This document shows positions 1 through 64,000 of a stretch of 64,000 nt of DNA, one piece after another. Below the pieces are notes generated by a model that ran no database searches, was not told the origin of the DNA, and saw nothing but the letters and a program-made list of their open reading frames with translations. The stretch covers positions 37,472 to 101,471 of the forward strand of contig NZ_DAMCID010000016.1 of assembly GCF_032099025.1 (NCBI RefSeq). Reading direction: 5' to 3'. Each line of letters opens with the position of its first letter. Position 1 is the stretch's first letter. The position numbers and the translations under genes were made by a program. This DNA is from Stenotrophomonas sp. Its GTDB lineage: Bacteria; Pseudomonadota; Gammaproteobacteria; Xanthomonadales; Xanthomonadaceae.

Positions 1-1000
1 TCGCGGAGAAGCCCATGTCACCGGTGCACAGCAGCACCTTGCGGTACGGCAGGCCCAGCTTTTCCAGCACCACTTCGGCGGCACGGGTCATGCGCTGGTG
101 CTCGGCCTCGCTGTCCGCCGGGGCGCACACGGTGACCAGTTCGACCTTCTCGAACTGGTGCTGGCGGATCATGCCGCGCACGTCGCGGCCGCCGCTGCCG
201 GCTTCGGCGCGGAAGCACAGCGAATGGGCGGTCATGCTCAGCGGCAGGCGCTCGGCGTCGACGATCTCGTCGCGGACAATGTTGGTCAGCGACACTTCCG
301 AGGTCGGAATCAGGTAGCGGGTAGACTCGCCCACCGCCGTCTTGAACAGGTCGTCCTCGAACTTGGGCAGCTGGCCGGTGCCGCGCAGCGATTCTTCGTT
401 GACCAGGACCGGAACGTTGGTTTCCTCGTAGCCGTGTTCACCGGTATGCAGGTCCAGCATGAACTGGGCCAGGGCGCGGTGCAGGCGGGCGATCGGGCCG
501 CGCAGCACGGTGAAGCGCGAGCCGGACAGCTTGGCGCCGCTCTCACCGTCCAGGCGATGCAGGCGCGCGCCCAGCTCGACATGGTCCAGCACCGGGAAAT
601 CGAAGCTGCGCGGGGTGCCCCAGCGCTTCTGCTCGACATTCTCCGACTCGTCCTTGCCGGCCGGGACATCCTCTGCCGGCAGGTTCGGGATGCCCATGGC
701 GATGGCTTCGATCTTCTCGCGCAGGTCGTCCAGGGCCACTTCCGAGGCCTTGAGCTCATCGGCGAAGGCGGCCACTTCGGCCATGATCGCCGACACGTCC
801 TCGCCCTTGGCCTTGGCCTGGCCGATGGCCTTGGAGCGGCTGTTGCGCAGGCTTTGCAGCTCCTGGGTACGCACCTGGATGCGCTTGCGGTCGGCTTCCA
901 GCGACTCCAGTCCGGAGACGTCCAGCTCGAAACCACGCGAGGTGCGCAGGCGTTCGGCGAGGTCGGCGGGCTGTTGGCGGAGCAGGGCTGGATCAAGCAT
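1..1000 (-). CDS. serS: Seryl-tRNA synthetase, 5' part (runs off the left edge)
   Basis: Manual translation from ATG at 1000: [18 protein letters not shown]...YLIPTSEV...[28 protein letters not shown], with class II motifs. Absent from the ORF track because the stop lies outside the window. Confidence 0.97.
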
Positions 1001-1115
1001 GGCGTTTGGGCGGTATGTGCGGGTCTGGAGGGGGATTATCGCCTGTAATCCGTTTTTCTGCCGCCCGGTTCATTCCGGGCATGGCAGAATCGGGTTGTTC
1101 ACCACGGTATGCCTC

Positions 1116-1751
1116 ATGTCCGCTTCCCGCTCTTCGTCTGGCAAGAACATCACCTTCCACCTGCCCCGCCGCAGCCTCATGATCGCCGGGATCGCCTTTG
1201 GCGTCGGCGTGCTGCTGTTCCTGGTGGTGTGGTTGAGCAACCGCAACGACGACTTCTACAAGGCCGGTCCGGCCCAGACGCCGCAACAGGTGGCCGAGGT
1301 GGAGCCGCTGCCCGAACCCCTCGCCGCGGCGGCGGGTTCCAGCGACATGCCCGATGCGAAGGCACCCCCGGCGAACGAGGAGCGCCCGCAGCTGGTGGAA
1401 ACCGCCCCGCCCCCGCCGCCGCCGGCCGCACCGGCAGCCCCGACGACGGCGCCGGCGCAGACGGCGATGGCCGCCGGCGACCGCCCGCAGCCGATTGCCG
1501 ACCAGTCACCGCCGCCCACCTACCCGCCCGCCGCGCTGCGCCGGGGCGAGGCCGGCAGCGTGGTGGTCCGCGTGGATGTGGATGCCACCGGCGTGCCGAT
1601 GAATGTGACCATCGTGCAGCGCAGTGGTTCGCGCGACCTGGATCGCGCCGCCACCGATGCGGTGCGCCGCTGGCGCTTCCTGCCGGCGCAGAGCAACGGC
1701 GTGGCCGTGACCGGCAGCATCGAAGTGCCGTTTGATTTCAAGGCGCAGTAA
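1116..1751 (+). CDS. TonB family energy transducer (TM helix, Pro/Ala linker, TonB C-terminal domain)
   Basis: N-terminal TM segment, Pro-rich linker, [16 protein letters not shown]...SGSRDLDRAA...WRF.PA. Start trimmed to ATG 1116 from track ORF 459..1751. Confidence 0.88.
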   Translation: MSASRSSSGKNITFHLPRRSLMIAGIAFGVGVLLFLVVWLSNRNDDFYKAGPAQTPQQVAEVEPLPEPLAAAAGSSDMPDAKAPPANEERPQLVETAPPPPPPAAPAAPTTAPAQTAMAAGDRPQPIADQSPPPTYPPAALRRGEAGSVVVRVDVDATGVPMNVTIVQRSGSRDLDRAATDAVRRWRFLPAQSNGVAVTGSIEVPFDFKAQ

Positions 1752-1766
1752 CGCGGCGCCTGGCGC

Positions 1767-1861
1767 GTGCCGACCAACGGTTGGTACCTGCCTCGTAGTG
1801 CGTATCGACCCACGGTTGGTACCTGCCGTTTGATGCGTACCGACCCACGGTTGGTACCTAC
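1767..1861 (-). repeat. Three tandem GTAG-family REP palindromes, 35-bp period
   Basis: 25-bp copies at 1767-1791, 1802-1826 and 1837-1861. The third reads GTAG-GTACCAACC-GTG-GGTCGGTAC on the minus strand; the other two have GCAG heads. Confidence 0.8.
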
Positions 1862-2072
1862 CGCGTGGTGATCGTTCCGGGTGGTAATCGTTCCGCGTCG
1901 CCATCGTTTTAGTGGTCATATGCGATCACGGTCGCGTCAATCCCGTGTATAGGCCGGGATCATCATGCTGAACCTCACAGGGAATGCAGTCGCCGCGTTG
2001 ACGCTTCGGTGACACACCTTCGACCGGCGGCAGGCAAGACTGCAGGCGTCAACTCGACACCAGGAGTCCGCC

Positions 2073-2648
2073 ATGAGTGTTACCCATGCACACGACATGC
2101 CCACTTCGCCGCAGCACCAGCGCGACGTTCTCGACGATCCGGCCCGCCGCCGCACTTCTCCGTGGTTGTGGATGGCGCTGATCGTGGCGATGTTCGCCGC
2201 CGCGCTGGTCTGGCTGCGCTACGCGAATCCGACCGAGGGCGTCACGGCGCCGGTGGGCGAGCGCATGCTGCCCGCCACGGAAACGCCGGTTGCCACGACG
2301 CCCGCGCCGGTGAACCGCGAGGCCGCGCCGGCCACCACGCAGCGCCGCGCGGCGCCTGCGGTACGTAACCGCGATGCGCGGCCGCTGACCAGCAATGCGA
2401 AGCCGGTGTACCCGCGCACGGCGCTGCGTAGCGGTGTGGAAGGCAGTGTGATTGCCAGCCTCAACGTGGATACGCGCGGCCAGGTGACGGACGCCAACAT
2501 CGTGCAGCGCAGCGGTTCGCGCGACCGCGATCTGGATCGTGCGGTGCTGAGCACGGTGCGTGACTGGAAGTTCGAGCCGGCCCTGCAGAACGGTCGTGCC
2601 GTTGCCAGTGTGGTGCGTGTGCCGGTGGATTTCCGTACCGAGCGGTAA
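2073..2648 (+). CDS. Second TonB family energy transducer
   Basis: TM helix (LWMALIVAMFAAALVWL), Pro/Ala linker, YPRTALRSGVEGSV...SGSRDRDLDRAV...WKFEPA. Confidence 0.88.
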   Translation: MSVTHAHDMPTSPQHQRDVLDDPARRRTSPWLWMALIVAMFAAALVWLRYANPTEGVTAPVGERMLPATETPVATTPAPVNREAAPATTQRRAAPAVRNRDARPLTSNAKPVYPRTALRSGVEGSVIASLNVDTRGQVTDANIVQRSGSRDRDLDRAVLSTVRDWKFEPALQNGRAVASVVRVPVDFRTER

Positions 2649-2679
2649 GGGTGTAGACGAATAACGGCGGGGGAGCCGG

Positions 2680-2713
2680 GGGGCCGATCTGTTTGATCGG
2701 CCCCTTTTTTTTT
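2680..2713 (+). terminator. Rho-independent terminator
   Basis: GGGGCCGATC-TGTTT-GATCGGCCCC followed by 9 T. Confidence 0.9.
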
Positions 2714-2756
2714 GTCTTTTTGGGTTTGCGCGAAGAAGAGCAGACCAGAGCAGAGC

Positions 2757-2810
2757 AGCCGACTAACAGTCGGCTCTACCCGGTCGGCTCTACCCGGTCG
2801 GTTTTACCGG
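2757..2810 (-). repeat. REP (GTAGAGCCGACTGTTAGTCGGCT) with a 14-bp tandem tail
   Basis: 2757-2779 is identical to the REP at 36418-36440. The unit gtcggctctacccg occurs twice (first copy overlapping the REP) and then degenerates. Confidence 0.85.
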
Positions 2811-2847
2811 TTGGATTACGCAGCCACGCATGGCGTGGCTCTACCGG

Positions 2848-4155
2848 TCAGGCGAGGTTGAAGCCGGTGCCGCGGGCCAGGCCGTCGAAGTTGGGGAACG
2901 AGGTGGCTACGTTGACGATGTCGTTGACGCGCACTTCGCCCGTGCTGAGCTGGCCGGCAATGGCGAAGGCCATGGCGATGCGGTGGTCACCGTGGCTTTC
3001 AATCGTGCCGCTGCCCAGTGGGTGGCCGCCGTGGATGGTGGCGCCATCTTCGGTTTCGTCCACCTGCACGCCCAGGCTGCGCAGGCCGGTGGCCATTGCC
3101 GCCAGACGGTCCGATTCCTTGACCCGCAGTTCGGCCGCACCACGCACGACGGTGTTGCCCTGCGCCGCAGCGGCGGCCACGAATAGCGCCGGGAACTCGT
3201 CGATCATGTCCGGCACCAGTGCCTCGGGGATCTCCGCACCGTGCAGCGGCGCATGACGCACCACCAGGTCGGCCACCGCTTCCCCACCCTGCTCGGCATG
3301 GTTTTCCTCGACGATGTCCGCGCCCATCAGGCGCAGTGCCGCCAGCAGGCCGGTGCGGCGCGGGTTGAGGCCCACCTGGCGCAGGCGCAGTTCCGACCCC
3401 GGAATGATGCTGGCGGCCACCAGGAAGAACGCAGCCGACGAGAAATCGGCCGGCACCGCGATGTTGGTGGCGCGCAGGCGCTGGCCGCCCTGCAGGCGCG
3501 CCTGGCCGGGGGAGAATTCAATCTCCACGCCGAAGGCGCGCAGCATGCGCTCGCTGTAATCGCGGGTCGGGTGCGGTTCGGTCACGGCGGTGACGCCGGC
3601 GGCGTACAGGCCCGCGAGCAGCACGGCGGATTTGACCTGGGCGCTCGCCACCGGCGAGGCGAAGTCGATGCCGTGCAGCGCCTGGCCGCCGTGCACGCGC
3701 AGCGGTGGGGTGCCGTCGGAGTCGGTGTCGATCTTCGCGCCCATCTGCGCCAGCGGGCCGGTCACGCGGCGCATCGGGCGCCGCGACAGCGATTCGTCAC
3801 CCACCATCACCGAGTCGAACGGCTGCGCGGCCAGCAGGCCGGCGAGCAGGCGCATGCCGGTGCCGGCATTGCCGCAGTCCAGCGGCGCGCTGGGCGCCTG
3901 CAGGCCATCCACGCCAACGCCGTGCACGATGCGCTGCGACGGCGACGGGGTCTCGATGCGCACGCCCAGCTGCGAAAAGATGGCGGCGGTGGCGCGGGTG
4001 TCCTCGCCTTCCAGGAAGCCGTCGATGTGCGACACGCCGTCGGCCAGGGCGGCGAACATCACCGCGCGGTGCGACACGGACTTGTCGCCGGGAATGGTCA
4101 GGCTGCCCTGAAGGGGCTGGCCCTTGCGGGCGATCCAGTAAGCGGAAGCGGTCAT
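2848..4155 (-). CDS. aroA: 3-phosphoshikimate 1-carboxyvinyltransferase (EPSP synthase)
   Basis: PGDKSVSHR, DCGNAGTGMRL, RVKESDR and DHRIAMAF motifs. Confidence 0.97.
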   Translation of the reverse strand: MTASAYWIARKGQPLQGSLTIPGDKSVSHRAVMFAALADGVSHIDGFLEGEDTRATAAIFSQLGVRIETPSPSQRIVHGVGVDGLQAPSAPLDCGNAGTGMRLLAGLLAAQPFDSVMVGDESLSRRPMRRVTGPLAQMGAKIDTDSDGTPPLRVHGGQALHGIDFASPVASAQVKSAVLLAGLYAAGVTAVTEPHPTRDYSERMLRAFGVEIEFSPGQARLQGGQRLRATNIAVPADFSSAAFFLVAASIIPGSELRLRQVGLNPRRTGLLAALRLMGADIVEENHAEQGGEAVADLVVRHAPLHGAEIPEALVPDMIDEFPALFVAAAAAQGNTVVRGAAELRVKESDRLAAMATGLRSLGVQVDETEDGATIHGGHPLGSGTIESHGDHRIAMAFAIAGQLSTGEVRVNDIVNVATSFPNFDGLARGTGFNLA

Positions 4156-4246
4156 CGATGAATCCTGTCAGGCCGCCCCCAGGGGCGGCAGTAATGCGGA
4201 AAGTCGTTGCAACGGCGCCGTACGCGGGGCGGCAGCGCCGGTCGAA

Positions 4247-5443
4247 TCAGGGCACGGCGACGGGATAGGAGCCCAGCACCTTGATCTGCGCCGAATGCGC
4301 CTCCAGCTCGGCCAGTGCGGCCTGCATGGCGGGGTCGTCGATGTGGCCGGCCAGGTCGATGAAGAACCCGTACTCCCACTTGGCGTTGTGCGACGGACGC
4401 GATTCGATGCGGTTCATGCTGATGCCGTGGCGGGCAAACGGGCTGAGCACGTCGAACAGCGCGCCGGGCTTGTCGTGGATGAACACCAGCACCGAGGTGC
4501 GGTCGTGCCCGGAGGTCGGGAAGAACTGCCGGCCCACCACCAGGAAGCGGGTGGTGTTGTCGGCATCGTTCTGGATCGGCTTGGTCACCACCTTCTTCAG
4601 GCCGTACACGTGCCCTGCACTCTCGCCACCGATGGCCGCCGCGTCGTCGGCATTGCGGGCGCGCCGCGCGCCTTCGGCGTTGCTGGAGACCGGCACCTTT
4701 TCCGCCTTGGGCAGGTTGGCACGCAGCCACGACGAGGTCTGCATGAACGACTGCGGGTGGCCGTACACGCGCTCGATATCCTCCAGCCGGCCGCTGCGCG
4801 ACATCAGGTACTGCTGCACGCGCAGCTCGACTTCACCGCAGATTTTGAGGTTGGAGGTGAGGAACATGTCCAGGGTGATCTGGATGGTGCCCTGGCCCGA
4901 GTTCTCCACCGGCACCACGCCGAAGTCGGCGTTGCCTGCTTCCACTTCCTGGAACACTTCTTCGATGCTGGCCAGCGGCAGGCCCAGCGCCGAGCGGCCG
5001 AAATGCTTGAGCACGGCCTGCTGGCTGAAGGTGCCTTCCGGGCCGAGGTAGCCGATCTTCAGCGGCTCCTGCTGGGCCAGGCAGGCGGACATGATTTCGC
5101 GGAACACGTGCACCAGTACTTCATCGCTGAGCGGACCTTCATTGCGATCCACCACCATGCGCAGCACCTGTGCTTCGCGTTCGGGGCGGTAATAGTCCAC
5201 GGCGGCGGCGAGCTTGCCCTTGGCCTTGCCGACCTGGTGGGCGAACTGCGCGCGCTCGGCGATCAGCGCCTGGATGCTGCGGTCGATATGGTCGATCTTG
5301 GCGCGCACGTCGGACAGCACGGGCGCGGCGGCGGCCGGCAGTGCATCGGCCTTGGCCTTGGCCGGTTTGGGCGCGGCCTTGGTCGAGCTAGCCGGTGCAG
5401 GCTTGGCGGAGGGTGCCTTGGGCTTGGCGGGTTTGGTGGCCAT
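4247..5443 (-). CDS. pheA: Chorismate mutase/prephenate dehydratase (P-protein)
   Basis: CM domain (IDHIDRSI...RPEREAQVL), YLGPEGTFS, NTTRFLV, ACT domain RIESRPS. Start at ATG 5443. Confidence 0.96.
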   Translation of the reverse strand: MATKPAKPKAPSAKPAPASSTKAAPKPAKAKADALPAAAAPVLSDVRAKIDHIDRSIQALIAERAQFAHQVGKAKGKLAAAVDYYRPEREAQVLRMVVDRNEGPLSDEVLVHVFREIMSACLAQQEPLKIGYLGPEGTFSQQAVLKHFGRSALGLPLASIEEVFQEVEAGNADFGVVPVENSGQGTIQITLDMFLTSNLKICGEVELRVQQYLMSRSGRLEDIERVYGHPQSFMQTSSWLRANLPKAEKVPVSSNAEGARRARNADDAAAIGGESAGHVYGLKKVVTKPIQNDADNTTRFLVVGRQFFPTSGHDRTSVLVFIHDKPGALFDVLSPFARHGISMNRIESRPSHNAKWEYGFFIDLAGHIDDPAMQAALAELEAHSAQIKVLGSYPVAVP

Positions 5444-5495
5444 CAGGGGTTCCAGGTGCAGTGGGGCGGCCAGCGCCCCGGTAAATTTGAACGCG

Positions 5496-6581
5496 TCAGC
5501 CGTTGCGCTGCTGGAAGTCGCCCATGAAGGCGACCAGCGCCTGCGCGCCTTCCACCGGCAGGGCGTTGTACAGCGAAGCACGGATGCCGCCGACCGCCTT
5601 GTGGCCCTTCAGCGCCAGCAGCCCGGCAGCCTTGGATTCACTGACGAAGCGTGCGGTGAGGGTTTCATCGGGCAGGAAGAACGGAATGTTCATGCGCGAG
5701 CGCGCCGCCGGCACCACGTCGTTGCGGTAGAAACCGCCGGAGGCATCGATGGCGCCGTAGACCAGGGCGGACTTGGCGGCGTTGCGCCGCGCGAACGCCT
5801 CCACGCCGCCTTCGGCCAGCATCCACTGGAACACCAGCCCGGCCAGGTACCAGTTCCAGGTAGGCGGGGTGTTGAGCATGGAATCGCGCGCGACGTGCGA
5901 GCGGTAATCGAAGATGTCCGCGCGCGGTTGGCCGCTGCGGTCGAGCAGGTCGCGGCGCACGATCACCACCGACACGCCGACCGGGCCGAGGTTCTTCTGC
6001 GCGCCGGCATAGATCAGCCCGTAGCGCGAGACGTCGAGCGGTTCGCTGGCGATGGACGAGCTGAAATCGGCGAACAGCGGGACGCCGCCCACGTCGGGGG
6101 TGTCACGGAACTCGACGCCGTGGATGGTCTCGTTCGCGGTGATGTGGACGTAGGCCGCATCATCGGAAAGCTGCCACTGGTCGCGCGGCGGAATGTCGTG
6201 GAAGCCGCTGGCTTCGCTGCTGGCGGCAACGTTGACCGTGACGTAGGGGCTGACCTGCTTGATGGCGGTCTTGCCCCAATGGCCGGTGAGCACGTAGTCC
6301 ACGGTCTGGCCGGGCGCGGCGAAATTGAGCGCAAGCAGGGCCTGCTGGGTGGTGGCCCCGCCGGCCAGGAACATCACCGCGTAGTCGTCCGGAATGCCGA
6401 TCAGGCGGCGCAGGTCCGCTTCGGCCTGGGCGGCAACGGCCATGAATTCCGGGCCGCGGTGGCTCATTTCAACAATGGAGGCGCCAGCGCCGTTCCATTC
6501 CAACATCTCTTCCTGCGCCTGGCGCAGGACCGATTCCGGCAGGGTTGCAGGGCCGGCACTGAAGTTGAACGCGCGCGTCAT
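5496..6581 (-). CDS. serC: Phosphoserine aminotransferase
   Basis: [18 protein letters not shown] (PLP lysine), [10 protein letters not shown]. Confidence 0.97.
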
Positions 6582-6678
6582 GTCACACCTATGGGGCAAG
6601 ACCCCTAGTATGCCGCAGCGCACCAGCCTTTAGGCCTTGCAGCACAAGGCCAATTTGGTTGCGTTTGAATCTATCCGG

Positions 6679-7479
6679 TCAGCGCGCGCCGAACCACAGC
6701 AGCAGGCTGAGGATGGCGGCCAGCAACAACGCACTGCCGAGCAGCCATGGCCAGCGGCTCACCCGGCGCGGCTTGACCGGAGCTTCCACCGCCGCCGGCA
6801 GGTCGAGCAGCTCATCCTCTTCGTGGCTGGCCACGCGCTTGCGACCGTCGTGCGGGACTTCCAGCACGAACCGGTGCTGGGCGTCGAACACCAGCTGGTC
6901 ACCCGGCTGCAGCCAGCAGTGCCGCACGCTGACGCCGTTGACCCGGGTCGACTCGCCCGCGCCCAGATCGCGCAGCAACAACCGCTCGCCGTGCCGCTCC
7001 AGCCGCGCGTGCTGTTCGGCGAAGGCCGGGTCGTCGATGACGATGTCCGCCTCGGCCCCACGCCCGATCAGCCGGGGGCGGTCCAGGGTGAAGCTGCGGC
7101 CGTGGTGCTGCCCGCCAACGCCGCGCAGCAGGCGCGGATCGTCGCCGATTTCATCACTGCGGGAGGGAGCATGGTTGAGGGCTTCGCATTCGCCCTGGAT
7201 CACCATTTCCACGCCATCGGCATAGACTGCGTCGCCGGGACGCAGCAGCGCCATGCGCCGCACCGGACGCCCGTTGACGTGGATGCCGCGCATTCCGTTG
7301 GCCACCTGCAGCCACAGGCCGCGGTCGTCCAGGCAGAACTGCGCCAGCAGCAGGGTGCCCGCCGCGTCGCCACCGAGGCGGACGCTGCCGGACGCGTGGC
7401 GCACGATGCGCTGCACCCCGGGCCGCAGCGGCTGGTCGGGGTGTTGGCGATGGGTGAAGTGAACAAGCAGGTTCTGCAC
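6679..7479 (-). CDS. FHA-domain membrane protein (two FHA-like domains, C-terminal TM helix)
   Basis: IGRGAEADIVIDDPAFAEQHARL...GVSV FHA pattern and hydrophobic C terminus. GTG start at 7479 is inferred. Confidence 0.75.
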   Translation of the reverse strand: MQNLLVHFTHRQHPDQPLRPGVQRIVRHASGSVRLGGDAAGTLLLAQFCLDDRGLWLQVANGMRGIHVNGRPVRRMALLRPGDAVYADGVEMVIQGECEALNHAPSRSDEIGDDPRLLRGVGGQHHGRSFTLDRPRLIGRGAEADIVIDDPAFAEQHARLERHGERLLLRDLGAGESTRVNGVSVRHCWLQPGDQLVFDAQHRFVLEVPHDGRKRVASHEEDELLDLPAAVEAPVKPRRVSRWPWLLGSALLLAAILSLLLWFGAR

Positions 7480-7599
7480 GCGGCGCAGCCTATCAGGTTG
7501 GCTGTCTGGGAAGAAGAAGTGTGACGCACACCTTGGAGTTATGGGCGAGGATGCGCACAATGCACGCCCTTTCCCCGCTATCGCCCGCCAGGAGACTGT

Positions 7600-7875
7600 A
7601 TGTCCAGCATTGATATCCGCCACGCCCACGCCCTGCCCGATGACGGTGCCCGCAAGGCGATCGAGTCGATGGTGGCCAAGCTCACCGAGAAGTTCTCGCT
7701 GGAAAGCAGCTGGGTTGGCGACGCGCTGAAGTTCAACGGCTCCGGGGTCAAGGGGCTGATCGAGCTGTTGCCCGGCCAGGTGCATGTCTCTGCCGAACTG
7801 GGCTTCCCGGTGTCGATGATGAAGGGCATGGTGGAAAGCGAAATCCAGCGCGTGCTGAAGGAAAAGCTGGGCTGA
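7600..7875 (+). CDS. Polyhydroxyalkanoate granule-region protein (PHA_gran_rgn-like)
   Basis: IDIRHAHALPDDGARKAIE...W.GD.LKF.GSGVKG pattern; adjacent to a phasin. Confidence 0.75.
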   Translation: MSSIDIRHAHALPDDGARKAIESMVAKLTEKFSLESSWVGDALKFNGSGVKGLIELLPGQVHVSAELGFPVSMMKGMVESEIQRVLKEKLG

Positions 7876-7962
7876 ACCCACGCTGCAAACGGGCGCGGCC
7901 ATCACGCCGCGCAACACCGGGCGTGGGTAGGATCGGCGGGTGGCCACTCACAGGATCGCCCC

Positions 7963-8457
7963 ATGAACTCACACGATGACTTCGATGACCGCATTCCGGG
8001 CGACAAGCCCTCGCTGCAGGATCAGGCCGAGCGCTTCTCGCGCAAGCTGAGCGATTCGGCGCAGCAGATCTGGCTGGCCGGGCTGGGCGCGTTCGGACGC
8101 GCGCAGGCCGAGGGCAGCCGCGTCTTCGACAACCTGGTCAAGGAAGGCGAGTCGATCGACGCGCGCAACCGCGAGCAGGCCGGCGATGCGCCGCGCTGGC
8201 GCGACAACGTCGAAGAACACCTGGGCGAGGCGCGTGAAAAGGCCTCCGGCACCTGGGACAAGGTGGAGAAGGCCTTCGATGACCGGGTCCAGGGCGTGCT
8301 CAAGCGCCTGAACATCCCCACCGCCGAAGACGTCGCCGCGCTCAACGCCCGGATCGATGCGCTCAACACCCGCGTCAACCGCGCCGAAGCGCGCAGTGCC
8401 TCGCCCAACGCAGACCCGCGCCCGGGTACCCATCAGTCGCCCGGCTCGGATCCCTGA
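7963..8457 (+). CDS. Phasin family protein (PhaF/PhaI-like)
   Basis: QIWLAGLGAF...VFDNLVKEGE...WDKVEKAFDDRV...LNIPT..DV..L..RID.L. Confidence 0.85.
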   Translation: MNSHDDFDDRIPGDKPSLQDQAERFSRKLSDSAQQIWLAGLGAFGRAQAEGSRVFDNLVKEGESIDARNREQAGDAPRWRDNVEEHLGEAREKASGTWDKVEKAFDDRVQGVLKRLNIPTAEDVAALNARIDALNTRVNRAEARSASPNADPRPGTHQSPGSDP

Positions 8458-8522
8458 GCGTAGACCACACGCTACCGCACGGAGATTGTTGCAAAGCAAC
8501 ACGACTTTGTTGACAATCGAAA

Positions 8523-8588
8523 ACGACCCGCCAATCGCTTCTGCGCCGTTTGTTCCCTCCCCTCACGGCTACGGATTGGCGGGTTTTT
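8523..8588 (+). ncRNA. Candidate small RNA with a CU-rich loop
   Basis: TTGCAA(8489)-17 nt-GACAAT(8512) upstream; 11-bp stem ACCCGCCAATC/GATTGGCGGGT ending in a T run; nested GCCGT/ACGGC stem around TTGTTCCCTCCCCTC. Inferred, not matched to a known family. Confidence 0.35.
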
Positions 8589-8734
8589 CGTGTCCGGGAT
8601 GCAGCGGCACGAAATGAGACTTCCATCACCGACCCGACCATCGATGCGCGAGTCGAGACAAAAACGACACCCCACAGACAGGCGCGAGCGCATATAAACT
8701 GTCTACGCACATCCGTGTTCATCTCCTAGGCCTC

Positions 8735-9808
8735 ATGTTCTCCTGGATTCTGGCTCTCCTGTTGGCCCTCGTTGTCTGGTCCCTGGCCGCCGCCTACTTC
8801 TGGCTGGTGAAACGCCGCCGCAAGGAGACCCGCCTGGGCCTCAACGCGTTGGCCGGCATGCACTGGCGCGATTTTTCAGAAATCGTCAAGCGGGCGTTGC
8901 GCGAGCAGCGCGGGCTGCAGGATGTTCCCGACCATGTCGATGAGAGCCACGAGCCGCGCAGCGATTTCCTGATGCAGAACGCCCAGCAGCAGCGCTGGCT
9001 GGTGTCGTGCAAGCATGGCCGCGCCTACCGGATCGGCACCGCTGCGGTGAACGAACTGGGCGCGGCGGCCCGCCTGGCCGGCGGCCGTGGCGGGATCCTG
9101 ATCACCGAAGGACAGATCGAGCGCGATGGCCGCGCCGCCGCCGAGAAGCAGCACGTGGAGGTCCTGGACGGCCGCCTGCTGTGGCCGCTGCTGCAGCCCT
9201 ACCTGCCCGGCGACGTGGAAGCCCGGGTCAAGCAGGCGGCACGGCGCGAGGCGATCCGACGCATTTCCATTGCCGCGCTGGGCTCGCTGACGCTGGGGCT
9301 GATCGTGGGCATGGGGTACCTCACATCGCGGCTGGACCAGTCCGCGCATGTGATGGCGCAGGCTCCGGCGACGGCGGCACCTGCGCCTGCGCCGACGGCA
9401 TCCACCCCGGCGCCCAAGGCGGCAGATGTGCCGGCTGCTGCACCGGCCGGCACGGCAGCGGCCCCGGTCGAGAACGCCGCTGCGCCGCCCCCTGCACCGG
9501 CCGCTGCCGCCCACGGCGGCGATCCGAATCACATCCTCGGCACCGAGCCCGATCCGGACCCGGCCACACTGGCCCGCTACCAGCGTGAGCTGGCGGCGCT
9601 GCTGGGCCAGCAGAGCGGCGTGCTCAGCGCGTTCTGGCAGACCCGGCAGACCCTGGCGATCAACCGTTCGGCAGAGATCGACGCGCTCTGGCCGCATATC
9701 TGCACGCAGGTGAAGCGCTACCCGGCGCTGCGCACGGTGCGCATCCAGCTCAACCCGCGCCTGGGTACCGACGAACCGGTGCGCTGGCGGCAGTGCGCCA
9801 CGCTCTAA
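8735..9808 (+). CDS. Membrane-anchored Mrr-like (restriction endonuclease fold) protein
   Basis: N-terminal TM helix; L..M.WRDFSEIV...DFLM...WLVSCKH...GILIT.G...VEVLDG Mrr_cat-like pattern; second TM helix and Pro/Ala linker. Confidence 0.7.
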   Translation: MFSWILALLLALVVWSLAAAYFWLVKRRRKETRLGLNALAGMHWRDFSEIVKRALREQRGLQDVPDHVDESHEPRSDFLMQNAQQQRWLVSCKHGRAYRIGTAAVNELGAAARLAGGRGGILITEGQIERDGRAAAEKQHVEVLDGRLLWPLLQPYLPGDVEARVKQAARREAIRRISIAALGSLTLGLIVGMGYLTSRLDQSAHVMAQAPATAAPAPAPTASTPAPKAADVPAAAPAGTAAAPVENAAAPPPAPAAAAHGGDPNHILGTEPDPDPATLARYQRELAALLGQQSGVLSAFWQTRQTLAINRSAEIDALWPHICTQVKRYPALRTVRIQLNPRLGTDEPVRWRQCATL

Positions 9809-9811
9809 TCC

Positions 9812-10540
9812 TCAGCGCGCGCCGGGGGCGAAGCGGGCAACCAGGTCCCAGGCGTCGCCCAGGAACATCTGCCGCACGCAGGTGATGGGCTGTTCGCCGC
9901 GCCAGGTCAGGCGGTCGATCACCAGGCAGGCCGTGCCCGGCTTGACCTCCAGCAGCGCAGCAGCAGCCGCATCGGCGCCCCAGGCGCTGATGCGGTGCTG
10001 GGCGCGCGTCCACGACACGTTCTGCAGCAGCCAGCTGCCCGGCGCGGTGGTGTTGAAATCGACCGCCAGCACGTCCGGCACGCCCACCGGGCTGATCAGC
10101 CGGTGCTCCAGCGCGAACGGTTTGCCATCGGCGCGGTGCAGGCAGCGTATCGCCAGCAGTTTTTCGCTCCCTGACAGGGCCACTTCCTCGCTGGCCTCGG
10201 CATTCGGGCTGCGGTAGGCGCGATCGAGCAGCTGGTAGCCGTAGACGTGGCCGCGCGCACCGACCGCCATCGCGATGTCCGGTATTTCCAGCGCCACCTG
10301 CTCCAGGTGCGGCGGTTGCCGGGCCACGAACGAACCGGCACGGCGACGACGTTCGATCATGCCGCTCTCGGCCAGCGCGGTGAGCACCTTGTTCACCGTC
10401 ATGCGCGAGCAGCCGTACTGCTCCATCAGTTCGTGTTCGTACGGGATGCGGAACCCCGGCGGCCATTCGCCGCTGAGAATGCGGCTTTCCAGCTCGGCAC
10501 GGATGCGCTGGTTGAGGGTGGCTGCTTTCTTGCCCGTCAC
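9812..10540 (-). CDS. hutC: Histidine utilization repressor (GntR HTH plus UTRA)
   Basis: GEWPPGFRIPYEHELMEQYGCSRMTVNKVL HTH, UTRA domain, hut context. Confidence 0.93.
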   Translation of the reverse strand: MTGKKAATLNQRIRAELESRILSGEWPPGFRIPYEHELMEQYGCSRMTVNKVLTALAESGMIERRRRAGSFVARQPPHLEQVALEIPDIAMAVGARGHVYGYQLLDRAYRSPNAEASEEVALSGSEKLLAIRCLHRADGKPFALEHRLISPVGVPDVLAVDFNTTAPGSWLLQNVSWTRAQHRISAWGADAAAAALLEVKPGTACLVIDRLTWRGEQPITCVRQMFLGDAWDLVARFAPGAR

Positions 10541-10569
10541 TCGGGAGTCCTGGAATGGGTGGGCGGGGA

Positions 10570-11952
10570 TCAGCGCGCGGCGGTCAGCACGCTGCGCAGG
10601 GCCTGGACGAAGCGCGCCGCCACGGCGTCGCGCTGCACATGGCGTCCCTGCCGGACCAGTTCGCGTCCCCCGCGCCAGACCGATCGCACGGCACCATTAC
10701 GTGCGGCGAACACCCAGCTGTCAAGCCAGGCATCCCCTTCGCGCGCGATCATCGCCGGGTGCTGCGGATCCAGTTCGACCACATCGGCCGGCGCGCCCAC
10801 CTGCAGGCCCGTAGTCACGCCCAGCGCCTGTGCGGCGCCGCGCAACGACTGCTCGAACAACCAGCGCCCGCTGGAGGTGTCGTCCTGCGGTGCCAGCACG
10901 TTGCGCCCGCGCAGCTGCAGGCGCTGGCCGTACTCGAGCAGGCGCAGTTCCTCGGCCGCATCAATCAGCACGTTGGAATCCGAGCCGACGCCGAAGCGGC
11001 CGCCGGCACGCGCGAAGCCCTGCATCGGGAACAGGCCATCGCCCAGGTTGGCTTCAGTGATCGGGCACAGCCCGACCACCGCGCGGCTGTCGAGCATGCG
11101 CTGCACTTCGTCAGCGTCCACATGGGTGGCGTGGACCAGGCACCAGCGCGCGTCGACCGCCGCGTGTTCGTACAGCCAGCGCACCGGGCGAAGACCGCTC
11201 CAGGCCACGCACGCGTCCACTTCACGGGTCTGTTCGGCGATGTGGATGTGCACCGGGCCGTCATTGAGTGGCAGCAGGGCCTGCAACTCTTCGCCGGTCA
11301 CGGCGCGCAGGCTGTGCGGAGCGATGCCCAGCACCGCATCGGGCTGCCCGCGCAGCGCCTGGCGGCAGCGGTCGAGCAGCGCGGCGAAACCGTCCACGTC
11401 GTGGATCAGCCGACGCTGCGCCGGGTTCGGCGGGGCCCCACCGAAATCGGCATGCGCGTAGAACACCGGCAGCAGGGTCAGGCCGATGCCACTGCCCTGC
11501 GCGGCAGCGGCGATGCGCCCGGCCATCTCGGCGCGGTCCGCGTAGGGCGTGCCATCGGCGGCGTGGTGCAGGTAGTGGAACTCGCCCACGCGGGTGAAGC
11601 CGGATTCGAGCATCTCCACGTAGGCCTGTTCGGCGATGGCCTGCACCGCCTCCGGCTGCAGGTGGGCCAGGAAGCGGTACATCAGCTCGCGCCAGCTCCA
11701 GAAGCTGTCGCCGCTGCGCCCGCCGATCTCGGTCAGCCCCGCCATGCCGCGCTGGAACGCATGGCTGTGCAGGTTGCCCAGCCCGGGCAGCGCGATCGAC
11801 AGGGGGGTATCGCCCGGCTGCGCCGGCACACCGGCGGTCACCTCCTGCAGCGTGCCCCCTACCCCGACGATCCGCACATCGCGCGCCCAGCCCTGCGGCA
11901 GCAAGGCATGTTCGGCATGGAAGGCGACGGCAGAGGCAGGGTTGGCTGGCAT
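10570..11952 (-). CDS. hutF: Formimidoylglutamate deiminase
   Basis: NLHSHAFQRGMAG, EFHYLHH, HIHIAEQ..EV, GSDSN amidohydrolase motifs. Confidence 0.95.
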   Translation of the reverse strand: MPANPASAVAFHAEHALLPQGWARDVRIVGVGGTLQEVTAGVPAQPGDTPLSIALPGLGNLHSHAFQRGMAGLTEIGGRSGDSFWSWRELMYRFLAHLQPEAVQAIAEQAYVEMLESGFTRVGEFHYLHHAADGTPYADRAEMAGRIAAAAQGSGIGLTLLPVFYAHADFGGAPPNPAQRRLIHDVDGFAALLDRCRQALRGQPDAVLGIAPHSLRAVTGEELQALLPLNDGPVHIHIAEQTREVDACVAWSGLRPVRWLYEHAAVDARWCLVHATHVDADEVQRMLDSRAVVGLCPITEANLGDGLFPMQGFARAGGRFGVGSDSNVLIDAAEELRLLEYGQRLQLRGRNVLAPQDDTSSGRWLFEQSLRGAAQALGVTTGLQVGAPADVVELDPQHPAMIAREGDAWLDSWVFAARNGAVRSVWRGGRELVRQGRHVQRDAVAARFVQALRSVLTAAR

Positions 11953-11977
11953 GACTGGACATCCCGGAAGAGGCGCC

Positions 11978-11996
11978 TATATTGTATAGACATATA
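11978..11996. promoter_or_regulatory. Putative HutC operator
   Basis: TATATTGTATAGACATATA between divergent hutF and hutI; core TGTA-TA-GACA resembles the TGTA-N2-TACA HutC box. Confidence 0.75.
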
Positions 11997-12015
11997 AGCC
12001 GCCGTGGTTGCTGCC

Positions 12016-13215
12016 ATGCACTGTGACACCCTCTGGACCAACGCCCACCTGATCACCGCCGATGGCCCTGGCCTGGGCGTGATCCGCGACGGGGTGATCG
12101 CCGCCCGCGATGGCCACATCGTGCACGTGGGCGCGGCCGGTTCGGCGGACCCTCTTGAGCCCGTGCAGCGCGTGGACTGCGGCGGGCGCTGGATCAGCCC
12201 GGGCCTGATCGACTGCCACACCCACCTGGTGTACGCCGGCAACCGCGCCAATGAATTCGAGCAGCGCCTTCAGGGCGTGAGCTATGCCGATATCGCCCGC
12301 GCGGGCGGCGGCATCGTCTCCACGGTACGCGCCACCCGTGCCGCCAGCGAGGACGCGCTGCTGGCCGCCAGCCTGCCACGGCTGGACGCGATGCTGGCCG
12401 AAGGCGTCACCACCGTGGAGATCAAGTCGGGCTACGGCCTGAGCCTGGAGGACGAGACCAAGCAGCTGCGCGTGGCCCACGAACTGGCACGCCAGCGCGC
12501 GGTGGAGGTGGTGCCCACCTTCCTCGGCGCGCACGCGGTGCCGCCCGGCCGCCAGGCGCAGGAGTACATCGACGAGGTGTGCAACGTGATGATCCCGGCG
12601 GTGGCCGCACAGGGCCTGGCCGACGCCGTGGACGTGTTCTGCGAGAGCATCGCCTTCAGCACCGCGCAGGCCGAACAGGTATTTGCCGCTGCACGGCAGC
12701 ACGGACTGGCGGTGAAGATCCACGCCGAGCAGCTGACCAACCAGCATGGCGCGGCGCTGGCCGCCCGCTACGGCGCGCTGTCGGCCGACCACATCGAACA
12801 CCTCGACGCCGAGGGCATTGCCGCCATGCGTGCGGCCGGTACCGTGGCGGTGCTGCTGCCCGGCGCGTTCTATTTCACCCGCGACACCACCCTGCCCCCG
12901 ATCGACGCGCTGCGCGCGGCCGGGGTGCCATTGGCGCTGGCCACCGACAGCAACCCGGGCACGTCGCCGCTGACCAGCCCGCTGCTGGCCATGAACATGG
13001 CCGCCACCCTGTTCCGCATGACCGTGGACGAATGCATCGCCGGCTTCACCCGTGAAGCGGCGCGTGCACTGGGCCGGCAGGACCGGATCGGACGGCTGGC
13101 GGTCGGCCTGGACTGCAACCTGGCCCTGTGGGACATCGAGGCACCCGCCGACCTTGTCTACCGCATGGGCTTCAATCCCCTGCACGCGCGTGTGATGCGC
13201 GGCGTATCCGTCTGA
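12016..13215 (+). CDS. hutI: Imidazolonepropionase
   Basis: [33 protein letters not shown]. Confidence 0.96.
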
Positions 13216-13238
13216 CCTTTGTGATGTCTGGAGATTCC

Positions 13239-14780
13239 ATGAGCAACACCCTGACCCTGCAGCCCGGCGCGGTGACGCTGACCCAGTGGCGCGCGATCTA
13301 CGACGGTGCGCGCGTGCGCCTGGACCCGGCCTCCGCCGGGGCCGTCCTGCGCAGCGCGCAGACGGTGGCCGACATCGTCGCGAAGGGCGAGCCGGTGTAC
13401 GGCATCAACACGGGCTTCGGCAAGCTGGCCAGCGTCCGCATCGAGCGCGATGACCTGGAAACCCTGCAGCGCAATATCGTGCTCTCGCACGCGGCCGGCG
13501 TGGGCGAGCCGATGCCGGCCGCCGTGGTGCGGCTGATGATGGCGCTCAAGCTCACCAGCCTGGCCCAGGGCGCCTCCGGCATCCGCCCGGAAACGCTGGC
13601 CCTGCTGGAAGCCTTCCTGCAGCACGACATCGTGCCGGTGATTCCGTGCCAGGGCTCGGTGGGCGCCTCGGGCGACCTGGCCCCGCTCTCGCACCTGGCC
13701 AGCGTGATGATCGGGGTGGGTGAGGCCTTCGTGGGCGGCGAGCGCCTGCCGTCGGCAGAGGCGCTGGCCCGGCTTGGGCTGGCGCCGTTGGTGCTGGGCG
13801 CCAAGGAAGGCCTGGCGCTGCTCAACGGCACGCAGTACTCCACGGCGTACGCGCTGGCCGGCCTGTTCGAGATCACCACCGTGTTCCAGGCCGCACTGGT
13901 CACCGGCGCGCTGTCGGTGGAAGCGGCCAAAGGCTCGGACACGCCGTTCGATCCGCGCATCCATCAGATCCGCGGCCAGCGCGGGCAGATCGCCACCGCC
14001 GCCGCGCTGCGCACGCTGATGCAGGGCTCGGCGATCCGTGAATCGCACCGCGACAACGACGTTCGCGTGCAGGACCCGTACTGCCTGCGCTGCCAGCCGC
14101 AGGTGATGGGCGCTGCGTACGATGTGATGCGCCAGGCCGCCACCACACTGGCGATCGAAGCCAACGGCGTGTCCGACAACCCGCTGGTGTTCACCGACAC
14201 CAACGAAGCCCTGAGCGGCGGCAACTTCCACGCCGAACCGGTGGCCTTCGCCGCCGACATGCTGGCGATGGCGGTCTGCGAGATCGGCTCGATCAGCGAA
14301 CGCCGCACCGCCATGCTGGTGGACCCGGCGCTGTCCGGCCTGCCCGCCTTCCTCACCCCGAAGCCGGGCCTCAACTCGGGCTTCATGATTCCGCAGGTCA
14401 CCGCCGCCGCGCTGGTGTCGGAAAACAAGCAGCGCGCCTACCCGGCCAGCGTGGATTCGATCCCGACCTCAGCCAACCAGGAAGACCACGTGTCGATGGC
14501 CGCGCATGGCGCGCGCCGCCTGCTGCAGATGGCCGAGAACGCCGCCAACGTGGTCGGCATCGAGCTGCTGGCCGCCGCGCAGGGCTGCGACTTCCACGCC
14601 GGCCTGCGTTCCAGCGGAGCACTGGAACGCGTGCGTGGCCGCCTGCGGGCGCAGGTGCCGACCCTGCAGGACGACCGCTATTTCCACCCCGACATGCTGG
14701 CGGCGACCGCGCTGGTGCGCAGCGGCGCGCTGGCCGAAGGCCTGGCCGACATCCTGCCGCAGGTGGAGCCGCTGGCATGA
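13239..14780 (+). CDS. hutH: Histidine ammonia-lyase
   Basis: [20 protein letters not shown] (MIO-forming ASG), [16 protein letters not shown]. Confidence 0.97.
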
Positions 14781-15625
14781 ACAGCCACCCGGAGTGGCTG
14801 CAGGTCCACGAGGGCGATGCGCCGCTGATCGTCAGCTTCCCGCACACCGGCAGCGAACTGCCCGATGCGCTGGTGGACGGCTTCGTCTCGCCGTGGCTGG
14901 CACGCCGCGACGCGGATTGGTGGGTGCACGAGCTGTATGACTTCGCCCAGCGCCTCGGCGCGACCACGGTGCGCTCGGCGATCTCGCGTTCGGTGATCGA
15001 TCTCAACCGCGATCCCAGCGGGGTGTCGCTGTATCCGGGCCAGAACACCACCGGGCTGTGCCCGCTGACCACCTTCGACAACCAGCCCCTGTACCACTCG
15101 GGCCGGGCGCCGGATGCGGACGCCATCGCCCTGCGCCGCGACACCTGGTTCGCGCCCTACCACGACGCGCTGTCCGCGCAGATCGCCCGGTTGCGCCAAC
15201 GACACGCCACCGTGGTGGTGTACGACGCGCACTCGATCCGCTCGCACATTCCGCACCTGTTCGACGGTGAGCTGCCGCAGTTCAACCTGGGCACGGCGGG
15301 GCCGTCCGGCGCGCCGGATACCTCGTGCGACAACGCGCTCAGCGACGTGGTGGAGAACCTGTGCCGGCTCAGCGGGATGGGCCACGTGCGCAACGGCCGC
15401 TTCAAGGGCGGCTGGATCACCCGCCACTACAGCGACATCCCCGGCGGCGTGCACAGCCTGCAGATGGAGCTGGCCTGCCGCGGCTACATGCACGAACCGG
15501 AACAGGTGGACGTGCACAGCTGGCCCACCCCGCTCGACCCCGATCACGCTGCACCGCTGCGCCAGACGCTGCAGCAGGTGCTGACTGCCTGCCTTGAATT
15601 CGCGAACTCCCGGAGTGCTGCATGA
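14777..15625 (+). CDS. hutG: N-formylglutamate deformylase
   Basis: [33 protein letters not shown] overlap with hutH. Confidence 0.93.
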
Positions 15626-17286
15626 CCCGTCACGATTCCACCCGCACCATCATCGCGCCCACCGGCACCACGCTCACCGCCAAGAGCTGGCTGACCGAGG
15701 CGCCGCTGCGCATGCTGATGAACAACCTGCACCCGGACGTGGCCGAGCGCCCGCAGGAACTGGTGGTGTACGGCGGCATCGGCCGCGCCGCGCGCGACTG
15801 GGAAAGCTTCGATGCCATCGTGGAAACGCTCACCCGCCTGGACGACGACCAGACCCTGCTGGTGCAGTCGGGCAAGCCGGTCGGCGTGTTCCGCACCCAT
15901 GTGGATGCGCCGCGCGTGCTGATTGCCAATTCCAACCTGGTGCCGCGCTGGGCCAACTGGGACCACTTCAACGAGCTGGACAAGAAGGGCCTGGCGATGT
16001 ACGGCCAGATGACCGCCGGCAGCTGGATCTACATCGGCGCGCAGGGCATCGTGCAGGGCACCTACGAGACCTTCGTCGAAATGGGTCGCCAGCACTACAA
16101 CGGCAGCCTGGCCGGCAAGTGGCTGTTCACCGGCGGCCTGGGTGGCATGGGCGGCGCGCAGCCGCTGGCCGCGGTGATGGCCGGCGCCTCGTGCCTGGCG
16201 GTGGAATGCCGCCGGAGCAGCATCGAGATGCGCCTGCGCACCGGCTACCTGGACACCTGGACCGACGACCTGGACGAGGCGCTGCGCCTGATCGAGGAAT
16301 CGTGCACGGCGAAGAAGCCGCTGTCGGTCGGCCTGCTCGGCAACGTGGCCGACGTGCTGGACGAGCTGCTGGTGCGCGGGGTCAAGCCGGACCTGCTGAC
16401 CGACCAGACCTCCGCGCATGACCCGGTCAACGGCTACCTGCCGCAGGACTGGACGGTGGAAGAATGGGACGCAAAGCGCGTCTCCGCGCCGAAAGAAGTG
16501 GAAGCCGCCGCGCGCGAATCGATGGCCAACCACATCCGCGCCATGCTCGCCTTCCATGCGCTGGGTGTGCCGACCGTGGACTACGGCAACAACCTGCGCC
16601 AGATGGCGCTGGAAGAAGGCGTTGAAAATGCCTTCGACTTCCCCGGTTTCGTGCCCGCCTACATCCGCCCGCTGTTCTGCCGCGGTATCGGCCCGTTCCG
16701 CTGGGCCGCGCTGAGCGGTGATCCGGAGGACATCGCCAAGACCGATGCCAAGGTGAAGGAGCTGATCCCGGACAACCCGCACCTGCACCGCTGGCTGGAC
16801 ATGGCCGCCGAGAAGATCAAATTCCAGGGCCTGCCGGCGCGCATCTGCTGGGTCGGGCTGGGCGACCGCGACCGCTTGGGGCTGGCCTTCAACGAGATGG
16901 TCGCCAACGGCGAACTGAAGGCGCCGGTGGTGATCGGCCGCGATCACCTGGACAGCGGCAGCGTGGCCTCGCCCAACCGCGAGACCGAGGCGATGGCCGA
17001 CGGTTCGGATGCGGTGTCGGACTGGCCGCTGCTCAACGCCCTGCTCAATACCGCCAGCGGCGCCACCTGGGTGTCGCTGCACCACGGCGGCGGCGTGGGC
17101 ATGGGGTTCTCGCAGCATGCCGGCATGGTGATTGTGTGCGACGGCACCGAAGCGGCCGCCAAGCGCATCGCGCGGGTACTGTGGAACGACCCGGCCACCG
17201 GCGTAATGCGGCATGCGGATGCGGGGTATGAGATCGCCATCGAATGCGCGAAGGAGAAGGGGCTGGATCTGCCTGGGATTCTTTGA
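15622..17286 (+). CDS. hutU: Urocanate hydratase
   Basis: [47 protein letters not shown]. Confidence 0.98.
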
Positions 17287-17290
17287 GGGC

Positions 17291-17360
17291 GTGCCGACCA
17301 ACGATCGACACCTGGCGTGGAGGATTCCTCCGTCGGTAGGTGCGGACCGCTGGTCCGCAC
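17291..17360. repeat. REP pair (one degenerate copy, one intact)
   Basis: GTAG-GTGCGGACC-GCT-GGTCCGCAC at 17336-17360; degenerate opposite-orientation copy at 17291-17315. Confidence 0.7.
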
Positions 17361-17485
17361 AAAGGAACCGTACGCCTTCGGCGGGTGACGGCGGCGGCGC
17401 AACCTGTTAACTTTCGCGCCCTCGCGATGGTTTACAGGACGTCGCCCTGTCGACTGCTGCTCCATTCCGTACCGGTTCCAGACGC

Positions 17486-19606
17486 ATGCCCCCTCTTCTG
17501 TCGTTGCACCGCCCCACCCTGTCCGCGCTGACCCTGGCCCTCTGTGCAGCCCTTGCGGCCGCCGCCCACGCCGCCCCGGGCGACAAGGCCACCACCCTGG
17601 ACGCGGTGAACGTTACCGCCGCCAACGCCACCGCGCAGGCGCGCGACGCGCTTAAACGCGTGCCCGGCGCCGGCAACGTGATCGACCTGGCCAAGGCCGA
17701 GGGCCGCTTGGCTGGCAGCGCCGACGTGCTCGCCTACCAGCCCGGCATCAGCGCGCAGTCACCCGGCAATGAAGGGGCCAAGGTGTCGATCCGTGGTTCG
17801 GGGATCAACCGTGGCCCGGGCGCACATGCGTCCGGCATCGCCGTGTCGCTGGATGGCCTGCCGCTGAGTGGACCGGGCGGCACGCCGTATGAACTGCTGG
17901 AACCGCTGTGGCTGAGCCGCGTCGACGTGTTGCGTGGCGCCAATGGCATCGAGCGCGGTGCGCTGGCGCTGGGCGGCGCGATCGACTACGTCAGCCGCAG
18001 CGGCCGGGATTCGGCCGGGCTGGAGCTGCACTACGAAGCCGGCAGCCGCGGCTACCAGAAGCGCGGCGTGGGCTACGGCGGCGTTGCCGGTGACGTGGAC
18101 TACTACCTGGCCTACACCGACAGCGAGTACGACGGCTACCAGCATCACGCGGCCGGCGACGGCAAGGGCGCGATGGCCAACGTCGGCTGGCAGATCAATC
18201 CAGAGCTGGAAACGCGCTTCTTCCTGCGTTACCGCGAGACCAACCACGAAACGCCCGGGCGCCTGACCCGCGACCAGATCCGCCACGATCCGCGCGCGGC
18301 CAATCCGGCCAACCTGGCCATCGACGCGCGCCGCCCGCAGCCGGGCAGCACCTGGCTGGGCAACATGACCACCCTGCAGATCGATGAGGATTCCTCGCTG
18401 CAGGCCGGGCTGGTGTATCACCACTACCCGATGGACTTGAACGAGAGCCTGTACCGGCAGCAGCTGGACTACACCAACCTCAATGCCACGCTCGACTACC
18501 GCCGGCGCCACACGCTGTTCGGCCGCGACAGCGTGACCACGCTCGGCCTGCGCGTCACCCACGACCTGGATGCCGACGTGCGCGAAACGCTGCGCTTCGC
18601 CAACAACGGCTACCCTGCCGGCACCCATACCCGCGACTTCTCGCACCACGGCACCGACAGCACGCTGCACGTGGGCAACGACCTGGCGCTGAGCGACACG
18701 CTGCGCCTGCAGACCGGGCTGGCGCTGATCAACACCCGCCGCGACGTGCAGGTCACCTGGCCGTCCACCCCGGAGCGCTTGCGCGAGCACCAGTGGGACT
18801 ACGCACCGCGGCTGGGCTTCACCTGGCAGCAGAGCGCGGCCACGCAGTGGTTCGGCAACCTGAGCCGTTCGGTGGAACCGCCGCATCCGTGGTCGATGAT
18901 CTGGGGCTCGAACCAGTACTTTGCCGCCGGCAATGGCGCCTCCACCGGCCGCCAGCGCGCGCCGGTGCCGCTGGACAACCAGACCGCCACCACGCTGGAG
19001 CTGGGCGCACGCGGCGACAGCGCGCTCGGCCACTGGGAGCTCACCGGCTACTACGCCCGCGTGCTGCACGAACTGCTCACTGTGGAAGTACTGCCGGTGC
19101 CGAACCTGTTCGTGGCCGAGAACAACGCCAGTCCTACCGTGCACCGTGGCCTCGAAGCCGGGCTGGACAGCGCGTTGTGGGAAGGTGCCGCCGGCCGACT
19201 CTCGCTGCGCCAGGCGTATACCTTCAGCGACTTCCGCTACCGCCACGACGCACGCTTCGGTGACAACCGCCTGCCCGGCCTGCCCCGCCACTACTACCAG
19301 GCCGAGCTGCGCTACGCGCACCCCACTGGCTTCTACGCTGCGCTCAACACCGAGTACGCGTCGAAGATGTTCGTCGATTACGCCAACAGCTTCAGTGCCG
19401 ACAGCCACGTGATCTTCGGCACCCGGGTGGGCTATGACGCGCCCGGTGGCCGCTGGCAGGCCTGGGCCGAACTGCGCAACCTGGACGACCGCCACTACGC
19501 GGCCACCGTCACGCCGGGCTACAACGATGCCGGCAAGGACGTGGCGCGCTCCACCCCGGGCGAAGGCCGCAGCGTCTACGCCGGGTTGCGCTGGCGCTTC
19601 GACTGA
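17486..19606 (+). CDS. TonB-dependent receptor
   Basis: Signal peptide, TonB box-like TLDAVNVTA, plug motif RVDVLRGAN, NLDDRHY, C-terminal aromatic WRFD. Confidence 0.92.
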   Translation: MPPLLSLHRPTLSALTLALCAALAAAAHAAPGDKATTLDAVNVTAANATAQARDALKRVPGAGNVIDLAKAEGRLAGSADVLAYQPGISAQSPGNEGAKVSIRGSGINRGPGAHASGIAVSLDGLPLSGPGGTPYELLEPLWLSRVDVLRGANGIERGALALGGAIDYVSRSGRDSAGLELHYEAGSRGYQKRGVGYGGVAGDVDYYLAYTDSEYDGYQHHAAGDGKGAMANVGWQINPELETRFFLRYRETNHETPGRLTRDQIRHDPRAANPANLAIDARRPQPGSTWLGNMTTLQIDEDSSLQAGLVYHHYPMDLNESLYRQQLDYTNLNATLDYRRRHTLFGRDSVTTLGLRVTHDLDADVRETLRFANNGYPAGTHTRDFSHHGTDSTLHVGNDLALSDTLRLQTGLALINTRRDVQVTWPSTPERLREHQWDYAPRLGFTWQQSAATQWFGNLSRSVEPPHPWSMIWGSNQYFAAGNGASTGRQRAPVPLDNQTATTLELGARGDSALGHWELTGYYARVLHELLTVEVLPVPNLFVAENNASPTVHRGLEAGLDSALWEGAAGRLSLRQAYTFSDFRYRHDARFGDNRLPGLPRHYYQAELRYAHPTGFYAALNTEYASKMFVDYANSFSADSHVIFGTRVGYDAPGGRWQAWAELRNLDDRHYAATVTPGYNDAGKDVARSTPGEGRSVYAGLRWRFD

Positions 19607-19720
19607 TACCGCACCGATGGCGCCAGTAGAAATACTGGTGCCAGGCGCAGGTATTGCCGTAGCCGCGGCGCGGGCGGCAGCGGACACTGGCACCTCCCAA
19701 CCGGTCCTGCGGAGTGTCCC

Positions 19721-20137
19721 GTGAACCACCTTGCCTCGCACCTTGCCTGCTCGCTCGTGCTCTGCCTGGGGCTGACCGCCACCAGCCAGGCGCAGTCCGT
19801 GGGCGACACCGCCGCGCAGCGCTTCGCCGCCCTGGACAAGAACAACGACGGCCGGGTCAGCGACGACGAATACGACGCCGGCGCACTGTTCCGCACCCTC
19901 GATGCCGACCACAACTACCGTGTGAGCGTCGAAGAAGTCCAGGCCGTGCTCGGCCCGGACCGCGATGGCCAGCTCACGGCGGCCGACCGGATCCGGGTGG
20001 CCGACCTCAATGGTGATGGCGAGTTGAGCGAGGAGGAGGTCAGCCGCGTGGCCGACATGCGCTTCCAGTCGCTGGACACCAACCACGACCAGGAGCTGAC
20101 GTTGGCCGAACTGCAGGTGGGGTTCTGGCGGCCGTGA
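19721..20137 (+). CDS. Secreted EF-hand (calcium-binding) protein
   Basis: Signal peptide; DKNNDGRVSDDE, DLNGDGELSEEE and DTNHDQELTLAE loops; GTG start. Confidence 0.8.
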   Translation: MNHLASHLACSLVLCLGLTATSQAQSVGDTAAQRFAALDKNNDGRVSDDEYDAGALFRTLDADHNYRVSVEEVQAVLGPDRDGQLTAADRIRVADLNGDGELSEEEVSRVADMRFQSLDTNHDQELTLAELQVGFWRP

Positions 20138-20177
20138 CGCACGCTGCGGCGTATTGCCGGCTGCGCGGCCGCTGGAC

Positions 20178-20537
20178 TCAGACCAGCGAGCCCATCATGA
20201 AATACGGCAGGTACATCGCAAAGATGACGCTCACCGCGCCCAGCAGTGCCGCGCCCAGTCCGAACACCCCGGCCACGATGCGACCGGGCACGGTGGGGCG
20301 GAAGTACCAGCCCGCCCCTACCAGCAGCGGCGCCAGCCAGGCCAGCAGGTAGGCCTGGCTGAAGGCGTTGGTGAGCCACGGCAGCGGTTGGCCGACGCTG
20401 CCGAACAGTGTCGCGAAACTCGGCATCGCCACCACGCCGACCAGGGTCACCACGCAGGCCATGCCCAGGCTGGCCAGCAGGCCCAGCCACGGCAGGATGC
20501 CGGCGACGCGCTGCAGGAGCGGATGAACGACGTGCAT
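20178..20537 (-). CDS. Small membrane protein with GspF/PilC-like TM motifs
   Basis: VVAMPSFATLFGSVGQPLPWLT and terminal AMYLPYFMMGSLV; three hydrophobic segments. Confidence 0.6.
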   Translation of the reverse strand: MHVVHPLLQRVAGILPWLGLLASLGMACVVTLVGVVAMPSFATLFGSVGQPLPWLTNAFSQAYLLAWLAPLLVGAGWYFRPTVPGRIVAGVFGLGAALLGAVSVIFAMYLPYFMMGSLV

Positions 20538-20568
20538 GGTGACTCCTTCAACGAGGGGAACGCGCGAT

Positions 20569-20946
20569 TCAGCCGGCGGCGTTGATCACCGCTTCGAGCC
20601 GGTGACCGTCGGGATCGATCACGAACGCGGCATAGTACTGCGCGCCATAGTCCGGACGCAGCCCCGGCGCACCGTTGTCGCGCCCGCCCGCGTGCTGTGC
20701 GGCGCGGTGGAAGGCGTCCACCGCGTTGCGCGAGGGCGCGGCGAACGCTAGATGGAAGCCCGCCCCGGGGGCGGTGGCGTCATCGCGCAGCTTCAGGCAC
20801 AGCAGGTCGTTGTCGTCGACCAGGCCGTAGCCGATCGCGGTCTCGTCCTCGAACACACGGCGGTAGCCGAGCGCTTCCAGGAGCGCGTCGTAGAACGCGC
20901 CGGCCACGGCGAGGTCACGAACGCCGAGCGAAATGTGGTGCAGCAT
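20569..20946 (-). CDS. VOC/glyoxalase family protein
   Basis: MLHHISLGVRDL...FYDALL, HLAF.A, YYAAFVIDPDGHRLEAV. Confidence 0.9.
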   Translation of the reverse strand: MLHHISLGVRDLAVAGAFYDALLEALGYRRVFEDETAIGYGLVDDNDLLCLKLRDDATAPGAGFHLAFAAPSRNAVDAFHRAAQHAGGRDNGAPGLRPDYGAQYYAAFVIDPDGHRLEAVINAAG

Positions 20947-20996
20947 GCGAAGTCATCCGTGTCGTCACGATGCGTGATTGTAGACGCGCGCCACGC

Positions 20997-21773
20997 TTAC
21001 GGCGTCAGCGCCTGCTGGATCGAGGCTTCCGCCAGCGGCGCCATGCGCGCATAGCCTGCCGGGGTGGGATGCACGCCGTCCTTGGCCAGCGCGGGATCCA
21101 GGCCACCTTCGGCATTGGCCATCGCGGCGTGATAGTCCAGCCACACCAGCGACTGCTGCTGCGCATAGGCGTGCAATGCCGTGTTCAATGCGCGCACTTT
21201 CTCCGCCGGCTGCACGCCGGGGCGCCAGGGATAGTCGCTGACGGGCAATACCGAGCTGAGCACCACCGCGATGCCGTGCGCCTTGGCCAGCTCCACCATC
21301 GCATGCAGGTTGTCTTCGATCATGCCCTGCGTGGCCGCACCGGTATTTCCGGCGATGTCGTTGGTGCCGGCGAGAATGACCACCACCGCCGGCTTGAGCG
21401 CGATCACGTCCTGGCGGAAGCGCACCAGCATCTGCGCAGTGGTCTGCCCGCTGATGCCGCGGTTGATGTAGCCCTTGCCGGCAAAGAACCTGTCGCTGCC
21501 AGTAGGCCCCCAGCCTTCGGTGATCGAGTCGCCGAAGAACACGACACGCGACTTCCCGGCAACCGCCGGTGGCAGCGTGGCATTCTCGCTACGGTAGCGC
21601 TGCAGTTGCGGCCAGTCGGCCAGACGCTGCTGCATCTGGCGCACCTGGTCGGGTGTGACCTGCTCGACCGGCTTGGTCATCAGCGGATCCACTGCCGGTT
21701 CCGCTGCGGTGCCAGCGGCTGGCACGGCGAGTGCCAGGGCGATGAGAAACGTGAGGCGGTGGTGACGTGACAT
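20997..21773 (-). CDS. SGNH/GDSL hydrolase, exported
   Basis: FFGDSITE (block I), NRGISGQT (II), GTND (III), DGVHP (V); signal peptide from ATG 21773. Confidence 0.9.
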   Translation of the reverse strand: MSRHHRLTFLIALALAVPAAGTAAEPAVDPLMTKPVEQVTPDQVRQMQQRLADWPQLQRYRSENATLPPAVAGKSRVVFFGDSITEGWGPTGSDRFFAGKGYINRGISGQTTAQMLVRFRQDVIALKPAVVVILAGTNDIAGNTGAATQGMIEDNLHAMVELAKAHGIAVVLSSVLPVSDYPWRPGVQPAEKVRALNTALHAYAQQQSLVWLDYHAAMANAEGGLDPALAKDGVHPTPAGYARMAPLAEASIQQALTP

Positions 21774-21786
21774 GCGTGCGACTCCG

Positions 21787-24159
21787 TTAGTGCGGTCCAT
21801 ACGAAGGCGGCAGCGTTGCCGCACCCCACTGCGCGTTCTTTTCCGTACCCAGCTCGAATTCCAGGGTGCCGCCCTTCTGCACGAGGCTGGCGGGCAACCA
21901 GCTGGCATCGCTGGGCGTGCCGTTCACCCGCAGCGACTGCACGTATGGCGCGTCCATCGCCGCACCAGCGGCCTTGATGGTGAGCGTGGCGCCCGGGCGC
22001 TGGATCACCGCTTCGCGGAACAGCGGGCTGCCGATCACCAGGTCGGCGCGGCCGGGGTACATCGGGTACAGCCCCAGTGCGGACCACACATACCACGACG
22101 ACATCTGCCCCAGATCGTCATTGCCGGGCATGCCTTCGGGCGCGTTGGTCCAGATCTGGCGCATCGCCTGGCGCACGGTCTCCTGCGTCTTCCACGGCTG
22201 GCCGACGAAGTTGTACAGCCACGGCGCGGCCACCGAGGGCTCGTTGTCCAGCTCGGCATGCAGCGGCCCGGACTTGGTGACCGCCCACTCGCCGTTGTCC
22301 TTGCGGAAGAACGCATCCAGCCGCTGGATCGCCGCGTCACGGCCACCCAGCGTTTCAATCAGGCCGGCCGGATCGAACGGCACCATCCACAGGTACTGCG
22401 CGCCGCTGCCTTCGACGAACTCCTCGTCCGACGCCGGATCGAACACCGGCCAGCTGCCATCGGCGTTGCGCGGCTGGATGTAACCGGCCTTCGCGGTCGC
22501 CTTGGGGTTGTACAGGTTGCGCCACCAGCCCGAGCGCTCACGGAACAGCGCCGCGCCCTTGGCATCACCGGCCGCCTGCGCCAGCTCGGCCAGGCCGAAG
22601 TCGGCGGCCGCCATCTCCAGCGTGTCCGACGCCATGCCCCAACCGGGCGCGCCTACCGGCATGTACTTCAGCGCCATCCACTGGTCCAGGCCCGGGCGCT
22701 GGCCCACGCACAACACTGGGCAACCGCGCCGGCTGAGGTCGCGCTCGGTCGGCACCGTGGCCGCCCGCTTGAGCGACGCGTAGGCCCGCTGCAGATCGAA
22801 GTTGCGCCCGCCGAAGGCGTGGATGGCGGCCACGGACGGCGGCGACGGATCGCCGTTCATCACGCCGGTGGCGCCGGTGAGATGCGTCCAGCGGTCCCAC
22901 ACCCCGCCGTTCTGGTCGGCCTGGTTGAGCAGCGACTGGGCGATATCCGAGCCCACCTGCGGGTGCAGCAGGGTGACCAGCTGCAGCTGCGAGCGGTACA
23001 CGTCCCAGCCGGAGTAGTTGGCGTACTGCGCGCGCTGACCCTTCGACAGTGCGTGTACCTTGCCGTCCATGCCGCGATAGCGGCCGTCGCCGTCACTGAA
23101 CAGATTCGGCGCCAGCAGCGTGTGGTACAGCGCGGTGTAGAACACGGTGCGTTCGTCCGGCGTTCCGCCTGCCACGCGCACCTGGCCCAGCGCCGTGTTC
23201 CATTCGGCGCGGGTGGCCGCCTGGGTCGCCGCCACCGTGGTGCCGGCCGGGCTTTCGCGGCGCAGGTTGGCGCGCGCGCCAGCCTCGTCCACGTAGGAAA
23301 TGCCGATGCGCGCGGTCACGGTCGGGCTGCGCGCGGGATCGAACTGGATCCAGCCGCCGGCGCCCTTGCCGGCCGGCGGGTGGCCCTGGGTGCCATAGCT
23401 GGTGCCACCGCCGCCTTCGCGGGCACCGACCTGCACGGTCTCATCGCGCCAGGTGCCGCCGACCTCGAAGGGCTGGTCGAACTCGGCGATGAAATGCAGC
23501 GTGTAGTAACTCTCTCGGCGGTCTTCGGCGAGATAGCCGCAGAAGTTGCCGGCGGTGACCGAGCCACGCACGGTGCGCGTGGCCGGGTCGATGATGATGC
23601 TCGAATCGGTGCTGCCGACTTCGCTGTCGGAGGTGCGGAACAGCAGGTTGGCGGGCTTGTTGGCCGGGAACTGGAACTGCCCCACCGCCGTGCGCGCGGT
23701 GGCGCCCAGGTCCACCACCACGCCGTTGTCGAGGGTGAGCTGGTACGCGCCGGGGCTGGCCGACTCGCGCCGATGGTCGAGCACGCTGGCATAGCGCAGG
23801 CCCGCCTCGACCGACGCGGGCGACAGCTCCACCTTGGTGGTCACCGGCATGATCGGGATATCGCCACTGGCCCCGGTGCAGCCGGTGCCCGATACATGGG
23901 TGAGGCTGAAGCCGCGCACGCCGTTGCCCCGCCACTCGTACCCACCGGGCGCGGCAATGGCGAAGCGTTTGCCGGGCAACGGGGTCATTTCCGGACTGAA
24001 GGCGACCATGCCGAACGGCACCGACGGACCGGGATAGACGTTGCCGGCGTTGGTGGTGCCGATGAAGGGATTGACCTCGGCGGCGAGGTCGGCGGCCTGC
24101 AGGGCGCAGGGCGCGGCGGTCAGGACAAGCGAAGCAGCAACCAGCATCGAACGGTGCAC
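21787..24159 (-). CDS. GH92 family glycoside hydrolase (putative alpha-1,2-mannosidase)
   Basis: VNPFIGT, GFSLTHVSGTGC, WDVYRS, NEPS, GNDDLGQMSSWYVWSALGLYP; GTG start with GGAG upstream. Confidence 0.92.
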   Translation of the reverse strand: MHRSMLVAASLVLTAAPCALQAADLAAEVNPFIGTTNAGNVYPGPSVPFGMVAFSPEMTPLPGKRFAIAAPGGYEWRGNGVRGFSLTHVSGTGCTGASGDIPIMPVTTKVELSPASVEAGLRYASVLDHRRESASPGAYQLTLDNGVVVDLGATARTAVGQFQFPANKPANLLFRTSDSEVGSTDSSIIIDPATRTVRGSVTAGNFCGYLAEDRRESYYTLHFIAEFDQPFEVGGTWRDETVQVGAREGGGGTSYGTQGHPPAGKGAGGWIQFDPARSPTVTARIGISYVDEAGARANLRRESPAGTTVAATQAATRAEWNTALGQVRVAGGTPDERTVFYTALYHTLLAPNLFSDGDGRYRGMDGKVHALSKGQRAQYANYSGWDVYRSQLQLVTLLHPQVGSDIAQSLLNQADQNGGVWDRWTHLTGATGVMNGDPSPPSVAAIHAFGGRNFDLQRAYASLKRAATVPTERDLSRRGCPVLCVGQRPGLDQWMALKYMPVGAPGWGMASDTLEMAAADFGLAELAQAAGDAKGAALFRERSGWWRNLYNPKATAKAGYIQPRNADGSWPVFDPASDEEFVEGSGAQYLWMVPFDPAGLIETLGGRDAAIQRLDAFFRKDNGEWAVTKSGPLHAELDNEPSVAAPWLYNFVGQPWKTQETVRQAMRQIWTNAPEGMPGNDDLGQMSSWYVWSALGLYPMYPGRADLVIGSPLFREAVIQRPGATLTIKAAGAAMDAPYVQSLRVNGTPSDASWLPASLVQKGGTLEFELGTEKNAQWGAATLPPSYGPH

Positions 24160-24283
24160 TACGAACTCCCAAAGCGGAAAGGACGGGCCATCAACGTAGC
24201 GCCACGCCCTGCGTGGCTGGATCGATTGTATCGATCTAAACCCTGGTCGCAATGAGACGAATGGCACCCCTTGCACTATGCCT

Positions 24284-26554
24284 TCAGAACCCATCGAGGG
24301 TACGCAGCAGCGAACCGAAGGTGAGATAGAACGAATCGTGCCCGCCCTGGGCACGACCGTAGCCCAGGAACACCGGGCCAAGGAAGGTATCGGCACCGAC
24401 GAAGACGCTGCCGGCGGTTTGCATGCCATCGATGTTCACCTCGTCGCGCGTGGCCCAGAACCCGCCCCACTCCACGCTGCCGCCCACGTACAACGGAATG
24501 GTCAGCAGGGAATCGGCATGCGCCACGCGGCGGTAGTACATCACGCGCGCCAGCGCGGTCTGCGGCGCGAAGATGGCTTCTTCCGGGTAGCCGGACAGGT
24601 TGCCCAGCCCACCGAGGAACCCGTACGTGGCCAGCAGGTCATCACCGCCATGTGCGGACGACGCGCGCAGGCCGCCCAGCCAACGGCTCTCGCCCCGGGA
24701 CCAGGCGCCGTCCCACTGCAGCCGCGTGACCGCTGCCGGGTCCTCGGTACCCAGCGCGCCCAGATAGTGCTGGCGGGTCAACGACAGGCGTTGGCCGCGG
24801 CTGGGGAAGGCAGAGCTGTCGATGGAATCGTGGCGCAATTGCCAGCCGACACTGCCCATGTCGGCGCGGTAGTTGCCCAGCTCGGTGGGATTGCCCACGT
24901 CCAGCCGGGTGCGTTCCTGGCCGCGCTCAAGGAAGCTGGCGAACTCCCAGTCCGGATGCGGCGAGTACGCCCAGCGCAGGCCGCCGAACCACTGGCTGTA
25001 GCGGTACTGGGCCAGCGCCCCGCGGTTCAGCAACGCCAGGTCCAGATCGGTGGCGCGGTAGCGTGCATAGGTGGACAGCGCGTGGCGGCCACGGGCACCG
25101 AAGGGATGGTAGTACTCGGCAAAGGCCTCCTCGACCTCGCCCAGGCCGACGCGCAGCTTGAGTTCGGCGCCCTGCTCGCTCAGCCCGGTACGGGTGAACT
25201 CGCTGATCAGCTGATAGTTGCTGCTGCCATCGAAGTCATCGGACAGGCGCAGCGCGAAGTGCAGGAAGTCCGGCCCCCAGCGTTTGTCCTGCGGCGCCAC
25301 CACCACCCCCTGCTGCCCATCGCGGTCGTCCAGCCGCCATTGCACCTGCTCGTAGCGGCCCTCGCCGTAGGTCAGCGCCACCTGCCGTTCGATATGCGCC
25401 GGTGCCAGCGGCTGCCCCACCTGCGGCTGCAGGCGCTGTTCGATGTAGTGCGAGGTGCGCGTGCCGTCGCGCAGCACGTCCACGAAGGCCACGATCGGTG
25501 CCTCGTACGCGGGCGGCCGATGCAGCTGCTGGAAATCCGCGTAGCGCGCCGGGTCCACCTGGTAGCGTCGCACCGCCAGCACGTCGGCCTGCGCCGCCTG
25601 CTCGCCCACGCCCACCGCCTGCGGCGACCGGTTGAATTCCTGGCTGCCCATGTCGCCCAGTGGCGGGGTGATCAGCAGGTCCTGCGGGCCCAACGTGGCC
25701 AACTGCTCCTCCACCACGCGCTTCATCAGCACGCCGGCCATCTGGTGGCTGATCGCCAACGGCGAATCCAGGTGTTCCTCGGTCATGAGCGGCGTGCCCA
25801 CGCGGACCACGATCAGGCGCTGCGCACCCAGCCGGCGTGCCTCGTCGATGGGCAGGTTGTCGACCACTCCCCCATCCACCAGCAGATGGTCCTGGTAGCG
25901 GACCGGCGCGAAGACGCCCGGCACCGACATGCTGGCGCGGATGGCCAGCGCCAGGTCGCCTTCCGCGAACACCACCTTGTCGCCGGTGACGATGTCGGTG
26001 GCGATCGCGCGGAACGGAATCGGCAGCTGGTCGAAGTCGCGCACCTGCCAGGTTGGCAGCAGCAGGCGGCGCAGCAGCATCTCCAGTTTCTGGCCCTGGA
26101 TCAGCCCGCGCGGAAACGCGATCTTCCCGTCGCTGATGCCGACCTCGACACCGCCGAGCAGGCGCAGGTCGTCTTCCTTGCGCCGCATGCTGCGCTCGTT
26201 GCGGGGTGGCTTGTCGTGCAGCACCTCGGCCCAGTCGATGCGGTCGAGCACCGTCTCGATCTCATCGGCGGAGTACCCGGACGCGTACAGTCCACCGACC
26301 ACGGCGCCCATCGAGGTGCCGACGATGCAGTCGATGGGCACGCGCTCGCGTTCCAGCACCTTGAGCACGCCGATATGCGCCGCGCCGCGCGCGCCGCCCC
26401 CGCCGAGCACCAGGCAGGTGCGCGGGCGATCGGGGTTGGCGCTGGGGGATGACGGCTGCGCCGAGGCCGCCAGCGGCAGCACCAGCGCCGCCATGAGAAC
26501 CAGCAGGCTGGCCAGGCGCACGTTGCGGTACGGCGGGCGCGGGTCATCCTGCAT
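24284..26554 (-). CDS. Patatin-like phospholipase with POTRA and beta-barrel region (PlpD-like)
   Basis: GGGARGAAHIG, GTSMG and DGG motifs; C-terminal amphipathic beta-strands. Confidence 0.88.
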   Translation of the reverse strand: MQDDPRPPYRNVRLASLLVLMAALVLPLAASAQPSSPSANPDRPRTCLVLGGGGARGAAHIGVLKVLERERVPIDCIVGTSMGAVVGGLYASGYSADEIETVLDRIDWAEVLHDKPPRNERSMRRKEDDLRLLGGVEVGISDGKIAFPRGLIQGQKLEMLLRRLLLPTWQVRDFDQLPIPFRAIATDIVTGDKVVFAEGDLALAIRASMSVPGVFAPVRYQDHLLVDGGVVDNLPIDEARRLGAQRLIVVRVGTPLMTEEHLDSPLAISHQMAGVLMKRVVEEQLATLGPQDLLITPPLGDMGSQEFNRSPQAVGVGEQAAQADVLAVRRYQVDPARYADFQQLHRPPAYEAPIVAFVDVLRDGTRTSHYIEQRLQPQVGQPLAPAHIERQVALTYGEGRYEQVQWRLDDRDGQQGVVVAPQDKRWGPDFLHFALRLSDDFDGSSNYQLISEFTRTGLSEQGAELKLRVGLGEVEEAFAEYYHPFGARGRHALSTYARYRATDLDLALLNRGALAQYRYSQWFGGLRWAYSPHPDWEFASFLERGQERTRLDVGNPTELGNYRADMGSVGWQLRHDSIDSSAFPSRGQRLSLTRQHYLGALGTEDPAAVTRLQWDGAWSRGESRWLGGLRASSAHGGDDLLATYGFLGGLGNLSGYPEEAIFAPQTALARVMYYRRVAHADSLLTIPLYVGGSVEWGGFWATRDEVNIDGMQTAGSVFVGADTFLGPVFLGYGRAQGGHDSFYLTFGSLLRTLDGF

Positions 26555-26672
26555 GGCAGCTCTCCTTGCGGCGTTGTTTGACAGATGCCCCGCACTTTGC
26601 CTGCCGCACCGCCACACGTCCACAACCCGCGCAGGGACACGCCCTGCGTGTCCCCCGATCCAGCCGACGCGT

Positions 26673-26822
26673 TTACTTCGCGTTTTTGACGTACGTATCG
26701 AACCAGTTGAGCATTTCCGACACCAGCTGTTCGTTCGATTCCAGCGCCGTATACCAGTGCGGTTCGTTGGGCAGCATCACCAGGCGGGTGATGCCGCCGT
26801 TGCCACGGATAGCCTGGTAGAG
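26673..26822 (-). pseudogene. Displaced 3' fragment of the S9 peptidase gene (left direct repeat)
   Basis: 26680-26822 matches 29291-29433 at 142 of 143 nt; encodes LYQAIRGNGG...FDTYVKNAK*. Confidence 0.9.
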
Positions 26823-26859
26823 ATTACGCACCCAAAGAGGATGGCGATCGCACCGACCA

Positions 26860-27684
26860 CTAGCTTGCGGCGGCGGGGTTTCTCGTCGTCGGATACCCGG
26901 AAAGCCAGCTTTCATAATTTTCTTTACTTGGGATGAGCCCGCTCTCCTTGAGCAAACTCAAGTCTGCGGCGAGGGCACGCGGGGCGGATCTGTCGATCTT
27001 CCGTAGCTTAGCCGCAACGTTGGCTGCATGCTCCAGCAGATCTTCGACCAGCTCGACGACGAAAAATGCCAGGTCATCCGTATAAAGCTTGAGGGCCTCC
27101 ATACTGGTCTTGAACATAAGATTGGATCCACCCTCTTTATCGGGGAAACCAAAATAAATGCGCATCTTCTCCTCCAAACCAGCGCTCGAACTGCGGAGCT
27201 CCTCGATAACTCTGTAACGATGCTCCAGCGCGACCTGATGCTCGACCAAGGTCTGCTCAAGCATCGCAGTGAGAGCCAGTGCCCTACCTGGCATCATTTG
27301 ACCAGCCATTACCAAGCCATTTAGTCCATCAATGGGCAACTTCAATGGCGAAAGGTGAAGCATGTTGAATTTCACTTTCACCTGCTGACCTGAATGCGAC
27401 CGCTCGTATAGGTGAGCCTCTAATTCTCGCCGAGACAGCTCAAACTCATCAAAGAGTGGGACAACATGCTGCTTCTTCAGAGAGTAAATTGCATCCAAAG
27501 CAGTCATCCCGAGAACAACCGCCGCGTTTGCCTGCCTCAAGGCATCTCCCAGCTCCTTCTTCCTCGCTGCACGCGCTGTCGCCAAGCCAGCCCCCCAAGC
27601 ACCGAATGCTGCACCAGCAAGCGCAGAGACTGATGCACTCACGAAAGAAGAATTTAGAAAGTCCATCACAGTCACCACACCCAT
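26860..27684 (-). CDS. Hypothetical protein with an N-terminal TM helix (islet cargo)
   Basis: Open frame with FVSASVSALAGAAFGAWGAGLA hydrophobic segment then a helical body; start at 27684 or 27666. Confidence 0.7.
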   Translation of the reverse strand: MGVVTVMDFLNSSFVSASVSALAGAAFGAWGAGLATARAARKKELGDALRQANAAVVLGMTALDAIYSLKKQHVVPLFDEFELSRRELEAHLYERSHSGQQVKVKFNMLHLSPLKLPIDGLNGLVMAGQMMPGRALALTAMLEQTLVEHQVALEHRYRVIEELRSSSAGLEEKMRIYFGFPDKEGGSNLMFKTSMEALKLYTDDLAFFVVELVEDLLEHAANVAAKLRKIDRSAPRALAADLSLLKESGLIPSKENYESWLSGYPTTRNPAAAS

Positions 27685-28004
27685 CTCTACACCCCCATCC
27701 AATTCAAGTTGCAGCGCAGACCCACAGACGGAGAAACTCTTCGCCAAGATTTTCAATCGCATATCGAGGAAGGCCAAGCATGCGCATCAAGAACTGGAAC
27801 TCAATTGAGTTCCGTCCTTCGTAAAGTATCAAAATGGTAAATCCCGTCATTTGTACCCTGGCAGCCAATCGACTCCATAAAGCGTGCATGAGCCTGATCG
27901 CCCCCCACCACCCGCGGCCAATGAAGCGGTTCGTTGCTTGTAGCAGACCCTCAACCCGATCTACCCGCCAAACGCCCAGTGGCTCCACGAAGAGCACACC
28001 TTGA

Positions 28005-29126
28005 CTAGTACTCGTCGGGGCCACCCAAATCCATTTCAACCTCTCCAACATCTACTGATATTCGCGGCTCAATCAGCTCAACCTCCACAACCGATAACTC
28101 GCCATTTTCGACGTTGTCATACTCAAAGTGAACAAGGCAAGCAATAACCACGCTTTCATCATGGAGCAGTTCCGTGGAACCCATGGAAATATAGTCACGA
28201 TCAACCGAATCATACACTTCAAATGTGAAGTTCACGACCAGACCCAAATCTACCTCAACGTCGACGCGCATCACAAACTGCTCGAAATCCGCACCAATTA
28301 ACTCACAAGCCGAGCTTGAAAGATCAGATACATTCGCGCTCAACGACACCTCCGCTACTTCATAATCGAAATGATGGTAGCTGTGCGCCTGAACGTCAAT
28401 ATCAGCACTGATCACACGATCCGAGAGCATTCTTTCAAAGTCGACAAATCCGATAGAACTAAGATTTGCTATCGCGCGCTGCAGCAGCATCGGCTGAGCA
28501 ACCTGCAACGCACCAATAACATCAGCCAACGAGGGTGCACTGTGGACGCGACCACTCGTATCACAGTATTCATGCCACCCTTTGTCATCCGATATCACTA
28601 CGACAGTTGTCAGGCTCCTCTCTGCCCAACCAGCAAGAGCGCTCAACGCAAAGGCATCCGGAAATTCAGACTTCTTCCTTGCCTCGAAAGGCGCGGACTC
28701 GGAAGCAAATCTTTGAATAACATCCTCAAGATTCGCAAAATCCGACACCTTTATTCGCTTCCCGTTAACGCTGTCAACGAAGGCATCCATCCTGCCCTTT
28801 GCAAACAAATCGAAATCATCAACCCTTTCCAAAATTTGATCAGCACTTTGCCCAATTAAACCCAATGCATCTGCCACTCTGAGGCTTTTCCTGAGCGGCC
28901 CTATTGCCTCCTGCGCCTTAGCAGCCATATGTCGAACAATCTCCGACTCGATGACATCGGGAACTAGTAACGATATTCCAGATTCTCGAAGTCCAATCAG
29001 CTGCGACAGTATGCCCCTATGAAAGGCGAAGCTCTGTGCTTCGAACACATTTGTGTCGATACAGATCGCCGCAACTTCATTTTGCGCAATTGATTGACGC
29101 AACCCTGCTTTGTCCAACTGTCCCAT
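28005..29126 (-). CDS. PIN-domain protein (DUF4935-like) with acidic C-terminal domain
   Basis: ICIDTNVF, VIESEI, EFPDAFAL and VVISDDKGW supply the PIN acidic tetrad. Confidence 0.8.
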   Translation of the reverse strand: MGQLDKAGLRQSIAQNEVAAICIDTNVFEAQSFAFHRGILSQLIGLRESGISLLVPDVIESEIVRHMAAKAQEAIGPLRKSLRVADALGLIGQSADQILERVDDFDLFAKGRMDAFVDSVNGKRIKVSDFANLEDVIQRFASESAPFEARKKSEFPDAFALSALAGWAERSLTTVVVISDDKGWHEYCDTSGRVHSAPSLADVIGALQVAQPMLLQRAIANLSSIGFVDFERMLSDRVISADIDVQAHSYHHFDYEVAEVSLSANVSDLSSSACELIGADFEQFVMRVDVEVDLGLVVNFTFEVYDSVDRDYISMGSTELLHDESVVIACLVHFEYDNVENGELSVVEVELIEPRISVDVGEVEMDLGGPDEY

Positions 29127-29283
29127 AGTGACCCCAAGAATACCCAACTCACCGTTTTAACCAGTTCAAACGCCAATCGATTGAATACGTAGCGAACGCG
29201 ATTACTATTAGTACAACATCGTGGGCGGCCTATGTCACAGGGTCGTCAACATCTTCCCCAGCCAATACAAGACCATCACGATT

Positions 29284-31740
29284 CTACCTAGCGTTTTTGA
29301 CGTACGTATCGAACCAGTTGAGCATTTCCGACACCAGCTGTTCGTTCGATTCCAGCGCCGTATACCAGTGCGGTTCGTTGGGCAGCATCACCAGGCGGGT
29401 GATGCCGCCGTTGCCACGGATGGCCTGGTAGAGCTTGCGCGACTGGAACGGCTCGGTGCCCGGATTCGCGTCATCCTCGCCGTGCACCAGCAGCAGCGGC
29501 AGCTTGATCTTGTCGGCGTAGAAGAACGGCGACGCCTTCAGGTACACGTCCTGCGCCTGCCATACCGAGCGGCGCTCGTTCTGGAAACCGAACGGGGTGA
29601 ACGTCTTGTTGTACGAGCCGCTGGTGGCCACGCCGGCCTTGAAGAGGTTGGTGTGTGCGATCAGGTTGGCGGTCATCAACCCGCCGTGGCTGTGGCCGGT
29701 AACGCCGATGCGGTTGCGGTCGACCACGCCCAGGTCCACCGCCTTGTCCACGGCGGCCTTGGCATCGGCTTCCAGCTGTTCCAGGTAGGTGTCGTAGGCG
29801 GTCTTGGGGTCGCCGACGATCGGGAACGAGGCGTTGTCGATGATCGCGTAGCCGGCCAGCAGCATCAGCCGGTACGGCGCCAGGCGGGTGAAGGTCTGCT
29901 GCGAGCCGGACACCTGCCCCGCCTGCGCGGCGTTGGCGAAGTCGGCCGGGTAGGCGTACAGGATCGCCGGCACGCGTTGGCCTTCCTGGTAGCCCGGCGG
30001 CGTGTACAGGGTGAACGACAGGTCCACGCCATCGGCGCGTTTGTACGTCACCAGCCGCTTCTTGATCTGGCGCACTTCCGGGGTCGGGTCGGTCAGCCGG
30101 GTCAGTGCGCTGGCGGTGGAGGCGTACTGCGCTTCGCCGTCCTTCGCTGCGGCCTCGCGCTCGCCCTGCTGGCGCACGAATGCGTTCGGCGGGTCCATCA
30201 CCGACTGGTGCCAGGTCAGGTAGCGGCCCGGGGTGGCGGTCAGCCCCAGCACCTGCTCATAGGCATCGGTGCTGCTGCGGAACAGCCGCTCGGTCTTGAG
30301 CGAGCCCAGGTCGAGGCGATCCAGGAACGGGCGGTCGCCCTGCGGCGAACTGCCCTGCCCGCGCAGGAACACGAACGCGCCGTCCTGGCGTACGACCGAT
30401 GCGCCATTGGGGAGGCGCTTGAAGACGAGGTTGCCCGGATCGGCGTACTGCTCGTCACTGGAGAGGTCCCACAGCAGGCGGCCTTCCTGCTTAGGGTTGT
30501 CCACGTCGACGATGCGGGTCTGGCGCCAATGGCGGTTCTCGTCGTTCTCGAACAGGAACGACACCGCCGGGTCCGCGCTCCACGCGATGCCCTCGAAACG
30601 CTGCGCGGTGCGCGCGATCTCCTGCGGCTTGCCAGTGAACGGCGCCTTCAATGCCAGCACCCGGTCGCGATGCGGCACCGTCACCTTCCAGTCGCCCTTG
30701 TCCAGCGCTTCGGCATACACCAGCGTGGCCGGATCGGTGGAGCGCCAGTCGAACTCGCGCGGGCCTTCCGGCACGCCGTGCACCGGCACGCGGTCGGCCA
30801 GTGGCAGGCTGGCAACCGGCGTGCTGCGGCCGGTGCCCAGGTCGACCACCGCTACGTCATTGGCGAAACGCTGGTACGTCACCGCATGCGAGAACGGCGC
30901 CTTGAGGGTTTCGGTGAGCACATGCACGCCATCGGGGGCCGCATTGATGTCGTTGTACAGCGCGGGTGCACCGACGTTGCGCACGCTGCCGGCGGCGGTG
31001 TCGACCACCGCCAGCTGCGAGGCACCGTAGTATGCGAACAGCGCTTCGTCGTGCACGCTGGTCAGCGTGTCGCGGGCCTCATAGGTGCTGCTCTCGCCGC
31101 TGCTGCCCAGCGACTCCTGCACGTCCGGGCCGCCCGGCCCATTGCCGCTGGACGGCGCCGGGCCCTGGTTGGCCGGCACGGTCTTCACCAGAAGTTGCTG
31201 GCCGCCGCCGAGCCATTGCACGGTGTAGCCGAAGATCGGGTTGAGCTGTACGTTCGGAATCTGCTTGACCTGACCGGTCTGCGCGTCGCCCACCCACAGC
31301 TGCACCGAGGTCTCCACCGCGTTCTGGAACGCGAAGCGGCTGCCATCGGCCGACCACTGCGCGGCGCTCGCGCAGCCCTGCGGCAACGCTACCTTGGTGT
31401 TGCGGGCGGTGCCGACCTCGACGAGGGTGAAATCGGCCACGCAGGCCGGGATGCCGTAGCCGCCCTGCGTGTCGTGGCGGCTGCGGTTCTTCGGCTCCAG
31501 GCGCACGCCAGCCAGCTTCAGATAAGGCTGGGCAACGCGCTCGATCGACGGGTAGGTCTGCAGCGTGGTCAGCAGCAGCCGCTGCCCGCTCGGGTCCAGG
31601 CTGGGCTGCGGCGGCGGCGGTGCCTTGAGCACCTTGAGCAGCGCCTCCGGCGGCTTGGCGTAGTCGGCGAAGGCCGGTGTGGCGACAGTGAGCGTTGCCA
31701 CGGCAATGGCCGAAGCCAGGCAGGTACGACGGATGAGCAT
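29284..31740 (-). CDS. S9 family (prolyl oligopeptidase-like) peptidase, exported
   Basis: Signal peptide; GHSHGG nucleophile, EDDANPG, EPHWY; ends VKNAR*. Confidence 0.92.
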   Translation of the reverse strand: MLIRRTCLASAIAVATLTVATPAFADYAKPPEALLKVLKAPPPPQPSLDPSGQRLLLTTLQTYPSIERVAQPYLKLAGVRLEPKNRSRHDTQGGYGIPACVADFTLVEVGTARNTKVALPQGCASAAQWSADGSRFAFQNAVETSVQLWVGDAQTGQVKQIPNVQLNPIFGYTVQWLGGGQQLLVKTVPANQGPAPSSGNGPGGPDVQESLGSSGESSTYEARDTLTSVHDEALFAYYGASQLAVVDTAAGSVRNVGAPALYNDINAAPDGVHVLTETLKAPFSHAVTYQRFANDVAVVDLGTGRSTPVASLPLADRVPVHGVPEGPREFDWRSTDPATLVYAEALDKGDWKVTVPHRDRVLALKAPFTGKPQEIARTAQRFEGIAWSADPAVSFLFENDENRHWRQTRIVDVDNPKQEGRLLWDLSSDEQYADPGNLVFKRLPNGASVVRQDGAFVFLRGQGSSPQGDRPFLDRLDLGSLKTERLFRSSTDAYEQVLGLTATPGRYLTWHQSVMDPPNAFVRQQGEREAAAKDGEAQYASTASALTRLTDPTPEVRQIKKRLVTYKRADGVDLSFTLYTPPGYQEGQRVPAILYAYPADFANAAQAGQVSGSQQTFTRLAPYRLMLLAGYAIIDNASFPIVGDPKTAYDTYLEQLEADAKAAVDKAVDLGVVDRNRIGVTGHSHGGLMTANLIAHTNLFKAGVATSGSYNKTFTPFGFQNERRSVWQAQDVYLKASPFFYADKIKLPLLLVHGEDDANPGTEPFQSRKLYQAIRGNGGITRLVMLPNEPHWYTALESNEQLVSEMLNWFDTYVKNAR

Positions 31741-31878
31741 CCAGATCCCCTTGAAAGTATGGGTTCCCGGCGGCGCACGTGTCGCCGGCATCCCGTGGAA
31801 TCTAGCACCGGGGCGCCGTGCTGGAATGGGCCGAAAGCACTAGGTGCGTTGCCGGCCTTGCGCTGCGGATGCCGTCAG

Positions 31879-32301
31879 TCAGGCGCCCTGGTATACGTCG
31901 TGGACAAGCGAGATGCCCAGCGCTGCCATGCGACCGAGCAACCGGGGCGGCAGCTCAACGGCGAAGTTCCGGTTGCTGTGCGAACTGAACCATATGCGGA
32001 TCGTCCCCTGTTCGGCGATCTTCAACAGGAACGCTGCGTGTGGCTCAAGCCAGCCCAATGTGTCCTCCAGCGCGTCCTCGAAACGCTCTTCGGTGGACTC
32101 CCGCCAACGCTCGGAGAAGGGGTTGCAGGTCCAGTACGATTCCGGCCACGTCCCCTGCAGCAACGTGCCCTTCGGCGTGCGGCGCGGCTCTCCTGCCTTC
32201 CAGAACGTGTCTGCAGACTTGCCAAGTGCCTGGCTGATCAGCTCAGGATCGAAGGACGGATGGGTGATCCTGATGTCCAGGATGTACGTGTAGGTCTGCA
32301 A
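31879..32301 (-). CDS. DUF4279-like protein
   Basis: DPELISQALG...WKAGEPR pattern; TTG start; family recalled, not searched. Confidence 0.6.
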   Translation of the reverse strand: MQTYTYILDIRITHPSFDPELISQALGKSADTFWKAGEPRRTPKGTLLQGTWPESYWTCNPFSERWRESTEERFEDALEDTLGWLEPHAAFLLKIAEQGTIRIWFSSHSNRNFAVELPPRLLGRMAALGISLVHDVYQGA

Positions 32302-32312
32302 GAAACCCGTCC

Positions 32313-32630
32313 TCAGTTCGACAGCCGGCGTTCGCCGCTGTCCAGGATCGCGCCTTCGATGCTGTCCTTGGGTGCGCCGACACGTTCCATGAAGTCGCGC
32401 AGCATCACGTCCCGGCAGTGCTCCAGTGACTGGCCATCGCGTTCGGAGAACATGCGCGCGGCGTGCTCGAACAGATCGGACAACAGCTCACCAAAGTCGG
32501 CAGCGCCGCCACTGAGATCGGAATTGAGCGTCACGTGCAGTTCTTCGTGAGCCGCCCACAGGCGCATGATCTCGAACGCCTCCGGGTCACTCAACACGCC
32601 GTCGGGGATGCGCAGTTCATCGGTATACAT
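32313..32630 (-). CDS. DUF5076-like protein
   Basis: ELRIP...AFEIMRLWAA...LHV...GELLSDL..HAA pattern; family recalled, not searched. Confidence 0.6.
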   Translation of the reverse strand: MYTDELRIPDGVLSDPEAFEIMRLWAAHEELHVTLNSDLSGGAADFGELLSDLFEHAARMFSERDGQSLEHCRDVMLRDFMERVGAPKDSIEGAILDSGERRLSN

Positions 32631-32726
32631 GGGTTTCTTCCGTGATGGTGTTTGGGTCGTGTCGCTGCATGCGTTGGCGGCCCACCCCCTGCGGACCGCT
32701 ACGGCATCACGGTAAGACGAGCGCAC

Positions 32727-34061
32727 TTACTCCGTCAATGGATCCCCGTGCGCAGCGGCCATGCGCGCCGCTGCGGCATGCGGACAGACCGGCGCGGCAT
32801 CACGCTGGGGTACCGGTCGCGGTGCAGGAGTGCCCACCTGACGCGGCGCCACCACCCCCTTGAAGTCGATGGGAATGGCAAACCCCTCCAGTTGCATCCA
32901 GGGCGCCGGATCGGCCTGTACCTGGATATCGAAATCCCGCGTGACCAGCGCACAGAACAGGATCAGCTGGGCGTGCCCGACCGCGCTGCCGATGCATGCC
33001 CGGGAGGAGAATCCAAATGGGACGTAGGCGCCCTTGTTGGGCTGACGGCGCGACGGGAGCCACCGGTCAGGATCAAATACGTCGGGCGCATCCCAGAACT
33101 CCGGCGAATGGTGCTGGTAATACGAGGACAGCTCGTAGGCCGCGCCCTTCTTGATGGTCACGCCCTCGGCCTCGATGTCATGCCAGGCCGGGCGACGCAG
33201 TGCGAACAGGCCGGGCCACACGCGGATGGTTTCCTTGACGAACCGCGAGGTGCACGGCAGATCCTTCATGGGCAGCGAATACAGCGTTTCCAGGTCAAGC
33301 GCCGTGGTCTCGGCCTGGATGCGCTCGCGCCACTCGGGGTAGCGATGCATCGCATACAGCAGGCTCGCCGCGGTGATGCCCGGCAGGCCGGACATTCCGG
33401 CCAGCACCGTCGAAACAAGATAGGCCACGCGGTCGACGCCAATCCGCCCCGCCAGGGGCAGCAGCGACTGCAGGAAATCGTCATGCGTGCGGCCTTTATC
33501 GCGCGACCGCTGTTTGATGTGGCGGGTGACCGTGCGCGCCGCCTTGCGTGACAGGTGAAAATTCAGAATGCGGCGCAGCAGCGAGAAATCCTGCTGCACG
33601 ATGCCGCTGTAGCGGGTCTTCTGCTCGCCCACCAGCGCATCGATATCGCGCTGGTTCATGCCACCGATCAAAAGGGGAAGCAGCGGCTCGGAAATGGTCC
33701 ACCAGCTGAGTTCGCTCAGGTCCTGCACCGTGCCGCAGCGCTGGGACAGGTATGCATGCATGCGCGTATACAGCGTGCGCATGTGCTCCGGTGCCGCAAG
33801 CCGGCCGCCCTGCTCGCTCAGCAATGCCCGGACTTCCCGCCATGCAACGGGTGTGCGCGATCCACGCAGGCCGAGAAAATCGATGAGTGAATCAGGCACC
33901 GTGTGCTTGTCGGTGTTGGCCTTGTCGACCTTGACCGCCAGCGTTGGATCGAAAATGCCGACCACGTCGTTCTGGAATGCAAGCACCGGCCCTTCCCGGC
34001 GAACCCGTTCAAGCAGGTCGTCGATTGAAACGACTTCCGCGTCTGTGCCCTGATCCGCCAT
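32727..34061 (-). CDS. Cytochrome P450, putative RiPP aromatic cross-linking enzyme
   Basis: ExxR (KETIR), PDRW, heme motif PFGFSSRACIG; I-helix AGMSGLPGITAA lacks the acid-alcohol pair; GGGAGG RBS. Confidence 0.93.
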   Translation of the reverse strand: MADQGTDAEVVSIDDLLERVRREGPVLAFQNDVVGIFDPTLAVKVDKANTDKHTVPDSLIDFLGLRGSRTPVAWREVRALLSEQGGRLAAPEHMRTLYTRMHAYLSQRCGTVQDLSELSWWTISEPLLPLLIGGMNQRDIDALVGEQKTRYSGIVQQDFSLLRRILNFHLSRKAARTVTRHIKQRSRDKGRTHDDFLQSLLPLAGRIGVDRVAYLVSTVLAGMSGLPGITAASLLYAMHRYPEWRERIQAETTALDLETLYSLPMKDLPCTSRFVKETIRVWPGLFALRRPAWHDIEAEGVTIKKGAAYELSSYYQHHSPEFWDAPDVFDPDRWLPSRRQPNKGAYVPFGFSSRACIGSAVGHAQLILFCALVTRDFDIQVQADPAPWMQLEGFAIPIDFKGVVAPRQVGTPAPRPVPQRDAAPVCPHAAAARMAAAHGDPLTE

Positions 34062-34080
34062 CTCACCGCCTCCCTGAAAT

Positions 34081-34109
34081 GCCAGGGGTGGCCATTGACC
34101 ACCCCTGGC
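34081..34109 (-). promoter_or_regulatory. Stem-loop between precursor peptide gene and P450
   Basis: Perfect 11-bp stem GCCAGGGGTGG/CCACCCCTGGC with a 7-nt loop and no U tail. Confidence 0.65.
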
Positions 34110-34140
34110 GTGCTCATGAAAACACGCGGAGAATCTGCGC

Positions 34141-34242
34141 TTAGAAAATGATCCAGTAAATGTACTTCGAACGGATGCTCTGGGTCGGACTGACCGAACG
34201 GAGGTTCAGGGAAACCTGCAAGGCGCGAACAAGATTAGCCAT
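34141..34242 (-). CDS. Putative RiPP precursor peptide, MANLVRALQVSLNLRSVSPTQSIRSKYIYWIIF (33 aa)
   Basis: AGGAG 7 nt before the ATG; aromatic-rich C terminus; co-oriented 79 nt upstream of the P450. Confidence 0.75.
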   Translation of the reverse strand: MANLVRALQVSLNLRSVSPTQSIRSKYIYWIIF

Positions 34243-34566
34243 GATATGACTCCTGGTTGTTTCGTTGTTGTCCCGATATCGAATACCAGATGCTGGATGT
34301 CTGGCGCCTTGTTTTAGCACGCATGATCCGTCGAAATGGAATGTCGTTGAATCTGTCGTTATCCGGATAGTTTTCACACTGGTGCGCTCTTATTGGACGA
34401 GAGGCGCATCACAGTTTCGCCTGACGCGGGCGGCGGCCCCGCGCGGCCTGCGCAGGACACTCCGCGCGCCTCCCGCGCCTGCCTGGCCTCGGCGACACCC
34501 ACCGCCCGGGCGCGGGGATGCATGGGCCACGCTAAGATGTCCAGGTCTTTTCATCACTGGATCCCC

Positions 34567-35343
34567 GTGCGTACCGTCCACGCGCTCCGCTACATCACCC
34601 CGCTCCGCGAGGGGGGCTCCCTGCCTGCCGTGGTCGAGACTGACGACGATGGGATGGTGGTCCTCAAGTTCCGGGGCGCCGGCCAGGGCCCCAAAGCGCT
34701 GATCGCCGAGCTGATTGCCGGCGAGTTGGCCCGCACCCTCGGCCTGCCTATTCCCGACATCGTGTTCGTGGAGCTGGACCGCGAGTTCGCCCGCACCGAG
34801 CCGGACCCGGAAATCCAGGACCTGATCCGCGCCAGTGAAGGCCTGAACCTGGGCAGCGATTACCTGCCCGGCGCGATCAATTACGATCCGGCGGCCATGC
34901 CGGTGGACGCTGACCTGGCCTCGCGCATCGTCTGGTTCGATGCCTTCACCAGCAACGTGGACCGCACCGCGCGCAACCCGAACCTGATGGTCTGGCACCG
35001 CAAGCTGTATCTGATCGACCATGGCGCGGCGATGTATTTCCACCACGATTGGGCCACCGCCGGCGATGTATGCGAGAAGCCGTTCCTGCTGATCCGCGAC
35101 CAGGTGCTGCTGCCGTTCGCCACGAAGATCGCCGAGGTCGATGCCGAGCTGGCCGCGCGGCTGCCGGATGCGGAGATCGAGCGCATCGTCGGGCTGGTGC
35201 CTGACAGCTGGCTGGTCGACGAGCCCGCCTTCGACACCCCGGCAGCGTACCGCCAGGCGTACATCGATTATCTGACGTGCCGCCTGCGGTCGCGCGCCGC
35301 TTTCGTCCAGGAGGCCGTCCGTGCCCACGCTGCATACGTATGA
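34567..35343 (+). CDS. HipA-like kinase
   Basis: LREGGSLP, VLKFRGAG, NVDRTARNPN catalytic loop, YLIDHG; GTG start inferred. Confidence 0.82.
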   Translation: MRTVHALRYITPLREGGSLPAVVETDDDGMVVLKFRGAGQGPKALIAELIAGELARTLGLPIPDIVFVELDREFARTEPDPEIQDLIRASEGLNLGSDYLPGAINYDPAAMPVDADLASRIVWFDAFTSNVDRTARNPNLMVWHRKLYLIDHGAAMYFHHDWATAGDVCEKPFLLIRDQVLLPFATKIAEVDAELAARLPDAEIERIVGLVPDSWLVDEPAFDTPAAYRQAYIDYLTCRLRSRAAFVQEAVRAHAAYV

Positions 35344-35710
35344 CTATGCGGTGATCCGCGTGGTACCGCGGGTGGAACGCGAAGAGTTCATCAACGTCGG
35401 GGTGATCGTCTCGTGCCCCGGCGCACGCCACCTGCAGGCCGCGATCGAGATCGACGCCGTGCGCATGCACGCCTTTGCGCCCTCGCTGGACGTGGAGGCG
35501 CTGCAACCGTGGCTGGATGCGATCGTGGCGATCTGCCGGGGCGACGCCAACGCGGGACCGATCGCCCAGCTGCCGGCGCGTGCGCGCTTCCATTTCCTGA
35601 CCGCGAAGCGCAGCTCGATCGTGCAGATGTCGAGCACGCATGTGGGGCGCACTGCGGACCCGCAGGGGGTGGTGGAGCATCTGATGCGGAAGATGGTGCG
35701 GGTGGTTTGA
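35321..35710 (+). CDS. DUF3037 domain protein
   Basis: YDYAVIRVVPRVEREEFINVGVI signature; overlaps the kinase stop. Confidence 0.85.
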   Translation: MPTLHTYDYAVIRVVPRVEREEFINVGVIVSCPGARHLQAAIEIDAVRMHAFAPSLDVEALQPWLDAIVAICRGDANAGPIAQLPARARFHFLTAKRSSIVQMSSTHVGRTADPQGVVEHLMRKMVRVV

Positions 35711-35749
35711 CGGTGGGTCATGAAAGGCTGCACCGACAGCCGGTTGGGT

Positions 35750-36202
35750 CTACCCAACCGGCCAGCGGCACCATGCATGCGGGTACTCACCCAGGCATTC
35801 CGCCAGCTTTGCGCGCACCGGATTGGCGAGGATGTACATCGCCTGTTCGCGCAGGGATTCCTCCGTTCGAATGGCATGGTCGTAATAGCCCGGTTGCCAC
35901 ACTCTGCCGCTGCGCCCCTGGCAGCGGTTGAGCAGGAAGCTGGTGCGCGCCTTGAAGCGCTGGACGCAGTAACCCAGCGTGTGGCCGCGCAGCTGTGCGA
36001 GCCAGTGGATGTGATCGGGCATGACGACCCACGCCAGTGAGCTGGTGACGCCTTCCGCATCCATCGCGCGGAGGATGCGCATGGGAATCTCCGCGCATCG
36101 GGCGTCGTCGAAGTAGCGATGACGCTGCTCGCAGACCATGGTGAGTGCGTAGACGTTGCCGATCATGGACCGGCGCCCGATGTGGAGTTGTGGGCTGCTC
36201 AT
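35750..36202 (-). mobile_element. REP-associated tyrosine transposase (RAYT, Y1 HUH)
   Basis: WVVMPDHIHW (HUH), WQPGYYDHAIR, YILANP (catalytic Tyr); adjacent REP doublet. Confidence 0.92.
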
Positions 36203-36301
36203 GGGGCCACGATGCCGTGCGTGGCGAAGTCGCGGTATCGGCGTTCTGTGATTGGTTTTGTCGGGGCAGCCGCCTGTTGAGTGTCGGGTCTATGGCAGGG
36301 C

Positions 36302-36365
36302 GGCTGGGCGGCTGGGCGGCTGGGCGGCTGGCAGGCTGCCCGGCTGGCCGACTGGCCGACTGGGT
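36302..36365. repeat. 8-bp tandem repeat (GGCTGGGC, 8 units, degenerating)
   Basis: ggctgggc x3, then ggctggca, ggctgccc, ggctggcc, gactggcc, gactgggt. Confidence 0.8.
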
Positions 36366-36440
36366 AGAGCCGACTGTTAGTCGGCTGCTCCCCGCCGGCG
36401 ACGCTCCAATCAACGGCAGCCGACTAACAGTCGGCTCTAC
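36364..36440. repeat. Inverted REP doublet (REPIN/BIME-like) of the RAYT
   Basis: GTAGAGCCGACTGTTAGTCGGCT at 36364-36386 and its reverse complement at 36418-36440. Confidence 0.92.
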
Positions 36441-36466
36441 CCAGTCGGTGTTGTCCGGTTTTGCCC

Positions 36467-36606
36467 TGTCGGTTTTGCCCGGCCGGTGTAGCCCGGCCGG
36501 TGTAGCCCGGCCGGTGTAGCCCGGTCGGTTTCGCCCGATCGGTGTTGCCCGGCCGATTTTGCCCGGCTGGTCATGCCCGGTCCGTTTTGCCCGGGCCGTT
36601 TTACTC
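36467..36606. repeat. 14-bp degenerate tandem array (10 units)
   Basis: ggccggtgtagccc x3 exact, plus variants such as ggtcggtttcgccc and ggccgattttgccc in strict 14-nt register. Confidence 0.85.
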
Positions 36607-36622
36607 GGTCTGCACGTTCGCG

Positions 36623-39154
36623 CTAACGCTGCGTCTTCGGCAACGCGTACGCCATCACGTAATCGCCCGGTGGCGTTTCCATGAAGTGGTGGCCGCCGGC
36701 CATGATCACCACGTATTGTCGGCCCTGGTATTCGTAGACCATCGGGTTCGCCTGGCCGCCCGCGGGCAGTCTGGCGTGCCAGAGCTCCTTGCCGGTCTTG
36801 AGGTCGATCGCGCGCAGCAGGTCGTCGGTGGCGGCGGCGATGAAGATCAGGCCGCTGGCGGTGATCGCGGAACCACCATTGTTGGGCGTGCCGATTTCGA
36901 TCGGCAGGCCCGAACGGATGCCGAACGGGCCGTTGCCGCGTGCGCTGCCGAACGGGCGGTCCCAGAGCAGTTCACCGCTGCGCAGGTCGATGGCGCGGAT
37001 GCCGCCATAGGGCGGCTGCTTGCACAGCAGCCGGGTGAAGGGCAGCCGCCAGCCGGCGTTGACATCGATGCCGTATGGCGTGCCGGTCTGCGGATCCCCT
37101 GCCCCCTCTGCACCGCCACGGTCGGCGCGCACCAGTTCGCGGGGGACCCAGCCCTTGCGATCCGCTTCGGCGCGCGGCACCAGCCGGTTGTAGTTGGGCA
37201 TGTCGTTGTAATTGGCCACGATCACGCCGTGGCGCGGGTCCACCGCGACCCCACCCCAGTCCGAACCGCCGTTGTAACCGGGATATTCAATCGAATGGCG
37301 GTCGGCGGTGGGCGGTGTGTAGAAGCCTTCGTAACTGGCCTTGCGGAACTGGATGCGACACACCAGCTGGTCGATCGGGGTGATGCCCCACATGTCGCGC
37401 TCGGTCAGGTCGGGCCTGCGCAGGGTGTGGTACAGCGAGAACAGCTGGATGGGCGAACGCTGGTCAGGCTCGACACCGCCGCCCGGCACCCTGCGCTCCT
37501 CGGCAGGGGTGAGCAGCTGGCCGGTACGCCGGTCCAGGACGTACAGGTCGCCCTGCTTGGTGGGCAGCAGGATCGCAGGCACCTTGCCCGCGGCGGTGGG
37601 GTAATCGACCAGCGTGGCCTGCGAGCCCAGGTCGTAGTCCCAGACGTCCTTGCGCACTGCCTGGAAGTGCCATGCCGGCTTGCCAGTGGTCACATCCAGC
37701 GCCACCAGCGAGGTGGCGTAGCGGTTCTGGTTGTCCGTGCGCGAGCCGCTCCAGTAGTCGCCCGCCGAATTGCCCATCGGCAGGTAGACCAGGCCCAGCT
37801 GCTCATCACCGGTTGCGGTGGTCCACATGTTCGGCGTGCCGCGTGTATAGGTCTTGCCCTGCGGCGGCAGGCCGCTGCGCTCGGGCGCGTCCATGTCCCA
37901 CGCCCAGCGCAGCTTGCCTGTCTGCGCGTCGTAGGCCTGGATCACGCCGGACGGCGCATCGCGACGCTGGCCGTCCAGCACCTGGTGGCCGGTCACGATC
38001 ACGCCGCGCACGATCGCCGGCGGTGCGGTGATCGATACATACCCCGGCGGCGCCTCGCCCATCCCCAGGGTGATGTCGACCTGGCCGTTGTTGCCGAATC
38101 CCGGGCACGGCCGGCCGGTGGCGGCGTCGACCGCGATCAGGCGTCCGTCCAGCGTGCCTTCGATGATGCGTGCGGCGCACAGCGCGCGATTGCCCGCCGC
38201 CAGCGAACGCGTGCTCACGCTGGGCGGTGGCTCGGGCAGGGCCAGGTCGGCGGCGACGTCGGCCAGTACCGGGTCCACCTGCGGCACTCCGGGCACTTCG
38301 TAATAGGCCACGCCGCGGCAGGCGGCCGTATAGGGAATGGAGGCGTCGCGGACCTTGGGATCGAAGCGCCAGCGCTCCTTGCCGGTCGCCGCGTCCAACG
38401 CGATCAGCTGGTTGCGCGCGGTGCACAGGTACAGGCTGTCGCCGACCTTGAGCGGCGTGGTCTCGGCCCCCCAGCGCTTCTTCGGCAGGTCGCCGGTGCG
38501 GAACTGCCACGCCAGTTCCAGCTCGCCCACGTTGGCCGGGGTGATCTGCTGCAGCGGCGAGTAGCGCGTGGCGGCATTGCTGCGGCCCCACGCGGTCCAG
38601 TCGCCGGCGGCCGGTTCGTCGGCCGGTTGCGGGCTGGCCTCGCGGGTCGGCGCCAGACCGGCGCTCGCCGTGCTGTCCGGAAACGGCTGCGCGCCCGCCA
38701 CCGCACCATGCGGGACGAACGCCAGGGTGAAGGCCACCGCGAACAACAGCCCCAAGATGGCGGCCAAGGTACGCGAGAGACGCTTCCGCACCGGTGTGCG
38801 CAGGGTGGGCAGCAGCAGTGCGAGGACGAACCCCAAGGCGGTCACCACCCCGAGTCTCGGCACCCAGCGCCAGTAGTCGCTGCCCGATTCCCACCAGGTC
38901 CAGACCAGCGTGCCGGCGAACACCAGCAGGTACATCCACGCGCCGCTGCGGCGGTTGCCCCACAGCAGCACGCCGGACACCAACAGCCCTGCCCCCGCCA
39001 GCACGTAGTACCAGGAGCCGCCCAGCTGCGCCAACCAGGCGCCCAAGCCGCCCAGCACCCCGCCGAGCAGGAGCAGGATCAGGGCAAGCACGGTGATGAG
39101 CGGGTGGCGCGCGGGCACCCCCACGGTCGGATCGGACGACGCTGCTGCGGACAT
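36623..39154 (-). CDS. Membrane-bound PQQ-dependent dehydrogenase (glucose/quinate/shikimate family)
   Basis: N-terminal multi-TM region, W..WGR...ATRYSPL.QI, CRGV, WDYD, ANPMVY; gcd-like. Confidence 0.93.
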   Translation of the reverse strand: MSAAASSDPTVGVPARHPLITVLALILLLLGGVLGGLGAWLAQLGGSWYYVLAGAGLLVSGVLLWGNRRSGAWMYLLVFAGTLVWTWWESGSDYWRWVPRLGVVTALGFVLALLLPTLRTPVRKRLSRTLAAILGLLFAVAFTLAFVPHGAVAGAQPFPDSTASAGLAPTREASPQPADEPAAGDWTAWGRSNAATRYSPLQQITPANVGELELAWQFRTGDLPKKRWGAETTPLKVGDSLYLCTARNQLIALDAATGKERWRFDPKVRDASIPYTAACRGVAYYEVPGVPQVDPVLADVAADLALPEPPPSVSTRSLAAGNRALCAARIIEGTLDGRLIAVDAATGRPCPGFGNNGQVDITLGMGEAPPGYVSITAPPAIVRGVIVTGHQVLDGQRRDAPSGVIQAYDAQTGKLRWAWDMDAPERSGLPPQGKTYTRGTPNMWTTATGDEQLGLVYLPMGNSAGDYWSGSRTDNQNRYATSLVALDVTTGKPAWHFQAVRKDVWDYDLGSQATLVDYPTAAGKVPAILLPTKQGDLYVLDRRTGQLLTPAEERRVPGGGVEPDQRSPIQLFSLYHTLRRPDLTERDMWGITPIDQLVCRIQFRKASYEGFYTPPTADRHSIEYPGYNGGSDWGGVAVDPRHGVIVANYNDMPNYNRLVPRAEADRKGWVPRELVRADRGGAEGAGDPQTGTPYGIDVNAGWRLPFTRLLCKQPPYGGIRAIDLRSGELLWDRPFGSARGNGPFGIRSGLPIEIGTPNNGGSAITASGLIFIAAATDDLLRAIDLKTGKELWHARLPAGGQANPMVYEYQGRQYVVIMAGGHHFMETPPGDYVMAYALPKTQR

Positions 39155-39268
39155 CGGTGGTCTCCCCGGTACGGCAGAACCATGGCCGGCCTCCCCCGTC
39201 GGCCGCTTACGCCGCTTATGCCAGTGCGGGTGTGAATGCCGCGCGTTTTTTGTGGCGGCAATCCGGGA

Positions 39269-39324
39269 GCCGGCCAGCGGCCGGCACTACGGATCGGTGC
39301 TAGCCGGCCAGCGGCCGGCACTAC
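39269..39324 (-). repeat. Two direct REP copies (GTAGTGCCGGCCGCTGGCCGGC)
   Basis: Identical 22-mers at 39269-39290 and 39303-39324; the common Stenotrophomonas SMAG type. Confidence 0.88.
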
Positions 39325-39362
39325 CCGTTGGGCGCCGCGCGGTTTGGTGCGCGGCGTGAAAC

Positions 39363-39393
39363 GAACAACGCCGGCACAGGGCCGGCGTTGTTC
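39363..39393 (-). terminator. Probable gyrA terminator hairpin
   Basis: GAACAACGCCGGC/GCCGGCGTTGTTC 13-bp stem just past the gyrA stop. Confidence 0.6.
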
Positions 39394-39413
39394 GCGGGTA
39401 CCGCAGGCGTGGA

Positions 39414-42128
39414 TCAGCCCTGCGGTGTGTCGTCACCGACGGCCGGTGCGGGGGCGGCGTCGACCGGCGTCACCGCCGCTTCAACCTCGTCCTCGCCCTC
39501 GTCGATGGAGGCATCCATCCGCTCCACCGCCTGCAGCTTCTCGTCCTTGGACAGGCGGATCAGGGTCACGCCCTGGGTGTTGCGACCCACGCGCGAGATT
39601 TCCGAGCCACGGGTACGCACCAGGGTGCCGCCGTCGGAGATCAGCAGGACCTCGTCGCGCGAGCCCATCAACACCGCGCTCACCAGCTTGCCGTTGCGCT
39701 CGGTGGTCTGGATGCCGATGACGCCCTGGGTGCCACGTCCCTTGCGCGGGTAATCCGGCAGCGGGGTGCGCTTGCCGTAGCCGTTCTCGGTGGCGGTCAG
39801 GATGTACAGCATGCTGTCGTCGTCACCGGCCTCGATCACGGCATCACCGTTCTCGACCACCGCTTCCTCGACCTGCACGTCGTCTTCGCTCTCGTCATCG
39901 CTGCCGCCGGCACGCTCGGCCACGATCAGGCTGACGACTTCCTCGCCCTTGGGCATCTTGATGCCACGCACGCCGGTAGCGGTACGGCCCATCGAACGAA
40001 CCCGATCCTCGCCGAAGCGAACGGTCTTGCCGTTGGAGGCGAACAGCATGATGTCGCGGTCGCCGTCGGTCAGGCCAACGCCAACCAGCGCGTCGCCCTC
40101 ATCGAGGTTGATGGCGATCTTGCCGCGCGCCAGACGGAACGCGAACTCGCTGAGCGGGGTCTTCTTGACCGTGCCGTTGCGGGTGGCAAAGAACACGAAC
40201 TGGCCTTCGGCGTACTCGCGCACCGGCAGCACGGCCTGCACCCGCTCACCGGATTCCAGCGGAATCCAGTTGATGATCGGGCGCCCGCGCGCGTTGGAAC
40301 CGGCTTCGGGCAACTGGTGCACCGGCAGCCAGAACACCTTGCCCGAGCTGGTGAAGGTCAGCAGCGTGTCATGCGTGTTGACCAGCCACAGCTGTTCGAT
40401 GAAGTCCTCTTCCTTGGTCGACGCCGCGCTGCGGCCACGGCCGCCACGGCGCTGTGCGCGGTAGGCACTGACCGGCTGGCGCTTGACGTAGCCGGCGTGC
40501 GACACGGTGACCACCACGTCTTCCGGGGCGATCAGGTCGAGGATGTCCAGGTCTTCTTCGCTGTGGCGGATCTCGGTGCGGCGCTCGTCGCCGAACTCGG
40601 TACGCACGTTGACCAGCTCTTCGCGGATGACCTCACGCAGGCGGTCCGGATCTTCCAGGATGTGGATCAGCCCGGCGATGGTTTCCAGCAGCAGCTTGTA
40701 CTCTTCGGTCAGGCGGTCCTGCTCCAGCCCGGTGAGGCGGTGCAGGCGCATTTCCAGGATCTGGGTCGCCTGGATCTCGGTCAGCTGGTAGCCGCCGGCA
40801 AGCAGGCCCACGCCCTTGGGCAGGTCTTCCGGACGCGAGGTCTCGGCGCCGGCAGCGCCCAGCATCGAACCGACCAGGCCCGGCTCCCACAGACGGGCGA
40901 GCATGCGTTCGCGCGCCTCGGTGGGATTGGGCGAGGTCTTGATCAGCTCGATCATCTCGTCGATGTTGGCCAGCGCGACGGTCAGGCCTTCGAGCACGTG
41001 GGCACGGGCACGCGCCTTGCGCAGCTCGAACACGGTGCGGCGGGTGACCACTTCGCGGCGGTGGCGCACGAAGGCCTCGAGCATCTGCTTGAGGTTCATC
41101 AACTGCGGGCGGCCATCGACCAGCGCCACCATGTTGATGCCGAACACCGACTCCATCTGGGTCTGCTGGTAGAGGTTGTTCAGGACAACATCGGCCGACT
41201 CGCCACGCTTGATTTCGATGTAGATGCGCATGCCGTCCTTGTCGGACTCATCGCGCAGCTCGCTGATGCCTTCGAGCTTCTTTTCCTTGACCAGCTCGGC
41301 GATCTTCTCGATCAACCGGGCCTTGTTCACCTGGTACGGGATCTCGGTGACGATGATCGATTCGCGGCCGTTGTCGGCCACTTCGATATCGGCCTTGGCG
41401 CGGATCCGCACCCGGCCACGGCCGGTGCGGTAACCGGCGACGATGCCGGCCGTACCGTTGATGATGCCCGCGGTCGGGAAGTCCGGGCCCGGGATGTATT
41501 CCATCAGGCCGTCGACATCGATGTCCGGGGTGTCGATCAACGCGATGCAGGCGTTGATCGATTCGGTCAGGTTGTGCGGCGGAATGTTGGTCGCCATGCC
41601 CACGGCGATACCGGCCGAACCGTTGACCAGCAGGTTCGGGAACCGGGTCGGCATGACCGTCGGCTCCAGTTCCTTCTCGTCGTAGTTGGGCTGGAAGTCG
41701 ACGGTTTCCTTGTCGATGTCCGCCATCAGCTCATGGGTGAGCCTGGACATGCGGGCTTCGGTGTAACGCATGGCGGCGGCGGAGTCGCCGTCGACCGAAC
41801 CGAAGTTACCCTGGCCATCGACCAGCATGTAGCGCAGCGAGAACGGCTGTGCCAGACGCACCAGCGTGTCGTACACCGACTGATCGCCATGCGGGTGGTA
41901 CTTGCCGATGACGTCACCGACGATACGCGCCGATTTGAAGTAAGGCTTGTTGCTGTGCGCGTTCAACTCACTCATTGCGAACAGCACGCGGCGATGCACC
42001 GGCTTTAGGCCATCGCGCGCATCCGGGAGGGCGCGGCCCACGATCACGCTCATGGCGTAATCGAGGTAGCTCTTGCGCATCTCGTCTTCCAGGTTGACCT
42101 GGATGATTTCCTTGGCGGTTTCTGCCAT
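39414..42128 (-). CDS. gyrA: DNA gyrase subunit A
   Basis: [15 protein letters not shown], GyrA box QRRGGRG, pinwheel repeats. Confidence 0.99.
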
Positions 42129-42277
42129 TCGGGTTCCGTTGTCTGGTAGCGGTCCAGTCCGTCGCGCCAGCCCTTTCGGGGCGGTTGCGCCGGAATCTCG
42201 ATTAACTGACGGAGTCTACCATAACGGGGGCCTTTCCGCCCGTTTTTACGCCGGTTTTACCGGCGAGAATCAGGCAC

Positions 42278-43351
42278 TTACGAGGGGTTGGAGCCGAATG
42301 CGGCCTGCATGTTGGTGGTGTTCGGGCTCAGGATCACGCCCTTCTCGGTCACGATGGCATCGATCAGCTCGCCCGGGGTGACGTCGAAGACCGGATTCCA
42401 GGCGGCAATGCCTTCGGCCACGGTGCGGGTGCCGCCCACGCCGTACAGCTCGCCCGGGTCGCGCTGCTCGATCTCGATCTGGTCGCCGTTGGCCGTGTCC
42501 ATGTCCACCGTGGACGAGGGGGCCACCACCATGAACTTCACGCCGTGGTGGCGGGCAGCGATGGCCAGCTGGTAGGTGCCGATCTTGTTGGCCGTATCGC
42601 CGTTGGCGCAGATCCGGTCCGCGCCGACGATCACCCACTGCACCGCACCGGTCTTCATCAGGTGCGAGGCGGCCGAGTCGGCGATCAGGGTGGCATCGAT
42701 ACCGTCCTGCTGCAGTTCCCACACGGTCAGCCGCGCGCCCTGCAGCCACGGCCGGGTCTCACCGGCGAAGACGCGCCCGATGCGGTGCTGGGCCATGCCC
42801 GCACGGATCACGCCCAGCGCGGTGCCGAAACCGGCGGTGGCCAGCGAGCCGGTGTTGCAATGGGTCAGCACACCGCTGCCGGTGTCGATCAGGCCGGCGC
42901 CCAGCGCGCCCATGTGGCGGTTGGCCGCCAGGTCTTCTTCGGCGATCGCCTGCGCTTCGTCGGCCAGCACCTGGGCCCAGTCGGCCCCGGCCGGCGCCAG
43001 CGCACGGCGCATGCGGGCCAGTGCCCAGGCCAGGTTGACGGCGGTGGGACGCGAGGCGTTCAGGCGCTGCAGCGCGGGTTCCAGCTTGGCCAGCGCCTGC
43101 GCGCCGTCCTCGGCCTGCACGCCCTGCGCGGCCAGCACGACGCCCCAGGCCGCGGCGATGCCGATGGCCGGTGCACCGCGCACGGTCAGCGCATGGATGG
43201 CCTCGGCCACCGCGTCGCTGTCGCGGCATTCCACATGTTCCACCACGAACGGCAGCTTGCGCTGGTCGAGCAGCTGCAGGGAATCACCGGTCCACAGGAT
43301 CGGACGGATGTGGTCGTAGCGGGCGTAGTCGATTTCGGAGGATGCGTTCAT
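42278..43351 (-). CDS. mtnA: Methylthioribose-1-phosphate isomerase
   Basis: [44 protein letters not shown]. Confidence 0.96.
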
Positions 43352-43406
43352 CCCCCAATTGTAGAGCCACGTCCTGCGTGGCTGCGACCTTCCCGCGCCT
43401 GGGCCG

Positions 43407-44180
43407 TCAATTCACCTGGAATTCGGCGCGACAGCCGTTGTCCACCCAGACCCCACGCGCGTCCCAACCCCAGCCGCGACCTTCCTCGCAGGGGCTGCCG
43501 GAGAGCTGCTTGGACAGCCGCGCGCCCTTGCTGATGCTGGCACCGCAGAAGCGGCGCTGGCGGGACTTGGATTCGCATACCAGCAGGCGCGGGGCGTCGA
43601 CGAAGCCGCTGCCGTCGACGGCGCCCACCTCGAAGTCGCCCTGGCAGCCCCGGGTCACCCAGACTTCGTTGCGGCGCGCGCCCCAGCTGTGGCCTTCGCG
43701 GCATGGCATGGCCGAGAGCTGGCGCAACAGCCGGACCGGTGCGCCCTGCAGCACCACGGGGCAGTTCTGCGGGCGTCCGCTGGATTCGCAGCGGACCACC
43801 CGGCGCACTTTGCGTTCGCCGGTGCCGGCGGTGCCGGCGGGCGTACGGCTGCGGAACTCGGCCCGGCAGCCCAGGGTCACCCACACCCCGGAACGATCGG
43901 TGCCCCACTCCGAGCCGCGCACGCAGCTGTTGTCGGACAGCTGGCGCACCAGGTCGACGCCATTGGCGACCGGCATGTCGCAGTGCACCCATTCCATGTC
44001 ACGCGACTGGCAACGGACGACCTGGCCGGCGTAGCCGGTCTCGGCCCACGCCAGCGATGGGAGTGCGCCGGCACACAAGGCCAGGCCAAGCATCGACAGC
44101 GTCCAGCGCGCGGCGCCCAGGCGCGGCATGCGCCACCTCGGCAGCGAAGGCGACGGTCCTGCAGGTTCCAACAGCTTCAT
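43407..44180 (-). CDS. DUF3011-like Cys-repeat exported protein
   Basis: Three repeats of C.S...C...L..QLS...C..G..WG....VWV..GC...F; start uncertain. Confidence 0.75.
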
Positions 44181-44294
44181 CAACACGGTCCCCGCCGCCA
44201 CTGAACGATCACGTCGCCACCTTCCAACATCGGGTGTGATCAGAGCATCATCATGCGCAGCGCGCAAGACATCGGCGTCGCGAATGAACGTCGT

Positions 44295-45239
44295 TCAGGC
44301 GTGGGCGAAGTCGAATGCAAGTACGTCGGCGATGCGGCCGGTGCGGTTCATCGCCATCAGCAACCGGTCCACGCCCACCGCCACGCCGGCGCAGGCGGGC
44401 AGTGCCGGCAACGCGTCGAGCAGGCGTTCATCCAGCGGCGGCAGGACCGCGCCACGTGCACGCCTCACGGCATGGTCACGCAGGAAGCGGGTGCGCTGTT
44501 CATCTGCGTCGTTCAGTTCGTGATAGCCGTTGGCCAGCTCCACCGTGCCCAGGTACAACTCGAAGCGCTCGGCCAGTGGCGGGGTGCCGGGACGGATGCG
44601 GGCCAGTGCGGCCTGGCTGGCCGGCCAGTCGTGCACCACCGTCATGCTGTCGTCACCGAAGTGCGGCTGGATGCAGTGGGTCATGAGCAGGTCGAGCCAG
44701 TCGTCGCGGGTCAGCCCATCGGCGTCGATGCGCACGTCCGCCAGCGGTGCCTGCAGCTGCTCGATACCGGCCTCGAACGGGTCCAGCCCCACGTACTGCT
44801 GGTACAGGCTGCGGTAGTCGAGCACCCGCAAGGTCGCCTCGCGCTGCACCAGTGCCAACGCGTCGCGCACCAGCGCCACCGTCTCGTCGATCAGGCGGTG
44901 GTGGTCCCAGCCCACTCGGTACCACTCCAGCATGGTGAACTCGGGATTGTGGCGACCGCCGGCCTCGCCGTTGCGGAACACCCGGCCGAGTTCGTAGCAG
45001 TCGCCCACGCCGGCGGCCAGCAGCCGTTTGAGCGGGTATTCCGGGGACGTACGCAGCCAGCGCTGTGCGCTGCCGGCGTCCACATGGCCGCTGAAGCGGG
45101 TGTGGAAGCTGTCGATGTTGGGTTCGGTGTTGCCGGCGGCGGAGAGTATCGGCGTCTCCACTTCCAGCACGTCGCGCTCGGCGAAGAAGGCGCGGATCAG
45201 CGCGTTGAGCGCGGCACGCTGGCGCAGCGCGGCGATCAC
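44295..45239 (-). CDS. epmA: EF-P lysine aminoacylase (GenX/PoxA)
   Basis: LEVETP, LRTSPE, FRNGE.G.RHNPEFTMLEWY, ELANGY.EL, GVDRLLM; GTG start overlaps the GNAT stop. Confidence 0.93.
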   Translation of the reverse strand: MIAALRQRAALNALIRAFFAERDVLEVETPILSAAGNTEPNIDSFHTRFSGHVDAGSAQRWLRTSPEYPLKRLLAAGVGDCYELGRVFRNGEAGGRHNPEFTMLEWYRVGWDHHRLIDETVALVRDALALVQREATLRVLDYRSLYQQYVGLDPFEAGIEQLQAPLADVRIDADGLTRDDWLDLLMTHCIQPHFGDDSMTVVHDWPASQAALARIRPGTPPLAERFELYLGTVELANGYHELNDADEQRTRFLRDHAVRRARGAVLPPLDERLLDALPALPACAGVAVGVDRLLMAMNRTGRIADVLAFDFAHA

Positions 45240-45721
45240 GCGCGCGCGTCCCGCATGCGCTTCTCCAGCTGCAGGGTGAGCAGGCTGCGGGTGTCGTCCA
45301 CGTAGCCGGTGGCCAGGTACAGGCGGCGCGCCAGTTCGTTGTGGTGGTTCACTTCCAGGCGCATGCGCTCCACCCCGCGCGCATTGGCGCGCTGCTCCAG
45401 GATGGCCAGCGCCTGCTTGCCGCGGCCACGGCCGCGTGCGGCGTGGCTGAGGTACAACTCGTCGAGCAGCGCGAAGTGGCCGCCCTGCTCCAGGCTGAAG
45501 CCCATGGCCAGCGCGGCATGCCCCACCACCTCGCCGGTCTCGGACAACCACAGCAGCACCTCGCCGTTGCGCGGGTCTTCGAGCAGCGCGGCCAGTGCGC
45601 GGCGCACGCGCGCTTCGTCGAAGTCCAGCTGGTCCTCGGCGTAGAACGCGCGCATCAGGCCGATAACCAGTTCAGTGTCGGCGACGGTGGCGAGGCGGAA
45701 ATCGAGGGGGGAGGTCTGCAT
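45236..45721 (-). CDS. GNAT family N-acetyltransferase
   Basis: LDELYLSHAARGRGRGK acetyl-CoA motif, LEVNHHN..ARRLY...GY. Confidence 0.88.
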   Translation of the reverse strand: MQTSPLDFRLATVADTELVIGLMRAFYAEDQLDFDEARVRRALAALLEDPRNGEVLLWLSETGEVVGHAALAMGFSLEQGGHFALLDELYLSHAARGRGRGKQALAILEQRANARGVERMRLEVNHHNELARRLYLATGYVDDTRSLLTLQLEKRMRDARA

Positions 45722-45807
45722 GCTGTTTCCATCCGGTGGGTGGGGTCTGCGTGGGCCGGCCAACCGCCGCCGCCAGCGCGTAATGACCCCTCAAGGGGTA
45801 CCGCGCG

Positions 45808-48303
<2,496 letters not shown>

Positions 48304-48475
48304 TTAGGCGCTGCGGCGGCCAGCGGCCACCCGCTGAGGTGACGGCGGCGCCGGGCAACCACACCGCCCCTGCCGATGGTGGCGACGACGACGGCACGCC
48401 TGCGCGCGGGTGGCTTGCCGGCCGGGCGGCGTGGCGCTAGCGTGCAGGCATTGTCCCGCCTCCGGTGTTCCCGCG

Positions 48476-49612
48476 ATGTCATCGCACCTGCCGTCCCGCC
48501 GCACCTTCCTGCACCTGGCCGGCACCGGCCTGGCCCTGTCCGGCATCGGCCTGGTGCCGGCGACGTCAACCGCCGTGGCGTCGCCCTCCGCGCCACCCCG
48601 GGCGACCGGCCCGGTGCTGCTCAATTTCAATGAAAGCCCGTATGGCCCTGCCCCCGCCGCGCAGGCGGCCGCGCGCGCGATCGTCGCCGACAGCGGCCGC
48701 TACCTGTTCGCGCTGGCCGGCGAACTGCGCGATGTGTTTGCCGCGCAGGAAGGGATCGGCACGGACCGCGTGCGGCTGTTCCCCGGCTCCAGCGAGCCAC
48801 TGAACCGGGCCGCCGTGGTGTGGACCTCGGCTACCGCCGGACTGGTGGTGGCCGACCCGACCTTCGAGAGCCTCGGTGACCTGGCCGCCGCGCGCGGTGC
48901 CACTGTCGCGCGCGTGCCGCTGACGGCCGATGGCGCCCACGATGTCCGCGCGATGGTGGACGCTGCCGCGCGCATCAACGCCGGCCTGTTGTATCTGTGC
49001 AATCCGAACAACCCCACCGGTTCGATCACCCCGGACGCCGACATCGCCTGGCTGCTGGCGCACAAACCGGCGCAGACGCGGGTGCTGGTCGATGAGGCCT
49101 ACCTGCAGTTCAGTGCGCAACCGTCGGTGATCGCGCAGGTGATGCAGCGCGACGACCTGATCGTGCTGCGCACGTTCTCCAAGCTGTACGGCATGGCCGG
49201 GCTGCGGCTGGGCGTGGCCGCCGCGCACCCGGACCGGCTGCGCGAACTGGCCAGCCTGGGCGACAACCCGTTGCCGGTCACGGCGCTGGCCGCCGGTTTG
49301 GCCAGCCTGCGCGAGCCTGGCCTGGTGGCGCAGCGGCGCGAACAGAACGCCAGCGTGCGCCAGGCCACGGTGGAATGGCTGCGCAAGCGCGGCTTCCGCT
49401 GCGTGCCGTCCGAAGCGAACTGTTTCATGGTCGACGTACAGCGCGACGGTGCGGCGTTCACGGCCGCCATGGCCGAACGCGGCGTAGTGATCGGCCGCAG
49501 CTGGCCGATCTGGCCCAAGGTAGTGCGCGTCACCGTCGGCACCGAAGCCGAGATGGCCGCCTTCCGCACGGCGTTCGCGGCGATCACAGGCGCGCCAACG
49601 GCGCAGGGTTAA
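48476..49612 (+). CDS. HisC-like class I/II PLP aminotransferase with a Tat signal
   Basis: SRRTFL twin-arginine leader; NESPYG, CNPNNPTG, DEAY, RTFSKLYGMAGLRLG. Confidence 0.88.
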   Translation: MSSHLPSRRTFLHLAGTGLALSGIGLVPATSTAVASPSAPPRATGPVLLNFNESPYGPAPAAQAAARAIVADSGRYLFALAGELRDVFAAQEGIGTDRVRLFPGSSEPLNRAAVVWTSATAGLVVADPTFESLGDLAAARGATVARVPLTADGAHDVRAMVDAAARINAGLLYLCNPNNPTGSITPDADIAWLLAHKPAQTRVLVDEAYLQFSAQPSVIAQVMQRDDLIVLRTFSKLYGMAGLRLGVAAAHPDRLRELASLGDNPLPVTALAAGLASLREPGLVAQRREQNASVRQATVEWLRKRGFRCVPSEANCFMVDVQRDGAAFTAAMAERGVVIGRSWPIWPKVVRVTVGTEAEMAAFRTAFAAITGAPTAQG

Positions 49613-49654
49613 GGTGGAATGCGCGGGCCGCCCGTCGAACGCGTCGCGTTGGCT

Positions 49655-50386
49655 TCACCAACGCGGGGCTTTCGTAAGTGGCGGCGCCTGGTGCTGGCGG
49701 TCATACGCGCGCAGCTCGTCGCGGATGTGCGCGACCCGCTGGCGGCCGAGCGAGGCGCGGCTGTCGTCGAGGACGATGCCGTTCAACAGCTCGGCCATGC
49801 GCTCCACGGTCGGCAGCATCTTTTCCCACGCGTCCAGCGCGGTCAGCGGCGCCGGCAGGGTCAGGAAGAAGGCGATCGCCGGGGTCTCCATCTCACGGAT
49901 GTTGGCCATGTCGAAACTGCCCGGCTTCATGATGCTGGCCATGGAGAAGATCGGGCCGCGCTCGGGATGCCCTTCCACCAGGCGGTGGAACACGTTCATG
50001 TGGCCGAACACCAGGCCGGTCTTCTCGGCGGCGACGACGATGTCTTCGCCGCGCAGCTGCTCGCCGGCGCGGGCCGCCACGAACAGCGACACGATCTTGT
50101 CGAAATCCTGCGTGGCGCGCTTGCCCAGGTCGCTGACCGGGGCGTCCACGTCGGGCAGGCCCAGTTCGGGCTGCGAGACGCCGTCGTCGCGGCTGGCCGT
50201 GCCGTCGGCGCCGGGGGCCTCCCCGTCGCCCAGCATCGGCTCACGCCGCTGGCCGGTGCTGTTCTCCGCGCCTTCCAGGCGACGGCCCTGCGATTTCTTC
50301 TTCGGACGGCCAAACAGGAAGATCGCGGCAATCAACAGCAGGCCGGCGGCCAGGATGCCGATGCGGAGCAGTGCCATGTCGGACAT
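49655..50386 (-). CDS. zipA: Cell division protein ZipA
   Basis: N-terminal TM helix, FtsZ-binding domain (FSMASIMKPGSF), position between smc and ligA. Confidence 0.9.
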   Translation of the reverse strand: MSDMALLRIGILAAGLLLIAAIFLFGRPKKKSQGRRLEGAENSTGQRREPMLGDGEAPGADGTASRDDGVSQPELGLPDVDAPVSDLGKRATQDFDKIVSLFVAARAGEQLRGEDIVVAAEKTGLVFGHMNVFHRLVEGHPERGPIFSMASIMKPGSFDMANIREMETPAIAFFLTLPAPLTALDAWEKMLPTVERMAELLNGIVLDDSRASLGRQRVAHIRDELRAYDRQHQAPPLTKAPRW

Positions 50387-50429
50387 TCGGGGGGTCTCCG
50401 GCTAAATACATTCAGGTAAGCATGGCACG

Positions 50430-53400
50430 TCAGGCCGCGCCCGCCAATCGTGCCGCCTCTTCCAGGTCAACGCTGACCAGGCGGCTGACGCCCGGCTCGC
50501 GCATGGTCACGCCCGACAGCTGGTGGGCCGCCTCCATGGTCGCCTTGTTGTGGCTCACGAACAGGAACTGCACTTTCTCGCTCATCTCCTTGACCATGTT
50601 GGCCAGGCGACCGACGTTGGCTTCATCCAGCGGCGCATCCACCTCGTCCAGCAGGCAGAACGGCGCCGGGTTGAGCTGGAAGATCGCAAACACCAGCGCC
50701 ACCGCGGTCATCGCCTTCTCGCCACCGGACAGCAGCGAGATGCTGGACACCCGCTTGCCCGGCGGCCGCGCCATGATCGCAACACCGGTGTCGAGCAGGT
50801 CTTCACCCGTGAGTTCCAGGTAAGCGTGGCCGCCGCCGAACAGGCGCGGATACAGCTGCTGCACACCGGCGTTGACGCGGTCGAAGGTGTCCTTGAAGCG
50901 GCCGCGGGTCTCGCGGTCGATCTTGCGGATGGCGTCTTCCAGCGTCTCCAGCGCGGTGCACAGATCGGTGTTCTGCGCATCCAGGTAGTCCGAGCGCTGC
51001 GAGGCCTCGCCATATTCCTGGATGGCGGCCAGGTTGACCGGCTCCAGGCGGCGCATGCGCCCGTCGATCTGGTGCACGGCCTGTTCCCAGTCGCCGATGC
51101 GGGCGTCCTCGGGCAGTGCGTTGATCACGTCCTGCAGCACGAAGCCGGCCTTCTCCACCGAGGCGGTGAGCTGGTCGGCACTGAGCACCAGCGCCTGCTG
51201 GTCCAGCTTGCGCTGGGAAATCCGCTCGCGCTGGGCCAGCGCCTGTTCGTCGCGATGGTGGCGGGTCTGTTCGAAATTGCGCAGCTCCGCGTCGATGCCT
51301 TCCAGCAGGGTGCGGGCTTCGCCCAGCACGCGGTCGGCGCGCACGCGCTCGCCGAGCGCATTCTGGTGTTCGGCTTCCAGCGCCTGGACCGGGGAACCGC
51401 CGTCGTCGAGCTGCGAATGCAGTTCGCCCAGGCGTGAATCGAGCTGGCCGCGCTGGGTGCTCATGCGCTCCAGCGCCTGGCTCAGCGAGGTCACCTGGGT
51501 GCGCTGCGACTCCAGCGTGAGGGCCAGGGAATGCGCACTCTCACGCACGTTGCGGGCGGCCTCGCGGGCCTGGTCGCGGGCGTCGCTGAACTGGCGGCGC
51601 TCACTTTCCAGCGCGTGCCGCACCGCTTCCAGATCGCCCATGCTGTTGACCGCATCGTCCAGCCGCGACCGTGCCTCGCGGACCTGTTCGCGCCCGGTAT
51701 CAAGCGTTTCAAGCAGCTGCGAGAGCTCGCCTTCGATGCGATCGATGCGGGTGCGCGCGGCATCGACCTTGCCCTGCTGGCTCTGCAGCTGACCCCCCAG
51801 CTCGGACACGCTGCGGTGCGCCAGGTACAGCTGGCGCTGCGCGTCTTCGCGCTGCTGCTCGCCGGCCAGCAGCTGGTCACGGAATCCAGCCAGGCGCTCT
51901 TCGAGACCGGCTTCGCGTTCCTGCAGGCTGTCGATCTGCTCGCGCAGGGTGACGATTTCGCGTTCGCGCAGCAGCGCGCCCTGCTTGGCGGCGCCGGAGC
52001 GCGAGACGCGCACCCAGCCGTCGCCGAGGCGCTCGCCACCGCGGGTGATGACCGAATCGCCCTCGCCCAGCTGCGCCTGCAACGCACGCGCCTGTTCGAG
52101 GTCTTCAGCGGCATGCAGGCGGGCCAGCAGCCGACGGATCGCGGTGGGGCCCTGCACCTTGGCGGCCAGCGAGGTCGGGGCGACCTCAAGCGGGCTCTGG
52201 TCGGCCGAGACCAGGGCGATGCGCCCATCGCCCAGCTCGGCCAGCGCGCCGACCAGGCGTTCGGGCGCCTCGACCAGCACGCCTTCGATGAGCTGGCCGA
52301 GTGCGCTTTCAACGGCGTTTTCCCAGCCGCTTTCCACGTTGAGGCGCTCGCCGACGCGCGCACCCGAATCCAGGCCATGCTGTTTCAACCAGGCCACCGC
52401 CGCGCCCTGCTCCTGGCCCAGTGCGGCCTGCTGCAGGGTTTCCAGCGAAGACAGGCGACCGCGCGCGGCCTGGGCCTGCTTGCGGATATCCGCCAGTTCG
52501 GTCTGGCCGCTGCGCTGGCGATCCTGCAGGCCAGCCACGGCTTCCTTGCGTGCCTCGACCTGCTCGGTCAGGCCATCCAGCGCGGCCTTCTGGGTCTCGT
52601 GCTGGAGCTGCAGCTCCTCAAAGGTCTCGGCCAGCGCATCCAGGTCCAGCCCGGTGCGTTCGGCGGTGAGGGCCTCACGGCGGCGGTCGGCTTCGAGCAC
52701 CTGGCGGTCCAGGTAATCGACGCGGGTGCGCTCGACTTCGCCGGCACGGGAGGCTTCGGAGGTGTTGCGGGTATGGGCTTCCCAACGCGCCTGCCAGTCG
52801 GCAAGCCGGGCTTCGGCGTCGCGCAGGGCCTCCTGCTTGATTTCGTTTTCTTCCTGCAGCTGCTCCAGCTGGGGTTCGGCCAGCTCGACGGCGTCGCGCA
52901 ACACGATCAGTTTGGCTTCGTCGCCGCTGATGTGCTGACCCAGTTCGGCCAGGGCCTGCTGGGTTTCGTCGCGGGCCTTGTGCAGGCGCTGCGACATTTC
53001 ACGCTGGTGCTGGATCTGCTGTTCAAGCCGGGCCAGGGTGCTGCCCACCTGGTACACCTCGGCCTGTGCGGTGCTGAGGGCATCGGACGCTTCTTCGCGG
53101 CGGACGCGGCTGGTCTCGATGCGGGCCTCGGCGTCGCGCTGTTCGGCGATGAGCTGCTGCAGGCGGGTTTCTTCCTGCGACAGGGCCTCGCGCAGGCCGC
53201 CCAGGCGCTGGTCGAGGCCACGGAATTCGAGCGCCTTCCATTCGGCATCCTTGACCTTGCGCTCTTCCTGCAGGGTCTGGTACTGCTCGGCCTGGCGGGC
53301 CTGGCGCTTGAGGTGTTCGAGCTGCTTGCCAATCTCTTCGCGAAGGTCGCCGAGGCGGTCGAGATTCTCGCGGGTGTGCCGGATGCGGGTTTCGGTTTCC

Positions 53401-53933
53401 TTGCGGCGCTCCTTGTACTTGGAGATGCCGGCGGCTTCTTCAAGATAGACGCGCAGGTCTTCGGGCCGGGCTTCGATGATCTGGCTGATCATGCCCTGCT
53501 CGATGATGGAGTAACTGCGGGGCCCCAGGCCGGTACCGAGGAACAGGTCGGTAATGTCGCGGCGACGGCACTTGGTGCCGTTGAGATAATAGTTGCTGCT
53601 GCCGTCGCGGCTGACGGTCCGCTTCACCGATATTTCGTTGAACGAGGCGTACTCGCCGGAAATGGTGTGGTCGGTATTGTCGAAAATCAGTTCGACGGTT
53701 GCCTGCGACACGGGCTTGCGTGCGGAAGACCCGGAGAAAATAACGTCGGTCAGCGAGTCGCCACGCAACCGGCTGGCGGAGCTTTCGCCCATGACCCAGC
53801 GCACGGCATCGATGATGTTGGACTTGCCACAGCCATTGGGCCCGACCACGCCGGTCATGTTGGTGGGCAGATGCAGGGTGGTGGGATCAACAAACGACTT
53901 GAAGCCGGAGAGCTTGATCGTGGACAGACGCAT
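50430..53933 (-). CDS. smc: Chromosome segregation protein SMC
   Basis: GFKSF, GPNGCGKSN, coiled coils and hinge, LSGGEK, LDEVDAPLD. Confidence 0.98.
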   Translation of the reverse strand: MRLSTIKLSGFKSFVDPTTLHLPTNMTGVVGPNGCGKSNIIDAVRWVMGESSASRLRGDSLTDVIFSGSSARKPVSQATVELIFDNTDHTISGEYASFNEISVKRTVSRDGSSNYYLNGTKCRRRDITDLFLGTGLGPRSYSIIEQGMISQIIEARPEDLRVYLEEAAGISKYKERRKETETRIRHTRENLDRLGDLREEIGKQLEHLKRQARQAEQYQTLQEERKVKDAEWKALEFRGLDQRLGGLREALSQEETRLQQLIAEQRDAEARIETSRVRREEASDALSTAQAEVYQVGSTLARLEQQIQHQREMSQRLHKARDETQQALAELGQHISGDEAKLIVLRDAVELAEPQLEQLQEENEIKQEALRDAEARLADWQARWEAHTRNTSEASRAGEVERTRVDYLDRQVLEADRRREALTAERTGLDLDALAETFEELQLQHETQKAALDGLTEQVEARKEAVAGLQDRQRSGQTELADIRKQAQAARGRLSSLETLQQAALGQEQGAAVAWLKQHGLDSGARVGERLNVESGWENAVESALGQLIEGVLVEAPERLVGALAELGDGRIALVSADQSPLEVAPTSLAAKVQGPTAIRRLLARLHAAEDLEQARALQAQLGEGDSVITRGGERLGDGWVRVSRSGAAKQGALLREREIVTLREQIDSLQEREAGLEERLAGFRDQLLAGEQQREDAQRQLYLAHRSVSELGGQLQSQQGKVDAARTRIDRIEGELSQLLETLDTGREQVREARSRLDDAVNSMGDLEAVRHALESERRQFSDARDQAREAARNVRESAHSLALTLESQRTQVTSLSQALERMSTQRGQLDSRLGELHSQLDDGGSPVQALEAEHQNALGERVRADRVLGEARTLLEGIDAELRNFEQTRHHRDEQALAQRERISQRKLDQQALVLSADQLTASVEKAGFVLQDVINALPEDARIGDWEQAVHQIDGRMRRLEPVNLAAIQEYGEASQRSDYLDAQNTDLCTALETLEDAIRKIDRETRGRFKDTFDRVNAGVQQLYPRLFGGGHAYLELTGEDLLDTGVAIMARPPGKRVSSISLLSGGEKAMTAVALVFAIFQLNPAPFCLLDEVDAPLDEANVGRLANMVKEMSEKVQFLFVSHNKATMEAAHQLSGVTMREPGVSRLVSVDLEEAARLAGAA

Positions 53934-54067
53934 GGCGTGGTGGGCTTCCGGACAGTCGCGATAGGCGGAGTATAACGGGGTGGGTGTTGTGCGGGCGGTT
54001 GAGGCGATAGGGCCAGAGCCAGAGCAAAGCCAAAGCCATGGGCGTTGGGGCTATCGGATAGCGCGCC

Positions 54068-54163
54068 GGGCTGGGCGGGGTGGCGGGACACGCCGTGAAC
54101 CCATCCATGGGGGCTTGGCAAAAACATCCATGTTTTCGACAGTCCCGCCACCCCACCCAGCCC
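54068..54163 (+). repeat. Structured repeat, copy 1 (22-bp arms around a conserved core)
   Basis: Arms 54068-54089 and 54142-54163 (1 mismatch); core acgccgtgaacccatccatgggggct...aaaacatccatgtttt. Confidence 0.75.
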
Positions 54164-54312
54164 GTCCCGCCCGCAGATGGCTGGTGCGCAAGGGCGATCA
54201 CGAGCAACAGCCAGTGCGCTCTTCGGTCTGGGTCATGCGTTACCGCGGGCGTTCAGTTGATCGGCGGTCGTTTGGGAACAGCCCTACCGGCGCAGGCGCA
54301 ATACGCCACGCC

Positions 54313-54335
54313 GTAGAGCCAGGCCATACCTGGCT
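54313..54335 (+). repeat. REP (GTAG-AGCCAGG-CCATA-CCTGGCT)
   Basis: GTAG head plus 7-bp palindrome; same class as 60391-60413. Confidence 0.75.
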
Positions 54336-54365
54336 GCTCCTTCTTTCCGCCGCCGACCATGTATC

Positions 54366-54480
54366 GGGGCGGCCGGCGGGTAGCCCCCGGAGGGACGCTA
54401 GAAAACATGGATGTTTTCTAGCAGCCCCCATGGATGGGTTCACGGCGTGTCCCGGAGCGGGGCTGCCCGGCGGCCGCCCC
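54366..54480 (-). repeat. Structured repeat, copy 2 (inverted relative to copy 1)
   Basis: Shares gggacacgccgtgaacccatccatgggggct with copy 1 but has different self-complementary arms. Confidence 0.75.
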
Positions 54481-54521
54481 ACCACGGAAAAACAGAAACG
54501 CTGCTCTTGGCGCACACAAAC

Positions 54522-54552
54522 AAAAACGGGCACCCTTTCGGGCGCCCGTTTT
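54522..54552 (-). terminator. rplI terminator
   Basis: Minus strand AAAACGGGCGCCC-GAAA-GGGTGCCCGTTTTT. Confidence 0.8.
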
Positions 54553-54577
54553 CAGAATCCAAGCCTTGCGGCAGGGA

Positions 54578-55030
54578 TCAGGCCTTTTCGGCTTCCACCA
54601 CCACCTTGACGGTGGTTTCGACGTCGGCGTGCAGGTGAATGGTCACCTCGTACTCGCCCACGTTGCGGAAGGCGCCTTCGCCCAGGATGACTTCGCTCTT
54701 TTCCAGCGGCAGACCGGCCTTGGTGAAGGCTTCGGCGATGTCGCGCGGGCCAACCGAGCCGTACAGCTTGCCTTCGGTCGACGCGTTGGCGGCGATCGAG
54801 ACGCTCTTGCCTTCCAGCTTGGCCTTGCGGGCTTCGGCGTCAGCGTGGATCGACTCGGCCTTGGCTTCGTACTCGGCGCGCTTGGCAGCGAACTCGGCAA
54901 CGTTGCCAGCGGTGGCCGGAATGGCCTTGCCGGTCGGGACGAGGAAGTTGCGGCCGTAGCCCGGCTTCACGTCGACCTGGTCGCCCAGACCGCCGAGGTT
55001 GGTGACCTTCTGAAGAAGAATCAGCTTCAT
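54578..55030 (-). CDS. rplI: 50S ribosomal protein L9
   Basis: [17 protein letters not shown]. Confidence 0.98.
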
Positions 55031-55180
55031 GGTGTTGCTCCAATATGTATTCGTTAGCGAGGCGAACCCCGCAGCGGATGGCTGTCCGAATATCCGAACG
55101 GTAGACCCGGCACCGCCCGCTGCCTTGCGGCGCGGGCGGTCGAGACTACGAAAGCGGCGGCCAGGGGCCGCCCGCCCTCA

Positions 55181-55411
55181 TCAGACGTCGTGGTTGTCGG
55201 TGTACGGAATCAGGGCCAGGAAACGGGCGCGCTTGACGGCCGTTGCCAGCTGGCGCTGGTACTTCGACTTGGTACCGGTCACGCGGCTCGGCACGATCTT
55301 GCCGTTCTCGGTGAGGTACTGGCGCAGGGTGTTGAGATCCTTGTAATCGATCTCCTTGACACCTTCGGCCGTGAACTTGCAGAACTTGCGGCGACGGAAG
55401 AACTTGGACAT
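55181..55411 (-). CDS. rpsR: 30S ribosomal protein S18
   Basis: [26 protein letters not shown]. Confidence 0.98.
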
Positions 55412-55422
55412 GTCAGTGCTCC

Positions 55423-55860
55423 TTAAGCGGCCGAAGCGGCGTCATCGCCGGCATCGGTGTCAGCGGCGGGGGTGGTTTCGCCTTCTTCGTCATCACGACG
55501 ACGACGCTCACCGCGCTCGGGCTTGTCGCCCTTCTCGTCCTTGCTCTTCATGATCAGCGACTGCTCGGTGTCGGCACCCGGACGCAGGATGACGAGGTTG
55601 CGCAGCACTGCATCGTTGAACTTGAAGCTCTCGGTCAGTTCGGTCAGCACCGCCTGATCCACTTCGATGTTCATCAGCACGTAATGTGCCTTGACCAGGT
55701 TCTGGATCGGGTAAGCCAGCTGACGACGGCCCCAGTCTTCCAGACGGTGGATGGTGCCGTTGCCGGTTTCGACCAGCGACTTGTAGCGCTCGATCATGGC
55801 CGGGACCTGTTCGCTCTGGTCCGGGTGGACCATGAACACGACTTCGTAATGACGACTCAT
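55423..55860 (-). CDS. rpsF: 30S ribosomal protein S6
   Basis: [21 protein letters not shown], acidic tail. Confidence 0.98.
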
Positions 55861-55867
55861 GTGTTGT

Positions 55868-55915
55868 TACCTTTCGGATGTGGCCCTTGTCGGGCCGGAC
55901 AGCCCCCCGCAGGTG
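55868..55915 (-). promoter_or_regulatory. Possible S6:S18 autoregulatory leader
   Basis: GGCCC-GACAA-GGGCC hairpin then ATCCGAAAGG just before the rpsF start, resembling the CCG-plus-SD element of S6:S18 leaders. Confidence 0.35.
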
Positions 55916-56028
55916 AACGCGGTGGAGCAAGGGTCCTGCCAGAAATCAGGCAGGAAGCCGCGCATTGTGGCAGCAAAGTCCTGCCCCGGCAAGCTGAACC
56001 GGGGACGCGAGACCATGCGGCGCCCGTT

Positions 56029-56367
56029 TCAGGCCTTGTCGGCCTCGGTGGTGAAGCTTTCGCCGCAGCCGCATTCAGCCGTGGCGTTGGGGTTCCTGAA
56101 CGTGAACGTCTCGCTCAGGCCCTGCTTGCCGAAGTCGATCTGGGTCCCATCGACCAGCGCCAGGCTGTCGGCGTCCACGTAGATGCGCACCCCGTCCTGC
56201 TCGAACACGGTGTCTCCGGGACGCTCGTCACGGGCCAGGTCGGTGATGTGCCCCCACCCCGAACAGCCGGTGCGGGTCACGCCGAAACGCAGGCCCAGCG
56301 CATCGGGGGTCTGTGCGACGAACTTCTGGACGCGGGTAAAGGCAACGGGGGTAAGGGTTACGGCCAT
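56029..56367 (-). CDS. HesB/IscA family A-type Fe-S carrier
   Basis: [26 protein letters not shown]. Confidence 0.93.
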
Positions 56368-56496
56368 GACAGACAACTCCAGCGGATCAGACACATTATA
56401 GGTCCACGGCCCAGTCAGAAATGCCTCGCAAGCAGAACGCTGCAACCGTTAAACTCCTCGTTCAGAGATCGAGTCGATCAACAGAGGATTCAAGTC

Positions 56497-57891
<1,395 letters not shown>

Positions 57892-57915
57892 TCCCGACCA
57901 CGGAGGCATGCCCCC

Positions 57916-58221
57916 ATGACCCTGTTCTTCGCGCTGTGTTTCGTCGGCGTGGCGATCGCCGGGTTCAGTGCCTTCGTGATCTTCTGGCCGCTGACGCTGG
58001 TGCATATCCGCGACCGCCACCCTGCCCTGGCCACCCGCTTCGGCAGTGGTGCCTTCCTGCGCCCGGACGCGCTGCGCTGGCTGCTGGGCCGCGATTACCG
58101 CGACACCCCCGACCGCTCGCTGTCGGGGCTGGCCACGCCGGCCTGGCTGTCGCTGCTCACCCTGCTGGCCGGACTGGGCATGGCCGCCCTGCTCTGGCTG
58201 CTTTCGATGGTACTGACATGA
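57916..58221 (+). CDS. Hypothetical membrane protein
   Basis: GGAGG RBS, two hydrophobic segments. Confidence 0.65.
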   Translation: MTLFFALCFVGVAIAGFSAFVIFWPLTLVHIRDRHPALATRFGSGAFLRPDALRWLLGRDYRDTPDRSLSGLATPAWLSLLTLLAGLGMAALLWLLSMVLT

Positions 58222-58532
58222 ACGACATCACCGCCCACCACGACCAGTGGTTCCTCGCCAGCCTGGGCAACACACTGATCTGGGCACGCCTGCGGGTGCG
58301 TCCCGGCGGCACTGCCGAAGTGCTGGACAGCGATGGCAACACGCTGAGCTACGACAGCGAGGACACCGCGCGCTCGCAGCTGTTCGACGCCGAATTCGTC
58401 GCCTACGACGGGCTGGATGAGGAAGACGCGCTGATCCGCGGCTTCAGCCTGCACGAAGTGCGCCCGCCCCAGGCCGACAGCGATGACGGACTGCAGGGGC
58501 GCATGGTGCAGAACCTGGGCGCGCGCGCCTGA
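58218..58532 (+). CDS. Hypothetical acidic protein
   Basis: ATG overlaps the upstream TGA; GC3-biased frame MNDITAHHDQWFLASLG... Confidence 0.7.
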   Translation: MNDITAHHDQWFLASLGNTLIWARLRVRPGGTAEVLDSDGNTLSYDSEDTARSQLFDAEFVAYDGLDEEDALIRGFSLHEVRPPQADSDDGLQGRMVQNLGARA

Positions 58533-58538
58533 CCGACG

Positions 58539-59171
58539 ATGTTCATTCCGTCCGACTTCGTTGAGACCGACCTGACTTGGCTGGACCGGCTGATGGCGCG
58601 CGATGCGTTCGTCACCGTGGTCACCACCGGCAGCGACGGGCTTCCGCAGGTAACCCTGCTGCCGGTGGTCTACCGGCGCGATGGCGACGACATTTTCATC
58701 GAGGGCCACTGGGCCCGCCCCAACCCGCAGGCCGGCCATGCCGGCCCGGCGCTGGTGCTGGTGCACGGGCCGCACGCCTATGTATCGCCGGGCTGGTATC
58801 CGGACAAGGACGCGCAGGCGCGCGTGCCGACCTGGAACTATGCGGCCGCCGAACTGCGCGGCACGCTCGAACCGGTCACCGATCCAGAGGCGTTGATCGC
58901 CATGCTGGACCGGCTGAGCGCGACCTACGAAGCCACCGTGGGCGGCGATTGGAGCCTGCTGCCGATCGAGCCACGCCAGCGGCGCATGCTGGGCGGCATC
59001 ATCGGGTTCCGTTTCCGCGCCACCCAGGCGCAGATCAAGCTCAAGCTCAGCCAGAACCATCCCGAGGCCAACCAGCGCAACGTGATCGATGCGCTGTCGG
59101 CGCTCGACTCCCCTTCTTCCCAGGAGCTGGCGCAGTGGATGCGCTGGAAACTAGAGGTACCGCAACCATGA
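58539..59171 (+). CDS. FMN-binding negative transcriptional regulator (PaiB family)
   Basis: [31 protein letters not shown]. Confidence 0.88.
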
Positions 59172-59830
59172 AAGACATCCACAAGCTGCTGCAGAACAAC
59201 CGCGACTGGGCCGACCGGATCGAGAAGGAAGACCCGGACTTCTTCCACCAGCTGGCCAAGCAGCAGCACCCGGAATACCTGTGGATCGGCTGTTCGGATT
59301 CGCGCGTGCCGGCCAACCAGATCATCGGCATGGCACCGGGCGAGGTGTTCGTCCACCGCAACGTCGCCAACGTGGTGGTGCACACCGATCTGAACTGCCT
59401 GAGCGTCATCCAGTACGCGGTGGACCAGCTGAAGGTGAAGCACATCCTGATCGTGGGCCACTACGGCTGCGGCGGCGTGCATGCCAGCCTGAACAACACG
59501 CGCGTCGGCCTGGCCGACAACTGGCTGCGGCATGTCGGCGACGTGGCGCAGAAGCACGCTGCCATCATGGATGCGATCGAGGAGCCCGACCTGAAGCATG
59601 CGCGCCTGTGCGAGCTCAACGTGATCGAACAGGTGGTCAACGCCTGCCGTTCGACCATCGTGCAGGACGCCTGGGCGCGCGGCCAGAAGCTGATGGTGCA
59701 CGGCTGGGTATACAGCCTGAAGGACGGCCGCGTGCGCGAAATGGGCATCGACGTGGGTCGCCCGGAAGACCTGCAGCCGGCCTACGAGCAGGCGCTGGCC
59801 CACGTACCGCGCCGCGGCCGGCGCGACTGA
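59168..59830 (+). CDS. can: Beta-class carbonic anhydrase
   Basis: [23 protein letters not shown]. Confidence 0.95.
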
Positions 59831-59853
59831 CCCCCCACCGCACGGAACCGCCC

Positions 59854-60366
59854 ATGCTCGCCTCCCCGATCAACCTGCTGGCCTGGATCGACGAGAATCG
59901 CCACCTGCTCAAGCCGCCGGTGGGCAACAAGATGATCGAGAACGGTGACTTCATCGTGATGGTGGTGGGAGGCCCGAACAGCCGCACCGACTTCCATTAC
60001 GACGAAGGCCCGGAGTGGTTCTATCAGCTCGAAGGCGAGATGCTGCTGAAGATCCAGGAAGACGGCGCGGTGCGCGACATTCCGATCCGCGCCGGCGAGA
60101 TCTTCCTGCTGCCGGGCAAGGTGCCGCATTCACCGCGCCGCCCGCCCGGCGGCGTGGGCCTGGTGGTGGAACGCAAGCGCCTGGCACACGAGCGCGATGG
60201 CGTGATGTGGTTCTGCGAACGCTGCAACCACAAACTCTACGAAGAATATTTCACCCTGCAGAACATCGAAACGGACCTGCCGAAGCTGTTCGAACGCTAC
60301 CAGGCGTCCGTCGAGATGCGCACCTGCGACGCCTGCGGGCACGTGGACCCGCTGCCGGGCACCTGA
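59854..60366 (+). CDS. nbaC: 3-hydroxyanthranilate 3,4-dioxygenase
   Basis: [25 protein letters not shown], CxxC...CxxC rubredoxin-like site. Confidence 0.95.
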
Positions 60367-60390
60367 TCGCCTGATTGCCGCGCCAACAGC

Positions 60391-60413
60391 AGCCAGGCAG
60401 GGCCTGGCTCTAC
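60391..60413 (-). repeat. REP (GTAG-AGCCAGG-CCCTG-CCTGGCT)
   Basis: Reverse-orientation relative of 54313-54335. Confidence 0.75.
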
Positions 60414-60546
60414 GATCCTTCCGGAGACGTACCGAAGCCGCCCATCAGACGTCCATGACCGGCAGCCTTCACCCCCCACGTCGGATTCAGCCCATAGGCA
60501 GGACACACAGATAGACTGTCTGTTCACAGACAACCTCAATCGCCCC

Positions 60547-61824
60547 ATGTCCGAGATCCTCAGTCGCACCCATGCCGTGGCCCTGGACGCTGCCGACCCC
60601 CTGCGCGCCCTGCGCGGTGAGTTCGTGTTCCCGCAGCACAACCATCGCGACCAGACGTACTTCGTCGGCAACTCGCTGGGGCTGCAGCCGCGTGCGGCCA
60701 AGGCCGCCGTGCAGGAGGTGATGGACAAGTGGGGTGCGCTGGCCGTGGAAGGCCACTTCACCGGCGAGACCCAGTGGCTGGGCTACCACCGCCTGGTCAA
60801 TGCGCAGCTGGCCCGCATCGTTGGCGCCCTGCCCAGCGAAGTGGTCGCCATGAACACCCTGAGCGTCAACCTGCACCTGATGATGGTCAGCTTCTACCGG
60901 CCCACCGCCGCGCGGCCGGTCATCCTGATGGAGGCCGGCGCCTTCCCGACCGACCGCCACGCCGTGGAATCGCAGATCCGCTTCCATGGCCTGGACCCGG
61001 CCACCTGCCTGGTCGAAGTGCAGCCCGATGAGCCCAACGGCACGATTTCGCTGCAGGCCATCGAGCGCGCCATCACCGAACACGGCCCGCGCCTGGCGCT
61101 CGTGCTGTGGCCGGGCGTGCAGTACCGCAGCGGCCAGGTGTTCGACCTGGACGCGATCACCCGCATGGCCCGCCTGCAGGGTGCCCGGGCGGGCTTCGAT
61201 CTGGCCCATTCGGTGGGCAACGTTCCGCTCCAGCTGCACGACATCGCCCCCGACTTCGCCGTGTGGTGCCATTACAAGTACCTCAACAGCGGTCCGGGCG
61301 CCGTGGCCGGCTGCTTCGTGCACGAGCGCCATCACCGCGACCACACCCTGCCGCGCTTCGCCGGCTGGTGGGGTCATGAGGAAGCCACCCGCTTCAAGAT
61401 GGCGCCGCAGTTCGTGCCGGCCGTGGGTGCCGAAGGCTGGCAGCTCAGCAACCCGCCCGTGCTGGGGCTCGCCCCGCTGCGCGCGGCATTGGACGTGGTC
61501 GACAAGGCCGGTGGCATCCAGGCGCTTCGCGACAAGTCCCTGCAGCTCACCGGCCTGCTCGACGCCCTGGTCCGTGCCCGCCTGCCGGGTGTGCTCGAGG
61601 TGCTCACCCCGCGCGAGCCGGAACGGCGCGGGTGCCAACTGTCACTGCGTGTCGTGGATGGCCGCGAGCGCGGCCGCCACCTCTTTGAATACCTGCAGAC
61701 GGTCGGCGTGCTGGGCGACTGGCGCGAACCCGACGTGATCCGCATCTCACCGACCCCGCTGTACAACCGCTACCTTGACCTGCACCACTTCGTCGAGGAA
61801 GTGGAATCCTGGGCCGGACTTTGA
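60547..61824 (+). CDS. kynU: Kynureninase
   Basis: YFVGNSLGLQP, DLAHSVGN, WCHYKYLNSGPG, FAGWWGH. Confidence 0.96.
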   Translation: MSEILSRTHAVALDAADPLRALRGEFVFPQHNHRDQTYFVGNSLGLQPRAAKAAVQEVMDKWGALAVEGHFTGETQWLGYHRLVNAQLARIVGALPSEVVAMNTLSVNLHLMMVSFYRPTAARPVILMEAGAFPTDRHAVESQIRFHGLDPATCLVEVQPDEPNGTISLQAIERAITEHGPRLALVLWPGVQYRSGQVFDLDAITRMARLQGARAGFDLAHSVGNVPLQLHDIAPDFAVWCHYKYLNSGPGAVAGCFVHERHHRDHTLPRFAGWWGHEEATRFKMAPQFVPAVGAEGWQLSNPPVLGLAPLRAALDVVDKAGGIQALRDKSLQLTGLLDALVRARLPGVLEVLTPREPERRGCQLSLRVVDGRERGRHLFEYLQTVGVLGDWREPDVIRISPTPLYNRYLDLHHFVEEVESWAGL

Positions 61825-61855
61825 GCCGCACTCCCCCTCCTTCGCGGAACCGCTC

Positions 61856-63223
61856 TTGATCGCTACTGCACACCGCTCCCTGAGCATCATCGGCGCCGGC
61901 CTGGCCGGCTCCCTGCTGGCCATCCTGCTGTCCCGCCAGGGCTGGCGGATCACCCTGTATGAGCGTCGCGGCGACCCGCGCATCAGCGACTACGAATCCG
62001 GCCGCTCGATCAACCTGGCCCTGGCCGAGCGCGGTCGCAATGCCCTGCGCCAGGCCGGCGTCGAAGACGCGGTGATGGCCAAGGCGGTCATGATGCGCGG
62101 GCGCATGGTCCACCCGCGCCACGGCGAACCGCAGCTGCAGCGCTATGGCCGCGACGACAGCGAAGTGATCTGGTCCATCCACCGCAAGGACCTCAATACC
62201 ACGCTGCTGCAGCTGGCCGAAGATGCCGGTGCGCAGGTGCATTTCCACCGCCGCCTGCACACCGTCGATTTCGATGCCGGCTACGCCCGCTTCATCGATG
62301 ACCGCAACGACCACCCGCACGACATCCGTTTCGATACGCTGATCGGCGCCGACGGTGCCGGTTCGGCGCTGCGTGCGGCGATGAACCGCAAGCACCCCTT
62401 GGACGAGCGCATCGACTTCCTGGACCACTCCTACAAGGAGCTGGAGATCCCGCCCACCGAGGACGGCGGCTTCCGCATCGACGCCAATGCCCTGCACATC
62501 TGGCCGCGCGGCAACTACATGTGCATCGCGCTGCCCAACGACGAAGGCACCTTCACCGTCACCCTGTTCCTGCCCAACGAAGGCGAGCCCAGTTTCGCCA
62601 CCACCAACAGCGGTGCCGAGGCCGAGGCGCTGTTCGCGCGCGACTTCCCCGACGCACTGCCGTTGATTCCCAACCTGCGCCGCGACTGGGAAGAACACCC
62701 GCCCGGCCTGCTCGGCACGCTGCACCTGCGCCAGTGGCACCTGCAGGGCCGCGCCGTGCTGATCGGCGATGCCGCCCATGCCATGGTGCCGTTCCACGGC
62801 CAGGGCATGAACTGCGCGTTCGAGGACTGCGTTGCCCTGGCCGGCCACCTGCTGGAGCAGGACAGTCTGGCCGGCGCCTTCGCCGCGTTCGAACGCGACC
62901 GCAAGCCCAATGCCGAGGCCATCCAGCAGATGGCGCTGGAGAACTACCTGGAAATGCGCGACCGCGTGGCCGACCCGGCCTTCCTGCTGCAGCGCGAGCT
63001 GGAGCAGCAGCTGCAGGCACGCTGGCCGACCCGCTTCGTGCCGCACTACACCATGGTGACCTTCCTGCACACGCCGTACGCGGTGGCGCTGCAACGCACC
63101 GAACTGCAACGGCGCATCCTCGCGGACGCCACTGCCGGCCACGACAGCCTGGACCCTATCGACTGGGACGCCCTGGAACGTATCGTGCACGCGCAGCTGC
63201 CGGTGCTGGAGGGCGCGCACTGA
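61856..63223 (+). CDS. kmo: Kynurenine 3-monooxygenase
   Basis: IIGAGLAG, GRSINLAL, GADGAGS, LIGDAAHAMVPFHGQGMNCAFED; TTG start inferred. Confidence 0.93.
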   Translation: MIATAHRSLSIIGAGLAGSLLAILLSRQGWRITLYERRGDPRISDYESGRSINLALAERGRNALRQAGVEDAVMAKAVMMRGRMVHPRHGEPQLQRYGRDDSEVIWSIHRKDLNTTLLQLAEDAGAQVHFHRRLHTVDFDAGYARFIDDRNDHPHDIRFDTLIGADGAGSALRAAMNRKHPLDERIDFLDHSYKELEIPPTEDGGFRIDANALHIWPRGNYMCIALPNDEGTFTVTLFLPNEGEPSFATTNSGAEAEALFARDFPDALPLIPNLRRDWEEHPPGLLGTLHLRQWHLQGRAVLIGDAAHAMVPFHGQGMNCAFEDCVALAGHLLEQDSLAGAFAAFERDRKPNAEAIQQMALENYLEMRDRVADPAFLLQRELEQQLQARWPTRFVPHYTMVTFLHTPYAVALQRTELQRRILADATAGHDSLDPIDWDALERIVHAQLPVLEGAH

Positions 63224-64000
63224 TGGCCGACGACAGCTTCCTGTTCTACGACCTGGAAACCTTCGGCCAGGACCCGCGCCGCACCCGCGTGGCCCAGTTT
63301 GCCGCCATCCGCACCGATGCCGCGCTGAACATCATCGACACGCCGGTGAGCTTCTACGTGAAGCCCGCCGACGACCTGCTGCCCTCGCCGATCGCCACGC
63401 TGATCACCGGCATCACCCCGCAGCACGCGCACGCCGAAGGGGTGAGCGAGGCCGAGGCGTTTTCGCGCATCAACGACCTCATGGCGCGCCCGGGCACCTG
63501 CACGCTCGGCTACAACACGCTGCGCTTCGATGACGAGTTCGTCCGCCACGGGCTGTTCCGCAATTTCTACGATCCCTACGAGCGCGAGTGGCGCAACGGC
63601 AATTCGCGCTGGGACCTGCTGGACATGCTGCGCCTGGCGCACGCGCTGCGCCCCGAGGGCATCGCCTGGCCGCAACGCGAAGACGGCGCCACCTCGTTCA
63701 AGCTCGAACACCTGGCGCTGGCCAATGACGTGCGCCAGGGCGATGCGCACGAAGCGTTGTCGGACGTGCATGCCACCATCGGCATGGCACGGCTGTTCCG
63801 GCAGTCACAGCCGCGGCTGTGGGAGTACGCGCTGAAGCTGCGCGACAAGCGTTTCGTCGGCAGCCTGCTCGATGTGGACGCGATGCAGCCGGTGCTGCAC
63901 GTGTCCATGCGCTACCCCGCCCAGCGCATGTGCGCCGCGCCGGTGCTGCCGATCGCGCGGCACCCGTACATCAACAACCGGGTCATCGCGCTCGACCTGG
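63223..64000 (+). CDS. sbcB: Exodeoxyribonuclease I, 5' part (runs off the right edge)
   Basis: FLFYDLETFG, AQFAAIRTD, GYNTLRFDDEF, HEALSDV.ATI (DEDDh). Confidence 0.95.
   Translation, partial: MADDSFLFYDLETFGQDPRRTRVAQFAAIRTDAALNIIDTPVSFYVKPADDLLPSPIATLITGITPQHAHAEGVSEAEAFSRINDLMARPGTCTLGYNTLRFDDEFVRHGLFRNFYDPYEREWRNGNSRWDLLDMLRLAHALRPEGIAWPQREDGATSFKLEHLALANDVRQGDAHEALSDVHATIGMARLFRQSQPRLWEYALKLRDKRFVGSLLDVDAMQPVLHVSMRYPAQRMCAAPVLPIARHPYINNRVIALDL

Follow-up and report, generated by a model that had tools for sequence, protein, structure and literature searches.

A mobile two-gene cassette of Stenotrophomonas that most likely encodes a variant P450-cross-linked RiPP

Do a 33-codon reading frame and the cytochrome P450 gene that follows it in Stenotrophomonas sp. 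form a RiPP system, and if so, what would the enzyme do to the peptide? Peptides cross-linked by P450s supply a rapidly increasing number of rigid macrocycles and biocatalysts, and to our knowledge, the characterised cyptide enzymes stem almost entirely from actinomycetes and a small number of related P450 clusters. The sequence-only reading of the window (the whole stretch of 64,000 nucleotides that was analysed) had proposed a candidate of this kind in a gammaproteobacterium. From comparative sequence evidence, we consider it highly probable that this region constitutes a self-contained RiPP cassette of two genes, belonging to the P450-cross-linked (cyptide) kind and consisting of the following features.

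32631..34525, minus strand: the two-gene cassette, seen as a clean indel of 1,895 bp
32727-34061, minus strand: cytochrome P450 of 444 aa, from a small divergent family, matching Pfam PF00067
34081..34109, minus strand: GC-rich hairpin with a 13-bp stem and a 3-nt loop, conserved, between the precursor stop and the ribosome-binding site of the P450
34141..34242, minus strand: precursor peptide gene, 33 aa, MANLVRALQVSLNLRSVSPTQSIRSKYIYWIIF, conserved at all homologous loci
34250..34254, minus strand: AGGAG as the ribosome-binding site of the precursor gene, 7 nt ahead of its ATG
34243..34525, minus strand: AT-richer upstream region by composition (GC about 0.49-0.63), part of the cassette, with the insertion boundary at about 34525

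The peptide and the P450 are a real, mobile two-gene unit, and in a related genome, the corresponding site consists of 89 nt, flanked by DUF5076 and the gene for the HipA_2 kinase. The surroundings of the cassette hold no linked protease, exporter, or redox partner, in keeping with the earlier remark that no dedicated peptidase or exporter is adjacent; the S9 peptidase encoded at a distance of 1 kb belongs to the core genes and is found with the cassette present or absent. A role for this peptidase in removing the leader was rejected, as its gene is syntenic in cassette-free genomes and the S. maltophilia cassette sits elsewhere. The window genome encodes one P450 and one such peptide, both in the cassette. 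The S. maltophilia complex has two cassettes of this type, which flank hchA-smoR, an AHL-responsive LuxR solo operon.

The position of the 33-codon frame, its AGGAG site, and its placement 79 nt ahead of the co-oriented P450 gene, which starts with the ATG at 34061, were all as first described. In the mechanical list of open reading frames it shows up, as had also been noted, solely as the end of a longer, GTG-initiated frame of 78 aa (34141-34377). The 78-aa reading was rejected, since an in-frame stop lies 17-37 codons before the ATG in 18 of the 19 other loci of the same Stenotrophomonas clade (clade A; one genome was sampled twice). The extension is not conserved, and the 33-aa reading is therefore correct. 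The start, ribosome-binding site, and stop position of the frame are kept in every homologous locus, the site being mostly AGGAG or AAGGAG and once GGGAG at the equivalent position in clade-A orthologues, and the stop codon varies among TAA, TAG, and TGA at a constant position. In frame, pN/pS is 0.18-0.34, against 1.06-2.85 in the other two frames, and changes in codons 6-15 are almost solely synonymous or at third positions, with one exception (L8M). The peptide is under purifying selection, and because its signals are conserved and it evolves as a coding sequence, the frame is more than chance. NCBIfam searches with the peptide and with the P450 returned no specific model for either, the best matches lying far below the cut-offs. 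The Stenotrophomonas peptides are annotated only as hypothetical proteins.

The peptide and the enzyme are also conserved together. Each of the ~48 distinct loci examined that encode a homologue of the P450, with identities between 100% and 29%, has a frame of 28-35 aa with a ribosome-binding site 46-92 nt upstream, always on the same strand as the P450. These loci comprise 19 of clade A and 13 of a second Stenotrophomonas clade (clade B), 1 metagenome contig, Allosphingosinicella, Thermoanaerobaculia, 4 from Streptomyces, Amycolatopsis, 1 Lysobacteraceae MAG, and 6 further Xanthomonadaceae, so that the association spans at least 4 phyla. Some homologous clusters hold 2-3 tandem precursor copies, and the two main peptide variants of the S. 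maltophilia complex are each found on at least 1000 contigs. A scan of genome contigs with the P450 alignment gave 6 true relatives among 80 loci, the rest being generic P450 motifs. A conserved peptide frame upstream of the P450 homologues, on which the sequence-only reading had staked its proposal, was thus always found, with both leader and aromatic core conserved. The idea that a short precursor and one P450 make up a minimal RiPP cluster is likewise supported by this co-conservation, by purifying selection, and by close relatives whose role as P450 substrates is experimentally established (bioRxiv 10.1101/2024.10.06.616194).

The stretch between the two genes invites a different interpretation, in which the short frame is a regulatory leader peptide, a uORF rich in Tyr and Trp codons which, together with a hairpin, would attenuate a P450 whose substrate is a small aromatic molecule. 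The layout resembles that of amino-acid attenuators, as a Tyr/Trp-rich frame is followed after ~30 nt by a hairpin, stable and conserved, that directly precedes the P450. The 96-nt stretch with the hairpin folds at -46.5 kcal/mol (z = -4.96); across clade-A loci, 12 of 12 consensus pairs are kept save for one alignment gap, 2 of them with compensatory changes, and clade B has a different hairpin at the equivalent position. However, the RNA fold showed no alternative antiterminator pairing, purifying selection acts on the whole peptide, including the non-aromatic leader, and the motif is common to Streptomyces and Stenotrophomonas. Tandem paralogous precursor copies also speak against attenuation, as does the proven role of homologous peptides as substrates of an enzyme (bioRxiv 10.1101/2024.10.06.616194), and we regard attenuation as very improbable. 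The hairpin is likely a partial terminator or mRNA stabiliser that sets the precursor-to-enzyme ratio and would let precursor mRNA exceed enzyme mRNA. An Rfam scan of 31500-36600 gave no match within the cassette. The promoter presumably lies in the AT-richer region at 34243..34525, where a scan upstream of the short frame found no sigma-70-like site.

For the RiPP interpretation, the architecture of the precursor is informative. A leader motif, RAxxxSLN[IL]R, is common to the peptides from Streptomyces through Stenotrophomonas and appears in the window peptide as the helix motif RALQVSLNLR at residues 6-15, well upstream of the SIRSK segment that had been suggested as a KSLK-like junction between leader and core, a suggestion that found no support. 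The core is Y27-I-Y29-W30-I-I-F33, which places three Trp, Tyr, or His residues (Y27, Y29, and W30; plus F33) in the C-terminal ~10 residues. The C-terminal pattern is fixed across the family, with an aromatic residue at -7 and -4 in every member, followed by a 3-residue tail. Two readings of the core had been offered: Y-x-x-W, at -7 and -4, is favoured by this family-wide conservation, whereas the cittilin-like YxYW proved specific to one Stenotrophomonas clade, occurring as YIYW in the window and YRYW in a sister clade and being absent from clade B and more distant relatives.

It is this spacing that bears on whether the enzyme forms a cross-link at all. The P450 might modify the peptide without cross-linking it, for example by hydroxylating Trp or Tyr, as an accessory enzyme inherited from clusters with two P450s. 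Such a role would fit Gpe-like clusters, in which the GpeC-type P450 closes the macrocycle and an accessory function is left over (bioRxiv 10.1101/2024.10.06.616194), and some cyptide P450s do hydroxylate Trp as well (SroB and AscB; PMC11659900, PMC13185096). In Stenotrophomonas, however, the P450 is the sole one, yet the aromatic -7/-4 spacing is strictly conserved, which favours a cross-link, as a cross-link requires the spacing and a single hydroxylation does not. We therefore hold modification without a cross-link to be improbable, and judged from these sequences, a cross-linked cyclic peptide is the most likely product of the peptide and P450 pair.

The enzyme itself is unusual in its sequence. 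The match of the window P450 to PF00067 (2e-31) covers residues 184-395 only. The intact ExxR and haem-Cys motifs reported earlier, E277-x-x-R280 and Cys356 (FGFSSRACIG), are invariant in a 60-sequence alignment of the family, and the missing acid-alcohol pair of the I-helix (AGMSGLPG in the window) extends to the family as a whole, with the consensus TAISGxPG and an invariant Pro227. Residues 409-444 form a low-confidence Pro/Ala-rich tail that most homologues do not have. The closest solved folds are E-class P450s (CYP3A4, P450DA, CYP184A1, and CYP170A1). The family is small, with ~49 clusters at 50% identity among 1.84 billion representatives. Bit scores are 176-640 within it, against 64-88 to GYIYTY-type, 44-57 to GpeC-type, and 37-43 to atropopeptide-type P450s, in the last case over alignments of ~85-146 residues only. 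In the tree, the family forms its own clade with support of 100/100, apart from the atropopeptide-type and GpeC-type P450s. By sequence, then, the P450 belongs to a small, uncharacterised, separate lineage.

This lineage has a defined relationship to a published system. GpeC (PDB 9ULW, 'Gpertide') is a WxxY macrocyclase that makes a Trp(-7)-Tyr(-4) bond, and Gpe-like precursors (..WRWVMYHHM, ..WFWMLYHHM) are proven substrates of the clustered P450; GpeC acts without a leader and also accepts engineered Tyr-Trp pairs (bioRxiv 10.1101/2024.10.06.616194). The window precursor resembles GpeA in its length (both roughly 27-35 aa), in its aromatics at -7 and -4, and in its 3-residue tail (compare the GpeA 9-mers WRWVMYHHM and WFWMLYHHM). 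In Xanthomonadaceae, Streptomyces, Amycolatopsis, and Thermoanaerobaculia, clusters with two P450s are ordered as GpeC-like P450, precursor(s), and window-family P450; the first of these enzymes matches GpeC (PDB 9ULW) at 7.4e-75, whereas the window-family P450 alongside does not. The second P450s match the window P450 over their full length at 29-34% identity and fall with it in one 100/100 clade. By these matches, the second, uncharacterised enzyme of Gpe-like clusters with two P450s is orthologous to the window P450. No relation of the window P450 to GpeC closer than the superfamily level was detected, and 9ULW is absent among its best 60 matches. The window genome differs from the Gpe-like clusters in lacking a GpeC-type P450, its single P450 being unlike GpeC, and in its core, YIYWIIF as against W-x-x-Y-H-H-[IM].

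The YxYW core of the window peptide would not by itself imply new chemistry, as such cores are already known from syrinamide and shandoamide (PMC11659900). SanB and SyrB form a bicycle on YTYW and YVYW cores (PMC11659900, PMC13185096), and the same RiPP cassette could make a cittilin/syrinamide-type bicycle on Y27-I-Y29-W30, with a Tyr1-Tyr3 C-C bond and a Tyr3-Trp4 ether. The Y-x-Y-W core is an exact likeness to SyrA and SanA, as is the minimal arrangement of one precursor and one P450; YxYW cores are known bicyclisation substrates (PMC11659900, PMC13185096), and the motif is strictly kept in 19 of 19 clade-A loci, with synonymous changes at both Tyr codons. Outside clade A, however, Tyr29 (-5) is not conserved, clade B having WxxWxxW and other relatives WxxY. 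SyrB and SanB come from actinomycete BGCs, sit in SSN cluster C05, and are reported to be ~30% identical to CitB and the atropopeptide enzyme KstB; SanB, SyrB, and CitB (SSN clusters C01/C05) fall in a PSI-BLAST-linked group that includes atropopeptide enzymes (PMC13185096). The window P450, compared with SanB and SyrB through their reported identities rather than their sequences, lies outside the lineage of the atropopeptide-type P450s, to which it shows only local similarity of superfamily level, across just ~85-146 residues, and the window core carries a conserved 3-residue tail. Taken together, we view the bicycle as rather unlikely, if less so than modification without a cross-link.

Other cyptides share parts of the pattern. 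Cittilin (CitA/CitB of Myxococcus, core YIYY) has a Y-I-Y-aromatic core and the same minimal logic of precursor and P450, but the fourth residue is Trp in the window peptide, and the family pattern is -7/-4 rather than 1-3/3-4. Strecintide and the bitryptides (ScnA W-R-I-W; ScnB) share an aromatic-x-x-aromatic four-residue ring motif, and clade-B peptides have W-x-x-W, whereas ScnB lies within known actinobacterial cyptide synthase clusters (PMC12797325). Biarylitides differ in having a five-residue MxYxH or MxHxH precursor instead of one of 33 aa with a conserved leader. The atropopeptides, such as tryptorubin, likewise combine a helical leader, an S-L-containing motif, and an aromatic core at the C-terminus with a single P450, and Xanthomonadaceae host both systems. 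None of the six atropopeptide-defining motifs KSLK, RSLK, ESLK, KSRK, KPLK, and PSLK (AtropoFinder, PMC11450843) was found in MANLVRALQVSLNLRSVSPTQSIRSKYIYWIIF or any family member, while true atropopeptide clusters in sister genera, with precursor MKLLFSIKHLLSSKKPLKSYAWYIWY, hold KPLK or KSLK. In the window peptide, the SLN motif and the core lie ~11 residues apart, and the P450s of the two systems are alike at 37-43 bits and form separate clades. The cassette most likely belongs, as a variant, to the already known P450-cross-linked RiPPs.

A plausible course of events is as follows. Translation of the 33-aa peptide would be initiated at its own ribosome-binding site, the amphipathic leader at the N-terminus (xRxxRALQVSLNLR) would dock on the P450, and the C-terminal core YIYWIIF would be threaded to the haem, where the P450 would oxidatively couple aromatic side chains. 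As the family has aromatic residues at -7 and -4 without exception, Tyr27 and Trp30 are the likeliest pair to be coupled, and a second link via Tyr29 is possible. Leader removal, export, and ferredoxin/reductase partners would come from unlinked genes. Docking received no support from the predicted fold of a natural in-frame read-through fusion of peptide, linker, and P450 (S. maltophilia R-24, TGA read as Gly), as the peptide had a pLDDT of ~30. Since GpeC does not need a leader, the conserved leader would be left to the other, always-present P450, that is, the window family, which in two-P450 clusters may do other work, either a second link or a hydroxylation. The GpeC type would have been lost in Stenotrophomonas and the window-family P450 alone kept. 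It is possible, and we propose it tentatively, that these P450s are independently recruited, leader-dependent macrocyclases that took over ring formation in Stenotrophomonas after this loss, giving new cyclophane peptides, of the Tyr-Trp type in clade A and the Trp-Trp type in clade B.

In the accessible literature, including a full-text search with peptide strings, there was no paper tying Stenotrophomonas to P450 RiPPs, although the Streptomyces branch may figure unnamed in a published similarity network. The analysis delimits a small P450 lineage of its own, whose precursors bear a recognisable signature and which supplies the partner enzyme, hitherto unstudied, in the published GpeC system. 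Stenotrophomonas offers natural one-enzyme versions, in which function can be read cleanly because the genome encodes a single P450. If the P450s are indeed independent macrocyclases, the cassettes that flank hchA-smoR could make quorum-linked secondary metabolites of an opportunistic pathogen.

The cassette consists of a short precursor ORF (sORF) and a P450 gene, with a gap of 79 nt between the end of the sORF and the co-oriented P450:

34141-34242, minus strand: precursor sORF of 33 codons, reading MANLVRALQVSLNLRSVSPTQSIRSKYIYWIIF
7 nt 5' of the sORF ATG, minus strand: ribosome-binding site AGGAG, from the sequence
34081-34109, minus strand: hairpin with a 13-bp GC-rich stem between the sORF and the P450, from folding and covariation
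32727-34061, minus strand: P450 of 444 aa, Pfam PF00067 at 2e-31 over residues 184-395

The sequence-only reading had described the sORF, its AGGAG, the co-oriented P450 and the enzyme's motifs, and this description matches the window DNA. The sORF and its upstream region are AT-richer than their surroundings (GC ~0.49-0.56 vs ~0.65), and every P450 homologue is preceded, 46-92 nt upstream, by an sORF on the same strand with its own ribosome-binding site. Some public annotations include these peptides, labelled merely 'hypothetical protein', and each of the two variants common in S. maltophilia is found on 1000 contigs or more. Judged by its substitution pattern, the sORF of clade A, the Stenotrophomonas loci that share the YxYW core of the window, evolves as coding sequence: pN/pS is 0.18-0.34 in frame vs 1.06-2.85 in the other two frames, substitutions in codons 6-15 are nearly all in the third position, synonymous changes occur in both Tyr codons, Trp30 and Phe33 do not vary, and the stop codon varies in identity at a fixed position. 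A longer frame of 78 aa was rejected as the true ORF, being without conservation. It is unlikely that the sORF is a regulatory uORF, in view of selection across the whole peptide, tandem precursor copies, and homologous peptides with a proven substrate role.

The names carried by the P450 homologues place the source organism in Stenotrophomonas. The P450, whose own lineage is called the window family here, is present in 25 of 147 Stenotrophomonas species genomes and was not found in any of 24 genomes from other families of the same order. The precursors of the family are as follows:

Clade A: MANLVRALQVSLNLRS[VH]SPTQSIRSKYIYWIIF and MTRLIRALQVSLNLRSDNSTQCIRSKYRYWNIF
Clade B (paralogous Stenotrophomonas cassettes, P450 ~42% identity): MKRFARALRV[ST]LNIHP[TN]EKSSVW[TN][VT]W[QP][IL]W[VI]EF
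Metagenome contig: ...SSLWKVWPYWVEF
Allosphingosinicella: ...CFRTWPQYIDF and ...CEMWKWYIEF
Thermoanaerobaculia: MAKIARAVLTALAVRRRDREYWWYFYHHI
Streptomyces, including S. rimosus: MRALYRQVKSALNIRRQYEYFWYLYHHI
Amycolatopsis xylanica: ...RHYRWYYYHHI
Other Xanthomonadaceae genera: MKKVICAMRAAFGVRGASGCGITSWRWVIYHNI, often in 2-3 tandem copies

Family-wide, these peptides share a helix-forming leader at the N-terminus, x-[RK]-x-x-x-[RK]-A-x-x-x-[SA]-[LF]-[NG]-[ILV]-[RH], and a C-terminus in fixed register, with an aromatic residue (W/Y) at -7 and -4 (counted from the C-terminal end), two variable residues, and a final hydrophobic residue, F or I. In the window peptide, -7 is Tyr27 and -4 is Trp30, and the most likely chemistry would be a leader-guided oxidative coupling between these two universally aromatic positions. 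The main alternative is a syrinamide-like bicycle on the YxYW of clade A, with a Tyr1-Tyr3 C-C bond and a Tyr3-Trp4 ether (PMC11659900); Tyr29, the source of the YxYW appearance, is kept in clade A only. Less probably, the P450 would oxidise the peptide without cross-linking it. When the structure of a natural in-frame read-through fusion was predicted, the peptide was not confidently placed.

P450-cross-linked RiPPs, or 'cyptides', form a class that is already known and has been mined intensively. The cores YxYW, WxxY, and WxxW have all been described previously (PMC11659900, PMC12797325, PMC13185096). Relative to the accessible literature, the P450 lineage, the precursor signature, and the one-enzyme Stenotrophomonas form are new, with the qualification that unpublished or subscription-only similarity networks may include the Streptomyces members. 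Atropopeptide clusters were predicted earlier in Xanthomonas and related genera, and by 2025 no atropopeptide had been isolated from Pseudomonadota (PMC11450843, PMC12352619). Genuine atropopeptide-type clusters occur in three Xanthomonadaceae genomes (G180, G243, and G297; loci L155, at 2121-3339, L156, and L157), where the precursors MKLLFSIKHLLSSKKPLKSYAWYIWY and MKMLFSLKNLLASKKSLKSYSWYIWY are each followed by a ~389-aa P450; MKLLFSIKHLLSSKKPLKSYAWYIWY carries the tryptorubin core AWYIWY and a KPLK motif. A third sORF-P450 type in Xanthomonadaceae (L129, 1297-2850; L130, 1265-2871; L131, minus strand) has precursors of 26-27 aa ending in ...LGYIYTY, such as MKRLFDSLSRWVQSLGGNRLGYIYTY, and directly downstream a ~470-aa P450 with a full-length Pfam match, whose kinship to the window family is at the superfamily level only (64-88 bits).

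Against these RiPP reference enzymes recovered from sister genera, the window P450 scores 37-43 bits for the atropopeptide type and 64-88 for the GYIYTY type, vs 176-640 within its own family. In a maximum-likelihood tree the window family sits on a long branch as a clade with 100/100 support, apart from the atropopeptide-type and GpeC-type P450s, which cluster together. The Pfam match is limited to the C-terminal half of the enzyme, and no NCBIfam model fits it. Every member of the family keeps the ExxR residues E277 and R280 and the haem cysteine C356, and the I-helix (AGMSGLPG) is without the acid-alcohol pair, as it is throughout the family (consensus TAISGxPG, with Pro227 invariant). The closest solved structures to the AlphaFold model (mean pLDDT 86.9) are E-class, namely CYP3A4, P450DA, CYP184A1, CYP170A1, and CYP17A1, at TM ~0.65 and 15-22% identity, and a PDB sequence search was concordant. 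A search of 1.84 billion representative proteins gives only 49 clusters at E <= 1e-30, the majority aligned full-length, and matches beyond these are mainly generic and in the C-terminal half. A 36-residue Pro/Ala-rich C-terminal tail (residues 409-444, window 32727-32834; pLDDT mostly <50) is also present on an 86%-identical orthologue and missing from most homologues (~408 aa).

The cassette shows up as an indel. In G001, a related genome without the P450, 89 nt separate DUF5076 from the HipA_2 kinase gene; at this point the window has 1,895 bp (32631-34525), exactly the P450, the hairpin, and the sORF with its upstream region. In a further genome, G005, the gene for the S9 peptidase immediately adjoins HipA_2, and S. 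maltophilia-type genomes have no cassette at the peptidase locus, their cassettes lying >1 Mb away; the S9 peptidase (29284-31791), DUF4279, and DUF5076 were therefore rejected as members of the system. The window's genome has neither a second P450 nor a second peptide copy. The 96-nt stretch containing the hairpin folds at -46.5 kcal/mol (z = -4.96), its pairs are retained in clade-A loci save for one alignment gap, with compensatory changes in two pairs, and in clade B another hairpin occupies the equivalent position. We infer that it may be a leaky terminator or stabiliser favouring the precursor transcript, because such a role is established in many RiPP operons.

Several features of the surroundings were also recorded. 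The DUF4279 and DUF5076 genes (31879-32630, minus strand), which separate the S9 peptidase from the cassette, are each variable among close relatives, DUF5076 being present in G001 and replaced in the genome G154, which marks the peptidase-HipA_2 interval as a hot spot for small insertions. The HipA_2-family kinase and DUF3037 genes (34393-35710, plus strand) overlap by 23 nt and are conserved in synteny whether or not a genome carries the cassette. A ~90-nt palindromic element at 36357-36447 matches Rfam 'mir-449' on both strands below the gathering score; tens of copies (query 7056-7149) occur across one related genome, and the element looks like a REP/MITE-type repeat rather than a microRNA.

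Two paralogous cassettes of the S. maltophilia complex, one with a clade A2 core (YRYWNIF) and one with a clade B core (W..W..WVEF), flank a gene pair, one DJ-1/PfpI and one LuxR-type, the latter encoding an autoinducer-binding domain, as in S. maltophilia R-24 (G034, NZ_CP183981.1; L120, 10110-15130) and at L122. The flanked pair is consistent with hchA-smoR, a published operon (Smlt1840-1839; PMC4432800). Genomes with clade B alone retain the same neighbourhood.

The gpe cluster, described in a preprint from the Li laboratory, has two precursors ending in WRWVMYHHM and WFWMLYHHM, and its P450 GpeC (PDB 9ULW) joins Trp-C7 to Tyr-C3 within a WxxY motif, works without the leader, and takes Tyr-Tyr and Tyr-Trp pairs as well (bioRxiv 10.1101/2024.10.06.616194). 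These cores plainly belong to one family with the W-x-x-Y-H-[HN]-[IM] precursors recovered in this analysis. Gpe-like clusters are ordered as a ~380-aa P450, the precursor(s), and a ~410-aa P450; the former matches 9ULW at 7.4e-75, and the latter belongs to the window family and does not match 9ULW in this way, its best PDB match being at 6e-14. On these matches, the window P450 is thus orthologous to the second P450 in Gpe-like clusters, of which the text of the preprint makes no mention (bioRxiv 10.1101/2024.10.06.616194). In two such clusters, L018 (Streptomyces) and L016 (Thermoanaerobaculia), a class I SAM methyltransferase adjoins the P450s, which suggests that the natural products may be tailored further than the single GpeC cross-link. 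GpeC acts independently of the leader, but precursors that accompany a window-family P450 always keep the leader motif, so the window-family enzyme is probably the one that reads it. In the tree, for which only a midpoint root is available, Stenotrophomonas, the metagenome contig, and Allosphingosinicella fall in a derived clade (100/100) that is nested among lineages with two P450s, and no GpeC-type gene was found in Stenotrophomonas; together, these observations fit a loss of GpeC in Stenotrophomonas, with the remaining P450 as the sole modifier of the peptide.
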